From Gammaproteobacteria bacterium (GTDB lineage Bacteria > Pseudomonadota > Gammaproteobacteria > Steroidobacterales > Rariloculaceae), in assembly GCA_022825505.1 (NCBI GenBank), contig JAJDWR010000006.1, positions 10,476 to 74,475 on the forward strand: a DNA stretch of 64,000 nucleotides, written 5' to 3'. Below the pieces are notes generated by a model. That model saw only the letters and a program-made list of their open reading frames with translations. It was not told the DNA's origin and made no database searches. Positions 1-64,000 of the stretch are shown here, one piece after another. The number at the start of each line of letters is the position of its first letter. Position 1 is the stretch's first letter. Both the position numbers and the translations under genes were made by a program.

Positions 1-1
1 A

Positions 2-205
2 CTGGCAGCGGGCACTGTCGTTCCCGTGCTTGACAACTACCGCCTCCCCAGTGCGGAACTGTCAGCCTACTACCGCCGGTCGCATCACGTGCCAATGAAG
101 GTACGATCATTTCTCAACTTCATCAGTTCGGTTTACCAACCGACACCACCGTGGATTGCACCCATTCTTGAAAGTACGCCCGAACTGGGTTCGCACTTCG
201 TATGA
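2..205 (+). CDS. C-terminal fragment of LysR-family transcriptional regulator (runs off window)
   Basis: Manual translation LAAGTVVPVLDNYRLPSAELSAYYRRSHHVPMKVRSFLNF...PPW resembles the end of CrgA-like LysR substrate-binding domains; TGA at 203-205. Confidence 0.75.
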   Translation: MAAGTVVPVLDNYRLPSAELSAYYRRSHHVPMKVRSFLNFISSVYQPTPPWIAPILESTPELGSHFV

Positions 206-235
206 TCGCGTATTCGGGCCGACGCCCCCTTACGA

Positions 236-1855
236 TCAACCCCCGCCACGGGTTGGATAGAGACCCGGAATCATCAATCCACCGTAGATGCCCCAGTTGA
301 TGGTTTCGCCGGGATCGTACAGTTCGAGTTCGAATACGACCTCCGATGAGCCGTTTCGGGCGTATTCCCGCAGCAGGGAGGGCATGTGGAACTCGTTGAA
401 GAAAGTGCCGCTCAAGTCGCTGTTACTGTAGACCTGTCCGGTCGCGGGCGCCACGCAGTGCGCCCAGATCACCATCATGTTGCCGGTCTGCGGCAGCCTG
501 TGGGCGTCGCCCATGTCGGGGGAATGCCGGGATGTTGGGGAATGCCGCGTATCCGACGCCCAGGCCTCCTCGACGGTCATGGCGTCTTCGTCGACGCGGT
601 ACTCCACGCCGCGGCTGAAATTCTTCTCGGGCGGGACCGGCGGCTTTGGCGGGCGGGCGCCCCAGGTTCCGTTGTCGAAGAAGACGATGGTGCCTTCCGC
701 GGTGATGCGAGGATTGTGTCCGTGATAGGGCCAGCGTGCCAGGTTGACGGGCTTCAGCACCCGGTCGCCGAGTTCGCCCCAACCGGTCGGCTCGCCCAGT
801 ATCCACTTGATGTTGCCGCTGGCTCGGTCGACCTTGACAATGGCATCCTGGTGCCGTAGCGAGACCACCACCGAGTCGTCCCGGGCGTCGTAGCCGGCGC
901 CGTTACCGTGGGTCCAGTCCAGCGCGCCTTCGAAGCCGCGCATCGCCCAGTAGTCGTCCGTTCCTCCATAGCCGATCCGCATCGGATCGAGGCGGTCGAA
1001 GGCGGACCAGCGCCAGAGCAGCTCGCCGGAGCCGCGGTCCATCTCGGCCACGCCGTCGCCGACCACGATGGCCCTGCGCCGAGGCGCCTCAAGGTTGTAC
1101 TGGTCCGTGTAGTAGTCGTCGATTTCCCGGGATGATGCGGTGAATATCAGGAAATTTCCGTTGGGCATCTCTTTCGGCTGGTGATGCAATCCGGCGGTGT
1201 CCACGGCAATGGCCCCGGGGACCGGACCCTGAGGCCGGCGAGCCGCATACCACTGATTGACGGTATTGCCGAGCATATCGATCTCGAAGGTACGGAAGTC
1301 CCAGCGGTGGAAGATCAGGTTGCCGTTCCGGAGCCGGTCGATGCCTTCCAGGAAGCTGTCGGTCTCGTAGTACCAGCATACTTCGTTGTCGGCGTCCAGG
1401 GCGACGATGATCCCCCACCCGAAACCGAAGTCTACCGTCTCCTGCGACCACTCGTCGTACCGCCCCCTGGGTATGCGATGCACGGAAAGCAGCAGGACGC
1501 CCGGCTCGCAGCGGCTGCGGTCGTCCCTGTTGATGCGGATGCCATGAGGAAAGTCGTAGCCACCCGGCAAGGGGGGCGTGCGGTAGTGCAGCGGCGCGGG
1601 CGCCGTCAATTCGGCGCCGGATTCGGCAATCAGTGTCACGCGAAGTTCGTGGTCCCGGTCGGGGCGCATGCCGAGAATCGGCAGCCCCTCTGACGGCGGC
1701 CGGTCTCGGCCGAATTCCACGCTCCACTGGCGGTCCGGGTCGCGGATGTCAATCCGGGTGCGGCCGGGTTCGCTGGCCCGGAAGAACACCACTGCGGCCA
1801 GTGGCACCCGGGGATTGGGATTCCGGACAATGGTGGGCTCTTCTATGAAGTGCAT
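236..1855 (-). CDS. Aryl-sulfate sulfotransferase (ASST family)
   Basis: N-terminal NPxxPLAAVV Ig-like start; motifs LHHQ, DWTHGNG, SLRHQDAI, HGHNP match ASST catalytic His/Arg motifs; start taken at MHFIEE. Confidence 0.85.
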   Translation of the reverse strand: MHFIEEPTIVRNPNPRVPLAAVVFFRASEPGRTRIDIRDPDRQWSVEFGRDRPPSEGLPILGMRPDRDHELRVTLIAESGAELTAPAPLHYRTPPLPGGYDFPHGIRINRDDRSRCEPGVLLLSVHRIPRGRYDEWSQETVDFGFGWGIIVALDADNEVCWYYETDSFLEGIDRLRNGNLIFHRWDFRTFEIDMLGNTVNQWYAARRPQGPVPGAIAVDTAGLHHQPKEMPNGNFLIFTASSREIDDYYTDQYNLEAPRRRAIVVGDGVAEMDRGSGELLWRWSAFDRLDPMRIGYGGTDDYWAMRGFEGALDWTHGNGAGYDARDDSVVVSLRHQDAIVKVDRASGNIKWILGEPTGWGELGDRVLKPVNLARWPYHGHNPRITAEGTIVFFDNGTWGARPPKPPVPPEKNFSRGVEYRVDEDAMTVEEAWASDTRHSPTSRHSPDMGDAHRLPQTGNMMVIWAHCVAPATGQVYSNSDLSGTFFNEFHMPSLLREYARNGSSEVVFELELYDPGETINWGIYGGLMIPGLYPTRGGG

Positions 1856-1872
1856 GGACTCGCCCTTGCTTG

Positions 1873-3210
1873 TCACTTCGGGCTCAGCCGCGCCGGAATG
1901 GACCGGATGGCACGAACCATGCCGGGACCTCCCCAATCGGGTTCCTCCACCAGCAGTTCGATGGAAGCGAGTCGCTCAAGCAAAACGCGCAACGCGATCT
2001 CGCCCTCCAGCATGGCCAGGTGTCGGCCCTTGCAGATTCGCGGGCCGCCGCCGAAGCCCAGCGTGCGCCGCTTCGGCCGCCGGATGTCGAAACGGTCCGG
2101 ATTCTCGAAAACGCGCGGATCCCGGTTTGCCGCTCCCCACGCCATCAGAAGATTGGTGCCGGCGGAAATCCGAACGCCTTCGTATTCGATGTCCTCGTAC
2201 GCCCCGCGGTGAAGGCCGAAGAATGGCGGCTCAAGGCGTATCGCCTCGCGCCAGGCGTGATGGACCAGCCCCGGATTCTCCTCCAGCAGCGCCCATTGGT
2301 CGGGGTGGCTCAGGCACGTATAGACGACATTGGCGACACCTCCCGCCGCGGAGTCGATGCCGTCGAACGTAATCGCCGCTGCTGTCGTCGCGGCGTTCCT
2401 TGGCACGTCGTTCCAGTCGCTGTCGGCAAGAACGGACTCGAAGAGATTGAGAAAGGTCTCGCTCGTCGAATCGTCGCCCGTCGAATCGTCGCCCGTTGAG
2501 TCCCCATCCGTTGAGTCTCCGCCCGGCGAGTCCCCGCCCGGCGAGTCCCCGGCCGGCGAGTCCCCGGCCGTCCGATGACACGCCTCCACGTAATCCCGCA
2601 GGGTCTGCGCGGCGCGGTTCGCGATCTCCACCTCCTCAGGCGTAGTTTCGAACTTCAACATGGGAACGATGGCGGCGGAACACTTCTCCAGGAGCGGCGC
2701 CGCCTCCGCCGGCAGTCCCAGGAACCGGACCCAGAAGTTGCGAACGATGACCTGGACATAGTCCCGCCGCAGGTCGACCACTCCGCCGCGGTCGAGCATG
2801 TCGTCCATGGCCCGTTCGGCGGCGTGCGTGATCGTCTCGATCAGCGGATGGTTTCGCGCGGGGCTCATGGGCCGGTAGGTCGCGATCGCGATGGGCGTGT
2901 GCGCGGGCTCGTTCATGAAGAAGGGGCTGTAGCTGTCCATCCGGGCCAGGGCGCCCTCGGCCCCGGCGCCCGAGCGGCGTTTCCGGCGGTGCTGCGCGCC
3001 CAGAGCGGGATGGTGCATCAGGTCCGCGAGCGTCCGATGGGCCGTGGCGATCAGCCCGTCGCCGGTGGGCATTCGGAACAGGCCGGGTCCCGGCTGCGCA
3101 TGGGCGGCCCGGTAGGCAAACCCCGGATCCCGCGCGAATCGCTCATCAGCCAACTCCGAGAGCGCCGGCAGGTCTTGCGCTACCTGGTCCGTCATGCCGG
3201 GAATCCCCAT
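1873..3210 (-). CDS. Cytochrome P450
   Basis: EAIRL (ExxR), ANRDP..F..PDRFD, heme motif FGGGPRICKG; start may be 3195. Confidence 0.95.
   Translation of the reverse strand: MGIPGMTDQVAQDLPALSELADERFARDPGFAYRAAHAQPGPGLFRMPTGDGLIATAHRTLADLMHHPALGAQHRRKRRSGAGAEGALARMDSYSPFFMNEPAHTPIAIATYRPMSPARNHPLIETITHAAERAMDDMLDRGGVVDLRRDYVQVIVRNFWVRFLGLPAEAAPLLEKCSAAIVPMLKFETTPEEVEIANRAAQTLRDYVEACHRTAGDSPAGDSPGGDSPGGDSTDGDSTGDDSTGDDSTSETFLNLFESVLADSDWNDVPRNAATTAAAITFDGIDSAAGGVANVVYTCLSHPDQWALLEENPGLVHHAWREAIRLEPPFFGLHRGAYEDIEYEGVRISAGTNLLMAWGAANRDPRVFENPDRFDIRRPKRRTLGFGGGPRICKGRHLAMLEGEIALRVLLERLASIELLVEEPDWGGPGMVRAIRSIPARLSPK
2464..2568. repeat. 7 x 15-bp in-frame tandem repeat inside P450 (GDSP/GDST units)
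   Basis: Units such as cgtcgaatcgtcgcc, cgttgagtccccatc, cggcgagtccccgcc read directly. Confidence 0.95.
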
Positions 3211-3356
3211 GTGATTCGTCTTTGTACAACAAAATTGGGGTTCATGATGCGCAGGCTGGACCGGTTCTCTCGCATGGACGAACTATAGTAGTACAATCCA
3301 CGAAAGTGAAAGGGACTCGATACCAATCCCACACCCGGCACTGGAACGAATACCTG

Positions 3357-4553
3357 ATGCAGAACCTGTTAAACCCCGACCGGCCAGTCAACGTCAACAG
3401 CGTGGCGGTGCTGCTGTCCCTCATGTTTCTGCACCTTGTGGGCCCTCAGGCGGTGATCCTGCAGCCGGCCTTTGTGGACGGCATGGTCAGCCAACTGGGA
3501 TTCAGCCCGGTGCAGGGGGGCTACGTGGCGGCCGCGGAGAACTCCGGCAAGGCCGTGCAGAGTCTCCTGATGATGGTTCTGGTCACGCGAGTCAACTGGC
3601 GCTACCTGTTCTACGGCGCGCTCGGCGTGCTCATGGTCGGCAACCTGCTTTGCACCGTGGTGGACGACTATCAGACGTTTCGCGTACTGCGGTTCTGCAC
3701 GGGCATTGCCAACGGCACCATCGTACCGCTGTGCTACGTGGTTGTCGGGCTGACGGCCGCCGCGGACCGCAATTTCGGACTGCTGATCGTGTCCCTCATG
3801 GTCTACGCAGCCGTGATCTTCTTTGCCATCCCCACGATCTTTGCAATGGCCGGTCTCGTGGGACTCCTGCTGGTCTTCGCAAGCTTCGCCGGTCTCGCGC
3901 TCCCGGTCGTTCGCAACGTGCCCACCCAAGGCGAGCAACAGACCAGCGTCGACGGCGGCGGCCTCACCCTGCCGTGGAGCCTTCGCGGCATGGCGCTGGG
4001 CGCCATGTTCCTCTACTTCGTCGCCACGTTTGGCATCTGGACCTACATGTCGCTGATCGGCCGCGACGCCGGCATTCCCGCGCAACAGGTGGCCAACGCG
4101 CTGACCCTGTCGCAGTTCGCGGGCATCGCCGGCGCCCTGATCGCCGTTGTGCTCGGCAGTCGCTACGGGAGAGCCTGGCCGCTCGCCATTGCCCTGGTCG
4201 GCTCCATTGTCTCCCTGCTTATTCTCGGCAGCTACCGAACCGCCATGGGCTTCGTCATCGCCGCGTGCCTGTTCAACCTGCTGTGGAATACCGCGCACCC
4301 GTACCTGCTGGGCGCCCACGCGAGCTTCGACCGCAGCGGCCGCCAGGTGACCTACGCAGTCGCCATGCAGATGATGGGGATCGCCGCGGGACCCGCGGTC
4401 GCCGCCTCGATCCTTACCGGCGGCACCTATGGCCAGGTCATCACCCTGTGCACGGCCCTCCTGGCCGTCACCCTGGTACTCATCCAGCCACCGGTTCTCA
4501 GAGAGTCCACCTTGTCGCGGAAACGGGAACTCGCCGCGGCTTCGGGCCACTGA
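3357..4553 (+). CDS. MFS transporter
   Basis: About 12 hydrophobic segments in two halves, LGSRYGR loop motif; start taken at MQNLLN. Confidence 0.85.
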   Translation: MQNLLNPDRPVNVNSVAVLLSLMFLHLVGPQAVILQPAFVDGMVSQLGFSPVQGGYVAAAENSGKAVQSLLMMVLVTRVNWRYLFYGALGVLMVGNLLCTVVDDYQTFRVLRFCTGIANGTIVPLCYVVVGLTAAADRNFGLLIVSLMVYAAVIFFAIPTIFAMAGLVGLLLVFASFAGLALPVVRNVPTQGEQQTSVDGGGLTLPWSLRGMALGAMFLYFVATFGIWTYMSLIGRDAGIPAQQVANALTLSQFAGIAGALIAVVLGSRYGRAWPLAIALVGSIVSLLILGSYRTAMGFVIAACLFNLLWNTAHPYLLGAHASFDRSGRQVTYAVAMQMMGIAAGPAVAASILTGGTYGQVITLCTALLAVTLVLIQPPVLRESTLSRKRELAAASGH

Positions 4554-4649
4554 GCGAGCCAGGGGAGCAATGCGGCGCACCCGATGAAACGCAAGGATTG
4601 ACGCAGATTTGCGCCCATGCGTCAAAATCAATAGAAGTGTCCGTTGAGA

Positions 4650-6392
4650 TTAGGTGCTATCCGTTCGAGGCGTCGCACTCGAGGCAATACGGACAATCGA
4701 ATCCAGCTTATTGCAAATCTCCTCGTTGATCTCTTCCTGGGGCACGTACTGAGCCAATTCGTAGAAGTTCTTCTTCGCCATGAGATTGGGGAGATCGAGC
4801 TTATGGAAGTACGCGCGGAACAGTGGATCCAGGAAATCGTCGCTTGCCTTGGCGTCGGGATCCCAGGGTGAACCCCGACCGAGACTCTCAAGCGCCGAGG
4901 TGATCTCCTCGATAGCCTCTCGCATCGCGCGAAGCCGTTTGTCGGCCTCTGCCACAGCAAACAGCGGACCAGGCATGTCGGCTTCGGCGGACTGGATTGC
5001 GTACGCCTCCAGGGTCGCCTGCGTACAAAGGTAATTCTCGATCTCGCGTCTTTCCCACATCAAGCATTCAACCGGGGCGATTGCGGGCATACCACCATCT
5101 AACCGATCAAACAGCGCAACTCCCGTAAGGCCGGGAAACGCCTCGCGAATTCCGTGAAAGTGATTTTGAACCGCCCTCGGCTGGTTGCCGACATAATGCA
5201 CAAACGGTCTTTCTAGCGCAGCCGACGCCTCGGCATGTCCCAATCTTCGAGCGAACGCCTGTAGAACCGAGAGATCAGTCGAACCCTCTAGATATAGCAC
5301 CCAGCCGGTCTGCTCGGCCTGGTAATAGTGTTCAAAGCCGATTTCGCGCAGGGCCTTGAGCACCTGACTTCCGCGGTCGCCGATCCGATGGGGCCGTCCA
5401 ACGAAAGCCACAACAAGGTCGCGGTCTGCAGCTTCGTTCAGGAGTACTTCGGAGTGGCTTGCTGCAATGACCTGGCTTCCACTGTCGCGTCCCACGTCCG
5501 TCAGTAGCTGGTAGATCTGGCGCTGGCGAAGTATCTCCAGATGGGCGTCGGGTTCGTCCAGGAGCAGTACTGCGCCCGGATTCGCATACATGTATGCCAG
5601 CAGCAGCAGTGTTTGCTGAAGTCCTCTCCCGGTCGACGACAGATCCAGTCTCACACCGGGCTCGCGATATGTCATCGCAATCTCGCCCCGTTCCGAGATA
5701 TATCGGGGAGAATCGAGTTCAGACCCGAAAAGGTTTTCAATCTGTTCCGAGAGAACCTTCCATTTGTCGGGGCGGTCCTCATGAATTCGGTAGCAGAGAT
5801 TACGCAGCACCTCCGCGGTCCGACCTTCCCCTACACGAACATTGATAGCTCCCTGGTCCAGGCGTGTCTCCGTCGCTGCCAAACCTGACATCGGAGGCAG
5901 AAAGGCGATCTGAACCGAAGACGCTTCCGCAGGAATTGGCATGCGCTCGGGCACGTCTCCGTCCGAGAGACGCAACGGGCGACAATAGAAAGACTCCTCG
6001 TTTGCATAGTCAAACTCAAGCCCGCAGGTCCAGCTTCTATCTGCCGTCACACCTTCCACGACGATGTCGATCCGCACGTTGCCGGTCTGCTGGCGACCAT
6101 CGATCTTGCGGACATCCCGAACGCGCAGTTCTCGCCAAAGGAGTTTTGCGTCCGGGACCGGAAGGGAGACCAGGTCGCGACGGTTTACCGTGACCCCGGG
6201 CCGGCGCTCCGGCGTCTTCATACCCGACCGCCGCTCGTTCCACCGCTTTAGGCCGATGTCCCAGAGTGCCAGTGCTTGTAGAGCCGACGTTTTTCCGGAG
6301 TTGTTCGGGCCAATAAAGACAACAGGATTCCCAAGCTCGATCTCGGCTTCTCCGAATCGCTTGAAGTTGCGAACAGTGATCTTCGTCAGCAT
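4650..6392 (-). CDS. ABC-type AAA ATPase + TOPRIM-like domain protein (OLD/AriAB-like)
   Basis: NFKRF start, Walker A GPNNSGKT, Walker B LLLDEPDAHL, ASHS, C-terminal YLEGSTD...FDRLD...REIENYL. Confidence 0.85.
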   Translation of the reverse strand: MLTKITVRNFKRFGEAEIELGNPVVFIGPNNSGKTSALQALALWDIGLKRWNERRSGMKTPERRPGVTVNRRDLVSLPVPDAKLLWRELRVRDVRKIDGRQQTGNVRIDIVVEGVTADRSWTCGLEFDYANEESFYCRPLRLSDGDVPERMPIPAEASSVQIAFLPPMSGLAATETRLDQGAINVRVGEGRTAEVLRNLCYRIHEDRPDKWKVLSEQIENLFGSELDSPRYISERGEIAMTYREPGVRLDLSSTGRGLQQTLLLLAYMYANPGAVLLLDEPDAHLEILRQRQIYQLLTDVGRDSGSQVIAASHSEVLLNEAADRDLVVAFVGRPHRIGDRGSQVLKALREIGFEHYYQAEQTGWVLYLEGSTDLSVLQAFARRLGHAEASAALERPFVHYVGNQPRAVQNHFHGIREAFPGLTGVALFDRLDGGMPAIAPVECLMWERREIENYLCTQATLEAYAIQSAEADMPGPLFAVAEADKRLRAMREAIEEITSALESLGRGSPWDPDAKASDDFLDPLFRAYFHKLDLPNLMAKKNFYELAQYVPQEEINEEICNKLDSIVRIASSATPRTDST

Positions 6393-6441
6393 TGGCGACT
6401 ATTCTCCCAAGGTTTTCTGCGAATAGCCCTGCGGATACCCC

Positions 6442-7650
6442 TCATCCAATCATCACCGTTCGGGGAAACTGCGCGTAATTCTCCCAGCGGGTGGGCTTCT
6501 CGGGCATTTGGTCGGCAGTGGCCTGTACCTGGCCGTTCGCGTCGGTGACCCGCGAGACGATCGTATGTTCGCCCGGTTGGGCGTCCTGCCAGGCGTAGCG
6601 GAACAGCTTCCAGGAGTATTGGGTGGATTCCGGGTCGATGGCTGCGGGCTGCCAGGCACCGTCGTCGATGCGGACCTCCACGGAACTCAGCGGTGTGCCG
6701 TCGTTGAGCACAAAACCCATGATTTCGTGCCCGTCCGCGTTGTGTGTGACGCGCACGATGGATGACTTGAGCCGCATTCTCGTCACGGAGCGTTCCTCCC
6801 AGCGTTCCACGCCGCCGATGTCGCGGCGGGCCAGTGTCACGTAGTCCCGTGCCATGAAGCGGCCCATGTACCGCCGGTCCTGCACGTGGATCTGGGTCAG
6901 CCATTTCACGTTTGAAATGCCGTACCAGCCGGGGGCGATCAGCCGCAGCGGCGCCCCGTGGTAAAGGTTGAGCGGCTCGCCGTTCATTTCCCAGGCCAAC
7001 ATCATTTCCGGGAGAAGCGCATCGTCGCGATGCATGCTGCGGCCGAAGTTCTGCTCGACTCTCTGGTCGCGGATGCTCTCGGTTCCCGCATCGGCGCCGT
7101 AGAAAACTACTTCAAGTCCCGCATCCTGAATACCGGCCTCCAGCAGCAGCTCCCGCAGGCTGATGCCGCCCCACCGTGCATTGCCGATCAGGCCATGGAA
7201 GATCGCGGCACGATTGCCCCCGCACTCGAATCCGGCATCGATTTCGACCTTCGGCCGGGATTGCAGCTCCGCCAGCGTAAGCTCCATGGGACGGTTCACC
7301 AGGCCCGAGATCTGTAGCCGATAACTCTCCGCATCGATCTCCGGCTGGTCGTAGTGCTGAACGATGTAGAACTCACCCACAGGCGTGTAGAAAGAGTCGA
7401 TGTTGCGCGTGTCCTGGAACAGGATCCCACCAGGCACGACGGGAGGCGCCGCGAACGTCTCAGGCACATCGGTAAACGGGACGATTTCCTCCCCCTGGGC
7501 CAGTGCGAGCTTTGACCAGAACGGCATGCCGGCCGTCGCAGCCAATCCGCCCAGGGCCATACCGCCCATCAAGACATCTCGCCGACGAGTTTCTTCGCCC
7601 TGTAGGCGTTCTTCGATCTCAGGTCCGCGCTGTTCCAACTTCCGTGACAT
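6442..7650 (-). CDS. Sulfite oxidase-family molybdopterin oxidoreductase with Tat signal
   Basis: RRRDVL Tat-like motif, FECGGNR Mo-ligand Cys, HGAPLRLIAPGWYG, VKWL, C-terminal dimerisation domain; start MSRKLE (the ORF-track extension to 8472 is antisense to the next gene). Confidence 0.88.
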   Translation of the reverse strand: MSRKLEQRGPEIEERLQGEETRRRDVLMGGMALGGLAATAGMPFWSKLALAQGEEIVPFTDVPETFAAPPVVPGGILFQDTRNIDSFYTPVGEFYIVQHYDQPEIDAESYRLQISGLVNRPMELTLAELQSRPKVEIDAGFECGGNRAAIFHGLIGNARWGGISLRELLLEAGIQDAGLEVVFYGADAGTESIRDQRVEQNFGRSMHRDDALLPEMMLAWEMNGEPLNLYHGAPLRLIAPGWYGISNVKWLTQIHVQDRRYMGRFMARDYVTLARRDIGGVERWEERSVTRMRLKSSIVRVTHNADGHEIMGFVLNDGTPLSSVEVRIDDGAWQPAAIDPESTQYSWKLFRYAWQDAQPGEHTIVSRVTDANGQVQATADQMPEKPTRWENYAQFPRTVMIG

Positions 7651-7851
7651 GGCTACTCCCAGGTTAAGGATCGACGTGCATCGTGACTCCTGCAACCGAG
7701 GATTGTATATGCTGCACAGCGCCAGGGTGGAGCGGACCGCGACAGCGCCCGGTGCGCGATGAGTGAGCGCCCACATTCGTGTTAGTCTCGGGGGTTGAAG
7801 GGACCTGCACGCGGCCCCTTGCGCCTGTGCCTTACACATGGGGAAAACGAC

Positions 7852-10263
7852 ATGGCATATACGCTGATTGGCAACGATTTCGTGCCGCCGGATGTGCGCG
7901 GCAAGGTCACCGGGCAAGCCAAGTACGCCGAGGATTTTCGCGCCGAGGGCATGTTGTTCTGCAAGCTGCTGACCAGTTCCATGCCGCACGCGAGAGTACG
8001 CAATATCGATGCGTCCGCCGCGCTGGCCCTTGAAGGGGTACACGCGGTTCTGACCGCTGACGATGTACCGCCCGCGCAAGCACCCCGTTCCCCGGCATCT
8101 CCGATCCTCACCAACGAGCCCTGCTACGTGGGCGAACCCATTCTCGCGGTGGCCGCGGACGACGAGACCACAGCCCAGGACGCCATCGACCTCATCGAGC
8201 TTGACCTGGAACCCCTCCCCTTCACCTTCGATCCACTCGAGAGCCTGTACCCCGGCGGGCCCAACGCCCGCAGCGACGGCAACGTGACGGGCCGGAGCAT
8301 CCCGGTGCAGACGGTCAAGTGGACCGCCGGCGATTTTGCGGCCGTCGACGAGGGCCAGCTTCCCATGGGCCAGCCCATCACCGAGTGGGCCTATGGCGAC
8401 GTGGACGGGGGGTTCGAGGAAGCCGCCGTGGTAATCGACGAGAGCTTCGTCACCGCCGGCCTCTCCCATCACTGCATGGAACCGCGAAGTTGCATGGCCT
8501 ACTGGGAAAACGGCAAGTGCGTGCTGTACGGATCATCCCAGAGCCAGACGGCCATGGTCCCCGGGCTGTGCCAGTTGCTGGGCGTGGAACAGGAAGACCT
8601 CATCTACGTGGCGGAGACATGCGGCGGCGGTTTCGGCTCCAAGGGCGGGCCGTACCCGATCATGGCCGTGCCCGCGCTGCTGAGCCAGCAGACCGGCCGC
8701 CCCGTGATGCTGCGGATCACCCGCGCCGAGGAATACGGACTGGGCACCGCACGGGCCGGCTTCCAGGGCCGGCTGCGAATGGGCTTGAGAGAGGATGGCC
8801 GCATTCTCGCCCTGGACCTCTCCATCGTCCACGAGAACGGCCCCCACACGGGCTGGAGCGACAACGACTCGGCGGCGGATTCGGTGTCGATCCTCTACCA
8901 GCCGATGGCCATGCGCTACCGCGGTATCCCGGTGGAAACCAATACGCCGCCCCGGGGACCCCAGCGCGGCCCCGGGCAGAACCAGATCGCCGAGGCCGTC
9001 GAGCCCATCCTGGACAAGGCTGCGCGGGCGCTGGGCATCGACCAATTGGCAATACGGCGCATCAACTCGGCCGACAACGACGCCAGGATCGGAGGCCGCC
9101 AGGGCCCGGTGACCAGCGCATACCAGGACGAGACGCTGACCCAGGGCGCGGAACTGTTCAACTGGGAGGAAAAGCAGGCTCGAAGCGGCCAGCGCAACGG
9201 TTCAAAGGTCATCGGCATCGGTATCGGCCAGTGTTACCACTCGGCGGGACGCAACAGCTACGACGGACTGGTCCGGATCACTCCGGACGGCGTACTGCAC
9301 ATCCATACCGGCTGCGGCAATCTCGGCACGTATTCCCACACCGCCACCTCCCGGGTTGCAGCCGAAGTGCTCAGGCACGACTGGGACAACTGCGTCATCG
9401 TACGGGGCGACAGCCGCCGGCACCTGCCGTGGGCACCGACCCAGACAGGCAGCAATACCGCCTTCACCTGCACCCGCACCAACTACGTAGCCGCCATGGA
9501 CGCCGTGGAGAAACTCAAGGAAATCGCCGCCATGGACCTGGGAGGCGCGCCGGAGGATTACGACATCGGCGACGAGACCGTATTTGCCACGGACGATCCT
9601 TCCCGATCGCTCACCTACGCCGCCGCCGCGCAGCGCGCCATCGAACTGGGCGGGCGCTTCTCCGGCGAAGAGGCGCCGGAGGACATCCACGACGTCACGC
9701 GAATGGCCGTGGCCGGGGTCGCCGGCACCGGTCTGGTCGGGGTCGCGAAGGACAACCTGCGCCACGAAGGCGTGGTCCCGGCCATCGCCAGCGGCTTCAT
9801 CGAGATCGAATTGGACCTGGAAACCGGCAAGTTCGACGTCCTCGACTACGTGAGCGTGGCCGACTGCGGCACGGTGCTGCATCCCCAGGGCCTGTCCAAC
9901 CAGGTCAAGGGCGGTGCGGTGATGGGACTGGGCATGGCCTGCACCGAGCGCCACGTCTACGATTCCCAGATCGGCCTGCCGGCCAACGTCGGCTTCCACC
10001 AGGTCAAGCCCATGTCCTACCTGGACGTGCCCTCCACGATGGAGTGGGCGGCCGTGGACATCGCGGACCCGCAGAACCCCGTAGGCGCCAAGGGCGTCGG
10101 CGAGCCCATCCAGGGCTGTGCGTCGGCGGCGGTGCTGTGCGCGATCTCCGATGCGCTGGGCGGCTACGACTTCAACCGCGCACCGGTCAGCCCGGACATG
10201 GTGGTCAATGCCGCCGCCGGACAGCCGCAGTCCCATGGGCCGTTGCAGGTGAATACGGTCTGA
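7852..10263 (+). CDS. Xanthine dehydrogenase-family molybdopterin-binding (large) subunit
   Basis: KVTGQAKYAED, MEPR, GGGFGSKG, DCGTVLHP, GAKGVGEP. Confidence 0.92.
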   Translation: MAYTLIGNDFVPPDVRGKVTGQAKYAEDFRAEGMLFCKLLTSSMPHARVRNIDASAALALEGVHAVLTADDVPPAQAPRSPASPILTNEPCYVGEPILAVAADDETTAQDAIDLIELDLEPLPFTFDPLESLYPGGPNARSDGNVTGRSIPVQTVKWTAGDFAAVDEGQLPMGQPITEWAYGDVDGGFEEAAVVIDESFVTAGLSHHCMEPRSCMAYWENGKCVLYGSSQSQTAMVPGLCQLLGVEQEDLIYVAETCGGGFGSKGGPYPIMAVPALLSQQTGRPVMLRITRAEEYGLGTARAGFQGRLRMGLREDGRILALDLSIVHENGPHTGWSDNDSAADSVSILYQPMAMRYRGIPVETNTPPRGPQRGPGQNQIAEAVEPILDKAARALGIDQLAIRRINSADNDARIGGRQGPVTSAYQDETLTQGAELFNWEEKQARSGQRNGSKVIGIGIGQCYHSAGRNSYDGLVRITPDGVLHIHTGCGNLGTYSHTATSRVAAEVLRHDWDNCVIVRGDSRRHLPWAPTQTGSNTAFTCTRTNYVAAMDAVEKLKEIAAMDLGGAPEDYDIGDETVFATDDPSRSLTYAAAAQRAIELGGRFSGEEAPEDIHDVTRMAVAGVAGTGLVGVAKDNLRHEGVVPAIASGFIEIELDLETGKFDVLDYVSVADCGTVLHPQGLSNQVKGGAVMGLGMACTERHVYDSQIGLPANVGFHQVKPMSYLDVPSTMEWAAVDIADPQNPVGAKGVGEPIQGCASAAVLCAISDALGGYDFNRAPVSPDMVVNAAAGQPQSHGPLQVNTV

Positions 10264-10277
10264 GCGCGCGCCCGACC

Positions 10278-10315
10278 CAAGGCTGGACACACACTACAAG
10301 GCTGGACACACGCTA
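10278..10315. repeat. 2 x 19-bp direct repeat, intergenic
   Basis: caaggctggacacacacta / caaggctggacacacgcta. Confidence 0.85.
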
Positions 10316-10334
10316 ACGGAGTCGTTTGCACGTC

Positions 10335-11363
10335 ATGAAAGCGGTCATTCACACGTTGCTTGCAACGCTGATGGTGTGCGCACCGGGCCTTGCCGCGGCG
10401 CACCACTCCCCCTTCATCTACTTTGACGCGTCCCGGACCGTCGAGGCCGAAGGCGTCGTCACCGCCGTGAACTGGCGGAATCCCCATGCGACGTTCGAAC
10501 TGACGGCAGACGGCGTTTCGTGGGAGGTCGAAGCGAACGCAATCAGCATCCTGAGAAGAATGGACCTCGATGCGGACTCGGTCCGGGTGGGCGACGTCGT
10601 CACCGTGGCCGGTTGGCCTCCGAAGGACGGGAGCACGCGCATTTTCCTCACCAACATGCTGATCGAGGGCAGGTCGGAGATCATCCTGTGGCCGGGTGCG
10701 CCACCGCACTGGTCTGCGGACGAAACCGCGGGTTCTTCTGCAGTCTGGCTGGCATCGGAGGCGGATTTTGCAGACGAGGATGCGCCGGACGACATCTTTC
10801 ACGTCTGGAGCACGTCGCTGGCGGACGTTCCGGATGCCTTGATTTTCGATGGGGCCGTATTTCCCCTGACCGAAGCGGCCCAGGCCGCAAGAGCGGGCTA
10901 CGACATGTACGGCAATCCCATCATCGGAACGTGCATCGCCAAGGGCATGCCAACCATCATGGAACAGCCCTACCCGATGGAGTTCGAACAGGGCGACGGC
11001 GTCATCTACCTCAGGATGGAGGAAGGCGATATCGTACGGGAAATCCACATGGGCGCCGAACTGGCGAACGTGGAGCCTTCCCTGTTGGGCACTTCGGTGG
11101 GGCGTTGGGATGACGATACGCTGGTGGTGGAAACGACCGGCAGTACATGGCCCTACACCGACATGACCGGCGTCCCGAACTCCGAGGACAGCGTATTTGT
11201 GGAGCGCTTTACGCCCAGCAACGACGGCAGGCGGCTGGATTACGAAATGACGGTGACCAACCCCGAAATCTTCACCGAACCCGTCACCTTGGACAAGCAC
11301 TGGCTGTGGATCCCCGACGCGACGGTGGAGCCGTACGAGTGTCTTGTGGAAGCGGACGACTAG
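10335..11363 (+). CDS. Secreted DUF6152-type protein fused to an uncharacterised C-terminal domain
   Basis: Signal peptide ending AAA|HHS, WRNPH motif; C-terminal half has GTSVGRWDDDTLVVET and VERF..LDYEMTVTNP..YEC, shared with ORF 44618. Confidence 0.75.
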   Translation: MKAVIHTLLATLMVCAPGLAAAHHSPFIYFDASRTVEAEGVVTAVNWRNPHATFELTADGVSWEVEANAISILRRMDLDADSVRVGDVVTVAGWPPKDGSTRIFLTNMLIEGRSEIILWPGAPPHWSADETAGSSAVWLASEADFADEDAPDDIFHVWSTSLADVPDALIFDGAVFPLTEAAQAARAGYDMYGNPIIGTCIAKGMPTIMEQPYPMEFEQGDGVIYLRMEEGDIVREIHMGAELANVEPSLLGTSVGRWDDDTLVVETTGSTWPYTDMTGVPNSEDSVFVERFTPSNDGRRLDYEMTVTNPEIFTEPVTLDKHWLWIPDATVEPYECLVEADD

Positions 11364-11500
11364 TCCGCCGACACGCCTGAAACTCGTCTCGTCGAATTTC
11401 CCAATACCCGTTTCCCGATGGCTTTCCGTAGAGCCGTCTTGATCGCGCCCGCTATCGAAGCGTAGACTGCCGGGACCACATTTCCAACAGAAGTGACAAC

Positions 11501-12571
11501 ATGTTCAACTCCCACACGATTCGCGCAGCACTCCTGGCGCTGATCTCATCCACACTTGCCGCTTCGGCGCTCGCGCAGAATTTCCTGACCGACATTCCGG
11601 CAGGCAGCCGGGGCATGGTCAGCGGCCCCGAAATCGGCGAACGCATTCCCGATTTTTCCGCCTACGACCAGAACGGCAATCGGGTCAGCCTGGATGACGT
11701 GATGGGTCCGAACGGTGCCATGGTGGTATTTCACCGTTCGGCCGACTGGTGACCTTTCTGCAAGACCCAGCTCGTGCAGTTGGAAGCATCATTGGACGAT
11801 TACACCGCAGCCGGCCTGGGGGTGGTTGCGATCAGCTACGACACGGTCGACATCCTCAAGAGTTTCGCTGATCGGATGGGCGGATTCCGCTACTCCACGC
11901 TGGCCGACCCGAACTCCGAGATCATCGAGGCTTACGGTATCCGCAACCCCAACCCGGAGCCCGGCAGCCGCACGGACGGCATGGCCTTCCCCGGCACCTA
12001 CATCGTCGACACGGACGGCATCGTGCAGGACAAGTGGTTCGAGGACAGCCACCGAATCCGGCCTACCGCACAGACTGTACTCATGAAGACGTTCGGCGCC
12101 GACGGCGGCCGCCGCACCGAAGTGCAGTTGCCGCAGTTCGACTTCGCGGCCTACGCCACGCAGGACCAGATTCAGCCGGGCAATACCGTCCTAGTGGTGG
12201 CGGACATCGTTCTGCCCGAACGCATGCATCTCTATGCGCCGGGCTCGGACTACGTTGCCGCCGACCTGAACATCGTCGAGACCGAACACGTGCTGCAGGG
12301 CGCTCTGGAACTCCCGGAGCACGAAATCCTCTACCTGGAGCCCATCGACGAGAGCGTTCCCGTCTACTACGGAACAGCGCGATTGACGCGCGAAGTTTCC
12401 TTGTCACCGGCGTACCAGGAAGATTCGGTTGCGGTGGATGTCGTGCTGAGCTACCAGACCTGCGACGACGAAATCTGCTACCCGCCGGACGACTTCCAGT
12501 TCACGCTGCACTTCGACGTACTGCCCAACGACCGGGTACGGGCGCCGGAGGGCATCCGCCACGAGGGTTGA
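11501..12571 (+). CDS. Predicted selenoprotein: signal peptide + AhpC/TSA (redoxin) domain with UxxC + DsbD N-terminal-like domain, 356 aa, Sec84
   Basis: TGG TGA CCT TTC TGC (W-U-P-F-C) at 11747-11761; downstream ORF 11774 is in the same frame; redoxin motifs on both sides (PDFSAYDQNG, VVAISYD, LADP, PGTYIVD..G); C-terminal YQTCDDEICYPP. Confidence 0.88.
11750..11786 (+). promoter_or_regulatory. Putative bacterial SECIS element
   Basis: UGA at 11750; stem CCAGCT (11767-72) pairs with AGTTGG (11778-83); 5-nt loop CGUGC with G at position 2, about 20 nt after the UGA. Confidence 0.65.
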
Positions 12572-12659
12572 AAGGCGCAGGAATTCCTCGCGACGAATCG
12601 AACTAGCAACAAGGTTGAGTGCCCGCCGGGTTGACTGCACCCGCCCGTCCCGTTTCGCA

Positions 12660-12688
12660 TTGAGCTTCGGGCGATACCGGGCCACAAT
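12660..12688 (+). promoter_or_regulatory. Putative sigma70 promoter (leaderless transcript)
   Basis: TTGAGC-17 nt-CACAAT, 6 nt upstream of ATG 12695. Confidence 0.5.
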
Positions 12689-12694
12689 GCGGGT

Positions 12695-13081
12695 ATGCGC
12701 GCAATCGACGCTCGACTGATCCGCATCCTGAGCCGGCACCCCGGCATTCGTCTGGCGATGTTGTTCGGTTCTCACGCTAGAGGCCATCCCAGTTCGGACA
12801 GTGACATCGATCTCGCGCTGCTGGCGGAGAGTCCTCTTTCCGGCGCGACGATTCGCGAACTTGTGGAAGCGATCGGCGGTGAATTCGGTTGTCTAGTCGA
12901 TGTCGTCGACCTCTACCACGCGCCGCAGCCCATACTCGGACAAGTGTTCAAGGGGCGGCGGCTTCTGGGCGACAATCGGACCTACGCAGAGCTGCTAACC
13001 AGACACCTCATCGACAGCGCCGACTTCCTTCCGCTCCGGCAGCGAATCCTGGCCGAGAGGCAAGCCGAATGGACGCAGTGA
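12695..13081 (+). CDS. Minimal nucleotidyltransferase (MntA-like antitoxin, type VII TA)
   Basis: LFGSHARG..SDSDIDLA, VDVVDL. Confidence 0.88.
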   Translation: MRAIDARLIRILSRHPGIRLAMLFGSHARGHPSSDSDIDLALLAESPLSGATIRELVEAIGGEFGCLVDVVDLYHAPQPILGQVFKGRRLLGDNRTYAELLTRHLIDSADFLPLRQRILAERQAEWTQ

Positions 13082-13212
13082 TCGTCAGCGCGAATCTGGA
13101 GTCCCTGCGCCGGTGCGTGATACGCGTCCAGGAAAAGACGCCGGCAACAGTGGACGGACTGACCGAAGACCCGGACGCGCAGGGCATCCTGATGGTGTCG
13201 AGCGCTGCTTGA
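13069..13212 (+). pseudogene. Truncated HEPN/DUF86 (HepT-like) toxin
   Basis: Overlaps the MNT stop; MDAVIVSANLESLRRCVIRV...DPDAQ resembles a HepT N-terminus but ends after 47 aa with no RxxxxH motif. Confidence 0.7.
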
Positions 13213-13300
13213 AGGTCGCACCGGGACTTCTCGCCCGATATTGCCTGTAACGGTCGAACTTGAGGGGCGACTTGAGGGGTCACTTGAGGGGTCACTTGAC
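13200..13300 (-). pseudogene. Remnant of Fic-type C-terminal wHTH region with 12-bp TPQV tandem repeat
   Basis: (acttgaggggtc) x about 3.5 at 13258-13300; minus strand reads QVTPQVTPQVAPQVRPLQAISGEKSRCDLQAAL. Confidence 0.55.
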
Positions 13301-13403
13301 GAGCAGCACCGCACCCCCAGCAACCTGCACTTCCCGCCCAAGCTGTCGCCCCCGAAATTCCCGATGTATATTCGGCGCACCATGAGCGGCGCGCCTTGAT
13401 TCG

Positions 13404-15686
13404 ATGCAGACGGTACCGGTCATCAAGGACCTGGTTCTCCTAGGCGGCGGCCACAGCCACATCGCCGTTCTGAAGTCGTTCGGGATGCGGCCGATCCCGG
13501 GGGTTCGGCTTACGCTGATCAGCCGCGATATCGAGACCGCCTATTCCGGGATGCTGCCGGGACTGATTGCCGGTCACTATTCGTTTGATCAGGCTCATAT
13601 CGACCTCGTGCCGCTCGCCAGGTTCGCCGGAGCGCGCTTCTTCCACGATGAAGTCACGGATATCGATCTGGAAGCGCGGACCGTATCGCTGGCGAACCGG
13701 CCCCCAGTCGCCTACGACGTCCTTTCCGTCAACACCGGATCGACGCCCGCGACCCATGAAGTTGGCGGCGCCGACGATCATGTCGTACCCGTCAAGCCCA
13801 TCAATCGCTTTCTGGGACACTGGGAAAGCCTGCTCGAGCGCGTCGAAGGGTATGGAGGCGGGCGGCGTGCCAACATGGCCGACGACGACGGAGTGCGGGT
13901 CGGCGTGGTGGGAGGTGGCACCGGCGGGGTCGAATTGTGTCTCGCGGTTCATCACGCGCTGACGACACAGCCGAACCCACCGGAGGCGCTTGCGCTGGAA
14001 CTCCTCACCGCCGACGAGGAGATTCTTCAGGAGCATCCCAAAAGCGTGGTCCGACGGTTCAGACGGATTCTTGCCGAGCGAGGCATCGAGGTGCACACCG
14101 GCACTCGGGTGACGCGGGTCAGGCCAAACACGCTGGTCGATGCCGACGGACGCGAGTTTCGGTTCCACGAGATTCTCTGGGTTACCCAGGCCGGTGCACC
14201 GCATTGGCTGAGCAGTTCGGGAATCCAGATAGACGGGCAGGGATTCATGCTCGTCAACGACCATCTCCAGTCGCCATCCCACGGTAGTGTCTTCGGTGCC
14301 GGCGACGTGGTGGCCATGGCAAACAACCCCCGCCCCAAGGCGGGCGTTTTTGCCGTTCGCCAGGGGCGGCCGCTTACCGAAAACCTGCGCCGGTACCTGT
14401 TGAAGAGGCCCTTGATCCGGTATCGACCCCAGCGGAGATTCCTCAAGCTGGTCAGCACAGGAGATCGCTACGCAGTGGCCTCGCGCGGTCCGTGGTCCGC
14501 CGAGGGACGCTGGGTGTGGCGCTGGAAGGACTGGATCGACTCGCGCTTCATGGAGAAATTCCAGGTTCTCCCAGACATGGAACCCGGGGACGAGACGCCC
14601 GAGGTCCCGGCGCCGCTACGTGATCCCGCAATCGACGACGACACCGGCGATCCCATGCGTTGCGGAGGCTGCGGTGCGAAGGTCAGTGCCGATGTGCTGG
14701 CGGCTGCGCTGGCGGATATCCGCACCGCGTCCAGGGATGACGTGGTCGTCGGACTGGATGCACCGGACGACGCGGCGATGGTCGCCGTTCCACCCGACAG
14801 GCTCTCGGTGCTCTCGGTGGACGGCTTTCGACCAATGATCGATGACCCCTGGCTGTTCGGGCGAATCACCGCCAACCACTGCCTGGGCGATGTCTATGCC
14901 ATGGGTGCGGAACCCCAGGCGGCCATGACCATGGCGACGCTGCCGGTGTGGCCGGAAGACAAGCTGGTGGACGAACTCAGGCAGATGCTGCTCGGCGCCC
15001 TGCATGTCTTCGATCGGGAGGGCGTCGCGCTGGTAGGAGGCCATACGGGTGAAGGCGCTGAGTTGACCCTGGGATTCACGGTCACCGGATTGATCGAATC
15101 GGATCGGGCGCTGCGCAAGTCCGCATTGCGGCCGGGTGACGTCCTGGTGCTGACCAAGCCCGTAGGTACCGGAACACTGCTCGCAGCCGACATGCGCGGC
15201 AAAGTTCGGGGCCAATGGCTTCAAGGGGCCATCGAATCCATGCTCGTTTCCTGCAGAAACGCCGGAGAGACTCTCGGAAAACACGGCGCCCATGCCTGCA
15301 CCGACATTACGGGCTTCGGGCTGGCCGGTCATCTCCTGGAGATGCTCGGCGACGGTTCCCTGGGCGCGCTCATCGATCTCGACGCGCTGCCCCTACTCCC
15401 GGGCGCACTCGAAACTGTCGAGACGGGCATACTTTCAACCTTGCAGCCCAAGAACGAGCGCTTCGCCGCTCAGGTTGCGGCCACCGACGAGAATAGGAAA
15501 CGAGCCGAGTTTGCCCTGCTGTTCGATCCCCAGACCGCCGGGGGCCTGCTTGCGGGCGTGCCGCGCGAGAGCGTCCGGGACTGCGTAACCGAGCTGAAAA
15601 CTCAAGGCTACTCCTATACCGCGGTAATCGGAGAGATCGTGGATGCAGATGGGTGGGAAAGGCGGGTTCGTCTCACGACAGCATAG
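13404..15686 (+). CDS. selD: Selenide, water dikinase fused to N-terminal FAD-dependent (NADH dehydrogenase-like) oxidoreductase
   Basis: LLGGGHSH, VVGGGTGGVE, FGAGD; MRCGGCGAKV, DDAA, DVYAMG, GGHT, LTKPVGTG, TDITGFGLAGHL, DPQTAGGLL. Confidence 0.93.
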   Translation: MQTVPVIKDLVLLGGGHSHIAVLKSFGMRPIPGVRLTLISRDIETAYSGMLPGLIAGHYSFDQAHIDLVPLARFAGARFFHDEVTDIDLEARTVSLANRPPVAYDVLSVNTGSTPATHEVGGADDHVVPVKPINRFLGHWESLLERVEGYGGGRRANMADDDGVRVGVVGGGTGGVELCLAVHHALTTQPNPPEALALELLTADEEILQEHPKSVVRRFRRILAERGIEVHTGTRVTRVRPNTLVDADGREFRFHEILWVTQAGAPHWLSSSGIQIDGQGFMLVNDHLQSPSHGSVFGAGDVVAMANNPRPKAGVFAVRQGRPLTENLRRYLLKRPLIRYRPQRRFLKLVSTGDRYAVASRGPWSAEGRWVWRWKDWIDSRFMEKFQVLPDMEPGDETPEVPAPLRDPAIDDDTGDPMRCGGCGAKVSADVLAAALADIRTASRDDVVVGLDAPDDAAMVAVPPDRLSVLSVDGFRPMIDDPWLFGRITANHCLGDVYAMGAEPQAAMTMATLPVWPEDKLVDELRQMLLGALHVFDREGVALVGGHTGEGAELTLGFTVTGLIESDRALRKSALRPGDVLVLTKPVGTGTLLAADMRGKVRGQWLQGAIESMLVSCRNAGETLGKHGAHACTDITGFGLAGHLLEMLGDGSLGALIDLDALPLLPGALETVETGILSTLQPKNERFAAQVAATDENRKRAEFALLFDPQTAGGLLAGVPRESVRDCVTELKTQGYSYTAVIGEIVDADGWERRVRLTTA

Positions 15687-15827
15687 CTTACAGGCAGGCC
15701 TGCCGGGCGCGGATGTGGGCGCGCCTGCGGTTGTGCCTCTGGGTGTAGGGGCGATTAATTAGTGTGCCTGCTGGTGCGGGCGGGCGTGCGGACAACGTCC
15801 GGTCCAAAGGTCGCGGCAATCTGCCAA

Positions 15828-16748
15828 TCAGAACTCGTACCTTAGCCCCACCGTCGCGGACAACCCACCGATATCGGTCAGGTCCTGAATTCCGGTAAAG
15901 GGCGTCACGCCATCCGCCTGGACGGGCCGGTGACTGCGGATCGTGTCCCAGACGTCCTCGTCGCTCACGTCGTCGATGTCACTCCACCGCAGAGTCAGAA
16001 ACAGGGAAGTGCGGTCGGTCAGCCCACGCTCCACACCGGCGATGACCTGGTAGCCGAACACCTCGTCGCTCACCATGGTATTCATGACGCTGGACGAACC
16101 TGCAGCGGCTATCTGCCAGTCTGCCGGTTGGCCGGGGTCACCGCCCACAGCCTCCACGTAGCCATCTGCAAGCGTGCGGCGCACAAAGGAGACCCGGTAG
16201 TGCGACTGCACGCGTGCGAGCCCGGCGCCCACCCCGACATAGGGAGACCAGGCGGAATCGATGCCGAAGTCGTAGAAGACGTTCAGAAATAGCTGGCTCG
16301 ACCTGAAGTCCGAGACCTGTTGATAGGGAGGATCGTCCGGACTCCACTCGGTTGCCTTGCCCTGCAGGGCGGGGTTGTCGACGGCGCCGGCCAGCACTGC
16401 AACTCTGCCTTCATGTGCGCGGCTCAGGAACTCAGCCTCGATCCGCAGCCGGTCCCAGTCGTAACCCAGGCTCGCGGACCCCGCGAACGCACCTCCCAGG
16501 TCAAACGAATCGCTGAGAAACGCCCGGACCGAGTTGTCCGTACACGCCGCGTCATTCGGTGCCATCGAAGGATCGGTATAGAGCACGCTGTCACAGCGCG
16601 TAGGATGATTGATCCCGCTCGTGCTGGCGCCTATTTCGTCGGTTGCGAAGGTCAGCCCTATCGACACGTACGGATCTGCCGATGCGAGCCTTGCCGAAAG
16701 AACAAGCGCGATGCCCGAAAAAAGCGAGATTCGAACCAACGATTTCAT
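15828..16748 (-). CDS. Outer-membrane beta-barrel protein (opacity/OmpA-like porin family)
   Basis: Signal peptide, LGYDWDRLRIEAE, SPYVGVGAG, GYQVIAG, C-terminal VGLRYEF. Confidence 0.8.
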   Translation of the reverse strand: MKSLVRISLFSGIALVLSARLASADPYVSIGLTFATDEIGASTSGINHPTRCDSVLYTDPSMAPNDAACTDNSVRAFLSDSFDLGGAFAGSASLGYDWDRLRIEAEFLSRAHEGRVAVLAGAVDNPALQGKATEWSPDDPPYQQVSDFRSSQLFLNVFYDFGIDSAWSPYVGVGAGLARVQSHYRVSFVRRTLADGYVEAVGGDPGQPADWQIAAAGSSSVMNTMVSDEVFGYQVIAGVERGLTDRTSLFLTLRWSDIDDVSDEDVWDTIRSHRPVQADGVTPFTGIQDLTDIGGLSATVGLRYEF

Positions 16749-16874
16749 ATCGAGCCTCTGGAGACTTCCTGTTTGTCGCTTTGGACAACCAATGTAGTCT
16801 CCCCGTTGCAGTCTGCCCAATACGAATTTCTTATGTGATCGATAAGCCGGACCTCATGCGGCGGCGGTTCCATC

Positions 16875-16949
16875 CGAATCGCGTGGCGGTGCTTTCACGC
16901 GATTCGCGCGGTGGAGTTTTCGCGCGATTCGCGTGGTGGTGGTTTTGCC
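16875..16949. repeat. 3 x 25-bp imperfect tandem repeat, intergenic
   Basis: cgaatcgcgtggcggtgctttcacg / cgattcgcgcggtggagttttcgcg / cgattcgcgtggtggtggttttgcc. Confidence 0.75.
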
Positions 16950-16953
16950 CGCT

Positions 16954-17760
16954 TCAGGCCGCTCTTGCCGACTTGACGGTATCCCACGCCGCCTTGATCT
17001 GCTGGGTGCGTTCCGTCGCCGCTCGCATCATTTCATCCGGCAGGCCCTTTGCGGCCAGCTTGTCCGGGTGGTGGCGGCTCATGAGGCGGCGGTAGGCTCG
17101 CTTCACCTCATCGTCCGGCGCGTCGTGCGATACCCCCAGCGTTTCGTAGGCATCATCGAGCGTCGGCCCGTCGCTGCTTGAGCGGACGCCGGAACTCATC
17201 ATGCGCTCGAGCTGGATGAAGTCCGCTTCGGACAGACCCAGGCGCATGGCAATGCGGCGCAGAACCCGGCGTTCTTCGGGATGGATGTCGCCGTCCGCCC
17301 ACGCGGCCTGGAACTGGATCTCCAGGAACATGCGGCGAATGTTCGTTCCGCGCAGGCACTCCGAGCGAAGCTGGTCGATGACGTCGTCCAGCGCAAAACT
17401 CCGCGACCTGCCCTTGTTGAACAGAGCCCGGGCAGCCTGACGCTGTTCCCCACGGAGCCCCAACTGGTCCATCACCCGGTTGGCGAGACGAATCTCCTCC
17501 GGCGAAACGCGCCCGTCGGCCTTCGCCACATGCCCCATGACGCCGAACGTGGCCGCGAAAAAGGCCAACTGGGCCCGCTCACGCCGGTAGCCGGGCGGAG
17601 GACCGGTTTCAAAACGCCGATACTCTGTCTGCGGACCGGTCCGATAGTGCCGCCTGGCGCCCCCGAGGGAACTCCCGATGCTCGCGCCGATGAACGCGCC
17701 GATCGGCCCGCCGATCATGTAGCCGAACGCGCCGCCCAACAGCGTGGTCCACCAGCTCAT
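16954..17760 (-). CDS. djlA: Co-chaperone DjlA
   Basis: N-terminal GGxxGxxxGGPIGA, TerB-like MGHVAKADGRVS, C-terminal J domain HHPDKL. Confidence 0.92.
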   Translation of the reverse strand: MSWWTTLLGGAFGYMIGGPIGAFIGASIGSSLGGARRHYRTGPQTEYRRFETGPPPGYRRERAQLAFFAATFGVMGHVAKADGRVSPEEIRLANRVMDQLGLRGEQRQAARALFNKGRSRSFALDDVIDQLRSECLRGTNIRRMFLEIQFQAAWADGDIHPEERRVLRRIAMRLGLSEADFIQLERMMSSGVRSSSDGPTLDDAYETLGVSHDAPDDEVKRAYRRLMSRHHPDKLAAKGLPDEMMRAATERTQQIKAAWDTVKSARAA

Positions 17761-17903
17761 GTGTCCTCCTGTCCCGCCTGGATGGGCAAGGTTAGACCAA
17801 GCGAGGCATGCTGACGAGTCCTTCTCCACCTGAACATCGGCCCCGGTCCACAGTCAGGCAGTCGTCTGCGTGCCGGCGACCGGCCAACCGCTATAATCGG
17901 CTT

Positions 17904-19229
17904 GTGAAAGTTTACGGGCAAATTTCGGTTGTCCTGCTGGGCGTATTGCAGAGCCTCGTGTCCCCTGCTCTCGCACAGAATCCAGGCATCGGCGGCATTG
18001 CGCAGCCATTCGGAACAGATCCGATTCAAGACGGGGCGCATCCATGGTACCGCGTCGAAGTGCTTGCCTTCGCCTACAACGGTTTCGACGCCGACGAAGA
18101 GATCTTCCCCGAGGAACCCTTTGAGATACGGCTGGATACTCGCCCGCCGAAGCACTTGATCGCAACGGCACCGCGTGACTCCGCGTTCCTGGCGCCACCT
18201 GGACTTGCGGACGCAGACCAATTGCCCGTACAGGATGAATCGAGCGATTTCGCGATGGCGGCAGCGACGCCGGATTCGCCTGGTCCCGTGCTCCCTTTGG
18301 AGGTCGCACCGGATGAAGTCCCGGGCGTCGCAGAACAAGCCAGCGCTTCTGAAGACAGCGCACCAGGAAATGTGGCACCGGAACCGGCGAATCCGCAAGA
18401 GGCCGGCCTGATCGGCGACCTGGAGGGCGTTTTGGAATCCGAACCCGTGCCAATTCTCGGGCCGCTGGGCCCGGCGGATGACGGGACGCTGTCTGTCCTC
18501 CTGTACGAGTCGATGACCGCAGGCGCGGACGCATTGCCTGAAGATGATCGGTACCGTATTCGCACAGCCTATGTGCAGAGGCTCATCGCATCGCTTCAGA
18601 CTCTGGAAGATCAGTCGAGGGTGCCCCTTGTTTTCGATCGGATTCCGGAAAGCCTGCCGCTGCCCGGCCCGGATACGACTGATCTGGACCCGCTGGGGGG
18701 CGACGCGGCCGACCCCGGCGCAATCGACGCAGACGAGCCCGCCCCAGCGAGTCCAGCACGGCGACCGACGTTCAGGATCCTGCGCGCCGACGAGCTTGAA
18801 TTGCGCGGGGCGTTGCTGCGACTGCAGAGAGACGCCGATTACACGCCACTGGCCCACGGCGGCTGGGTTCAGCCTGCCTACCCCCCGGAGCAGGCCGTGC
18901 CTGTCGACATTTCACTGCTCGGAACGGTGAATCCCGTGGGCACCGTGCAACTGCATCTCAGCAGATTTCTGCATGTGACCGCTGACCTGCTGTATCGGGT
19001 TCCTCCAGTGCTGCCACCCCTGCAGGCGGCGCAAGCCGGCGACGGTGTGCTGAGTGAACTGAAACTGCCGCTGCGGTATGCGCTGCGCATCCAGCGCCGG
19101 GTTCGCAGCGGCGATATCCACTACCTCGATCACCCTGCCATCGGGTTGCTGGTGGTTGTCAGGCCGCAGCCGGTGGAAACGCAGGATGACGACGATTCGT
19201 TCAGCCCGCCGCGGGGCCCCGCTGCATAG
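17904..19229 (+). CDS. csiV: CsiV-family peptidoglycan-binding protein
   Basis: WYRVEVLAF, YTPLAHGGWVQP, GTVQLHLSRFLHV, QRRVRSGDIHYLDHPAIGLLV. Confidence 0.75.
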   Translation: MKVYGQISVVLLGVLQSLVSPALAQNPGIGGIAQPFGTDPIQDGAHPWYRVEVLAFAYNGFDADEEIFPEEPFEIRLDTRPPKHLIATAPRDSAFLAPPGLADADQLPVQDESSDFAMAAATPDSPGPVLPLEVAPDEVPGVAEQASASEDSAPGNVAPEPANPQEAGLIGDLEGVLESEPVPILGPLGPADDGTLSVLLYESMTAGADALPEDDRYRIRTAYVQRLIASLQTLEDQSRVPLVFDRIPESLPLPGPDTTDLDPLGGDAADPGAIDADEPAPASPARRPTFRILRADELELRGALLRLQRDADYTPLAHGGWVQPAYPPEQAVPVDISLLGTVNPVGTVQLHLSRFLHVTADLLYRVPPVLPPLQAAQAGDGVLSELKLPLRYALRIQRRVRSGDIHYLDHPAIGLLVVVRPQPVETQDDDDSFSPPRGPAA

Positions 19230-19362
19230 TGACCGCAGACCGCGGCACGATTGAGACACTCCTTCGCGAGCGTGCCGGTGCTCGCGCGCCTTTTGCGACG
19301 AGCTTGCATGAAAATACCCTTTTCCCCTCGCGTCAGCGCTCCGCTCGCCGGAGCGAATACCG

Positions 19363-20109
19363 CTAACCGATCGCCGGTATCAGCCGCTCGAGTACCGCCG
19401 CAAACCGCTCCGCCCCTTGCGAGGTATGCCGCTCGAGCTGGGCGAGGATCGACGTATCGCCCGGAACTCGCCCCGCCGCGTGATTGACGGCCAATGCGCA
19501 CACGGCGTAGCGCATGCCCAGTTCACGGGCCAGTGACGCTTCCGGCATGGTCGTCATGCCGACCATGGTACAGCCGTCGCGTTCCAGGCGATCGACCTCT
19601 GCCGCACTCTCCAGCCGCGGACCCTGGGTAACCCCGATCGCGCCCGACCGGATACTGCAGCCTGCCTCGATCGCCGCGGAGGCAATCTGCCCCCTCAATT
19701 CGGCATCGAACGGCTCGGTGAAGTCCACGTGCAAAACCTCATCCTGGCTACCGTCGGCATAGCTGTGCTCCCGCCCCCACGTGTAGTCGATCACCTGATC
19801 CGGAACCGCCAGTTCCCCGGGCGGAAAATCCGCCGAAATGGCGCCGACAGCGTTCAGCGCGATGCACCGCTGCACGCCGTGCTGCTGCAGGAACCAGAGA
19901 TTGGCCCGATAGTTGATCTGATGGGGCGGGATCAGGTGCCGCTCGCCGTGGCGGGCGATGCAGGCGATCCGCCGATCTCCGAATTCGGCCCACAGGACGG
20001 GACTGGACGGCATCCCGTAGGGCGTCTTGCCCGGGCTTCTTGCAGCCACGTTCAATGCCAGCCCGTAGTGGACAGTGCCGACGATGAGTCCCAGGTTACT
20101 GGACGGCAT
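19363..20109 (-). CDS. S-methyl-5'-thioinosine/5'-methylthioadenosine phosphorylase
   Basis: TPYGMPS, ARHG..H.IPPHQINYRAN, GPRLESAAE, VGMT.MPEA.LARELG. Confidence 0.9.
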   Translation of the reverse strand: MPSSNLGLIVGTVHYGLALNVAARSPGKTPYGMPSSPVLWAEFGDRRIACIARHGERHLIPPHQINYRANLWFLQQHGVQRCIALNAVGAISADFPPGELAVPDQVIDYTWGREHSYADGSQDEVLHVDFTEPFDAELRGQIASAAIEAGCSIRSGAIGVTQGPRLESAAEVDRLERDGCTMVGMTTMPEASLARELGMRYAVCALAVNHAAGRVPGDTSILAQLERHTSQGAERFAAVLERLIPAIG

Positions 20110-20112
20110 GCC

Positions 20113-20700
20113 TTATCCACCTCCCTCGGCCAGTGCAGACGCATCGACGGCGTAAATTCCCGTCAGTCCGCGCCAGTAGCCCTTGTAGTCCATTCCACAC
20201 CCGAACACGTACACGTCCTCGACTTCCAGTCCCGAAATGTCGACTTCCATTCGGACTCGGGGCCGATCCAGCCGCTTGATGACGAGCACTGCAACACGTA
20301 TGGACCCGGCACCGTCCTGTCGCAGACGCCGGCAGATTGCATCCAGTGTGTGGCCGTAGTCGACGATATCGTCAACCACCAGAACCGTTCGCCCCGACAG
20401 GTCTCTGTCCGGCCAGGCTCGCCAGCTCAACTCCCCGCCCACGAGTCCTCCGTCGTACCGGGTCGCATGCACGAAATCGAGTTCATGAGGAAAGTCCATC
20501 CGCTGGCAGAGTTCCACGGCGGTGAACGCGCCGCCGTTCATGACCGCCAGCACCAGCGGGTTTTCCTTCGCCAGAACCTCGCCGGCGGCGACCGCCATTC
20601 GGTCCAGGGCGGCGCGAACTTGCTCCGGCGAGACCAGTTGGCGCGCCGTTTCTCGGATATGGATCGCTTCGTCCAGCGTGCTGTCGTGTGTGGCGCTCAT
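20113..20700 (-). CDS. Hypoxanthine-guanine phosphoribosyltransferase
   Basis: VLVVDDIVDYGHTL, YVFGCGMDYKGYWR. Confidence 0.9.
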   Translation of the reverse strand: MSATHDSTLDEAIHIRETARQLVSPEQVRAALDRMAVAAGEVLAKENPLVLAVMNGGAFTAVELCQRMDFPHELDFVHATRYDGGLVGGELSWRAWPDRDLSGRTVLVVDDIVDYGHTLDAICRRLRQDGAGSIRVAVLVIKRLDRPRVRMEVDISGLEVEDVYVFGCGMDYKGYWRGLTGIYAVDASALAEGGG

Positions 20701-20844
20701 GCTAATGTGTCGGGCATCGAATCCGGTTAACGGTTGCAGATTGTTCGGAGGATTGGACAAATGCGTCGGGCAGGGATATACACTTATCGAGGCATGTATG
20801 CTTGTCGCGCGACATTTGAACACACTTGGCAGCAGCGTAACACC

Positions 20845-21249
20845 ATGAAAAGACAATCGGATGTGGTTCTCCTCCTGTCGGCCGCGGCCGGCACGCTACT
20901 TGGAACGGCGGCCGGAGCGCATCACTCGGGCGAAATGTTCGAGCCGGAAAAGACCATCACCCTCACCGGAACGGTGCAGGAGTTTCGCTACATCAATCCG
21001 CATTCGTGGCTGATCGTCGACATCGACAACGACGACGGCACGACCACGACCTGGGGATTCGAAGCCGAAGGCCCCCAGGACCTGATACACGGTGGCGTGC
21101 GCAAGAGCGATCTGCCCCCGGGCGCGAAAATCACGGTGACGGGCCGCCCCATGCGGGACGGCCGACCGGCCGCCATCTGGAGCGTGATCGTAAAGGAAGA
21201 CGGCACACTGCTGAACTGGCGCACGCCGGGACCGGACACCGCTCCTTGA
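20845..21249 (+). CDS. Secreted DUF6152-type protein
   Basis: Signal peptide AGA|HHS, GTV..F.YINPH, WGFE, G.P.RDG. Confidence 0.8.
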   Translation: MKRQSDVVLLLSAAAGTLLGTAAGAHHSGEMFEPEKTITLTGTVQEFRYINPHSWLIVDIDNDDGTTTTWGFEAEGPQDLIHGGVRKSDLPPGAKITVTGRPMRDGRPAAIWSVIVKEDGTLLNWRTPGPDTAP

Positions 21250-21266
21250 CGCCTGCCCGGGGGCCG

Positions 21267-22316
21267 CTAACCGGATTCGGTAGCGAGCGCGTCCAGAAGG
21301 CCGCGAGCGGTACGCCATTGCTCAGACTCGCGCAGGCTTTTCCAGGGGACGCGCGCACCGCCGCGCAGCCGGGCCAGGCGCGACGCGGAAGAGGCATTGC
21401 GGAAGCCTGCCACCGCTTCGATGGCTGCAGGAATCTCGCCCGGCGAATTGCACAGCAGCACCATGTCGCATCCGGCCTCCAGGGATTGCAGGATCCGTTG
21501 GCCGCAGCCGCCGCCGACTTCTGCCCCGGCCATGCTCATGTCATCGGAAAGCACGGCGCCGTTGAATCCGAGCCGGTCGCGTAGCTGTTCGCGCATCCAG
21601 AAGGGCGACAGGCTGGCGGGCAATGGGTCCACGGCGGGGAAGATGACGTGTCCGACCATGATGCCCTCAAGCCCGCCGGCGATGAGGTGCCGGTAGGGAT
21701 CGAGATCGTCGGTTAGCTGGTCCAGGACGCGATCATCGACCGCAAGCGCCGTGTGGGAGTCTGCCTGCGCTCCTGCATGGGTGGGAAAATGCTTTGCCGT
21801 CATGGCCATGCCCGCCGCGTTGGCGCCGGCGGAAAACCCGGCGCTCAGGGCGCTCACCACTGCCGCGTCGGGATGCTGCGCCCGGTCCCCGATGACCTCG
21901 GCCATTCCCAGGTCCAGATCCACCACGGGCGCGAAGCTCAGATCGATACCGTGGGCGCGCAGTTCCGCGGCCATGAGCCAGCCGAAGGCACGTGCGGCGG
22001 CCAGCGCCTCTCCCGGGTTACGGTCGTGGAGGCGCCCAAGCGCCCGCATCGGGGGCAATTCCGTAAATGGACCGCGGAAGCGCTGCACTCGTCCGCCTTC
22101 GTGGTCCACCGCCACCAACAAGGGTGAGTCGCGGGCCGCGTGAATCTCGGCAACCAGTTCGCCGAGTTGGCCGAGATCCCGGAAGTTTCGCGTAAAGAGG
22201 ATCACACCTCCCACTGCAGGGACCTGCAACCACGAGCGTTCTTCAGGGTCCACCCCGGTTCCCTTGAGATCGATCATCAGGGGGCCGAGTGGCGTATTGC
22301 GATTTTCGCTTTCCAT
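21267..22316 (-). CDS. nagZ: Beta-N-acetylhexosaminidase (GH3)
   Basis: GGVILFTRN, VDHEGGRVQRF, KHFPTHA...DSH, SDDMSMAGA. Confidence 0.92.
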   Translation of the reverse strand: MESENRNTPLGPLMIDLKGTGVDPEERSWLQVPAVGGVILFTRNFRDLGQLGELVAEIHAARDSPLLVAVDHEGGRVQRFRGPFTELPPMRALGRLHDRNPGEALAAARAFGWLMAAELRAHGIDLSFAPVVDLDLGMAEVIGDRAQHPDAAVVSALSAGFSAGANAAGMAMTAKHFPTHAGAQADSHTALAVDDRVLDQLTDDLDPYRHLIAGGLEGIMVGHVIFPAVDPLPASLSPFWMREQLRDRLGFNGAVLSDDMSMAGAEVGGGCGQRILQSLEAGCDMVLLCNSPGEIPAAIEAVAGFRNASSASRLARLRGGARVPWKSLRESEQWRTARGLLDALATESG

Positions 22317-22333
22317 GCGATCCGGGAGACCGG

Positions 22334-22819
22334 CTATTCCTCGATATTCACCACCGTGCCCGGTGAAACCATATCGAAAAGCTCAATGACGTCCTCGTCG
22401 CTCATACGGATGCAACCGATGGAAGCGGGCGTGCCCAGGGCGTACCGGTCCGGCGTGCCGTGGATGTAGATGTAGCGGCGCATGGAGTCCACGGCTCCCA
22501 GGCGGTTCTTGCCGATCTCGGTGCCCGAAAGCCAGAGAATACGGCTGAGCACCCAGTCCCGGCCCGGGTGCTTCGACGCCAACTTGGCTGTGTAGATCTC
22601 CCCCGTCCTGCGCCGGCCGCGAAATACGGTACCCGCAGGTGCGCCGGCGCCGATCATGGCGCGCACCACGTGCCGGCCCCGGGGTGTGCGCAAGCTTCCG
22701 GCGCGTTCGCCCGCGCCGTACCTGGATGTCGAGACACGGTAGGACCTGAGCACCGTGCCGTCTTCCATCAGCTCCAGCCGCTGATCGAAAAGAGTTACGC
22801 GAATCCGCAGCTCATCCAT
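22334..22819 (-). CDS. L,D-transpeptidase (YkuD family)
   Basis: TPRG, YIYIHGTPD, SIGCIRM. Confidence 0.9.
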   Translation of the reverse strand: MDELRIRVTLFDQRLELMEDGTVLRSYRVSTSRYGAGERAGSLRTPRGRHVVRAMIGAGAPAGTVFRGRRRTGEIYTAKLASKHPGRDWVLSRILWLSGTEIGKNRLGAVDSMRRYIYIHGTPDRYALGTPASIGCIRMSDEDVIELFDMVSPGTVVNIEE

Positions 22820-22930
22820 GGAATGTAGTCTTTTCCGACACGTAGAAATAATAGCAGGACCCGTCCGCTGGACTTCACGACCGGCGGAACACGACAACAA
22901 ATGACCGGCAGAGTACGAAAATAAACCCGG

Positions 22931-24358
22931 TCAGCGTCTTTCGAACAGCGCCACGGCCTCCGCATGGTGCGTATGTGGAAACATGTCGGCGACGCCGGCG
23001 GCGAGCAGCCGGTAGCCGCGGGATTCGATCAGGCTCCTTGCGTCGCGGGCCATGGTCGCGGGATGGCAAGAGACGTAGGCAATGCGGCGCGGACCCATTG
23101 CGGCCATTTCATTCACCACCGTGTCGGCGCCGGACCGGGGTGGGTCCAGTACCACGATATCCCATTCTTCCCGCAAGAACCTCCAGCCCGATTCGTTCAG
23201 GTCGCAAGCCGAGAAGGAAGCGTTGTCCAGGCCGTTCAGCCGGGCGTTGGCGGCAGCCCGCGCTACCAGCCCGCCTTCGCCCTCCACGCCCAGCACATGC
23301 CCGGCACGCCGTGCCAGCGGGAGGCTGAAGTTGCCAAGGCCACAGTACAGGTCAAGGACGTGGTCTGAGGGCTTGAGTTCAAGCAGCCGCACCACCTGCG
23401 CGACCAGGCCTTCATTGACCCGGGCGTTGATCTGCAGAAAGTCGGTCGGAGCGAACTCCAGTTCGACGTCAAACTCAGTCAACCCATAAGCGAGCCGGCG
23501 CGTTCGTTCGGGGTCCAGAGGCCGGACAGTCCCCGGACCGCCACGCTGCAGGTAGATGTCCAGGTTCCACTGCCGCCCAAACTCGGCGAAGTGAGTCAGA
23601 TCCGTCTCCGACGGTTCGTCCAGAACGCGGAAAACCACCGCCCCGGCGCTCTCCCCCGCCGCCAACTCCACCTGGGGCAGCCGGCGCCACAGACTGGTCT
23701 GCCCGATCATTTCGCCAAGCGGGCCCGGAAGCCGGTCGAACGGCTGCACCAGCACCCTGCAGCTTCCCATGTCGGTGACGTAGCGCGTGGCGCGCTCCTT
23801 GAATCCCACCAGCACGCGTTGCTTGCCCTTGACGTAGCGGACCCCCAGTCGCGCACGCCGCCGGTAATTCCACTCAGGCCCGGTGATGGGGTCCAGCCAG
23901 GATTCCGGTTCCACGCCTCCGATTCGCGCCAGTGCTTCACGCACCATGGACTCCTTGAACGCCACCTGCGCCGCATAGTCCAGGTGCTGCACGGCACAGC
24001 CGCCGCAACGGCCGAAGTACTGGCACGGCGGCTCCACGCGGGATTCGGAGGGCTCCTCGATTTCGATCAGATCGCCAAGCCGGTACTGGCGGCGGCGCTT
24101 CCGGGGACGTACCCGAATCCGCTCTCCCGGCAGAGCGCCGGGGACGAAGATGCGCCGCTCGCCCAGTTGCGCGATACCGAGTCCGTCGTGGCTGAGGTCG
24201 ATGACCTCGGCAACCTCGACGTCGACATCAGCCGGGACCTTGACGGCGGCATCAGCCGGGACCTCGACGGCAGCGTCAGCCGGGACCTTGACGGCGTCGT
24301 CAGCCGTGATGTCGACGGCGTCGTCAGCCGTGACGCCGACGGCCGCGTCAACCGTCAT
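22931..24358 (-). CDS. rlmD: 23S rRNA (uracil1939-C5)-methyltransferase
   Basis: TRAM domain, CQYFGRCGGC, DFLQIN, DLYCGLGNF, LDPPRSGA, YVSCHPATMARD, DMFPHT. Confidence 0.93.
   Translation of the reverse strand: MTVDAAVGVTADDAVDITADDAVKVPADAAVEVPADAAVKVPADVDVEVAEVIDLSHDGLGIAQLGERRIFVPGALPGERIRVRPRKRRRQYRLGDLIEIEEPSESRVEPPCQYFGRCGGCAVQHLDYAAQVAFKESMVREALARIGGVEPESWLDPITGPEWNYRRRARLGVRYVKGKQRVLVGFKERATRYVTDMGSCRVLVQPFDRLPGPLGEMIGQTSLWRRLPQVELAAGESAGAVVFRVLDEPSETDLTHFAEFGRQWNLDIYLQRGGPGTVRPLDPERTRRLAYGLTEFDVELEFAPTDFLQINARVNEGLVAQVVRLLELKPSDHVLDLYCGLGNFSLPLARRAGHVLGVEGEGGLVARAAANARLNGLDNASFSACDLNESGWRFLREEWDIVVLDPPRSGADTVVNEMAAMGPRRIAYVSCHPATMARDARSLIESRGYRLLAAGVADMFPHTHHAEAVALFERR
24213..24356. 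repeat. 6 x 24-bp in-frame tandem repeat forming the RlmD N-terminus
   Basis: Units like accttgacggcggcatcagccggg; encode (T/P)ADxAVxV octapeptides. Confidence 0.92.
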
Positions 24359-25139
24359 GATCGTCCGGCTGCCAGGCCTCGAGGAACTGCTTGAAGTGAG
24401 CGCGGCCGGAGTCCCGCAATTTGTCCTTCAACCGCCGGAGTTCTGCCTCGTAACGAGTCTCGTCCAGCACACGTCGCATCAACTGGAAGCGCAGATAGAC
24501 GAGATAGGTGTTCAGTACGTCCGTCTCGCAATAGTCGCGGATCGCCGCCAAGTCTCCCTCCAGGTACTTTGTCCATACCTTGTCGCCGCTCATGCCGAGC
24601 TTGCCCGGGAACCCCAGCAGTGTCGCCGTGTTTTCCAGCGAGGCGCGCGCTCCCGGATGGAAGCCCGACAACACATCCATGAGGTCAGTGTGGCGCCAGT
24701 GGAATCGGCTCAGGTAGTTGTTGTAGCGGAATTCGCGGTCGTTGTCCCCGGTCTCCCAGTAGCGTTCGGCGTTGACGCCGTGCAGCAGCGCCCGGTAGTG
24801 CAGCACCGGCAGATCGAACCCCTGTCCGTTCCAGGACACCAGATCGGGCGAATAGCGTGCCAGCCCGTCGAAGAAGCGTTGCACGATCTCCTTCTCCGGT
24901 GCGCTCTCGTCGCCGAGAGTGAAGACGTGAAGATCGTCGCGCGACCTCAGCACGACCGAAATCGCGACCACCCGGTGCTGGACAATGGGCAGGAACTCCG
25001 TGCCCCGGGACTGCCGCTGCTTGAAGAACATGATCTTGCCCACGTCTTCGTCGCTCAGGTCCTCCACGCCGTAGAGGCGCCGGCCGAGGTCCGTATCGGG
25101 AATGGTTTCGATGTCGAAGACCAGCGTGTTCAAGGTCAA
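24348..25139 (-). CDS. 3'-5' exonuclease (PolB-like predicted exonuclease family)
   Basis: VFDIETIPD, WNGQGFDLPVL, HTDLMD, YCETDV; probable TTG start overlapping the acpS stop. Confidence 0.88.
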   Translation of the reverse strand: MTLNTLVFDIETIPDTDLGRRLYGVEDLSDEDVGKIMFFKQRQSRGTEFLPIVQHRVVAISVVLRSRDDLHVFTLGDESAPEKEIVQRFFDGLARYSPDLVSWNGQGFDLPVLHYRALLHGVNAERYWETGDNDREFRYNNYLSRFHWRHTDLMDVLSGFHPGARASLENTATLLGFPGKLGMSGDKVWTKYLEGDLAAIRDYCETDVLNTYLVYLRFQLMRRVLDETRYEAELRRLKDKLRDSGRAHFKQFLEAWQPDDHDG

Positions 25140-25522
25140 GCCTCCGACTTCATCAACACGGCCACGGCGATGACCAGCCCGGCCTCGTCCGTCAGCGTCA
25201 GGTGGCCGTCGCCGATGCCCAGTTTTTCGCGCATGGCTTCGCCCCTGGGCGAGTAGATGATCTGCGGCTGCCCCCGGTCGTTGGGCACGCTGCCCACGTC
25301 CCTCACCCACATCCCGTGGGCAAAGCCCGTGCCCATGGCCTTGACGATGGCTTCCTTGGCGGCGAATCGCATGGCCAGAAATCTTGCGGGGTTCGCCGTT
25401 CGCTCAAGATACTTCCGCTCCGCATCCAGGAGCACCCGTGCCGGGAAGCGTTCGCCGAAGCGGTTCCAGACCTTCTCCACCCTGGACTGCTGCACGACAT
25501 CCATGCCGATGCCGAAGATCAC
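25136..25522 (-). CDS. acpS: Holo-ACP synthase
   Basis: [22 protein letters not shown]. Confidence 0.93.
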
Positions 25523-26256
25523 GGCGCGCGCGCCGCCAGCATGAGGGCCTTCATGTCCGCCACGGCCTTGCCGATACCGTCGAATACGGACCGGGCGACA
25601 ATCGCGTGGCCGATGTTGAGTTCGACAATGGTGTCGATGGCCGCGACAGGCTGGACATTGTGGTAATGCAGGCCATGGCCGGCATGGATCGTCAGACCCA
25701 GCCGATTGCCGAATTCCGCCGCATCCCGGATCCTGTCCAGTTCAATGGCCTGCTGGTTGCGGTCCAATGTATCCGCGTAAGTGCCGGTATGCAGTTCCAC
25801 CACCGGCGCTCCGCAGGCGGCGCTGGCCTCAAGCTGCGCCCGTTCCGGGTCGATGAAGAGCGAGGTCCGGATTCCCGCGTCGTCCAATTGCCGGCATGCC
25901 CGGGTCACGGCATCCAACTGGCCGGCGACATCTAGGCCCCCTTCCGTGGTGAGTTCTTCCCGCTTCTCGGGAACCAGGCAGCAATCCGCCGGCAGCGCCT
26001 GCAAGGCGATATCCAGCATGGCGTCGGTGATCGCCATTTCAAGGTTGACGCGGGTCTGCACGGTACGCTGCATGATTTCAAGATCGCGCTCCTGGATATG
26101 GCGGCGATCTTCCCGCAGGTGAATGGTGATGCTGTCGGCGCCGGACCGCTCGGCGGCCAGCGCCGCGGCCACGGGATCCGGATACGGCGTTCCCCGTGCC
26201 TGGCGAAGGGTCGCCACGTGATCGACGTTGACGCCCAGGGCGATGGGTCGACTCAT
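25519..26256 (-). CDS. pdxJ: Pyridoxine 5'-phosphate synthase
   Basis: [33 protein letters not shown]. Confidence 0.97.
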
Positions 26257-26987
26257 TGGTTCAACTCCCTTGCAATGACATCTTCCAGGATCGCCCGGGT
26301 TCGCAGCGGACGTTCACCCAGATAGATGTTCAACGACTGTGTCAGCAACCGCTTGGCCGCCCGCAGGCTTCGCGCGTCTTCCAGCCGCTCCTGCCGCAGC
26401 GAAATCAGCTCGTTACCACGGTACGAATCCGCGCCAGCCCCGGTTTCGCTGCAAGGGCTGAAGCCGTGCTCGGGCTGAAACCGGTATTGGCCATCCGGTT
26501 CCAGGGGATTGCCGGTGTCCACATCGTGTTCCAGGTCGATGCCATACCCCAGGGCCTGCAGCAGGCGCAACTCGAAGAGCCGAACCGCACGAGCGGTGGC
26601 GGATGCGGTCGCCAGATCCGCCAGGCAGCGACTATAGCAGGAATAGGCTGCTTCATTGGCATCGCCCCGGGCCAAGAGGCGCATGACCAGTTCGTTGACA
26701 TAGAAGCCGGCGAACAGGTTGTCGCCGGCAAGTTCCAGCGCCGGACCGGCAGCCTCCACGCCGGTCAGCCGGCCCAGGTCCGTACGTCGGATCCAGGACA
26801 GGCGCAACGGCCAGAACGGCTGCAATACGGCACGCCGGCCGGACGAACGCCGCCGGGACCCCTGCGCGACGAGGCCGATCACTCCATGGCGCTCGGTCAG
26901 GCACTCGATGAGCTGGCTGGTATTGAGGTAGGCGCGCTGGTGCAGTACGAATCCGCGCTCAAGCTGTACTCGCTCCCGTTCGGCCAT
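26253..26987 (-). CDS. recO: DNA repair protein RecO
   Basis: [33 protein letters not shown]; located between era and pdxJ. Confidence 0.92.
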
Positions 26988-27925
26988 CAGGCGTCGAATC
27001 CGAGACTCTTGAGCTCCCGCTCGCTGTCGGCCCAATGCTCGCGGACCTTGACCCACAGCTCGAGATGAACGCGCCCGCCAAGCAGCTTGACCAGGTCCTG
27101 GCGCGCAGACTGGCCGGCAGCCTTCAGTACCCGGCCGCCCTTGCCGATGACGATGGACTTGTGATTGGCGCGCTCGACCCAGATGATGGCGTGAACCAGC
27201 CACTGCTCATCGCTTTGCCCGAGGTATTCAACTTCCACGGTCAAACCGTAGGGAACCTCCTGGTGAAGCGCCGTGAGCAGTTTCTCCCGTATGAATTCGG
27301 CAATTCTGAACCGCTCTCCGCGATCCGTTACCGCGTCTGGAGGAAACAATGCGGGCCCGGGCGGCAAACGCTCGGAAATGACCTCGACCAAGCGATCCAG
27401 ATTTGTTCCTTTTGTCGCTGAAACAGGTATATAGGAATAAAACTTAAAGTTTTTAGAAAGGTTCTTCAGCAAGGGCAACAAGGCGCTGCGGGGGTGAACC
27501 TTGTCGATCTTGTTCAACACTAACACGGTGTTGTCGGCCCTGTCGGCCAGGCGCTCGGCGAGCCGCCGGTCTTCCGCCGTCAATTGGCGGGCATCAATCA
27601 TCATCAGAACGATGTCGGCGTCTGCTATGGCCTGGTGAATCGTCCTGGCCATCAATCGCCGTAACGCATGACCCCTGCGCCCTTGTGAAGCGCGCTGCAA
27701 GCCCGGTGTGTCCACAAAAATGGTTTGCCGCGACGGCCGGTTCAGAACGCCGAGAATACGGTGGCGCGTGGTATGCGGCTTGGCGCTGACGATACTGACG
27801 CGTTCGCCGATCAGGGCATTCAAGAGCGTCGACTTGCCGACGTTCGGGCGGCCCACGATGGCCGCGTAGCCGGTTCGAAAGTCGTCGTCCTGCACTACGC
27901 CATCCGGTTCTCCCATGTCATTCAC
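26987..27925 (-). CDS. era: GTPase Era
   Basis: GRPNVGKSTL, TTRHRI, DTPG, NKID, KH domain VIGKGG. Confidence 0.96.
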   Translation of the reverse strand: MNDMGEPDGVVQDDDFRTGYAAIVGRPNVGKSTLLNALIGERVSIVSAKPHTTRHRILGVLNRPSRQTIFVDTPGLQRASQGRRGHALRRLMARTIHQAIADADIVLMMIDARQLTAEDRRLAERLADRADNTVLVLNKIDKVHPRSALLPLLKNLSKNFKFYSYIPVSATKGTNLDRLVEVISERLPPGPALFPPDAVTDRGERFRIAEFIREKLLTALHQEVPYGLTVEVEYLGQSDEQWLVHAIIWVERANHKSIVIGKGGRVLKAAGQSARQDLVKLLGGRVHLELWVKVREHWADSERELKSLGFDA

Positions 27926-28658
27926 CGTTCAGCGCGGCCAGCATGCGCCTGGCCGCCTCCTGCTCCGCGCCACGGCGACTCGATCCCTGCCCGCTGACCT
28001 CGAGTTCCCGTTCGGCGACCCGGCACACTACGACGAAGCGCGGATCATGTGGCGAACGGGTCCTGGATTCAATGGCGTAGCGGGGCAGATCCAGACCGCG
28101 GCTCTGGAGCCACTCCTGGAGCCTGGACTTCGGGTCCTTGAGACTCGAAGCTTCCGGAAGCGCCTCGATCCGCCTTTCCAACAGTCGAAGTACACACCGT
28201 TGCGCGTCGTCGAGGCCGGCGTCCAGGTAGACCGCCCCCAGCAGCGCTTCCAGTGAGTTCGCCAGCATGTTGGTGCTGGCTCCGCCCCCCCTGGAACGCA
28301 ACTCCCCCGGCCCGACGATCAGGTGTTCCGCCACTCCCAGTTCCCGCGCGATCTCTCCCAGCGTTTCGCCATTGACCAACGCCGTGCGGAACCGGCTCAG
28401 GTCACCTTCCGGTGAATCGCCATGGCGGTCGTACAGACGAGCGGCGATTACAAAGTTCAGGACGGCATCGCCGAGGAATTCGAGTCGCTCGTTATGGTCC
28501 CTGGCCGCGCTTCGGTGGGTCAGCGCGCGTTGCAGCAATTCCCGGGACTCGAATCGATAACCCAGGTGCTCGCTGGCCCAATGCCATCGGGCTTCCGCAT
28601 TGCGAGTGGATTGGGGATTTTGCGTGGCTACCTGATGCCCATCCCTATGCGGCTCCAC
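27918..28658 (-). CDS. rnc: Ribonuclease III
   Basis: ALTHRS, NERLEFLGDAVL, dsRBD KDPKSRLQEWLQ; exact start uncertain. Confidence 0.96.
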   Translation of the reverse strand: MEPHRDGHQVATQNPQSTRNAEARWHWASEHLGYRFESRELLQRALTHRSAARDHNERLEFLGDAVLNFVIAARLYDRHGDSPEGDLSRFRTALVNGETLGEIARELGVAEHLIVGPGELRSRGGGASTNMLANSLEALLGAVYLDAGLDDAQRCVLRLLERRIEALPEASSLKDPKSRLQEWLQSRGLDLPRYAIESRTRSPHDPRFVVVCRVAERELEVSGQGSSRRGAEQEAARRMLAALNGE

Positions 28659-29407
28659 ATCGGTCCCCCGTCGCCCGGCCAGCGCCAGTTCATCCAGATG
28701 CGTTCGGCCTTGCCCACCAGCCGGTACTCCGGGATGAACCGGACTTCGTTGAATCGGCTGTCCTGGCTGTTGTCGCGATGGTCACCCATCACGAAATAAT
28801 GCCCTTCGGGTACCTGGTATGTGCCGCCGCGGCTGAGAATGCCCCGGGTATGGAGCAAGCCGTGCTCGCGGTCGCCGAGCTGCTCGCGCCCCAACTGCAG
28901 CGTACGGCTGCCTTCGTATGGCCCGACCAGCTCCAGTTCCACGGCCGCTCCGTTGATGGACAACTGCTTGCTGCCCGCATCGTAGGTGACCACGTCGCCC
29001 GGCAGGCCCACGACGCGCTTGATGTAGTTGATCCTGGGGTCCGAGGGGAGCCTGAATACCAGCACGTCGCCCCGCTCCGGCTCACCCACGTCAAGAATCT
29101 TCGTGTTCACCACCGGCAACCGCAACCCGTAGGCGAACTTGTTGACGAAGATGAAATCGCCCTCCAGCAGCGTCGGCATCATCGAAGCGGATGGAATCCG
29201 GAACGGCTCGAACAGGAAGGAACGCAATACCAGCACGATCAACAGGATGGGAAAGAACGAGCGAGCGTACTCGACAACGACCGGTTCGCCCGCAGGTCCA
29301 TCCTGCCCCGCCGAACGCACGCGGCGCGGTTTGAGGATCGCGGCATCGAAGGCCCATATCACCCCCGAAACCGCAGTCGCAATCACCAGAATGAGCGCAA
29401 AGTCCAA
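28628..29407 (-). CDS. lepB: Signal peptidase I
   Basis: EPFRIPSASMMPTL, YIKRVVGLPGD, MGDHRDNSQDSR; probable TTG start. Confidence 0.95.
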   Translation of the reverse strand: MDFALILVIATAVSGVIWAFDAAILKPRRVRSAGQDGPAGEPVVVEYARSFFPILLIVLVLRSFLFEPFRIPSASMMPTLLEGDFIFVNKFAYGLRLPVVNTKILDVGEPERGDVLVFRLPSDPRINYIKRVVGLPGDVVTYDAGSKQLSINGAAVELELVGPYEGSRTLQLGREQLGDREHGLLHTRGILSRGGTYQVPEGHYFVMGDHRDNSQDSRFNEVRFIPEYRLVGKAERIWMNWRWPGDGGPMWSRIGMGIR

Positions 29408-29566
29408 AACTGATCCTTCAAACAAGCCGGCGCAGGGCGAGTATTGGGCATTTTGTCGGGGGCTGCAATACGCGCGCCTGGCGCTTTCGGGCGGAAACCA
29501 GGGCCGACCCGGCCAGCAGCACTTGGCGGCAGTCCCCCGCCGCACCGAGACCGGCGGTGCGCGCTG

Positions 29567-29965
29567 TCATGGATCGTCGACCTCGACCACTTCCGGCCGG
29601 ACGCGCCAGCGGCCCTGCAGGCGACGGCCGGCCAGCAGGCCGAGCCCAAGACCGGCGGCCGCCCCCAGCAAGGCGCCAGAATCGCCCCCGACACTCAGGA
29701 CGCCTGCGACAGTGCCGAGCAGCAGGCCCACCCAGGGCAATCCGTGCACCAGCAGCGTGCCGTGGAAAACATGGCGATTCTGCAGCGAAACCGACACCAG
29801 GTCACCCGCTCGGTGACGGCCGGTATCGCGAATTCGAAGCGAGGATGGCGGCTTCCAGCCCCACATGCAGGTGCCCTCGCAACCGCTGCAACGAGGCAGG
29901 GGCAGGATCGCCAGGTCGATCCAGCGGCCACGCTCGACCCGCCGGACGCGGGCACGCGCCGTCAT
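29567..29965 (-). CDS. rseC: RseC/MucC-family protein
   Basis: CSGCEGTC, GDLVSVSL, two TM helices; follows rseB. Confidence 0.75.
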   Translation of the reverse strand: MTARARVRRVERGRWIDLAILPLPRCSGCEGTCMWGWKPPSSLRIRDTGRHRAGDLVSVSLQNRHVFHGTLLVHGLPWVGLLLGTVAGVLSVGGDSGALLGAAAGLGLGLLAGRRLQGRWRVRPEVVEVDDP

Positions 29966-30041
29966 GCACTCCGGTCCGGTAGAAGGCAGGGCATCCTGGC
30001 GCATGGGTTCCGGAGCCGTATCGCCGATAGAGCGGGGCGAA

Positions 30042-31001
30042 TCAGGGACTCGCGAAAGACGTTGCGATGGACTCCACCGTCACCGCCGGCACTTCGCCCA
30101 CGGCGGTGATCTGACGACCGCTGAATTCGAACGAAAAGGCGTTTGCGCTGCCGATCCGGGACAAGCCGCCGGCGACCTCGGTTTCGCTGTCCGGGCTCTC
30201 GACAAACACGGAAACCGTCGCAAGACCGTCCGAATACACCAGGTGTTCCACCGGATTCTCGGAACCGGCCATACGGGTCAGGGTTGCCACCGAAAGCTGG
30301 AACCCATCCGGCAACCGGGTGGCACGCCACAGTGGCGCCGCCTCCGCCACCGCATTGTCCGGTGGCGTGATCGTTTCGAACCCCCGGGCGTCGATGGTGG
30401 GCTCCAGGGCGGAAGGCGGAATCTCCCCGCCGATGTCGATCTGGGTGAACGCCATCTGTTCGACGGTGCGCCCCTGCCCGTCCCTGAGCTGGGACTTGAG
30501 CGGCATCGCCGTCTCGCTGTCGAGCCACAGCCGGTACCCGTAGCGGAACTCGTCCCTGGGATGGATGGCCACCACCTGTGCGTCCCTCTCGACCACACGC
30601 TCGGTGTGCAGCAATGCGATCTCGTAGGAGCGCGCCAGATCCTCCGAGTAGCTGGGCAACGACGAAACCAGCGGGCTGACGTCACGGCGGTTCTCGAACA
30701 GAACGATCTGCTGGTCCGGAAGGATGCAGTAGATCTCGTCCTCGTTGCGAATGATCTCCCTGCCGACGCCATCCATGGAGACGATGCGTTCGCTGATCCG
30801 GCCATTGTCGTTCCGGTGGATGATCTGCAGGGTCTCGACCTCGTCGCCCAACAGGTGCACGAACGTACCCCGGTAGCTCAACTCTTCGACCGCGCCCGTC
30901 ATGCGGTCGAGCCACTGCTGTGCGTCCTGGGCCGCCGCCTGGAGCGTGGCGCACCCCACGACCGTCCCGGCCAGAGAACGCAGTGACGACGACCGGTTCA
31001 C
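30042..31001 (-). CDS. rseB: Sigma-E regulatory protein RseB/MucB
   Basis: LSYRGTFV, PRDEFRYGY.LWLD, YSDGLATVSVFVE, VGEVP. Confidence 0.93.
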   Translation of the reverse strand: MNRSSSLRSLAGTVVGCATLQAAAQDAQQWLDRMTGAVEELSYRGTFVHLLGDEVETLQIIHRNDNGRISERIVSMDGVGREIIRNEDEIYCILPDQQIVLFENRRDVSPLVSSLPSYSEDLARSYEIALLHTERVVERDAQVVAIHPRDEFRYGYRLWLDSETAMPLKSQLRDGQGRTVEQMAFTQIDIGGEIPPSALEPTIDARGFETITPPDNAVAEAAPLWRATRLPDGFQLSVATLTRMAGSENPVEHLVYSDGLATVSVFVESPDSETEVAGGLSRIGSANAFSFEFSGRQITAVGEVPAVTVESIATSFASP

Positions 31002-31619
31002 TTACCTTTCCTGTACGGGCGGAGGAGCCAGCAACACCGTAGTGCCCTCGTTGCTGATGACATTGGTATGAATCGAGGTGCGCCGTATCCCAGGGGCGTA
31101 CTGCCCGTGCGTGATGAGGTAGTTCGTCAGACGAATCGGCGGCGGCGAGAGGGAATCGCCAAGGGTCAGGGGACCGGCCGCTTCGCTGGGCACGACGTAA
31201 CTGGGCGGGTTGTCCTGCCCGGCGACGCCCGTCGGTACGCCCGCAACCTGCGCCTCGGGACCCGCCGGGTCTATCGGGCTGTTGATGACATAGAGTATCG
31301 CCAGTGCAGCCACGGCAACGCTTGCCGCGATCCCGAGCCCGACGGCAGGACGGAAGTACCGTCGCTGAACTGCCGTGGCGTCCCGGGAAGGCTCCAACGG
31401 CCGAACGCCGTCCAGTTCTTCCCGCACCCGTCGGCGAAGGACATCGGGATCGGAGTTCGGCAGTTCGCCCCTGAGCGCGGCTCCGATGATCGAATAGCGC
31501 AGGACCCTGTCGCGGGTTTCGGGATCGCGTTCCAGGCGGCGTACGAGAAACGCACATTCCTCCGGCGACAGTTCGTCGTCGGTAAACGCCGAAATCTGGT
31601 CCTGAATCTGTTCGCTCAT
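31002..31619 (-). CDS. rseA: Anti-sigma-E factor RseA/MucA
   Basis: QISAFTDDEL, RYSIIGAALRGE, IAASVA TM segment, YLITH. Confidence 0.9.
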   Translation of the reverse strand: MSEQIQDQISAFTDDELSPEECAFLVRRLERDPETRDRVLRYSIIGAALRGELPNSDPDVLRRRVREELDGVRPLEPSRDATAVQRRYFRPAVGLGIAASVAVAALAILYVINSPIDPAGPEAQVAGVPTGVAGQDNPPSYVVPSEAAGPLTLGDSLSPPPIRLTNYLITHGQYAPGIRRTSIHTNVISNEGTTVLLAPPPVQER

Positions 31620-31649
31620 GTCGTCCCCGGACATCCGTGTTTTATCCTA

Positions 31650-32222
31650 CTACAGCAGCGGACCGACGCGCTTGTCGATCGATTCCCTGGCTCTGAAAAT
31701 ACGCGAGCGCACGGTACCCACCGGACACTCCATGGTCTGGGCGATCTCCTCATAGGTCATACCCTCGATTTCGCGCAGAATGATGGCGGTTCGCAGATCC
31801 TCCGGCAAGTCCGCGATCGCCCGGTTGACGGTCTGCCGGATTTCCTCCGAAAGGGTCAATCCCTCGGGCGTATCGAGGTCCTTCAGCTTCGCAAAATTCT
31901 CGAACTGCTCCGCATTCTCGGGATTCAGGTCATACTGCAGCGGCCTGCGGCCCGCGGCCACGAGATGATTCTTGGCCGTGTTGATCGTGATGCGGTAGAG
32001 CCAGGTGTAGAAGGCGCTGTCTCCGCGGAAGTTCGGCGCCGCGCGGTAGGCCTTGATGAAGGCCTCCTGCGCCACGTCCATCGCGTCTGCCGGGTCTCTG
32101 ACGTACCTCATGATCAGCTTGAGTATCCTGGCCTGATACTTGATCACCAACACGTCAAAAGCCGAACGATCGCCTTGCTGGACCCTCTTTATGAGTGCCA
32201 GATCAGCGGCGCGCTCGCTCAC
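31650..32222 (-). CDS. rpoE: RNA polymerase sigma factor RpoE
   Basis: DVAQEAFIKAYRA, FYTWLYRI, CPVGTVRSRIFRARE; GTG start chosen because the ATG at 32261 lies within the -10 box. Confidence 0.96.
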   Translation of the reverse strand: MSERAADLALIKRVQQGDRSAFDVLVIKYQARILKLIMRYVRDPADAMDVAQEAFIKAYRAAPNFRGDSAFYTWLYRITINTAKNHLVAAGRRPLQYDLNPENAEQFENFAKLKDLDTPEGLTLSEEIRQTVNRAIADLPEDLRTAIILREIEGMTYEEIAQTMECPVGTVRSRIFRARESIDKRVGPLL

Positions 32223-32259
32223 CGGGCGATCCGTTACCGATGCGTGTCGTTGATTCTTC

Positions 32260-32286
32260 ATAGACTACACGGGACGGTGAAAGTTC
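32260..32286 (-). promoter_or_regulatory. Sigma-E-dependent autoregulatory promoter of rpoE
   Basis: Minus strand GAACTT-16 nt-TCTAT, matching the RpoE/AlgU consensus. Confidence 0.8.
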
Positions 32287-32322
32287 GATCTCGTGCGACC
32301 TTCGCTGCCGGCCCGGCGCAAT

Positions 32323-32778
32323 TCAGCGCATTCTAACCCGTATACGGGAACCACCGCATACCGCGGCGCGCACTTCTTCTTCCAGCAAGCGCCAGCTTCG
32401 CGCCGGCAACTGGTCGCGGTACAGGACCCATTCCAGCGTTCCCCGGGAATCCTCGAGGACAAGCCGGAGCCACCAGCCTCCGCAACGGCTCCGGGCAGTG
32501 AGAACGAGATCGTGGCGGTCCAGGCTCGGCACCGACCAACGTCCGGATGGAACCCTTTCAAGGCCGGGTACGCGAGGCACGCGCCGCCACCGGGCATGCG
32601 CGAGCAGCCCGGCCACGAGCAGGCACTTCCACCACACTTGGAGCGATGAAACAACGATGGCCAGCGTCGCCAGGCCATGGAGGAACCACCACCACGAACG
32701 CAGCAGCCGCGAGGGCTGCGGCCTAACGTGCGCGTATTCGCTCGAGGAGTCGGGCCATTGCGGGGTCGGCTGCTTCAT
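32323..32778 (-). CDS. YgfX-like membrane protein
   Basis: PSRLL + 2 TM helices, C-terminal RDQL...WRLL; downstream of sdhE; start uncertain. Confidence 0.6.
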   Translation of the reverse strand: MKQPTPQWPDSSSEYAHVRPQPSRLLRSWWWFLHGLATLAIVVSSLQVWWKCLLVAGLLAHARWRRVPRVPGLERVPSGRWSVPSLDRHDLVLTARSRCGGWWLRLVLEDSRGTLEWVLYRDQLPARSWRLLEEEVRAAVCGGSRIRVRMR

Positions 32779-33061
32779 GCCACCCCATAAGGTAGTCATG
32801 AAGGTCGGGGTCCGGAAGCTCCAAAAGTTGGCTGAATCGCCTCTTATCCGCATCTGACAGGCTTTGGAAGCGCCGGTCGAAGAATCCGACCAGCAGCGTG
32901 TCGAGTTCACGAGTACCGCGGCGGCATCGCCACCGCAGGCGTGCGTGTTCGCTGCGCTCGCCGTTTTCTGCTGAAGATGGCTCCGGCGCCCCCGACGCCG
33001 GCCGCGTGTGGGTGGGGTCGGCGGCCACGGCGGCTGGCAGCCTAGTGGCGCCGCTCGGCAA
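32723..33061 (-). CDS. sdhE: FAD assembly factor SdhE
   Basis: [23 protein letters not shown]; start uncertain. Confidence 0.88.
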
Positions 33062-33824
33062 TCAGTTTCTTGATCTGGGCGATCGCCTTGCCGGGGTTGA
33101 GATCCTTCGGGCAGGCCTCGGTGCAATTGAGGATGGTGTGGCAGCGGTACAGCCTGAATGGATCCTCCAGCGCGTCCAGGCGCTCGCCGGTGTGTTCGTC
33201 GCGGCTGTCCACGATCCAGCGCCAGGCCTGCAGCAGTGCCGCCGGGCCCAGGTACCGGTCGGGATTCCACCAATAGCTGGGGCACGCCGTGGAACAACAG
33301 GCGCACAGGATGCACGCGGACGGGAGGTCTATCTTTTCCTGATCCTCCCTGGACTGGAGCCGTTCCCGGTCCGGCGGCGGCGGCGTCCGGGCCTCCAGCC
33401 ACGGCTGGATGGAGGCGTACTGGGCGTAGAAGTTGGTCAGATCCGTCACCAGGTCCTTGACCACCGGCATGTGAGGCAGCGGATAGATCTTCAGCGTGCC
33501 CCGAAAATCGTCCACCGCCTTCGTGCAGGCCAGCGTATTGGTGCCGCCGATATTCATCGAGCAGGACCCGCAGATGCCCTCCCGGCAGGAACGGCGGAAC
33601 GTGAGGGTCGGGTCGATCTCGTCCTTGATCTTGATCAGTGCGTCCAGAACCATGGGGCCGCAGGCATCCATGTCGATTTCGTAGGTATCCAGCCTCGGCG
33701 GCCCGCTGCCATCGGGATCGTAGCGGTAGACCTTGAATGTGCGGGGGTTGCCCGCGCCCGTGGCGGCCGGATGGGTCTTGCCGGGCCTGACCCGGGAATT
33801 AACTGGTAGCCTGAACTGTGCCAT
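33042..33824 (-). CDS. sdhB: Succinate dehydrogenase iron-sulfur subunit
   Basis: [34 protein letters not shown]. Confidence 0.97.
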
Positions 33825-33853
33825 TGCGGGCTAACCCCTCGTTCTGGAAGTGT

Positions 33854-35641
33854 TCAATAGGTCCTGGCCTTGAGCGCTATGGTTTCGACGTCGTCCGTCA
33901 GCGTCTCCAACTGTACCGGGCGCTCGCCGAAGCGTACATCAGCATTCTCATCGACCCAGACCAGTGTGTGCTTCAACCAGTTCTCGTCGTCCCGGTCCGG
34001 ATAGTCCTCACGGGCCTGAGCGCCCCGGCTTTCGGTCCTGTACGCCGCCGACTCGATGGTGGCCACTGCCTGAAGCAGCAGGTTCTCCAGTTCCATCGTT
34101 TCGATGAGGTCCGTATTCCAGACCAGGGAGCGGTCGGCCACGGAAACGTCCTGGAACGAGTCGAAGACGGGTTTCAGCTTCTCGATGCCTTCCTGCAGCG
34201 TTTCGCCGGTGCGGAACACGGCGGCATGTTCCTGCATCACGCGTTGCATCCGCCGCCGGATCTGCGCCGTGGGATGCTCACCGTCGGCATGCCGCAGCCG
34301 GTCGATCTTCTCCACGGATTCCTCGCCCGCATCCTTGCGCAGGGGCGCGACGCGATCGTCCGGGTCGATCAGTTCGCCGCATCGTTCCGCGGCGGCGCGG
34401 CCGAAGACGACCAGGTCGATCAGCGAGTTGGATCCCAGCCGGTTGGCGCCGTGAACGGAGACGCAGGCCGCCTCTCCCACCGACATGAGTCCCGGAACCA
34501 CCACCTCGTCACCCGCCTCGTCGGTGGTCAGGGCCTCGCCGCGGAAATTGGTGGGAATGCCGCCCATGTTGTAGTGCACGGTGGGTTGTACGGGTATCGG
34601 TTCCTTCGTCACGTCCACGTTGGCGAAGATCCGGGCCGTTTCCGCGATGCCCGGCAGACGCTCGGCGATGACGTCGGGGTCCAGGTGGTCCAGGTGCAGG
34701 TGCACGTAGTCCTTGTCAGGGCCGATACCGCGCCCTTCGCGCACTTCGATGGTGATCGACCGGCTGACCACGTCCCGTGACGCCAGGTCCTTTGCGTTCG
34801 GGGCGTAGCGCTCCATGAACCGTTCCCCTTCGGAGTTCAGCAGGAAACCGCCCTCGCCGCGAACCCCTTCGGAAATCAGCATGCCCGCCCCATAGACGCC
34901 GGTGGGATGAAACTGCACGAACTCCATGTCCTGCAGGGGCAATCCCGCCCGCAGGACCATGGCGTTGCCGTCGCCGGTGCAGATGTGCGCCGACGTACAG
35001 GAGAAATAGGCGCGACCGTAACCGCCGGTGGCGAGGATGACCATGCGGCAGTTGAACCGGTGCAGGCGGCCCTCGGCCAGGTCGATGGCCACGACGCCGC
35101 GGCAGACCCCATCCTCCATGATCAGGTCCACGGCAAAGAACTCGATGAAGAACTCGGCGTCGTGCTTCAGGGACTGCTGATACAGGGCGTGCAGCATGGC
35201 ATGCCCGGTCCGGTCGGCCGCCGCGCAGGTGCGCTGGGCAATGCCTTCGCCGTAGTGGGTCGTCATTCCCCCGAACGCGCGCTGGTAAATTCGCCCGTCG
35301 TCGGTTCGGGAAAAGGGTACGCCGTAGTGTTCCAGCTCGATGACCGACGCGGATGCCTCCCTGCACATGTACTCGATGGCATCCTGGTCGCCCAGCCAGT
35401 CCGATCCCTTGACCGTGTCGTACATGTGCCAGCGCCAGTCGTCCGGCCCCATGTTGCCCAATGCCGCGCTGATACCGCCCTGGGCCGCCACGGTATGGCT
35501 GCGGGTCGGGAAGACCTTGGTGATGCACGCGGTGGAAAGGCCCTGTTCGGCCAGCCCCATGGTGGCGCGCAGCCCGGCGCCGCCCGCGCCGACCACGACC
35601 ACGTCGCAACTGTGGTCGATGAATTCGTATTCGCGCGTCAC
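33854..35641 (-). CDS. sdhA: Succinate dehydrogenase flavoprotein subunit
   Basis: [36 protein letters not shown]; GTG start overlapping the sdhD stop. Confidence 0.97.
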
Positions 35642-36024
35642 GCAGCCGCTCCGAACGCCACCTTGAGGACGGCGAAGATGCCGGCGACCGCCACGGCAAT
35701 ATGTGCGAAGAACGCAGCCACAAGGGAGAATATCTTGATGGCGGGGGTATGCACGTAGTCTTCGATGACCATCTGAACGCCCAGGTGCGAGTGATAACTC
35801 AAGGAGAACAAGGCCAGGATCAGCATCACGCTGTTGAACGGCGCCTGGATGAGGGCGACCACGGCCGCGTAGTTCAGCTCGTCCGGTCCGGCCAGCGCCA
35901 CGGCGAACCAAAGCCCCAGCGGTATCAGCGCGACTGCCGTCAGGCGCTGCGCCCACCAGTGTTCCACGCCGGTCTTCGCGGATCCCAACCCAAGAACCCG
36001 ATTGAGCGGGCTGACCAGTCTCAT
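35638..36024 (-). CDS. sdhD: Succinate dehydrogenase hydrophobic anchor subunit
   Basis: [29 protein letters not shown]. Confidence 0.93.
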
Positions 36025-36037
36025 CCGCGCGGCCCCT

Positions 36038-36418
36038 CTAGAAAATCACCCACAGCGAATACGCCGCCGTGACGATGACCGTGAACAGGATGACCGCCCA
36101 CCCGCTGACTCGGTACTGTGCCGGCTCAAGCCCGATGAGCATGTCCCAGAGCAGGTGCCGGATACCGTTGGCCAGGTGATAGAAGAAACAGAAACACCAG
36201 CCCGTGTAGAAGATCTTCGCCCAGACGCTGCCGAGCAGCGTGGATGCCTCGGCGTATGCGGCCTCACCGCTCGCCGCGGCCATCAACCAGTACGCCAGTA
36301 ACAGCAGTCCTGCGGAGAGCACGAGACCGGTCCCGCGGTGCAGGACCGACAGCCCGCTGGTAATCTCCAGTCGATGGACCTGCAAGTGCGGCGACAACGG
36401 CCGTTCGACCCTGTCCAT
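36038..36418 (-). CDS. sdhC: Succinate dehydrogenase cytochrome b556 subunit
   Basis: RPLSPHLQ, SVLHRGTG, YHLANGIRHLLWD. Confidence 0.95.
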   Translation of the reverse strand: MDRVERPLSPHLQVHRLEITSGLSVLHRGTGLVLSAGLLLLAYWLMAAASGEAAYAEASTLLGSVWAKIFYTGWCFCFFYHLANGIRHLLWDMLIGLEPAQYRVSGWAVILFTVIVTAAYSLWVIF

Positions 36419-36659
36419 GGTTTGGCTATCCGTGCTAATCGTCAGGTTGGCGAGCGCGAAACGTTGCAATTGATACGGTTTCCGCGCGGTGCGTAGTCTG
36501 CCAGAAATGTGACTGGGCTGCATGCGTTATCGATGTTCGAGACGGACCCGCCGAGCCTGTCCGTAGACGGTTGCACCTGCCGAAGCACAGGCCTCCGGCG
36601 CGCACCATTCAGCGTCAAACTCCTTGACCTTCTCGAATTAGCTGCTAAAACGGCACATC

Positions 36660-37592
36660 ATGACGATGCAGACGACAACCGCCGCGCGAGAACACGTCGA
36701 ACCGGTCCTCTGCCCACTCCCCGACATGGGCGTGATCGAGGTCACCGGCGCCGATGCGGAGGCGTTTCTGAACGCCCAACTCAGCCGAAACGTGCATTCG
36801 CGCCAGCCACCGCGGGCGACGCTGGCCGCCTGGCTCGATGCCAGGGGCCGCGTTCTGGCCTTGTTCCGGGTGTTGCGCGCCGGGGGCGGTTGGCTGCTCC
36901 TCACCCGGGGCGCAGATATTGAAGCGCTGATCCGCCGCCTGAGCCTGTTCGTGCTGCGTGCAGACGTTCGGCTGCGCAACCTGTCGTCCCGATGGCTCGC
37001 CGCCGCCGCGGTCGGCCAAATCGAACCATGGCTTGAGACCCGATCGGTCGCGCTGGGCGGCCAAGGGGGGGACTCTGCGACCGCGAACGGGGCTTTGCTC
37101 ATTCGCATCGGCCCGCGGCTGGTCCACCTGTTGTCGGATGCTGCAGCGCCAACGGAATTGGCGCATGACATTCCGGCAGGCGCCGAACAGTCTGCAGCAT
37201 TGGAGGAATTTCGCCTGGGACTGGTCAATCTGACGCCCCGACTCAGCGGCCGCTACACCGCGCACATGCTCAATCTCGATCGCCTTGGGGCCGTGGCTTT
37301 CGACAAGGGGTGTTATCCCGGCCAGGAAGTCGTCGCACGAACGCAGAATCTGGGTACCGTCAAGCGCCGGGTGTTTCGATTCAGCGCACAATCCAGGCAG
37401 GAACCTGCCGTCGGCACCGCGCTGACCGACTCCAGCGGAAGTCCGGTGGGCGAGGTGGTTCGGGCGGTGAACGTCGACGAATCGCGCGTCGAAATGCTGG
37501 CTGTTGTCCGGATCGAATCGGCATCCGGAGCTCTCACCTGCGCGCCCGAACGCGGATTGACACTGACCCGGGAGCCGCTTCCAGGGGAATGA
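36660..37592 (+). CDS. ygfZ: Folate-binding protein YgfZ
   Basis: GADAEAFLNAQLS, KGCYPGQEVVAR. Confidence 0.92.
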   Translation: MTMQTTTAAREHVEPVLCPLPDMGVIEVTGADAEAFLNAQLSRNVHSRQPPRATLAAWLDARGRVLALFRVLRAGGGWLLLTRGADIEALIRRLSLFVLRADVRLRNLSSRWLAAAAVGQIEPWLETRSVALGGQGGDSATANGALLIRIGPRLVHLLSDAAAPTELAHDIPAGAEQSAALEEFRLGLVNLTPRLSGRYTAHMLNLDRLGAVAFDKGCYPGQEVVARTQNLGTVKRRVFRFSAQSRQEPAVGTALTDSSGSPVGEVVRAVNVDESRVEMLAVVRIESASGALTCAPERGLTLTREPLPGE

Positions 37593-37793
37593 CGTCCCTT
37601 GTCGGCGGACTGGATCGGGATCGGTGGACGAAACCCGGATCGGTGCAGTGGACCAGGACCGGAGCGCGGCCCTGGATCGGTGGGCGGCCCTGAATCGGAC
37701 CTTTTCCCGGTCATTGGCCCGGTGCCTGTAACAACCTTTGGATTGCGGGCCGCATCCGGCTATGATCTCCAGGATCATCAGACGGAGGCGACA

Positions 37794-38570
37794 ATGAAGA
37801 GATTCACCCTTCTCGCTGCATCCATGGCCGTGTGTTTGCTTGAGACTTCCGTGGCGCTGGCCCAGCACGGCGTACCCGGCGGTACGCCCATGACCTTCTT
37901 CGTCACCAGCCGCCCGATCGGGGACGGCGGCAACCTGGGCGGCCTGGAAGGGGCGGACGCGCATTGCGAGATGCTCGCAGAGGAAGTGGGCGCGGACGGC
38001 CGCACCTGGCGCGCCTACCTCAGCACCCAGGAACGCCCGGGCCAGCCGGCCATCAATGCCCGCGACCGTATCGGAACCGGCCCGTGGTACAACTACGATG
38101 GGGTCATGATCGCCAGAGACGTGGCCCATCTGCACGGCGATACCATCGAACAGGCCCGGCTCGGCAACAACCTCCACAAGCTCTCCGGACTGACGGAAAA
38201 GGGCCAGATCGTACCGGGGCTCAACGATTACCCGCATCCTCTCGACGGCGACTGGGAATACGTCAGGACAACCCCCTACAGCAACCGGCACGAAGTCCTG
38301 ACGGGCTCGCAGCCCGGCGGGACCGCCTACCCGCCGGAACTCGACTACACGTGCAACAACTGGACGAGCAACGAGGACCCCGACTTCGAAACCGAGGGAA
38401 GAAGGATGGGGGCGATTCCCGGCAAGCCCAATGCCCAGATCGGTTTCCCCGACCGCAACGGCGGCGGCAACGGCTCCTGGAATTCATCCCACGGGACCCG
38501 CGGCTGCAGCCAGACGGCACTGGTGATGACCCACGGCGTGGGAATGTTCTACTGCTTTGCCATCGATTGA
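37794..38570 (+). CDS. Secreted endostatin/C-type-lectin-like protein, copy 1
   Basis: Signal peptide; FFVTS, GNLGGLEGADAHC, WRAYLS, ARDRIG.GPW, TCNNWTS, SWNSSH...GC, FYCFA. Confidence 0.75.
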   Translation: MKRFTLLAASMAVCLLETSVALAQHGVPGGTPMTFFVTSRPIGDGGNLGGLEGADAHCEMLAEEVGADGRTWRAYLSTQERPGQPAINARDRIGTGPWYNYDGVMIARDVAHLHGDTIEQARLGNNLHKLSGLTEKGQIVPGLNDYPHPLDGDWEYVRTTPYSNRHEVLTGSQPGGTAYPPELDYTCNNWTSNEDPDFETEGRRMGAIPGKPNAQIGFPDRNGGGNGSWNSSHGTRGCSQTALVMTHGVGMFYCFAID

Positions 38571-38580
38571 GGCGCCCACG

Positions 38581-39324
38581 ATGAGAACAATCCAACAGAT
38601 GTTGGCGAGCCTGGTCATCGCCCTGACAGGTACCGGTATCGCGTTTGCCCAGGGTCCCGGTGCTCCGGGTCCCGGACTGCCGGAATCGGACGACATTCCT
38701 TCCAGCCTGATGACGTTTTTCGTCACCAGCGAACCCATCGGCGACGGGGGCAATCTCGGCGGCCTGGAAGGCGCCGACGCGCACTGCGAAGCGCTCGCCG
38801 CGGCCGTGGGTCAGGGGCACAAGACCTGGCGCGCCTATCTCAGCACCCAGGAACGCCCCGGCCAGCCGGCGGTTAACGCCCGCGACCGCATCGGCGACGG
38901 CCCCTGGTACCACTCCAAGGCCCGGATTCTCGACTACCTGAACCGGCGGCTGAATCGCCCGCTCATCAAGTCGCAGATCCACGGCGACACGCTGCTGGAG
39001 GCGCAGCGGGGCAGCAACATGTCCAAGCAATTCGCGCTCACCGAACACGGCGAACTCGTCAACGGCATCGGCGATCCGCTGCCTACGCTCCATGCCATTC
39101 TGACGGGCTCGCTGACTGACGGCCGCGCCTTCCCGCCCGGGGAAGACCGGACGTGCAACAACTGGACCAGCAACGGCGAGGGTGCAGCGCAGTTCGGCCA
39201 CTCCGACCGGATCGGCGGCGGCAATCAGTCGTGGAATTCCGCCGGGACAACGACGGGCTGCAGCCAGGACGACCTGGTCAGTTCGGGCGGCGCGGGCCTG
39301 TTCTACTGCTTCGCGATCGACTAG
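38581..39324 (+). CDS. Secreted endostatin/C-type-lectin-like protein, copy 2
   Basis: Same motifs as copy 1; tandem paralogue. Confidence 0.75.
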   Translation: MRTIQQMLASLVIALTGTGIAFAQGPGAPGPGLPESDDIPSSLMTFFVTSEPIGDGGNLGGLEGADAHCEALAAAVGQGHKTWRAYLSTQERPGQPAVNARDRIGDGPWYHSKARILDYLNRRLNRPLIKSQIHGDTLLEAQRGSNMSKQFALTEHGELVNGIGDPLPTLHAILTGSLTDGRAFPPGEDRTCNNWTSNGEGAAQFGHSDRIGGGNQSWNSAGTTTGCSQDDLVSSGGAGLFYCFAID

Positions 39325-39343
39325 TCGCGAAAATCGCCGGCCG

Positions 39344-40981
39344 TCAGTCCCGCAATCCGAATACGAACAGGCCGTTGCCGGCGGCGACGGCCACATATTG
39401 CCTGCCGTCCACGGCGTAGCTGATCGGCCCGTTGGCGATATCGCCGCCGAGATTGGTTCGCCACAGCAGGTCTCCCGTCACCGCGTCCAGTGCGTGGAAG
39501 TAACCCTCCCTGCCGCCGGTGAACAGCAAATCCGTCGCGGTGGTGAGAATTCCGCTGGTGGTGACATCGGTCATTTCGTACTTCCAGCGATGCTCGCCGG
39601 TAACGGGATCGAGGGCGATCACGGCGCCCGTACCGACTGCCTCCGTCCAGTTGTTGATGCGGTCGCCACGCAGGCTGGGTACGTTGGGGCCCCCAGGTAT
39701 GGGCGTGCCCGGAATGCCGCCCAGGAACCTCAGGCCCTCCTGGTATTCCTGCTCCTCCGGCCAGAAGACCGATCCGTAATTCTCCCACGCCGGGACATAG
39801 AAAAGTCCGGTACGCGGACTGTAGGACGGCGAGTACCAATTTGTCGCTCCCTGCACGCCGGGATAGGTCGTCTCCCCCGGCGGCTGCGGCGTTTCGATCG
39901 GCCGGCCGCTCTCGCTCAAACCGCTGGCCCAGTTGACTTCGGTGAACGGTTCGCCGCGGACGAACTCGCCGTTCGTCCTGTCGAGCACGTAGAAGAAGCC
40001 GTTGCGGTTGGCCCATAGCATCTGCCGCCCGCTGCTGAACGTCTCAAGGCCGATATCGGCCAGGACCGGGATCTGGACGGCGTCGTAGTCGTAATCGTCA
40101 TTCGGGGTGAACTGGAAATACCACTGGAGTTCGCCGGTGTCCGGGTCCAGGGCCACCACGGCATCGGAATACAGGTTGTCGCCGGGCCGTTGCGCCGGAT
40201 TCCAGTCGGGCCCGGGATTGCCGATGCCCCAGTAGGTCTGGTCGAGGTCCGGATCGTACGATCCCGTGAGCCAGACCGAAGCCCCGCCATGCTGCCAGGC
40301 GTCGGTGTCGCCCTCCCAGGTTTCGTGGCCCGGTTCGCCGGGTCCCGGAATCGTGTAGAACTTCCAGGCCTCCTCGCCCGTTTCGGCGTCATAGGCCGAG
40401 ACGAAGCCGCGGATACCGAATTCGCCACCGGCGACCCCGACGATCACCTTGTCCTTCACGACCAGCGGCGCCAGGGTCATTGCGTAGCCGGCGCCGGGGT
40501 CGGCGACCGCCGTGCGCCAGACAGGCTGCCCGTTGACGGCGTCGATGGCGACCAGCTGGGCATCGATGGTGGCCATGAACAGCGTGTCGCCCAGCATTGC
40601 CAGCCCGCGGTTGACCCGGCCGCAGCAGGGTCGGGACAGGTTGGAAGGATTGTGCCGGTAGTCCCAGAATACGCGCCCGCGTGCCGCATCCAGAGCCACG
40701 GCGGTATTCGGGGCCTCGGTGAGGTACATGATCCCGTCCACGACCAGCGGCGTACTCTCGAACTTTTCCAGCGACTGGGCCTGAAAGACCCATTTCAACT
40801 CCAGTTCGCCCACATTCGCGGGCGTGATCCGATCCAGGAGGCTGTACCGGGTGCTCGCGTAGGTACCGGAGTAGGTCAACCAGTTGTGAGGCTCATCGTC
40901 GGCGTTCAGCAGCCGTTCGAAGCTCACCTGTGCATGCAGCCCAAAAGGCGTCAACAACAGCAATAGCGCGATACGAGCCAT
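39344..40981 (-). CDS. PQQ-dependent dehydrogenase (alcohol dehydrogenase type)
   Basis: Signal peptide; RYS.LD.I...NV..L, ESTPLVVDG, PCCGRVNRG, GGEFGIRG, GDNLYS, TPNDDYDYD, GRQYVAV. Confidence 0.92.
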   Translation of the reverse strand: MARIALLLLLTPFGLHAQVSFERLLNADDEPHNWLTYSGTYASTRYSLLDRITPANVGELELKWVFQAQSLEKFESTPLVVDGIMYLTEAPNTAVALDAARGRVFWDYRHNPSNLSRPCCGRVNRGLAMLGDTLFMATIDAQLVAIDAVNGQPVWRTAVADPGAGYAMTLAPLVVKDKVIVGVAGGEFGIRGFVSAYDAETGEEAWKFYTIPGPGEPGHETWEGDTDAWQHGGASVWLTGSYDPDLDQTYWGIGNPGPDWNPAQRPGDNLYSDAVVALDPDTGELQWYFQFTPNDDYDYDAVQIPVLADIGLETFSSGRQMLWANRNGFFYVLDRTNGEFVRGEPFTEVNWASGLSESGRPIETPQPPGETTYPGVQGATNWYSPSYSPRTGLFYVPAWENYGSVFWPEEQEYQEGLRFLGGIPGTPIPGGPNVPSLRGDRINNWTEAVGTGAVIALDPVTGEHRWKYEMTDVTTSGILTTATDLLFTGGREGYFHALDAVTGDLLWRTNLGGDIANGPISYAVDGRQYVAVAAGNGLFVFGLRD

Positions 40982-41766
40982 CAGTTCATCCCCTTCAATG
41001 ATCGCAGGTAGGCCAGCAAATCGGTCACCTCCTCTTCTGAGAAAACGTCGTCGTAGGACGGCAGATCCCACGCCGTGAGAATTGTGTACTCGCGCAAATC
41101 TCGCTTGTCCAGGGACAGCAGCCGCTCGTCTTCGGCGATGAGTTGCACCGAGTACGTGTCCTCGTTGAGGCGCCGGCCGTTGATCACGGTACCCTCCGCC
41201 GTGACCACTCGAACGGCGCGGTTCATGGGCAGGGTCGAGCCGTGTGGGTCCTCCAGGGCACGGCTCAGGACGGACGCACTTCGGATCGCGCCGATATCGC
41301 TGAGGTCCGGAGCGAACCGCGGACCCTGGCCGGCGACACGGTGACAGCTTCCGCAGTCGCCCTTGCCCGCAAACAACGCCTGGCCGCTGGTCGCATCGCC
41401 CAAGGCCACTCCGCCGATTTCCGTGTCCATGTTGCGGAGGTAGGCGATCAGCGCGACCAGTTCGGCATCCTCGTACGCGCCCGCCACCATCGTCGTGCCC
41501 GGAATCCCATCGAGCAGAATACCCCTGAGATCCCGGTCCGAGGCAGCGTGCCGGAACACGCCGCTGCGCAGGTTGACGCCCGGAAACAGGTCGCCGGATT
41601 CACCGTGGCACACCACGCAATACGTCGCGTACAGGGTTGAACCGTAGGCAATGTCGGCCTGTTCGTACTGCCCGACATGGGCCTGTGCCATGAGTTGACC
41701 GCCGGCGAAGAGACTCGCCAGCACCCCGAACAGTAATCTTCTCACTTTCGTATCCCCATTTGGCAA
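40981..41766 (-). CDS. Di-heme c-type cytochrome
   Basis: CVVCH and CGSCH, signal peptide; stop overlaps the PQQ dehydrogenase start. Confidence 0.85.
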   Translation of the reverse strand: MPNGDTKVRRLLFGVLASLFAGGQLMAQAHVGQYEQADIAYGSTLYATYCVVCHGESGDLFPGVNLRSGVFRHAASDRDLRGILLDGIPGTTMVAGAYEDAELVALIAYLRNMDTEIGGVALGDATSGQALFAGKGDCGSCHRVAGQGPRFAPDLSDIGAIRSASVLSRALEDPHGSTLPMNRAVRVVTAEGTVINGRRLNEDTYSVQLIAEDERLLSLDKRDLREYTILTAWDLPSYDDVFSEEEVTDLLAYLRSLKGMN

Positions 41767-41771
41767 ATCGG

Positions 41772-42719
41772 TCAGTAGACCGCGGCGGGAACGACCGTCG
41801 ATCCTGTCGCCCCGCGAATCTTCAGCGGCTGCATGACGAACGCGAACTCGTACACCTGCCGTGCCGCCAGTTCATCCAGCTTCATTCTCTCCAGCAGGTG
41901 GATGCCGTTGACCACCAGCATGATCTGGTGGACCGGCAGCGAAATGCCGGAATCCGGGTTCGGCTGGATCTCCACCGGCTGATTGTCGGCGCCCACGAGC
42001 ATCGGGTCCTGTGTGACCAGCCATTCCGCGGCCGCTATGCCGATACCCGGCGCCCGGCCGAGGAAACGTGGAACATCGGTCTCCCAGAGCTGCCCCCATC
42101 CGGTATGGATGATCACGGCGTCGCCGGGCTCAAGCGCCAGCTCCGCGTCGGCCAGCGCCTGCTGCAGATCCTCCGTGGTGATTTCGTAATCCTCGGGAAG
42201 AATGTCGACATCCTTGAGTCGGGCGATATCCAGCAGCACGCCCCGAGTCATGAGCATACCCACGTTTTCGATACCGAGATTCGAGAATCCCGACCGTGTC
42301 AGCGACTCGCTGACGCGAAAGCAGTTGTAGAGCGTATCGCCGATGGTCTGGTGGCTGAAGCCGTCGAACTGCGTACCCACCTGGCCAAGTTCGGTAACCA
42401 CGATCTCCTCGTTGGAGCCTCTCCGGTTGGCCTGTGGATTCATCCCGGTCGGCTTGAGATAGAGGTCGAAATGGCGGTTACCCAGCGGGATGGACTCATG
42501 CAGCTCATGCCCAAGCTCCACCACTTCACCGCTGTTGATCAGGCGCGCCGCCCGCAGCACGGTGGCGGGACCCATGTGATTCGCCGAGCCCCGCTCGTCG
42601 CCCTCCCCCCACCTGGATGGACAGCGGTCCTCTTCGGCGGGCGGCAGCCAGGATTGGGCATTGGCTGAGGGCAATGCCAGGCAGAGTATGGCCAGGACGG
42701 GAACGTTTCCTTGTCTCAT
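41772..42719 (-). CDS. Cyclase (kynurenine formamidase)-family protein, exported
   Basis: WGEGDERG, GTQFDGFSH, TRGVLLD, GDAVIIHTGW, GADN, PVH, PLKIRGATGS. Confidence 0.85.
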   Translation of the reverse strand: MRQGNVPVLAILCLALPSANAQSWLPPAEEDRCPSRWGEGDERGSANHMGPATVLRAARLINSGEVVELGHELHESIPLGNRHFDLYLKPTGMNPQANRRGSNEEIVVTELGQVGTQFDGFSHQTIGDTLYNCFRVSESLTRSGFSNLGIENVGMLMTRGVLLDIARLKDVDILPEDYEITTEDLQQALADAELALEPGDAVIIHTGWGQLWETDVPRFLGRAPGIGIAAAEWLVTQDPMLVGADNQPVEIQPNPDSGISLPVHQIMLVVNGIHLLERMKLDELAARQVYEFAFVMQPLKIRGATGSTVVPAAVY

Positions 42720-42873
42720 TGTTCTCCCTCCGCGTCGATGCGTATCGAAAACTCCCGGTACTGAGCTTACCCGAAACTGCGTGCAACGTAGCGGCGTCAG
42801 ACTGCGACACGGCATGCGTCATGCCCATTACACGCTTTCCGTGCCTGCCGGTTGCGGTATGCTTGCCGGCACC

Positions 42874-44067
42874 ATGAGTGCTTCCGTGATGACCGCCGGT
42901 GGACCATCCGCCGCAATGCTGCCCATGAACCGGCGCCCGGTCGGTATCGGTGTGATCGCCGCCATCGTGCTTACCGTCTACCTCGCCCAGAGTTTCGGGT
43001 GGCGCCAGGGGGCGCTGTTCGTTGTCGGGTTCGGTGCCGGCATTGTCCTGTACCACGCGGCGTTCGGCTTTACTTCGGCCTGGCGCCGTGCCATTCAGTC
43101 CGGCCGTTCGGCGGGATTGCGGGCGCAACTGCTGATGCTGGCTGTCACGGCGCTGGCGTTCCTGCCGTTAATTGCGGATGGCCAACTCTGGGGCATGGAA
43201 CTGCGCGGCAATGTTCGGCCGCTGAGCCTGTCGGTGGCCGCGGGCGCGTTCCTGTTCGGCATCGGCATGCAATTGGGCGGCGGCTGCGCGTCGGGAACGC
43301 TGTTCACGGTTGGAGGCGGCAGCGTCCGCATGGTGGCCACGCTGGCGGCCTTCATCGCCGGTTCCGCGCTGGGCGCCTTTCACCGGCCGGCCTGGGAAGC
43401 CGCGGCGCCGAGCGCGGGTCCGGTCTCGCTTGAGGGACTGCTGGGCATGCCGGGGGCGCTGGCGGCGACGCTGGCATTGCTCGCGTCGGCCTGGATCATC
43501 ACCAACAGAATCGAGCGCCGGCGCCACGGAGACGTTGCACCGGTGGGCGCCGCACCAACGCGCGCCGATTGGCTGCGGGGACCCTGGCCGCTGATCGCCG
43601 GCGCGCTGGGTCTGGCAGCAGTCAATGTCGCCACGCTGGCACTGGCGGGAAGACCGTGGGGCATCACATCCGGGTTCGCCCTCTGGGGCTCGAAGGTACT
43701 GGCCGCGCTGGGTGTGGACGTCGCCTCCTGGCCGTACTGGCAGGGATCGGCCGCGCTGGAGGCAAGCGTCTTCAGCGACATCACCTCGGTCATGAACATG
43801 GGAATCCTGCTCGGGGCGCTGACGGCAGCGGGGCTGGCCGGGCGATTCTCCCCTGTCTGGCGGATTCCGGCCCGATCTCTGGCCGCCGCCGTGCTCGGCG
43901 GACTGTTGCTGGGCTACGGAGCCCGAATCGCCTACGGGTGCAATATCGGGGCGTTCTTCAGCGGCGTCGCCTCGACCAGTCTGCATGGCTGGCTGTGGCT
44001 GGTCGCGGCCTTCGCGGGGAGTGTGCTGGGCATCCGCATGAGGCCCTGGTTCGGACTTGCAAAATAG
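42874..44067 (+). CDS. YeeE/YedE-family (thiosulfate/sulfur compound) transporter
   Basis: FGFTSAWR, GMQLGGGCASGTL, PWGITSGF, YGARIAYGCNIG. Confidence 0.9.
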   Translation: MSASVMTAGGPSAAMLPMNRRPVGIGVIAAIVLTVYLAQSFGWRQGALFVVGFGAGIVLYHAAFGFTSAWRRAIQSGRSAGLRAQLLMLAVTALAFLPLIADGQLWGMELRGNVRPLSLSVAAGAFLFGIGMQLGGGCASGTLFTVGGGSVRMVATLAAFIAGSALGAFHRPAWEAAAPSAGPVSLEGLLGMPGALAATLALLASAWIITNRIERRRHGDVAPVGAAPTRADWLRGPWPLIAGALGLAAVNVATLALAGRPWGITSGFALWGSKVLAALGVDVASWPYWQGSAALEASVFSDITSVMNMGILLGALTAAGLAGRFSPVWRIPARSLAAAVLGGLLLGYGARIAYGCNIGAFFSGVASTSLHGWLWLVAAFAGSVLGIRMRPWFGLAK

Positions 44068-44143
44068 CAATGCGACTTCGCGTTTTTTTCAATTCAGGCG
44101 GCGATTGCGCCTGCTAGAATCGACAACATGACCATTTGACAGG

Positions 44144-44569
44144 GTGAAACAAGTGAAAGTGGACCATGCGCGCGTTTTCTTATCCCCCCTTCACGTGCTT
44201 GTTCCCTTGTTTGTCCTTTCGTTACCGGCATCAGGACACCATTCATTTTCGGTGCAGTACGACGACACCAGGCCGATCACCATCCAGGGGTGGCTGACCA
44301 AGGTCGAGTGGACCAATCCGCACGTGTACTTCTATCTGGATGTGGAGGGAAAGGAGAACGATGTCGAGAACTGGGCATTCGAGATGGTGGCGCCCATTGT
44401 GCTTGAGCGCCGCGGCTGGACGCGCAACACGCTACAGATCGGCGAAGAAATCGAAGTCGACGGTTATCTTGCGAGGGACGGCAGCCGCCTGGCGAGTGCT
44501 GAAACGCTGCTCATCGTTCGTACCGGAGAACGGCACTCCGGCACGACCGCTCAGCTACTTTCGGAATAG
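44144..44569 (+). CDS. Secreted DUF6152-type protein
   Basis: ASG|HHSF...YD, EWTNPH, WAFE, GYLARDG. Confidence 0.8.
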   Translation: MKQVKVDHARVFLSPLHVLVPLFVLSLPASGHHSFSVQYDDTRPITIQGWLTKVEWTNPHVYFYLDVEGKENDVENWAFEMVAPIVLERRGWTRNTLQIGEEIEVDGYLARDGSRLASAETLLIVRTGERHSGTTAQLLSE

Positions 44570-44617
44570 TTTCGTCCGGAGCAGGCTCATCCGAAGGAAC
44601 CAGCAGCGCAGTTGCCG

Positions 44618-45430
44618 ATGAAATTCCTTGCGCGAACCGCCCTGCCCTGCCTGGTTGCCCTGGTCGTCCCCGGGGCGGCATTGGCCCAGGCCAGTGCGGA
44701 TAATCCGGGCGAATCGGCGCGACCGGTACCGCGGCTGCCTGACGGCACCGTGAATCTGGGCCCTGCGCCGGGAGAGTCAGGCCACTGGGATACGGGCCGC
44801 GGCGGCGCTCTCATGGAAAACGACGTGGAACTGAACGGATTCTTTCTCGTCGATCCGTCGGACGTGGACCGGGTGGCGCCCTTCAAGCCCTGGGCGCGGG
44901 AACTGTTCCTGGCGCGACAGGCCAACCTCGGCCTCCACGACCCGCATCCACGATGCTCGGGGAATGGCGGGCCACGCACCTTCGATACGCCCTACGGCAT
45001 CGATTTCGTCCAGGATGCCAACCGGCAGCGCATCCTGATACTGGTTGGCTGGTCGCGGCGCTGGCGCGAAATCCACATGGACGGCCGGCCGCACCCGGAT
45101 CTCGATACCTTTACGCCCACCTTCTTCGGGCATTCCGTCGGTCATTGGGAGGGCGACACGCTGGTCATCGACACGGTCGGATTCAACGAAAGGTTCTGGT
45201 TCACCAGAAAGCCCATGGGCATGGTGCATACGGAATCGCTGCACCTGGTGGAACGCATTTCCCGGCCCGATTACCACACGCTGCGCTACGAGGTCACGGT
45301 GGACGACCCGGCGGCCTACACGCGTCCCTGGACGGCGAGCTGGGAATTGCCGTGGACGGAGTTTGAAATCGTCGAATACCTGTGCAACGAGAACAACCTG
45401 GACCCGGTGCATTTTGTCGGTCCGCAATAG
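44618..45430 (+). CDS. Secreted hypothetical protein (DUF6152 partner)
   Basis: Signal peptide, PRLPDG, DP..RC, REIHMDGRPH, GHSVGHWEGDTLVIDT, EYLCNENN. Confidence 0.8.
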   Translation: MKFLARTALPCLVALVVPGAALAQASADNPGESARPVPRLPDGTVNLGPAPGESGHWDTGRGGALMENDVELNGFFLVDPSDVDRVAPFKPWARELFLARQANLGLHDPHPRCSGNGGPRTFDTPYGIDFVQDANRQRILILVGWSRRWREIHMDGRPHPDLDTFTPTFFGHSVGHWEGDTLVIDTVGFNERFWFTRKPMGMVHTESLHLVERISRPDYHTLRYEVTVDDPAAYTRPWTASWELPWTEFEIVEYLCNENNLDPVHFVGPQ

Positions 45431-45594
45431 ATTGGTGTGCGCCGGTCGCACGATCAGCGACAATACTACGACAAATGGCTTACACGCGATTGTTACTTGT
45501 GCTTCGATATACCATATGTCGAATCTTCCCGAATAAAAACACCTAAGTTAATGAAGTTACGCAATAATTCTTCATACGACAACAGGCGGTCACC

Positions 45595-46026
45595 ATGATC
45601 AGACTCATCATTGCAAGCTCAGCCGTAGTCATCCTCGCATTCGCACACCAGGGCCTCTCCCAGCAACCGCTCATGGAGCCGGAGATGGCGCTTTACAACT
45701 TCAGCGAGATGGAACCCCGCGGCAGGGAAGGATTCAGTGCCCATTTCGTTTCCGCCGCGACCATTCGGATGCTTCGGGCCGAAGTCAGCGCCGGAACGTC
45801 CACGACTCACCACAACCACCCGGACGAGGAAATGGTCTACGTGGTGGAAGGTCGAATCCGCGTGTTCAGCGGGGGAAACGAGGTGGAGCTGGGAGCGGGC
45901 GAACTCGTAGTGTTTCCGGCCTATGTCGATCATCACTATGAAGCGATCGTGGACTCGATGACGATCGAGGTCTTCGGTCCGGGACGCACCTTCGGCGCCC
46001 CGGCAGGCATGGGCATGGGCGGTTGA
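45595..46026 (+). CDS. Cupin domain protein, exported
   Basis: HNHPDEE...VVEG, GE...FP..VDH; signal peptide. Confidence 0.8.
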   Translation: MIRLIIASSAVVILAFAHQGLSQQPLMEPEMALYNFSEMEPRGREGFSAHFVSAATIRMLRAEVSAGTSTTHHNHPDEEMVYVVEGRIRVFSGGNEVELGAGELVVFPAYVDHHYEAIVDSMTIEVFGPGRTFGAPAGMGMGG

Positions 46027-46051
46027 TCCACGCGCGTCAGAGCCAAACCAC

Positions 46052-47632
46052 GTGAAATCTCTGTATCGCGCCGGGCTCGCGGCCGCAGTCCTAGTCCCGT
46101 TGACCGGCGACATTGCGCAGGCCCAGACACCTGATGCGGACGCGCCGTGGTTCGGCGTGCCGCTGCCGCCGGGGTTGGAGGCCCACGAGGCGCCGGTCGT
46201 TCTGGGCGAGAGACCGCCGGAGCCCGCTCGCGTACCTCCCGGCGAAGAACGGTTCGTGCACCTGGACGGCGAACTCATGGAGGCCGATGTTCAGGCCATT
46301 GTGGACTTCGCCATTGCAAGCCGGGCGGACAAGGAAATCGGCGACGGTCAGTTCTGGGGCCGCATCGGCGGCCTGCCGTCGGCGGCCGAGGCCACCGATT
46401 GGGTGGTTGGCCGAATCGAGGAAGCGGGCATCGAAGACATAGAGGTTCAGCAACTGGAGCAGGACGAAGGGACCGCGTTGTGGCTGCCGCTGCGGTGGGA
46501 AATGGCGCTTCTGGCCAGTCCCGACACGGGTCCCGAAAGCACTGACGTCGTTCTCGAGTCGGCGATGCCGCTCCCCTTCTCCGCTTTCCCGGATGACGCC
46601 ATTACCGCGCCATTGGTCTACGTCGGCACGGGTAGCGCGGCCGAATCGATGCATGCCGAGGTGGAGGACAGGATCGTCCTGCGCCGGGTTTCACCGCAGG
46701 CTCACAGTTTCTTCGAGAGTCAGGCTACTTTCGCGAGCGCGCGACACCTGTTCGATCGCGGCGCGGCCGCCGTCATCAACATGATGGATATTCCCGGCAA
46801 CGTTCGTTCCTACGACTACTTCGGTTGCGGCGACGCCTGCTTCAATCTCGGCGGGCAGGACAGCCGGTTTCTTCGCGAGGTCGTGAATGGCGCGGCAGAG
46901 GCCGGTACGGCCGACGGGCTGCGCATGCGGATCGCGCTGGAAGCCGAATCCCGGAGCGGGCTGACGGCACAGAACGCGCTGGCCGTGATCCCCGGAGCCA
47001 GCGATGAGGCGATTCTGATTGTCTCCCACGTGGATTCCTGGTTCGACGGCGCCAACGACAACGCCGACGGGCTGGCGGTCACGCTGGCGCTGATCCGCCA
47101 TTTCGCCGGCCTTGACCGGCAACTGGAGCGCACACTGATCTTCCTGATCAGTGTCGGGCACCACACCGCGGGATTGAACGGTCCCATCCATTTCGTTCGC
47201 ATGAATCCGGACATCGTCGACAGGACGGTGCTGGCGATCAACGTCGAACACGTGGCGGGACGCAACCTCGCCCCGGCACGCACCTTCCATCCCGACGGGC
47301 ACCGCGAGTTCGACGCCGACACAGGGGAAGCGCCGATCTCCGCGGGCATCACCAATGAATCGCCCTATCTGCAGGCGCTGATCGACGAAGGCGTGGCGCG
47401 CTACGGCACCAATTTCGTTTCCGGGAACTCAACGGCATCCAGCGGCGAGAGCCAGTGGCTCATCGACCTGGGATTCCCCGTCCTGACCATCATGCAGGCG
47501 TACCCGCTCTATCACACGTCCGGCGAGGTGGCGGAGATCATATCGACGCCCGGCATGGAGCGCATGGCACGCTTCCTGGCGTACTACATCACCGAGGCAA
47601 GCGGCGCATCCGGCGAGGCGCTGGCAAACTAG
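46052..47632 (+). CDS. M28-like peptidase/hydrolase with PA domain
   Basis: Signal peptide, APLVYVG, SHVDSW, GANDNADG, NVEH, YHT. Confidence 0.75.
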   Translation: MKSLYRAGLAAAVLVPLTGDIAQAQTPDADAPWFGVPLPPGLEAHEAPVVLGERPPEPARVPPGEERFVHLDGELMEADVQAIVDFAIASRADKEIGDGQFWGRIGGLPSAAEATDWVVGRIEEAGIEDIEVQQLEQDEGTALWLPLRWEMALLASPDTGPESTDVVLESAMPLPFSAFPDDAITAPLVYVGTGSAAESMHAEVEDRIVLRRVSPQAHSFFESQATFASARHLFDRGAAAVINMMDIPGNVRSYDYFGCGDACFNLGGQDSRFLREVVNGAAEAGTADGLRMRIALEAESRSGLTAQNALAVIPGASDEAILIVSHVDSWFDGANDNADGLAVTLALIRHFAGLDRQLERTLIFLISVGHHTAGLNGPIHFVRMNPDIVDRTVLAINVEHVAGRNLAPARTFHPDGHREFDADTGEAPISAGITNESPYLQALIDEGVARYGTNFVSGNSTASSGESQWLIDLGFPVLTIMQAYPLYHTSGEVAEIISTPGMERMARFLAYYITEASGASGEALAN

Positions 47633-47669
47633 CCTGCGGCAATTGTCGCGGGACTGTTGCCGCGAGCCG

Positions 47670-48182
47670 CTAGGGATACGCCAGGATGAAGTTGTCGCGG
47701 TTCGGCATGACGACCGCGGGCAGCGTCTGCGCGTCCATCGCCTCGTCCTCGGCGATGATCCCGTTCAGGTACAGCAGGTAGGCCGTCAACGCGTAAATCT
47801 CGTCATCGCTGAGCGTCCGGGGCGTCAGGTACGGCATGGAGCGGCGAATGTAGTCGAAGATCGTCGTCGCGTAGGGCCAGAAACTGCCGATGGTCTTCAC
47901 CGGGGCCGGGTTCGTCAGGGAGCCGTGGCCGCCCACCAGCACGTCGTTCAACTGGCCGTTTCCCTCCGGTCCGTGGCAGGTCAGGCACTGGATTGCATAG
48001 ACCGCCTCCCCCTCCAATGCCGTCCCGGCGCCGGGCGGCAGTCCGGCGCCGTCGGGCCCGATGTCAATGTCCCAGGCGGCGACCTCCTCCGGATCTGCGG
48101 GGACACCGAGATTCGGGCTCTCCTGGGCAAATGCCCCGCTACAGAGACCCGCGCACAGGATGATCGGCAGGCTACGCATCAT
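47670..48182 (-). CDS. Cytochrome c (SoxD/SorB-like partner)
   Basis: WDIDI.PDG.GLPPG.G, CLTCHG, WPYATTIFDYIRRSMP, MPNRD. Confidence 0.88.
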   Translation of the reverse strand: MMRSLPIILCAGLCSGAFAQESPNLGVPADPEEVAAWDIDIGPDGAGLPPGAGTALEGEAVYAIQCLTCHGPEGNGQLNDVLVGGHGSLTNPAPVKTIGSFWPYATTIFDYIRRSMPYLTPRTLSDDEIYALTAYLLYLNGIIAEDEAMDAQTLPAVVMPNRDNFILAYP

Positions 48183-48283
48183 CAGCGCCGACCGGCAAAC
48201 CGACGGACCAACAGGTGCCACCGAAGAACCGGAAGTCATGTCGGCCGCCGGCAAGCCAGATGTCAACGTCGCCCACCGGCCCG

Positions 48284-49573
48284 CTACACATGAATGTTGG
48301 CCACCTGTCCATTGGCGTCCACCCGCCAGGCCTGTATCCCGTTGTAGTGGTAGGCGAAATTCACGCCTTTTGCTGCGATGATCGCGTCCCGGGTCGGCTG
48401 CACGGCGCCGGTCTCGTCCACGGCCCGGCTCATGATCACGGCCGGCGCGCCGTTCCAGCGCCAGGCCATTCGGAACCGGGTGACCGCCTTGTCCAGAACC
48501 GGCGCGGACAGCGCCGCTTCCGCCCAGCTCGCGCCTCCATCCGCGGAGACCTCGACCCTCGCGACCCGTCCCAGACCCGACCACGCCATGCCGGAGATCT
48601 GGTAGAGCCCGGGACCCGCCAGTTCCAGCCCCGGCGACGGCGACGTGATCACCGACTTGACATCCATCGGGAAGGTGAACATCAGCGATCGGCCATCCGG
48701 CAACAGATCCGTGTACTTGGAGGTCTCCTCCCTCGTCATCATGGGCGCGGCGGTGACCTTGATGCGGCGCAGCCACTTCACGCTCATGTTGCCTTCGTAA
48801 CCCGGAAGGAACAGCCGCACCGGGTAGCCGTTTTCCGGCCGCAGGCGCTCGCCGTTCTGGTAGATCGCCAGCAGCGCATCGTCCATGGCCTTGGCCAGGG
48901 GCACGCTCCGGGTCATCGCGGCGGCATCGGCGCCCTCGGCGAGAATCCAGTGTGCGGAGGGATCAAGCCCCGCCTCATCGAGCAGGATGGACAGCGGCAC
49001 ACCGGTCCACTCGCTGCAGGAGACAAGACCGTGCAACTCGCCGCAGGTACCGCTGACCGGCTCCGGTGCGAGCCCGGTCAACCGGCTGTTGCCGGAACAC
49101 TCGATGAACTGAATGCGCGAGACCATCGGGTAACGGGACAGCATATCCATGTCGAAGAACAGCGCCCGATCCACCAGTCCGTGGATCAGCAGGCGATGCG
49201 CATCGGGATCGATGTCCGGGACGCCACTGTGGTGGCGCTCGAAGTGCAACCCGCTGGGCGTGATCATGCCCTCAAGCGCCTCAAGCGGCGTCCGGGACCC
49301 GCCGCTGCCATCGGTGCCGGGAGCCGACGTGGTCAGCCGCTGAATGTGGTCCTCGTAACGCGCACGGCTGCCGTGGCCCGTCATGGGCGCGCCCGGGATC
49401 CTCATCCATGGCGACAACTCCTGCGCTCGCGCCGCCGTCAGCAGCCCGAGGGAACCGGCACCGAGAGCCGCGGCGCCCCTGGTCAGAAACAGGCGCCGAT
49501 GCAGCAGGCCGTTACCCGCGACCTGTTCAGGATTGCGCGGATTCCGCCCTGACGCCGATTTCCTGTTGGCCAT
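48284..49573 (-). CDS. soxC: Sulfite dehydrogenase SoxC/SorA-type molybdoprotein
   Basis: RRLFL Tat motif, ITPSGLHFERHH, ECSGN, GERLRPENGYP, VKWLRR, YHYNGIQ. Confidence 0.88.
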   Translation of the reverse strand: MANRKSASGRNPRNPEQVAGNGLLHRRLFLTRGAAALGAGSLGLLTAARAQELSPWMRIPGAPMTGHGSRARYEDHIQRLTTSAPGTDGSGGSRTPLEALEGMITPSGLHFERHHSGVPDIDPDAHRLLIHGLVDRALFFDMDMLSRYPMVSRIQFIECSGNSRLTGLAPEPVSGTCGELHGLVSCSEWTGVPLSILLDEAGLDPSAHWILAEGADAAAMTRSVPLAKAMDDALLAIYQNGERLRPENGYPVRLFLPGYEGNMSVKWLRRIKVTAAPMMTREETSKYTDLLPDGRSLMFTFPMDVKSVITSPSPGLELAGPGLYQISGMAWSGLGRVARVEVSADGGASWAEAALSAPVLDKAVTRFRMAWRWNGAPAVIMSRAVDETGAVQPTRDAIIAAKGVNFAYHYNGIQAWRVDANGQVANIHV

Positions 49574-49711
49574 GAATGCCCCCTGCATTCGCCCTGCTCA
49601 AGCCCGGCGAGCCAATCCAGCCAGCGGCGAAGCCGGTCGGGACACGACCCGGCCGACCTGCCGACCCGCCGTCGCGCCCCCCGATGCGGCGGGACCTTTG
49701 CCGCGCGCCAG

Positions 49712-52192
49712 CTAGAACTGGTAGGTGAGCTGCGCTCCCACCTCCCTGGGAAGCCTGGGCCTGATCCGGAAATTCCGCCGTCCGGGCCCTGTCGGAGCGA
49801 TCGCGTTGTCGTTGGAGAAATCGATTCGCCGCGGCGTGGCATCGTCGGTGAGGTTGCTGCCATAAAGCCGAATGGTCAGGTCCCCGTTCCGGAACGCCAG
49901 CGACCCGTTGAACGTGGTCGTCGCCGGCAACGCCATGATGTTGGATGCATCCACGTACCAGTCGCCCTCATAGCGCATGTCGAGCCGGGCCATCCAGGTC
50001 CAGTCGCTGGTACCGATGGGGTCCGATCGAAACGTCGGCGACAGGACCAGTGTCTGCTCCGGCTGCTCGATCAGCCGATTGCCGCCCACCTCGACGCACG
50101 CCGTCGCGGCGCCGGTTGCAGCCGTATGCGTCGGCGGCAATTGCAGGTTCTGTACGGAAAGAGGATCACAGAACTGACTGTACTCCAGACTGGAAAGCGT
50201 CGCCGCGCCGCGCACGGTCCAGTTGTCCGTAGCCGCCCAGGTCGCCTCCACTTCGACACCGGACAGGTCCCCTACCCCGGTATTGATAAAGGTTCGAGCC
50301 ATCACGAACGGGCCGTTGAAGGTCGTTCCATTCGGATCGAACGAGCCGTCATTCCAGTCGCCATCCCAGCTCAGCGTAAAGGGGTTGATCATCTTGTCCC
50401 ATTCCATGACATAGACCGCGGCCGCCAGTTGCAGGCGGTTTTCCAGCGTGTTCGCCTTGACGCCGACCTCGAAATTGGTCAACGACTCCTCCTCGAATGT
50501 GAGGAACGTCCTCTCGTCGAATGCGACCGCCCCTGCCCTGGCGGCAGCGGCCAGCGAGTCGATCCGCAACTGCTCCACAAAGGGCAGGTTGACCCCGGCC
50601 GGATTGGTTCCACTGGAAATCTGGCCGTAGACCGAGACGTCCTCGGTGAGGTTGTGGTTCAGGCCGATACGCGGCTGGAAGCTGTCGGTCGTCAGGTTGA
50701 AGCTGGCCCCGGTGATGTTGTCGATGTTGGTCACGTCATCCCGCTGGAAGCGCCCCTCGAAGGACACCGTCGTCTGATCGGTGATGTCGTAGGTGACGTT
50801 TGCGTATATGCCCGTATTCGTCGATGTATCCGACAACACCAGGTTGGGAACGAACGGATTGCCCCGGTTGACTTCGTCTTCCAGCTCCAGCACCACGCCG
50901 GCGTACACCGACCATACATTCGTCAGGGACGAATAATCGTACACCGAGGCGCCCACAAGCCAGCGCAGCCGATCTTCGCCCGGCGACAGCCACCGCGCCT
51001 CCACGTAATTCTCCTCGATGACATTGGGATTGGCCATGGAGCTGACGCCCGCCACCATGAACATCCCCATGGGGAAGGAAACAACGGGATCGGCCCCTGA
51101 GGTATCCGAGTCATACCAGCGTCGAAGTTCGTCCTCGGAATAGAACGCCAGGAGTTCCACCGTGCTGCCGCCCTCCATGTTGAAGTTGAACTGGCTCTGG
51201 ATGCGATTTCGCTCGACGCGCGACGACGGATCCAGCACGCTGTAGATCTGCGCGGCATAGTACTCCGGCGTACCCTCCTCGAAGATCAGCTCGGGCCTGT
51301 GGTTCCTGGGATAACCGCCCGCGGGAACGGCCACCTCGCAGTTGTAGGTGCCCTCGAAGTAGCGATTTCCCATTCCAAGCGTGATGTTCGAACAGGCATC
51401 GCGTTCCGCCCGTGTGGGGAACCACTCGATGGGCGGCGTGTCGTCGATGTTCGAATGAATGAATCGCACGTAGCCGTCGAAGGCGTCATTGGGCGCAAAC
51501 GTCAGCTTGCCGGTCACGTAGGTGGTCTGCTGTCCACCCAGCTCGTAACCGTCGCTGGAAACCCACTCGTCCGCACCGCGGAACTCGTCGAAGTTCGCGT
51601 CCAGCGTGTACCCGAAGGTGTCGTTGATGGGGCCGCCGATCTCGAACTGGAGCTCGTTCCGTCCCAGGCTGCTGGTCGCGAGCCGCATGTCGCCGCTGAA
51701 TTCGTCGCCCGGCGTGCGCGATACGTAGTTGATGGCGCCGGCAAAGGTGGCGCGCCCGAAGGCGGAACTCTGCGGTCCGCGCATGACCTCGACCCGGTCG
51801 ACGCCGACGAACTGCAATCCGCCCTGCTGCCCCAGCAGCGGCATGCCGTCGAGGAAGGAAGTCACCTTCTGGCGTACCGGATTCTGCGCCGCAGTCTGTA
51901 CACCGCGTACCGACGGACGGCTGCCCTGGCGATCCTGGGCCTGTTCCCAGTTGATGCCCGGCGTCATCTCGAACAGGTCGTAGGCGTCGCGGATACCCGA
52001 CTCGACGAGCAGGTCCGAGTTGATGACCGAAATCGACACGGGAACCTCCTGCAGGCTCTCCTCACGCTTTCGGGCCGTGACGACGATTTCCTCCAGCAGG
52101 TCCTGGGCAATCACGGGTGGCGCGGCCAGCGCGACACCCACCAGGGAGGCCAATAAATGTCCGCGTGTACGATTTCTGGATTGTTTGTTCAC
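49712..52192 (-). CDS. TonB-dependent receptor
   Basis: LEEIVVTARKREESLQEVP, RVEVMRGPQ...GAINY, C-terminal PREVGAQLTYQF. Confidence 0.95.
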   Translation of the reverse strand: MNKQSRNRTRGHLLASLVGVALAAPPVIAQDLLEEIVVTARKREESLQEVPVSISVINSDLLVESGIRDAYDLFEMTPGINWEQAQDRQGSRPSVRGVQTAAQNPVRQKVTSFLDGMPLLGQQGGLQFVGVDRVEVMRGPQSSAFGRATFAGAINYVSRTPGDEFSGDMRLATSSLGRNELQFEIGGPINDTFGYTLDANFDEFRGADEWVSSDGYELGGQQTTYVTGKLTFAPNDAFDGYVRFIHSNIDDTPPIEWFPTRAERDACSNITLGMGNRYFEGTYNCEVAVPAGGYPRNHRPELIFEEGTPEYYAAQIYSVLDPSSRVERNRIQSQFNFNMEGGSTVELLAFYSEDELRRWYDSDTSGADPVVSFPMGMFMVAGVSSMANPNVIEENYVEARWLSPGEDRLRWLVGASVYDYSSLTNVWSVYAGVVLELEDEVNRGNPFVPNLVLSDTSTNTGIYANVTYDITDQTTVSFEGRFQRDDVTNIDNITGASFNLTTDSFQPRIGLNHNLTEDVSVYGQISSGTNPAGVNLPFVEQLRIDSLAAAARAGAVAFDERTFLTFEEESLTNFEVGVKANTLENRLQLAAAVYVMEWDKMINPFTLSWDGDWNDGSFDPNGTTFNGPFVMARTFINTGVGDLSGVEVEATWAATDNWTVRGAATLSSLEYSQFCDPLSVQNLQLPPTHTAATGAATACVEVGGNRLIEQPEQTLVLSPTFRSDPIGTSDWTWMARLDMRYEGDWYVDASNIMALPATTTFNGSLAFRNGDLTIRLYGSNLTDDATPRRIDFSNDNAIAPTGPGRRNFRIRPRLPREVGAQLTYQF

Positions 52193-52327
52193 GACTTCTC
52201 CGTTGTCACAACTTTCGTTGCACAGTTTAGTGTTGCAAGGGCACGCGCACTCGGGCATCGCTCAAGACTGACCGGATCGCCCTGGAAATCGCATGACCCT
52301 TGCATGCTCCCCAAGTGAGGCGCGCAT

Positions 52328-52356
52328 AGTGTACGACGCACGCCACCGGGATTGAA
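52328..52356 (-). promoter_or_regulatory. Putative sigma70 promoter for the TonB receptor
   Basis: Minus strand TTCAAT-17 nt-TACACT. Confidence 0.45.
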
Positions 52357-52430
52357 GCAGAAATTCACCGATTGAGACAAAATTGTTGTACATTCGCCAT
52401 GCGCCGCCGGACCCAAGAGGAACGAGACAT

Positions 52431-53270
52431 ATGCCAGTGCTGTTCAACTTCGATGACGTGGATGCCATTCCCGTGACGCAGGGCGTGACCCGACGCGCGC
52501 TGATCACACCCGAGCGCGTGGGAAGCGACTGCATCGCGCTGGACCGCTGGGCCATGAATGCGGGCTCAAGCCTGGAGGTGAAGGTCAGTGAGGCCGATCT
52601 GGCGTGGTTTCAATTGCTGGAAGGAGCTGCCGTTCTCGACGGCAGCGAAGGCCGGCATCGACTGGATACCTCGCATGTCGTCTTTCTTCCACCCGGCTTT
52701 TCCGGAGATCTGACCAGCGAGCCGGGAGCGGCGGTTCTGTATGGGCGCGTGCCCGACGTGAACCGCTTCGACCCGGCATTCGAGGCATCGCGCCCCGGAT
52801 TCCGGTGCGTCGACTGGCGGGCCGAACCCATGCTCGACTCCGAGCATGACGCGCGAAAACGCATCTACCTCGTCACGCCTACCCTGTTCGGCACCCGGGC
52901 TGTCAAGGGCGAAATGATCATCTATCCGCCCGGCACGCAGGCATCCAACCACCACCACGAGGGCGCGGAGCACTTTCAGTACATCATCAGCGGCAGGGGC
53001 ACGGCCCTTCTGAGCGAGGAACCCCACCCGATTCGAGCCGGCGACACGTTGTACAACTATGAATTCGAAAGGCACAACTTCGTCAACGACGGCGACGAGG
53101 ATCTCGTGTTTGTCGAGTACTTCGTCCCTGCCGAGTGCCGCACGGTCTGGGTCAACCCGGAGTTGGTCTGCGCGTGGCTGCCGACCGGCAAGAATATCGA
53201 TGGCGGCGCACCTTCCAGGGAGATAACCGCGCACAGTTCCGCCGAGACGGTCAACCCCACCGGCGTATAG
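52431..53270 (+). CDS. Bicupin protein
   Basis: Two cupin repeats; the second has HHHEGAEH...G.G and ERHNF. Confidence 0.8.
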   Translation: MPVLFNFDDVDAIPVTQGVTRRALITPERVGSDCIALDRWAMNAGSSLEVKVSEADLAWFQLLEGAAVLDGSEGRHRLDTSHVVFLPPGFSGDLTSEPGAAVLYGRVPDVNRFDPAFEASRPGFRCVDWRAEPMLDSEHDARKRIYLVTPTLFGTRAVKGEMIIYPPGTQASNHHHEGAEHFQYIISGRGTALLSEEPHPIRAGDTLYNYEFERHNFVNDGDEDLVFVEYFVPAECRTVWVNPELVCAWLPTGKNIDGGAPSREITAHSSAETVNPTGV

Positions 53271-53365
53271 CCGCCATCGGCAAGCGTCCAGGCCTTATAC
53301 TTACGTCCGCCTCCGGAGTACCCTGCCGGGGCAATCCACAAGGCGACCGGGAGCGGGACTTTCAA

Positions 53366-54715
53366 ATGAGCGACATTTACGCCAGCAACGCGCGCATGAT
53401 GGGATTCTCGCTGCCCGCCCTGGGGCTGAACTCCCTGTTGGTATCGGTCTTCGTATTCCTGCCGGCCCTGTACGCCGAACAGCAGGGACTCGGCGCCGCC
53501 ACGGTCGGGCTGGTCTTCCTGCTGGCCAAGGTGGTGGACATGTTCGTGGCGCCGACCTGCGGCGTATTGATGGACAGCTACACCACGCGCTGGGGACGGC
53601 GGCGGCCATGGCTTGCCGCGTCGGTACCCATTCTCGTGCTGGCCGTGCTGCTGGTCTACAACCCGCCCGAGACGGCTTCGGTACTGTACCTGTTCTTCTC
53701 GCTTTCGCTGCTTTACGTCGGATTCAATGCCTGGTCGATCAGCCACACGTCGTGGGCGCTGGAGTTGTCCCGCGACTACGACCGGCGCTCCCGAATCACC
53801 GGACTGTTGCAGGTCATGGTCATGATCGGCGGAATCATGATGAGCCTGGTGCCGGCAGTACTGGAACAGTTCGGGGAATCGACCTACCCGGAGCTGGTCT
53901 GGTCGGTCGGGGTGTTCCTGATCATCCTGCTGCCGCTCACCGCGGCCGTCAGCCTGTTCAGCCTGCCGGAGCGCGAAACACCCAATCGCCCCCATCTGGG
54001 CCTCAGGCGCGGCGCGGCCATCGTGTTCAGGAACATGGCCCTGCTCCGCCTGCTCATCGTCAACGCGCTGCTGACCTTCTCCACGTACTTCGTTCAGGGG
54101 CTGTTCGTATTTTTCGTCTCCTACACGCTCGGCCTGGAAGACCGTATCGGCTTCATTCTGGCGTTCCTGATCGTCGGGGGCCTTCTCGGCCTGCCCGTTT
54201 GGCTCCACCTCGCCCAGGCATGGAACAAGCACCGCGCCATGCAGATCGCGTTCACGACAGGCGCCGTGGCGCCCCTGGTGCTTCTGGCACTGCCTCCCGG
54301 CATGCTCTTCTGGACGGTTGCAGCCTTCCTGGTCGTCGGATTGAACACATCGGCCAACGAGTTCCTTCCCCGCACCATGATGGCCGACGTCTGCGACCAG
54401 GATCACGTCGAAAGCGGCTCCGAGCGCATGGGGCTCTACTATTCGCTGCTGCAGCTGTCGAGCAAGCTGGCCTCCGGCACCGGCATCTTCATCGGATTCT
54501 CTTTCCTCGCCGCGTTCGGATTCGACCCCGAACTTGGCATGAACAACACGGAGGAAGCATTGCAGCGCCTTCGTTACCTGATCGTGGCGCTGCCTGTACT
54601 GGCCTATTCCATCGTCGTCGCACTCCTGTGGAGCTATCCCATCAGCCGGGAAAAACAGCAGCAGATGCGCGAAATCATCGAGAAACGGGAAGCGCTCGCA
54701 GCCGACCGATCGTAA
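53366..54715 (+). CDS. MFS transporter (GPH/MelB-like)
   Basis: D...T RWGRRRPW, ELSRDYDRRSRI, MMADVCD, YPISRE. Confidence 0.9.
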   Translation: MSDIYASNARMMGFSLPALGLNSLLVSVFVFLPALYAEQQGLGAATVGLVFLLAKVVDMFVAPTCGVLMDSYTTRWGRRRPWLAASVPILVLAVLLVYNPPETASVLYLFFSLSLLYVGFNAWSISHTSWALELSRDYDRRSRITGLLQVMVMIGGIMMSLVPAVLEQFGESTYPELVWSVGVFLIILLPLTAAVSLFSLPERETPNRPHLGLRRGAAIVFRNMALLRLLIVNALLTFSTYFVQGLFVFFVSYTLGLEDRIGFILAFLIVGGLLGLPVWLHLAQAWNKHRAMQIAFTTGAVAPLVLLALPPGMLFWTVAAFLVVGLNTSANEFLPRTMMADVCDQDHVESGSERMGLYYSLLQLSSKLASGTGIFIGFSFLAAFGFDPELGMNNTEEALQRLRYLIVALPVLAYSIVVALLWSYPISREKQQQMREIIEKREALAADRS

Positions 54716-54727
54716 GCGAGGGCGCGA

Positions 54728-54967
54728 ATGGAGTCTGTGACGCAACGAAAACCGATGCGGACCGTGCTGAAGATACTCTGTCACGCCGCCGCGATAGCGG
54801 CGATCTATCTCTGGTTTTCGTTTTCCCTGTTTCTCGGCCTGCAGGTCCGGCCGCTTTACGGCAACCTCGGCATGCTGGTCACGTTGTTGCTCGTGGCCGC
54901 CTACGTGTATTTCGGCTTTGTACGAAAGCGCAGGGATGCGCGATTCGGCGACGATCAGGGCGAATAA
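54728..54967 (+). CDS. Small membrane protein (2 TM)
   Basis: Two hydrophobic helices, SD-like gaggg upstream. Confidence 0.6.
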   Translation: MESVTQRKPMRTVLKILCHAAAIAAIYLWFSFSLFLGLQVRPLYGNLGMLVTLLLVAAYVYFGFVRKRRDARFGDDQGE

Positions 54968-55413
54968 GGCTCCGCCGCCGACTCGATGATGGCGTTGAGC
55001 GTGGGAATCTCTTCCAACGGTGGTGCATTGTCCGCGAACGTCCGGATATAGGCGTACAGATCCTTCGCCTCGTTGTCGCTGAGGGCGTTTTCCGGATAGT
55101 TGGGCATTGTCTCGGACGGCAGGATCGGATTCTGCTCGGCGCGCAGCCGCAGGTAGATGATGAAGGTCTGCTCGTTCAGCAGGAAGCCGCTGCCGACGAG
55201 CTTCATCTGGTGACCGGTTTCGCCGGTATAGCCGTGACAGCCATAACAGGCGTGATCGTAGTAAAGCTGTTTGCCCGTTTCGGCATCGCCGGTGATCTCG
55301 CCCATGGGCATCTGCGCGCCGGCCGTGGCCGCGAGGCCAACGAGAATGGCGCCCGCCAGCGGAATTGCGCCCGCCAGGGGAATTGCGCGGGGTCCGCTCA
55401 GGATACTCTTCAT
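54955..55413 (-). CDS. Monoheme cytochrome c
   Basis: Signal peptide, GDAETGKQLY...CYGCHG, MPNY, DLYAYI. Confidence 0.88.
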   Translation of the reverse strand: MKSILSGPRAIPLAGAIPLAGAILVGLAATAGAQMPMGEITGDAETGKQLYYDHACYGCHGYTGETGHQMKLVGSGFLLNEQTFIIYLRLRAEQNPILPSETMPNYPENALSDNEAKDLYAYIRTFADNAPPLEEIPTLNAIIESAAEPYSP

Positions 55414-55431
55414 CGCCGTTCTCCGCCGCCG

Positions 55432-57384
55432 CTACCGCGGCTGGGTGATGACGTCGATCAGATAGGGCTCCCCGCCCTTCACCGTCTCGATACCACGCCG
55501 GTACGCCGCCACGAGTTCGGCCGGATCCTCGATCGGTCCCTCGCTCGCCATGCCGTAGGCCTCGGCCATCTTCGCGTATGAAATATACGGATCCCTCAGC
55601 GTAGTACCGATGTGCCCGCGGTCGGTGCCGCGGCCGCGTACGCCGGTCATGTACGCCACGAACATCAGTTCCTGATGCCACGCGCGGTTGTTGTGCATGA
55701 TGGTGAGCATGGGCAACCGGTGGTGTGTCGCAGTCCACAACGCGCCCGGACAGTAGTTGATGTCGCCGTCGTTCTGGATGTTGATGACGAAGCGCCCCCG
55801 CTCCTTCGCGGCCAGAGCGGCGCCGACCGAAGCGCCCAGTCCGTAACCGATGCCGCCTGCGCCGGAACTGCCGAGGAAACTGTACGGCTTGTCGAGCGCC
55901 CAGAGATCGGCGTGATGGGCGCCGGAGAAGCGCGACCCCGATGACAGGCACCAGTCCTCGTCCTCGATCAGCGGCCAGAGTTCCGCATACACCCTCGCGG
56001 TGGCAATGGGGCTGCCGTTCCAGCCGGCGCGCTTGGCCTGCGCGGCCGCCGTGACCCGCGCTACGGTGGCCGCGCGGTTGGCCTCGGCGTGGCTTGCCGA
56101 ACGCTGTTCGATCTCACGGCTCGTGCCGGCGGTGAGCGTCCGGCGGACTTCCTCGATAATCGCCGCCAGACTCGCCTCGGCATCGACGTCGACGTTGTTT
56201 TCACCCGGCGGCGGGGTGATCGGCACGAATCCCCGCCCCATCATCCGGTTGCCGCCCAGGCCGATACGGGTCGGATCGCGGTCCGTGACCGTCCTGATAT
56301 GAGGCCCCAGCAGGGCAGTCTGCTCCCCCGGCGCTTCCAGACCCAGCACGTAGTCGTACTCTTCACCGACGGCGCCCGGTCCGCACAGCGGATGGCGATT
56401 GGGGAAGCTGTTGGGCCCGTTGGCAGCGCGCGAGCTCGTGCAGGCGCCGACCAGTTCCGCAAGTTCCACCGCCCGGGCCACCCCCTCGGGTGTGCGCAGC
56501 CGGCCGACGTTGATGCGCGGGTTGTCTGCTGCAAGTAATCCCCGGGCGATTTCCCTTGCCTGTTCGGCACCGACTCCCGCCACCTCCAACGCAGGCAGCG
56601 GAGGAATCTGCATGCCCGGGGCTTCCTCTTTCTGCAACTCCGTATCCAGTACCACGAGGGTGGGGGCACAGGGAGGCGTCATGGCACGGTTGTACGCTTC
56701 ATGAATCGCCTCGAACGAGCCCTGAAGCGTCGTGGGGTGAGAGTCCCATTTGGTGAAGCTGCGTACCAGCCCGGCGATGTCGTCCGCGGTGTGCGTCTGG
56801 ATGAAGGTATTGTCCCGGCCGACCAGCAGCACCACCGGCGCCCGGTCGTAGTAGGCCTGGTAGATCCCCATAGTGGCGTTGGTCAAGCCGATAACGCCGT
56901 GGATCAGCGCCACCATGGGTTTGCCGGTGGCCTTGGCGTAACCGTGGGCCATATCCACCGCCGACATCTCGTGCAGCGCGGTGATGAACTCCGGCATGTG
57001 GTTCGGGGGATTGCCGTGATTGATGATGGATTCCTGCAGGCCCTCGAAACTCGAACCCGGGTTCGAGGCCACGTACTCGATCCCGAGTTCCCTGAGGACA
57101 TCCACCATCAGGTCCGAGCCCGGTGCCATGGCCCCGCGCGTCACGGCCGGTGGGCGGACATTGCCCTCCTCCCGGGCCAGTTGGGCTTCGGTGGGCGCCG
57201 GTACGTCTACTACCGCAGGCTCGGCGGCCTCGGCGACCTGTGCCATCGTTTCGGGCTGCTGCGCCCCGACGGCAGACGCGCCACCCACCAGAGCCGCAGC
57301 GCCGGTTGCAGCACCCGCGGCCGCACTCATGAGAAAATCCCGCCGGCCGGATTCCGGCCCGTGGTCGTCTGTCGACTTGGTCAT
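55432..57384 (-). CDS. Thiamine diphosphate-binding enzyme (ALS/benzoylformate decarboxylase-like) with Tat signal
   Basis: GRRDFL Tat motif; NPGSS, LHEMSAV.MAHGYAK, NDGD...HNN ThDP motif, YLIDV. Confidence 0.88.
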   Translation of the reverse strand: MTKSTDDHGPESGRRDFLMSAAAGAATGAAALVGGASAVGAQQPETMAQVAEAAEPAVVDVPAPTEAQLAREEGNVRPPAVTRGAMAPGSDLMVDVLRELGIEYVASNPGSSFEGLQESIINHGNPPNHMPEFITALHEMSAVDMAHGYAKATGKPMVALIHGVIGLTNATMGIYQAYYDRAPVVLLVGRDNTFIQTHTADDIAGLVRSFTKWDSHPTTLQGSFEAIHEAYNRAMTPPCAPTLVVLDTELQKEEAPGMQIPPLPALEVAGVGAEQAREIARGLLAADNPRINVGRLRTPEGVARAVELAELVGACTSSRAANGPNSFPNRHPLCGPGAVGEEYDYVLGLEAPGEQTALLGPHIRTVTDRDPTRIGLGGNRMMGRGFVPITPPPGENNVDVDAEASLAAIIEEVRRTLTAGTSREIEQRSASHAEANRAATVARVTAAAQAKRAGWNGSPIATARVYAELWPLIEDEDWCLSSGSRFSGAHHADLWALDKPYSFLGSSGAGGIGYGLGASVGAALAAKERGRFVINIQNDGDINYCPGALWTATHHRLPMLTIMHNNRAWHQELMFVAYMTGVRGRGTDRGHIGTTLRDPYISYAKMAEAYGMASEGPIEDPAELVAAYRRGIETVKGGEPYLIDVITQPR

Positions 57385-57495
57385 GACCTGTTCCCCACTG
57401 CAGACTTGCTCACATCAACCCAATACTACTCCCAACCCGAGGTCCCTTGCAGTAGCATTGCCGGACTGCGGGGAAAACCTCCTGGAGCGAGATTC

Positions 57496-58719
57496 ATGAA
57501 AGGACCGTTCTCAAACAGATTCAACCATTTCCTGTCTGGATTCATCACTATCGCGTTGATGCAAAACGCAGTTGCCGCGAACCTGTGGGACGGCGAAGAA
57601 GTACGCATGGGCGCAGGCTATCCGTTCATATCGAAATTCATCGGCGCCGAGAGAGACGCCCCCCTCGTCGTGTTCATCCCGGGAGCCCGCGGCCTCGCCC
57701 GCTTCGCCTACGGTGGCCACGAAGGCGGCCTGGAAGAGGACTTTCTGGCGTACTGGCTCAATAGGGAAGGCTACAACTTTCTGGGGATCTCCTATCCCGT
57801 GCTGACGGACGGCGGCGCCTTCGACGAGGCCTACCCGGACATCACCGTCCGGGCCTGGGGCTACGGTTCCGCCGAAATCACCAGGGCCGTCATGGAAGAA
57901 CAGGGACTGACCGGCTCCGTTATCGTCGCCGTATGGAGCATGGGCGGCAAGAGCGTCCAACCCTTCGGCGAAGCAGCCCTGGAACTGGGTATCGAGCTGG
58001 ATTTTCACGTGTCGCTGGCCGCAACGCCACCCCTGCCCAACTCCGTGAACATGAACGGGCGGATCCCGATGCACGAGAGCGGACTCGGCCTGCGGCCGGA
58101 TGGGGCCGGAGCGGCCGTGAACGCCCTTGCCGCCAACGCGAAAGAGAACGGACGCCCGGAGATCATTCCCGCCGACATCCTGAACTCGGACTATATCGGA
58201 CATTGGCCCGTGCAACTGACGGGAACCGGGCTGCGCTATGACGGGCAGCTACATGCCTTCTACCGGGACCATTGGGCCGACATGCAGGACACGAAGTTTT
58301 ACGCGCTCGACTATCCGCTCGTTGCCATGATCGTCCCCGGCCAGCAGGACCCGCGGCATGCAGTCATGGATCGGGCCACCTGGGGGTATATCAACTCCAA
58401 CACACTGTTTTTCGGCTATGCGGGCGGGGAACAGCAAACAAGATCGCTGCCCGAGGATCAGTTCGACCAGTTGAGAGACCTGGCGCGGGACGCATACACG
58501 CAACTGGCCATCGATATCGGCGGCAACCACTTCTTCTTCGTGGGCGAGAAGGGCGCCAGGGCAACCGTTGCGGCGATCGTGGAGCTGGAGAGCCGCGTTC
58601 ATCAATTGAAGGCGGACCTTGCCGCCATCGGGGCAAGCGCTGCGAACCAGCGCCTGCCGGCGCTACCCGAGATCGCGCAAAGTGCCGCGCTTCAGGGTCG
58701 CGCTGAAGGGTCGCGCTGA
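57496..58719 (+). CDS. Putative exported alpha/beta-hydrolase-fold protein
   Basis: LVVFIPG, VWSMGG nucleophile-elbow-like motif, GGNHFFF. Confidence 0.6.
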   Translation: MKGPFSNRFNHFLSGFITIALMQNAVAANLWDGEEVRMGAGYPFISKFIGAERDAPLVVFIPGARGLARFAYGGHEGGLEEDFLAYWLNREGYNFLGISYPVLTDGGAFDEAYPDITVRAWGYGSAEITRAVMEEQGLTGSVIVAVWSMGGKSVQPFGEAALELGIELDFHVSLAATPPLPNSVNMNGRIPMHESGLGLRPDGAGAAVNALAANAKENGRPEIIPADILNSDYIGHWPVQLTGTGLRYDGQLHAFYRDHWADMQDTKFYALDYPLVAMIVPGQQDPRHAVMDRATWGYINSNTLFFGYAGGEQQTRSLPEDQFDQLRDLARDAYTQLAIDIGGNHFFFVGEKGARATVAAIVELESRVHQLKADLAAIGASAANQRLPALPEIAQSAALQGRAEGSR

Positions 58720-58745
58720 AGGGCCGCGCTCATGTACCGCGCTGA
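58681..58745. repeat. 5 x 13-bp imperfect tandem repeat spanning the stop codon and intergenic gap
   Basis: agtgccgcgcttc / agggtcgcgctga x2 / agggccgcgctca / tgtaccgcgctga. Confidence 0.8.
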
Positions 58746-59663
58746 CTAACCCCGGTGCTCCGCCAGACAATCCCTGAACGACTCGGCCATGTCGTTGAGC
58801 AGGTTGAAATACAGGTCGGGGCCGCCGTCGAGTTCCGCGCCCAGCGGGTCCACCGTGCCCAGCCGTGCCGAAGTTCCTTCCGTGATGACGCCGGCAAGCC
58901 GGGAATCGAACTGGGGATCGGTCAGCACACAGACAACGCCGAGGTCGCCTACCAGGTCCCTCAACGCCATGATCCGCCGCGCGCCGGGCGAGCGGTCCGG
59001 CGAGACCAGTGCAGCCCCGGCCGCGATCAGGCCAAAGCGACTCTCGAAGTAGTGGAAGGCGTCGTGAAGCACGATGAACGGCCGGCCCCGCACGCCGTCC
59101 ATATCCGCGTCGATCCGCTCGAGTAGCGCGTCCAGCCGGCCGACCACCGCCTCGGCATTCGCCGCATAGGTGGCGGCATTGCCGGCATCCGCCGAGGACA
59201 GCGCATCGGCGATGGCACGCACCATGGTTCGGGCGTTCACCGGGTCCAGCCAGACGTGCATGTCCAGCGTTTCACCCTCAATCGCTTCCCGGTTGCCCTC
59301 CCCCTCGTGATCGTGCCCCTCGAAGGTTTCACCCTCCCGCAGCGGCAGCCGCATCAGTCCGTCGATCTCGAACAGCCTGACCACCCGGGCGTTGCGGCCC
59401 AGGGTATCGATGGAACCGGCGAGCGAGGACTCGAGCGCATCCCCGATCAGGAAGATGATCTCCGCGTTCTGGATGTCGCGGGCGTCGGACGGGCGCAGGC
59501 TGAAAGAGTGCGGGGACGTCGCGCCCTGGATGATGAGGCCCGGTTCGCCGGCGCCGAGCATGACCGCGGCAACCAGAGAGTGTACCGGCTTGATCGACGC
59601 AACGACCCGTACGGCCGCACCCGCCGCAGACGTGCCGGCAAGTGCTACCGTCAAACACACCAT
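58746..59663 (-). CDS. znuA: Zinc ABC transporter substrate-binding protein
   Basis: VVASIKPVHSL, SPHSFSLRPSD, HVWLDP, HDAFHYFE, DPLG; start uncertain (59663 or 59768). Confidence 0.9.
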   Translation of the reverse strand: MVCLTVALAGTSAAGAAVRVVASIKPVHSLVAAVMLGAGEPGLIIQGATSPHSFSLRPSDARDIQNAEIIFLIGDALESSLAGSIDTLGRNARVVRLFEIDGLMRLPLREGETFEGHDHEGEGNREAIEGETLDMHVWLDPVNARTMVRAIADALSSADAGNAATYAANAEAVVGRLDALLERIDADMDGVRGRPFIVLHDAFHYFESRFGLIAAGAALVSPDRSPGARRIMALRDLVGDLGVVCVLTDPQFDSRLAGVITEGTSARLGTVDPLGAELDGGPDLYFNLLNDMAESFRDCLAEHRG

Positions 59664-59945
59664 CGTCAACGTCAGACGGCGCACGCCCCGACGTATTCCC
59701 TGCAATGGGCTGTAGTCATGAGCACCGAAATCGACCGATTCGGCGAAACGACTCCTGAAGACGCCCATCCAAGTTCTCCTCTTCGCGAAACAGTCAACCC
59801 CGATCCAACCGCGCAATATAGCATCTGACGCACGTTGGCGAGCCAGCGCCGTAGCCTGCCGACAGCCGTTCAATGCGCCGCCAGGGTCGTTGCGGCAGGA
59901 CCTTGCGCACCATAGACTAGCGTTTTTCCGGCGGAGCACCCTACG

Positions 59946-60629
59946 CTGTCCGATCCACTCCTCGTCGCCAGCGACATCGGCATAAAGCGCGATGAACGCT
60001 GGATTATCCGGCATGTCGACCTGACCGTAAACCGGGGCGACCTGGTGTGCGTGATCGGCGCCAACGGCGCCGGCAAGACGACCTGCGTCAAGGCGGTGCT
60101 GGGACTCATCGAACTCACCGAGGGTACGGTAAAGCGCGCACGACCGCAGAAAATCGGATACGTGCCGCAACGGCTCACTCTCGGTCATACACTGCCCCTG
60201 ACGCTGAGGCGCCTGATGACGCTCACCGGAAAGTACTCGGCCGAGAAAGTAGACGCCGCCCTCGCCGCTGTAGGATTGGAACGCCTCGGGAATCCGCAGG
60301 TCGCGACGTTGTCCGGAGGCGAGTTTCAGCGACTGCTGCTCGCCCGGGCGTTGATACACCGGCCCGACCTGCTGGTGCTGGACGAACCCGCGCAGGGGGT
60401 GGACATGGCCGGAGCGGAGTTGCTCGACGAACTCGTCGACGAAATCCGCCAGAGCTTCGGCTGCGGTGTTTTGATGATCTCACACGATGTCAAGGATGCC
60501 GAAGCCAAGGCCGACAGTTTTGTCGTGCTGGTACCCCACGAACACGATCCGGGCTACGTGAGGGAGGATGCCGCCAGCGTTGCGGATCGCCATCGCGACC
60601 ACCGCCGCCACGGCCATAACGCACCCTGA
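59946..60629 (+). CDS. znuC: Zinc ABC transporter ATP-binding protein
   Basis: [30 protein letters not shown]; open frame extends 5' to CTG 59946 with GGAG upstream. Confidence 0.88.
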
Positions 60630-60632
60630 ATC

Positions 60633-61436
60633 ATGTTCGACGATTTCCTGGTTCGCGCACTGCTGGCCGGCATCGGCCTAGCGCTCGTGACCGGTCCTGC
60701 CGGCTGCTTCATTGTGTGGCGCCGACTCGCCTATTTCGGCGAAACCATCTCCCACTCCGCACTGCTCGGCGTGGCGCTCGCGATCCTCCTCGATTTCGAC
60801 CTGACCATCGGCATATTCGCCGTCGCCTCCGCGGTCGTTCTGGCGATGTTCTATCTCGAACGCCGCGACACGCTGCCCACGGATACGCTGCTGGGCCTTC
60901 TGGCCCACGGCGGCCTCGCCGTCGGCCTGGTGACCCTTTCCTTCTTTCCCAACATGCGCATGGACCTGCAGGCGTTGCTCTTCGGGGACATTCTCGCGGT
61001 ATCGCGCACGGATCTGGCGCTGATCTGGATTGGCGGCGCGGTCGCCCTGGGCGTACTGTGCCTGATCTGGCGGCCGCTGCTGGCGGCGACCGTGAGCCCC
61101 GACCTAGCCAAGGTCGCCGGCATGAACCCGGAGCGCGCGAGGCTGATATTCGGAATCTTTCTGGCCGGGGTCATCGCCGCGGCCATCAAGGTCGTCGGCG
61201 TATTGCTGATCGTCGCTCTGTTGATCATTCCTGCAGCGACCGCACGCCGATTCGCCACCAGTCCGGAACGCATGGCAGTGGGCGCTGCCGTCGCGGGCAT
61301 TCTCGCGGTCGCCGGAGGACTTCTGGCTTCGGCCAATTTCGATACACCGTCGGGCCCCTCCATTGTGGTGGTCGCACTGGCGTTGTTCATGGTCACGCGA
61401 TTACGCTTTTCCCGAGCGGCGGACAGCGATCGCTGA
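60633..61436 (+). CDS. znuB: Zinc ABC transporter permease
   Basis: [38 protein letters not shown]. Confidence 0.92.
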
Positions 61437-61513
61437 CAGGGACTGTTTTATCCGGAGGTGTTTTGGCTACATTTCGGACCAAGGAGTTCGATCAATACCA
61501 CAGGAGACGTTTA

Positions 61514-62761
<1,248 letters not shown>

Positions 62762-62874
62762 TCGTCGCCGGTGCGCTGAAGAATCGTACAGGTCCTGTAC
62801 CTTGCTGGCACGCCGGGGCAGCGCGCCGCCCTTGAGTGCCCTGGGGCGCGTTGATCATGCGCCCCGCTCCGCGT

Positions 62875-63705
62875 TCACGCCCGATTCATCATCTGCGCCA
62901 GTGCCGAATAGCTGCGCCGGATCGTCGAATCGGGGTCCGGCGAGTCGTCGCGCTCGACAAAGGCATAACGAACGCCGGTGTCGTCTCGGTCGAGCAACGC
63001 TGCGAAGTCGATCACGCCATCGCCCACATCGGCCATTTCGCCCTCGGTGTCCATGTCCTTGACGTGCCATAGCGTAAACCGGCCGGGATAGCGCTCGAAG
63101 TAGTCGAGTTCCGAGCGCCCTCCGGCGCGAATCCAGTACAGATCAAGTTCGAACTCGACCAGCGCAGGGTCCGTCTCGTCCAGCAGCACATCGTATGGAA
63201 CCTGCCCGTCGGCGGACTCGAATTCGAATGCATGGTTGTGATAGGCGAACCGCAGGCCGGCGCCATTGCAGGCCTCACCCCAGGCATTGAACTGCTCCGC
63301 CATTCGATAATAGCCATCCAGGGAGGCGCGCGATTCGGGGTTGATGGCGGGCACGACCAGGTATCGATGCCCCATAATCAATGCCGACTCGATAGCACCG
63401 TCCAGGTTATCGGTCATGTCAGCCTGGGAAACATGCGCGGCCGGCGCCGCGAGGCCCAGGTCGTCGAGCATGTGTCTCAACTCACTGGCGGGATAGTCGT
63501 AGTAGCCGGCGAACTCCACGTGTCGGTAACCGATGCCGGCAACGAGTGCCAGTGAAGACGGCACATCGTCCCGCATCAGTCTGCGGATCGTGTAAAGCTG
63601 CAGTCCCGGGCTGAGTTCGGTCCCTCCGCTGTCCTGAGCCCGCAGCGGCAGGACACCGCCAAAACCGGTTGCCAGCACGCCCGCAACAAAGCCGCGTCGA
63701 TTCAT
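62875..63705 (-). CDS. Sugar phosphate isomerase/epimerase with Tat signal
   Basis: MNRRGFV, GLQLYTIR, YHNHAFEF, ELDLYW, HVKD, VERD. Confidence 0.88.
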   Translation of the reverse strand: MNRRGFVAGVLATGFGGVLPLRAQDSGGTELSPGLQLYTIRRLMRDDVPSSLALVAGIGYRHVEFAGYYDYPASELRHMLDDLGLAAPAAHVSQADMTDNLDGAIESALIMGHRYLVVPAINPESRASLDGYYRMAEQFNAWGEACNGAGLRFAYHNHAFEFESADGQVPYDVLLDETDPALVEFELDLYWIRAGGRSELDYFERYPGRFTLWHVKDMDTEGEMADVGDGVIDFAALLDRDDTGVRYAFVERDDSPDPDSTIRRSYSALAQMMNRA

Positions 63706-63820
63706 GCTCTTCCTCCCGGTCCAGAAGAGCTTGCGGCGGTGGTAGCCGTCCGTCGCACGTGCGTCGTCATTCATCTGATTCTCCCTGAATTGACGGTTGT
63801 CGGATATTGGAGACTGGCGA

Positions 63821-64000
63821 TCAGTCCCGCGACACTTTCGTCCACTTCTCGCCTGACCGGTCGTTGCGGATGATCGCGTCGATGAACGCGAGACCGGACA
63901 CGCCCTCGTCGATCGTCGGGTAGTCGTGGAGAGGGTCGTGCGTCTCCCCGGCCTCGTGCGCGGCGATGGCGTAGGCGAAGTTGCGGTAGATGTTGGCGAA
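63821..64000 (-). CDS. C-terminal fragment of Gfo/Idh/MocA-family oxidoreductase (runs off window)
   Basis: Manual translation FANIYRNFA...YPTIDEGVSGLAFIDA...KW. Confidence 0.7.
   Translation of the reverse strand, partial: FANIYRNFAYAIAAHEAGETHDPLHDYPTIDEGVSGLAFIDAIIRNDRSGEKWTKVSRD

Follow-up and report, generated by a model that had tools for sequence, protein, structure and literature searches.

An exported selenoprotein candidate joining a UxxC redoxin to a DsbD_N-like domain in a gammaproteobacterium of the Rariloculaceae

The window analysed here is a stretch of 64,000 nucleotides from a gammaproteobacterium of the family Rariloculaceae, and at 11501..12571 on its plus strand it holds a gene of 356 codons plus a terminal TGA. 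An in-frame TGA stands at codon 84 (11750..11752, +) and is counted among these codons as selenocysteine. The ORF at 11501..11752 closes with ...VVFHRSADW-TGA, the residues P-F-C-K-T-Q-L follow in the same frame, and the read-through frame closes at a further TGA, 12569-12571. A sequence-only reading of this DNA had carried the frame through the TGA into an ORF at 11774, giving W-U-P-F-C, and had described the product as a UxxC redoxin joined to a DsbD-N-like domain behind a cleavable signal peptide. The frame was found exactly as described, and Pfam matches fall on both halves of the read-through product. The predicted Sec-type signal peptide of 25 residues (11501..11575, +; ...ALA before QN), which agrees with that reading, has Arg at position 8, a hydrophobic core and an A-x-A site, with the N-terminus running MFNSHTIRAALLALISSTLAASALA, then the putative cleavage point, then QN. 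Its layout is common to the orthologues and the Cys homologues. The Kyte-Doolittle mean is 1.96 at residues 10-24 and does not exceed 1.47 in the rest of the sequence; the signal peptide call was made by visual inspection and hydropathy only.

Comparison with relatives proved informative in understanding codon 84. In the organism's own family TGA occupies this codon in all 22 orthologous copies, at 64-100% identity, while 24 of 24 distant full-length database homologues carry Cys in the same column; these are the outcomes that the sequence-only reading had proposed to look for. The column also aligns to the first Cys of the ResA CxxC motif. Among genome-contig loci, for which the best 80 of at least 473 genome matches were examined, 61 of 74 motif copies have TGA and 13 have Cys. 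On the tree Sec forms have Cys forms as neighbours, and at least six switches have taken place between the two. In 19 orthologues 46/50 third codon positions upstream of the TGA are variable, against 28/50 first and 20/50 second positions, and downstream the corresponding values are 75/80, 27/80 and 22/80; no in-frame stop other than UGA-84 and the terminator was found in these 19 sequences. As the 22 family copies all keep the TGA, the frame on either side of it and the hairpin described below, more than chance must be involved.

It could be argued that the TGA is a true stop, arising from a nonsense mutation, an assembly error or the presence of two genes, or that it encodes a standard amino acid. 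Gene callers do treat it as a stop, and the gene's own terminator is likewise TGA. Of the 120 database relatives listed, 96 begin after residue 84, which bears out the expectation of the sequence-only reading that annotation would split the gene; 83 of those 96 (among the 120 listed) begin at a GTG inside the hairpin loop. Against a stop, an identical TGA is held by all of the family copies and by the 61 further genome copies, and the coding signature carries on past it. The first product would moreover be a signal peptide with half a thioredoxin fold, and the second would have neither a signal peptide nor the first active-site residue. The homologues have Cys at the column, neither Trp nor Gly, which speaks against a standard amino acid. 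We regard termination or standard decoding at this codon as extremely improbable. Comparative evidence, at the level of sequence, shows UGA-84 to be recoded as selenocysteine.

A check of the reads at 11750-11752 had also been proposed, and it was borne out in part: no other letter appeared in four runs, but none of the contigs spans the site with 31 letters to either side. Contigs from two DNA runs flank the TGA on both sides and break at 11734-11776, a zone whose sequence is common to several related genes in those samples. Since the reads do not bridge the TGA, it is the many independent genomes that provide the real argument against sequencing error. Contigs from RNA libraries match 12165-12326 at 100% (X17) and 12185-12571 at lower identity (X18), which does not amount to proof of transcription.

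The genome is equipped for selenocysteine insertion. The genes selA (543.9 bits) and selB (313.6 bits) and the tRNA-Sec gene (selC, 82.2 bits) are adjacent on contig 20, and selD (283.1 bits) lies inside the window; all four score above the curated cut-offs. The search for selA, selB and selC called for by the sequence-only reading was thus successful for each of them, with selD in addition. A tRNA scan of the window itself returned none, the tRNA-Sec gene being on another contig.

Downstream of the UGA lies a SECIS-like hairpin (11767..11783, +) with arms at 11767-11772 (CCAGCT) and 11778-11783 (AGTTGG) and the loop CGUGC at 11773-11777. A hairpin of this sequence had been placed about 20 nt downstream of the TGA; it is present, its stem beginning 14 nt and its loop 20 nt past the TGA, and the RNAalifold consensus is the same helix. 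The helix has 6-7 bp and is conserved across the Sec forms. Pairing is complete (100% of cells) in the 22 family sequences. In 101 Sec-form sequences, 79 of which were collected with a pattern ending before the helix, 92.2% of 693 cells are paired, as against 10.7-45.6% for slid controls. Compensatory change occurs in four pairs of this set, and none of 500 shuffles reached its covariation score. Pair 24-40 is GC in 57 sequences, CG in 32, UG in 3 and other in 7; pair 27-37 is GC in 83, AU in 13, GU in 2 and other in 1; and pair 28-36 is CG in 93 and UA in 6. Within the same genome set the six-pair helix is intact in 55/61 TGA copies vs 2/13 Cys copies. Folding energy is less distinctive: the 67-nt stretch around the hairpin is not more stable than its shuffles (z +0.85), and the 23-nt hairpin alone has -6.5 kcal/mol (z -1.76), a value equalled by 11/200 shuffles. 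As the energy is unremarkable, the case for the hairpin rests on covariation. An Rfam scan of 11650-11900 gave no match at E up to 10. It was also observed that CAGCTG is a palindrome, and the peptide Q-L-V-[QE]-L thus dictates part of the helix. Comparative evidence at the sequence level shows that a hairpin whose loop contains GU accompanies the UGA, as would be expected of a bacterial SECIS bound by SelB. With its clean covariation, and with the Cys forms as a built-in negative control, it is well suited to testing models of bacterial SECIS elements.

The first domain of the read-through product is an AhpC/TSA-Redoxin (thioredoxin-fold) domain at residues 45-193 (11633..12079, +). PF00578 (AhpC-TSA) matches residues 45-177 with 100.5 bits against a cut-off of 26 (8.4e-29) and PF08534 (Redoxin) matches residues 46-193 (6.3e-16). 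In AlphaFold2 (AF2) models the pLDDT of this domain is mostly above 90, and both Foldseek and PDB sequence matches of the domain are to BCP, AhpE and ResA; when the whole model was used, Foldseek returned only Prx-fold matches, all to domain 1. The partner of Sec84 in the UxxC motif is Cys87 (11759..11761, +), which is invariant in alignment A1. In HMMER alignments U84 and C87 fall on both Cys of WCKPC or WCPHC in the ResA chains 4nmu and 3c71, and so occupy the W-C-x-x-C of ResA/TlpA/CcmG-type proteins at the start of helix 1. Cys87, which aligns here with the second Cys of the ResA CxxC, aligns in BCP, AhpE and ApPrx with the peroxidatic Cys. Against BCP and AhpE (HMMER) the Thr of PxxxTxxC is matched by U84 and the catalytic Arg by P164, and the ApPrx alignment gives the same columns for U84 and C87.

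As the redoxin aligns with the CxxC of ResA and lacks the Pro, Thr and Arg of peroxiredoxins, a thiol:disulfide oxidoreductase is indicated. We take the protein most likely to be a thiol:disulfide (selenylsulfide) reductase, ResA-like in its predicted working though outside the curated families. It falls short of the NCBIfam cut-offs for ResA (44 bits vs 170), TlpA (19.6 vs 230) and DsbE (18.9 vs 123), and it is a member of no curated NCBIfam family; among the 19 families listed the highest score goes to SelL_rel_redox (NF040769), whose members share an AhpC/TSA-like fold with a redox motif in the same place (match to residues 48-148) but from which the protein is set apart by a score of 47.9 bits vs a cut-off of 120. 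An alternative is that the protein is a periplasmic peroxidase, in which the AhpC/TSA domain with its Sec would reduce peroxides and would then be regenerated through the nDsbD-like domain. AhpC/TSA is indeed the best Pfam family, the nearest structures and PDB sequences are BCP, AhpE and AhpC, the Cys forms carry the database name 'peroxiredoxin', and PMC3322552 describes, in its available portion, a peroxiredoxin of the envelope that is supplied by a DsbD-like protein. However, the motif of peroxiredoxins proper is retained only in its Cys (Cys87), its Pro being replaced by Arg79/Ser80, its Thr by Sec84 and the catalytic Arg by Pro164. The Sec-peroxiredoxins share the fold, the Pfam family and their selenoprotein nature with the protein described here, but those described in the accessible text of PMC13188914 are TxxU proteins in which Sec is peroxidatic, whereas here Sec is found three residues earlier, at the place of the conserved Thr in a CxxC-type motif, and Cys is at the peroxidatic position. 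A peroxidase function is therefore judged improbable, and the reductase assignment is retained in what follows.

The second domain, at residues 224-334 (12170..12502, +), is DsbD_N-like with an immunoglobulin fold (PF11412, 3.3e-08, 34 bits vs a cut-off of 25). The AF2 model of this domain is all-beta with pLDDT above 90, and in a PDB sequence search with the C-terminal half the sole match was the DsbD N-terminal domain 5nhi, a weak one (E 0.29). Near its end lies the pair Cys321...Cys326 (12461..12478, +) within YQTCDDEICYPP, residues 318-329. Both Cys are invariant in alignment A1, and the pair is present in all 42 long metagenome copies with a complete 3' end. In an alignment with one gap, the counterparts of Cys321 and Cys326 in DsbD chain 5nhi are the two Cys of YQGCADAGFCYPP. 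Score and redox Cys pair together place the domain in PF11412, the Cys alignment being drawn from the weak 5nhi match (E 0.29). The nDsbD-type motif that the sequence-only reading had located at the C-terminus is thus present, as C-x4-C in a domain above the DsbD_N cut-off. DsbD_TM has no Pfam match on the read-through product, which does not have the alpha-beta-gamma organisation of DsbD. Beyond the domain there is a conserved C-terminal tail (LPNDRVRAPEGIRHEG; 12521..12568, +), with the family consensus PLDRxRAPExIxH in alignments A1 and A5.

Modelling was used to consider how the two domains meet. The AF2 model of both domains has a pTM of 0.81 and a mean pLDDT of 88.4. A two-domain complex was modelled for P0112, a Cys homologue that is 38% identical to the window's protein and stood in for it in the complex run, and gave an ipSAE of 0.83 against 0.00 for the best control; the ipSAE mark applied is reached by 58/80 solved complexes and 2/110 mismatched pairs. 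At least 98% of contacts agree between the P0112 complex runs, with a partner pLDDT of at least 90. Solved complexes of nDsbD with thioredoxin-fold proteins exist, and model memory may therefore explain part of this score. In the P0112 model the tail and the first strand of domain 2 touch the residues that flank the CxxC, and the Cys pair of the nDsbD-like domain (323/328) is not among the interface residues named. The sequence-only reading had proposed that the redoxin has its own nDsbD-like electron relay; a direct relay inside one molecule is not supported by this model.

Together the evidence makes it very probable that the locus is one gene for an exported, SECIS-recoded Sec redoxin with an nDsbD-like domain, acting as a thiol:disulfide reductase. 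The Sec-pathway signal peptide would be cleaved after Ala25, so that the mature protein would be periplasmic. Judged from its sequence, Sec84 with Cys87 would take the CxxC positions of the ResA/TlpA-type thioredoxin-fold oxidoreductases; Sec84 would be the attacking nucleophile, and the oxidised form a Sec84-Cys87 selenylsulfide. The nDsbD-like domain with its invariant C-x4-C may tie the redoxin to the envelope reducing pathway, which is the weakest step of the scheme, and it could be either the electron entry point or a second station that passes electrons on. The model of the Cys homologue suggests that in the resting state the conserved tail (DRxRAP) might lie on the D-W-[U/C]-P-x-C-K surface. 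With the tail on the active site at rest, exchange between the redox centres would need displacement of the tail, or would be intermolecular.

It is possible to conceive of the same selenoprotein with electrons flowing in reverse, as a soluble gamma-plus-alpha module in which the Sec redoxin takes the role of DsbD gamma. A membrane protein of the DsbD/CcdA type would then reduce the redoxin, which would reduce its own nDsbD-like domain and through it other periplasmic clients. It is well established that the alpha domain of DsbD, which has an immunoglobulin fold, is reduced by a domain with a thioredoxin fold; here both domain types are present with both Cys/Sec pairs invariant, and the nDsbD-like Cys pair, being outside the interface named in the model, would stay free for outside partners. 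However, in 80 genome loci no conserved neighbour (CcdA, DsbD or substrate) was linked to the gene, the next-largest neighbour cluster being 8/80, and in PDB sequence searches the redoxin is nearer to Prx/BCP/ResA-type clients than to any DsbD chain, with no DsbD chain among the best 60 of 154 matches at E up to 0.01. We consider this direction unlikely. In the 80 loci only an antisense shadow ORF of the gene recurs beyond the gene itself. The genome has one canonical DsbD (DsbD_N + DsbD_TM), on contig 5, which is also its only DsbD_TM match. On contig 4 a stand-alone nDsbD gene adjoins a TlpA-like WCAPC gene, so the same two modules also occur unfused.

Selenoproteins of the UxxC Prx-like type have been listed since 2004-2008 (PMC13188914, PMC9312934, PMC2398784, in the portions available), and UxxC/UxxU Prx-like proteins (PF00578) are 'predicted with high confidence' in the available text of PMC13188914 and PMC9312934. 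An accessible part of PMC2398784 gives 225 Sec and 2,740 Cys sequences as Prx-like. The PF00578 match together with W-U-P-F-C places the present protein in this type. These Prx-like thiol:disulfide oxidoreductase selenoproteins ('Prx-like 1', Global Ocean Sampling) belong to the same Pfam family, have UxxC with Sec first and were predicted from Sec/Cys pairs; a DsbD_N-like C-terminal domain, a signal peptide and a conserved tail go unmentioned in their available descriptions. The ScsB-TlpA-PprX system, according to the accessible text of PMC3322552, has a DsbD-type donor that feeds one protein with a thioredoxin fold and an envelope protein of AhpC/TSA type, but its components are individual polypeptides that use only Cys, and PprX is a genuine peroxiredoxin, whereas the Prx catalytic residues are missing here. 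Unknown_3 from the literature, considered as a match for the second domain, has in its available description three conserved Cys including a CxxC and does not fit.

The second domain shares PF11412 and two Cys in a YQxC...CYxP context with the DsbD alpha domain (nDsbD), but the membrane domain of DsbD is absent here, and the Cys spacing is C-x4-C as against C-x5-C in chain 5nhi. The U/C-x-x-C of the first domain aligns with that of ResA, and so resembles the thioredoxin-fold partners of nDsbD (CcmG/TlpA/ResA-type, DsbC, cDsbD). In contrast to nDsbD and those partners, one polypeptide here holds both the partner and the alpha-like domain, with Sec in place of the nucleophilic Cys. In the literature searched there was no description of the nDsbD-like fusion, of its dominance in Acidobacteriota genomes or of its routine truncation. 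The UxxC Prx-like selenoprotein type is thus known already, and the nDsbD-like fusion and its wide spread appear to be new as far as that literature goes.

In public protein sets the members of a large family are truncated at the UGA, often with the GTG within the SECIS loop mistaken for the start codon, and as a result too few selenoproteins are counted in Acidobacteriota and sponge-associated bacteria. To our knowledge, all known reducing pathways of the periplasm use cysteine alone. A Sec client fused to an nDsbD-like domain would permit a direct comparison of selenium with sulfur in envelope thiol-disulfide exchange, which the natural Sec and Cys forms, with their repeated switches, would serve. 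We suggest only tentatively, and with considerable doubt, that these proteins form a distinct and widespread family of exported two-station selenoproteins, in which a Sec-based site of thioredoxin fold would be held together with the Cys pair of an nDsbD-like domain, with the conserved C-terminal tail on the active site as a gate, and which might constitute a selenium-dependent branch of the DsbD pathway in the envelope of Acidobacteriota and some marine symbionts.

In the window a Pyr_redox_2 (Ndh-like)-SelD fusion gene (13404..15686, +; selD match at 14658-15569, CxxC at residue 420) lies 0.8 kb downstream. It does not differ from the known Ndh-SelD fusion, having the same Pyr_redox_2 and AIRS/AIRS_C SelD parts with a CxxC at the junction, and only its place beside the selenoprotein gene is particular to the genus. 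One could propose a role in selenium handling, in which the protein might for instance reduce selenium compounds in the periplasm, or pass them on, for the neighbouring Ndh-SelD, because in 7/8 genus genomes with enough flank the gene for the protein is directly followed by Ndh-selD in the same orientation, in one of them with a gap of 9 nt. However, the linkage is missing in 4/4 genomes of a sister genus, neither selD nor Ndh was found near the gene in any of 160 other loci, and SelD is cytoplasmic while the selenoprotein has a predicted signal peptide; such a role is very unlikely. As part of the tentative reading of a two-station family given above, the selenoprotein gene may be co-expressed with Ndh-SelD in the genus. 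In the interval 13078-13400, which follows a nucleotidyltransferase gene and contains several stops, a tblastn match probably represents shared non-coding or decayed sequence.

The selenoprotein gene opens with an ATG at 11501 on the forward strand, and 83 codons lead up to an internal TGA at 11750-11752, beyond which the same frame is stop-free as far as the terminal TGA at 12569-12571. The product has the sequence ...VVFHRSADW-U-PFCKTQLVQLE... around this internal codon. This frame (11501-12571), the TGA and a hairpin beyond it had been correctly observed in the sequence-only reading. In the read-through product Pfam finds AhpC-TSA at residues 45-177 (8.4e-29), Redoxin at 46-193 (6.3e-16) and DsbD_N (PF11412) at 224-334 (3.3e-08, 34 bits against a cut-off of 25); the protein belongs to no curated NCBIfam family, the best of the 19 listed, SelL_rel_redox, reaching 47.9 bits against a cut-off of 120. 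In residues 1-25 a basic n-region is followed by a hydrophobic core and ALA|Q, with a hydropathy mean of 1.96 at residues 10-24 versus at most 1.47 in the rest of the protein, and from this predicted signal peptide we infer that the protein would be exported. The central claim of that reading, a hidden, predicted exported UxxC selenoprotein fused to an nDsbD-like domain, is likewise upheld.

The machinery for selenocysteine, which it had been proposed to look for, is present in the genome. The genes selA (543.9 bits) and selB (313.6) and tRNA-Sec (82.2) are adjacent on contig 20 of the same assembly, all above their cut-offs, and a selD match (283.1 bits) lies at 14658-15569 within the window, itself bases 10476-74475 of contig 51. 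Homologues had been expected to carry TGA or Cys at codon 84, and they do. Among 40 relatives and the genome itself, all 13 full-length matches (70-100% identity, the window's own counted) have exactly one TGA and the motif SADW*P[FY]CK. When all 85 genomes of the family were searched (E <= 1e-45), matches were found in 21 of them and in 4 of 14 genera, and all 22 copies that cover residue 84 with an identity of at least 64% have TGA; the search also gave three stop-free matches confined to residues 154-355 and two more, likewise stop-free, at 34% identity in a single genome. The 120 best relatives listed from a database of 5.8 billion proteins include 24 that cover residue 84, and all of these have Cys there (24/24, in the context RSADWCP[FYW]CK). 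The remaining 96 start beyond residue 84, and therefore annotation cuts the selenoprotein gene, much as had been foreseen; 83 of these 96 start at residue 92, the GTG of the hairpin loop. That GTG (11773-11775) is a false start codon picked by gene callers.

It could be argued that the TGA is a sequencing error or a nonsense mutation, or that it separates two genes. Variability among 19 orthologues is concentrated at third codon positions both upstream of the TGA (46/50, versus 28/50 at first and 20/50 at second positions) and downstream of it (75/80, versus 27/80 and 22/80), and no other in-frame stop occurs in this comparison. The TGA in orthologues, the Cys in homologues and this two-sided coding signature thereby exclude all three readings for practical purposes.

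The hairpin, put forward earlier as a SECIS, pairs 11767-11772 with 11778-11783 on the forward strand around a CGUGC loop, the first pair lying 14 nt past the UGA. Its energy taken alone is unimpressive (z +0.85 for the 67-nt context; -6.5 kcal/mol and z -1.76 for the 23-nt hairpin by itself), and Rfam has no match to the region. RNAalifold on 22 family sequences gives as consensus exactly this helix with every cell paired, and one pair alternates between G-C (14), A-U (5) and G-U (3), A.C never being seen. For a wider sample, metagenome contigs were scanned with the pattern ADW-TGA-P-x-C-K only, which stops short of the helix (at least 120 stretches, 80 loci), giving 101 Sec-form sequences, 99 of them distinct (22 family and 79 metagenome). 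A seven-pair version of the helix is paired in 92.2% of 693 cells, versus 10.7-45.6% in slid registers as a control. Two-sided changes occur at four pairs: 24-40 (GC 57, CG 32, UG 3, other 7), 27-37 (GC 83, AU 13, GU 2, other 1), 28-36 (CG 93, UA 6) and the innermost, 30-34 (CG 32, GC 22, other 45), which the last figure makes optional. The covariation score of 0.267, against a shuffle mean of 0.121, was reached by none of 500 shuffles, a figure which is not a probability since the sequences are related. A set of 80 named genome loci yielded 74 copies of the motif, of which 61 carry TGA and 13 carry Cys; 7 of the 80 loci have no match to the motif expression and were excluded from the helix count. 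Of the 61 TGA copies 55 keep the six-pair helix intact, against only 2 of the 13 Cys copies, although most Cys forms retain the peptide Q-L-x-[QE]-L, and therefore the helix goes with the UGA, which is the behaviour expected of a SECIS. Since CAGCTG is palindromic, the peptide by itself already supplies part of the helix, but it does not dictate the choices made at synonymous sites.

Foldseek assigns the first domain a Prx/BCP-like fold, and its nearest sequences are those of AhpE, BCP and ResA; it might be taken for a peroxiredoxin proper. Alignments to BCP, AhpE and ApPrx do put Cys87 in the peroxidatic Cys column, but Sec84 falls in the Thr column of PxxxTxxC and Arg79 or Ser80 in the conserved Pro column, while Pro164 occupies the catalytic Arg column in BCP and AhpE, the sole two alignments reaching it. 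We take a Pro at this Arg position to be the cis-Pro of thioredoxin-fold oxidoreductases. The TxxC of peroxiredoxins is the counterpart of the thioredoxin CxxC, and Sec84 and Cys87 align with both Cys of the ResA CxxC. Thus the residue alignments lead away from a peroxiredoxin and settle the predicted class as a CxxC-type oxidoreductase. Such a protein fits the 'Prx-like thiol:disulfide oxidoreductase' selenoprotein family (PF00578, UxxC/UxxU), which two reviews list as predicted with high confidence (PMC13188914, PMC9312934) and which is the 'Prx-like 1' of ocean metagenomes in PMC2398784.

For the C-terminal half, a PDB sequence search returned a sole, weak match, the DsbD N-terminal domain 5nhi (E 0.29), in which SYQTCDD-EICYPP is laid on TYQGCADAGFCYPP. 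Both Cys of this domain are invariant in the alignment, and the pair is present in 42 of 42 long metagenome copies whose 3' end is complete; six further copies complete at that end are short, two of them redoxin-only and four apparently truncated. The AlphaFold2 model (21-row alignment; mean pLDDT 88.4, pTM 0.81) favours a fixed placement of the two domains relative to each other. Complex prediction on the two domains of P0112, a natural Cys homologue 38% identical to the window's protein, scored 0.83 against 0.00 for the best control, a mark attained for 58 of 80 complexes of solved structure and for 2 of 110 mismatched pairs, with at least 98% contact agreement between runs and a partner pLDDT of 90 or more. 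Because structures of nDsbD bound to a partner have already been solved, the predictor may owe some of this score to having memorised them. In the P0112 model the CxxC-flanking residues 75-78, 80-81 and 83-85 contact 213-224 and the C-terminal tail 343-357 (PLDRQRAPE...). K83-D346 and D77-R349, which correspond to K88 and D344 and to D82 and R347 of the window's protein, are among the tightest pairs; the domain-2 Cys pair is not among the named interface residues, an absence which is no evidence against contact. We read the models as suggesting that the two domains form one unit, with the conserved tail on the active site; they lend no support to a direct electron relay inside a single molecule, as had been proposed.

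Upstream of the gene lies a xanthine-dehydrogenase-type molybdenum subunit (7795-10263). Between the two is a DUF6152 protein gene (10326-10700, forward strand), found at the same place in five of eight related genomes of the genus, missing in one and with distant off-site matches only in two. Downstream lies a Pyr_redox_2 (Ndh-like)-SelD fusion (13404-15686, forward strand; 760 codons, CxxC at residue 420), the genome's only selD match above the family cut-off and the fusion described for marine bacteria in PMC2398784. In 7 of 8 genus genomes with enough flank, Ndh-selD directly follows the selenoprotein gene in the same orientation, after a gap of 9 nt in one (G015) and of some 100-120 nt in two more. 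Neither the 4 genomes of a second genus nor 160 loci elsewhere show this link, and no further conserved neighbour was found across 80 genome loci. In the window the two genes are separated by a Polbeta-type nucleotidyltransferase gene (12695-13081, forward strand), an insertion that 3 of 7 related genomes share and that is lacking where the two genes abut. Past it, 13078-13400 holds a 44-codon frame followed by several stops, and so may be a decayed partner gene. The selenoprotein class (UxxC Prx-like) and the adjoining Ndh-SelD fusion are already known; in the literature searched, supplements aside, there is no description of the nDsbD-like fusion of a UxxC redoxin, of the conserved C-terminal tail, of Sec-form dominance in Acidobacteriota genomes or of systematic database truncation of the family.

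The same genome has one canonical DsbD, on contig 5. On contig 4 a stand-alone, predicted exported nDsbD-like protein (44241-44991, reverse strand; LELQGCADIGYCYLP) is encoded directly upstream of a TlpA-like thioredoxin gene (FWATWCAPC), a pair with the same two modules as the fusion, but here unfused and in reversed order. A second Sec redoxin, a paralogue of about 205 residues, with its own signal peptide and the same RSADW-U-PFCK motif, lies on contig 62 (about 93766-94338, forward strand); it reads ...NRSADW-TGA-PFCKNQLVELEQ... and is without the DsbD_N-like domain, and a 731-nt contig of RNA library X18 matches its flanks across the TGA.

Scanning one genome per species gave at least 473 relatives, the best 80 of which are mostly from Acidobacteriota (Bryobacterales, Terriglobia, Vicinamibacterales), with a few from Acidimicrobiia and Beta- and Gammaproteobacteria; it is in these 80 loci that Sec forms outnumber Cys forms by 61 to 13. 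One Solibacteraceae genome locus (L047) has two Sec-form copies of the family within 9 kb. An unrooted FastTree phylogeny was computed from 90 read-through proteins after the Sec/Cys column had been replaced by X and short-flank rows left out. It unites the window's family in a single clade (support 100) whose sister group is two Sec forms of marine Acidobacteriota (98), and the Sec/Cys label requires seven changes on it, at least six of them forced by well-supported branches. Metagenome runs labelled sponge, marine and coral reef contain the stretch or parts of it. Sponge-metagenome assembly contigs (runs X3, X5 and X18) break at 11734-11776, where several different flanks join, and therefore the RSADW-TGA-PFCK core must occur in several distinct genes within those communities.
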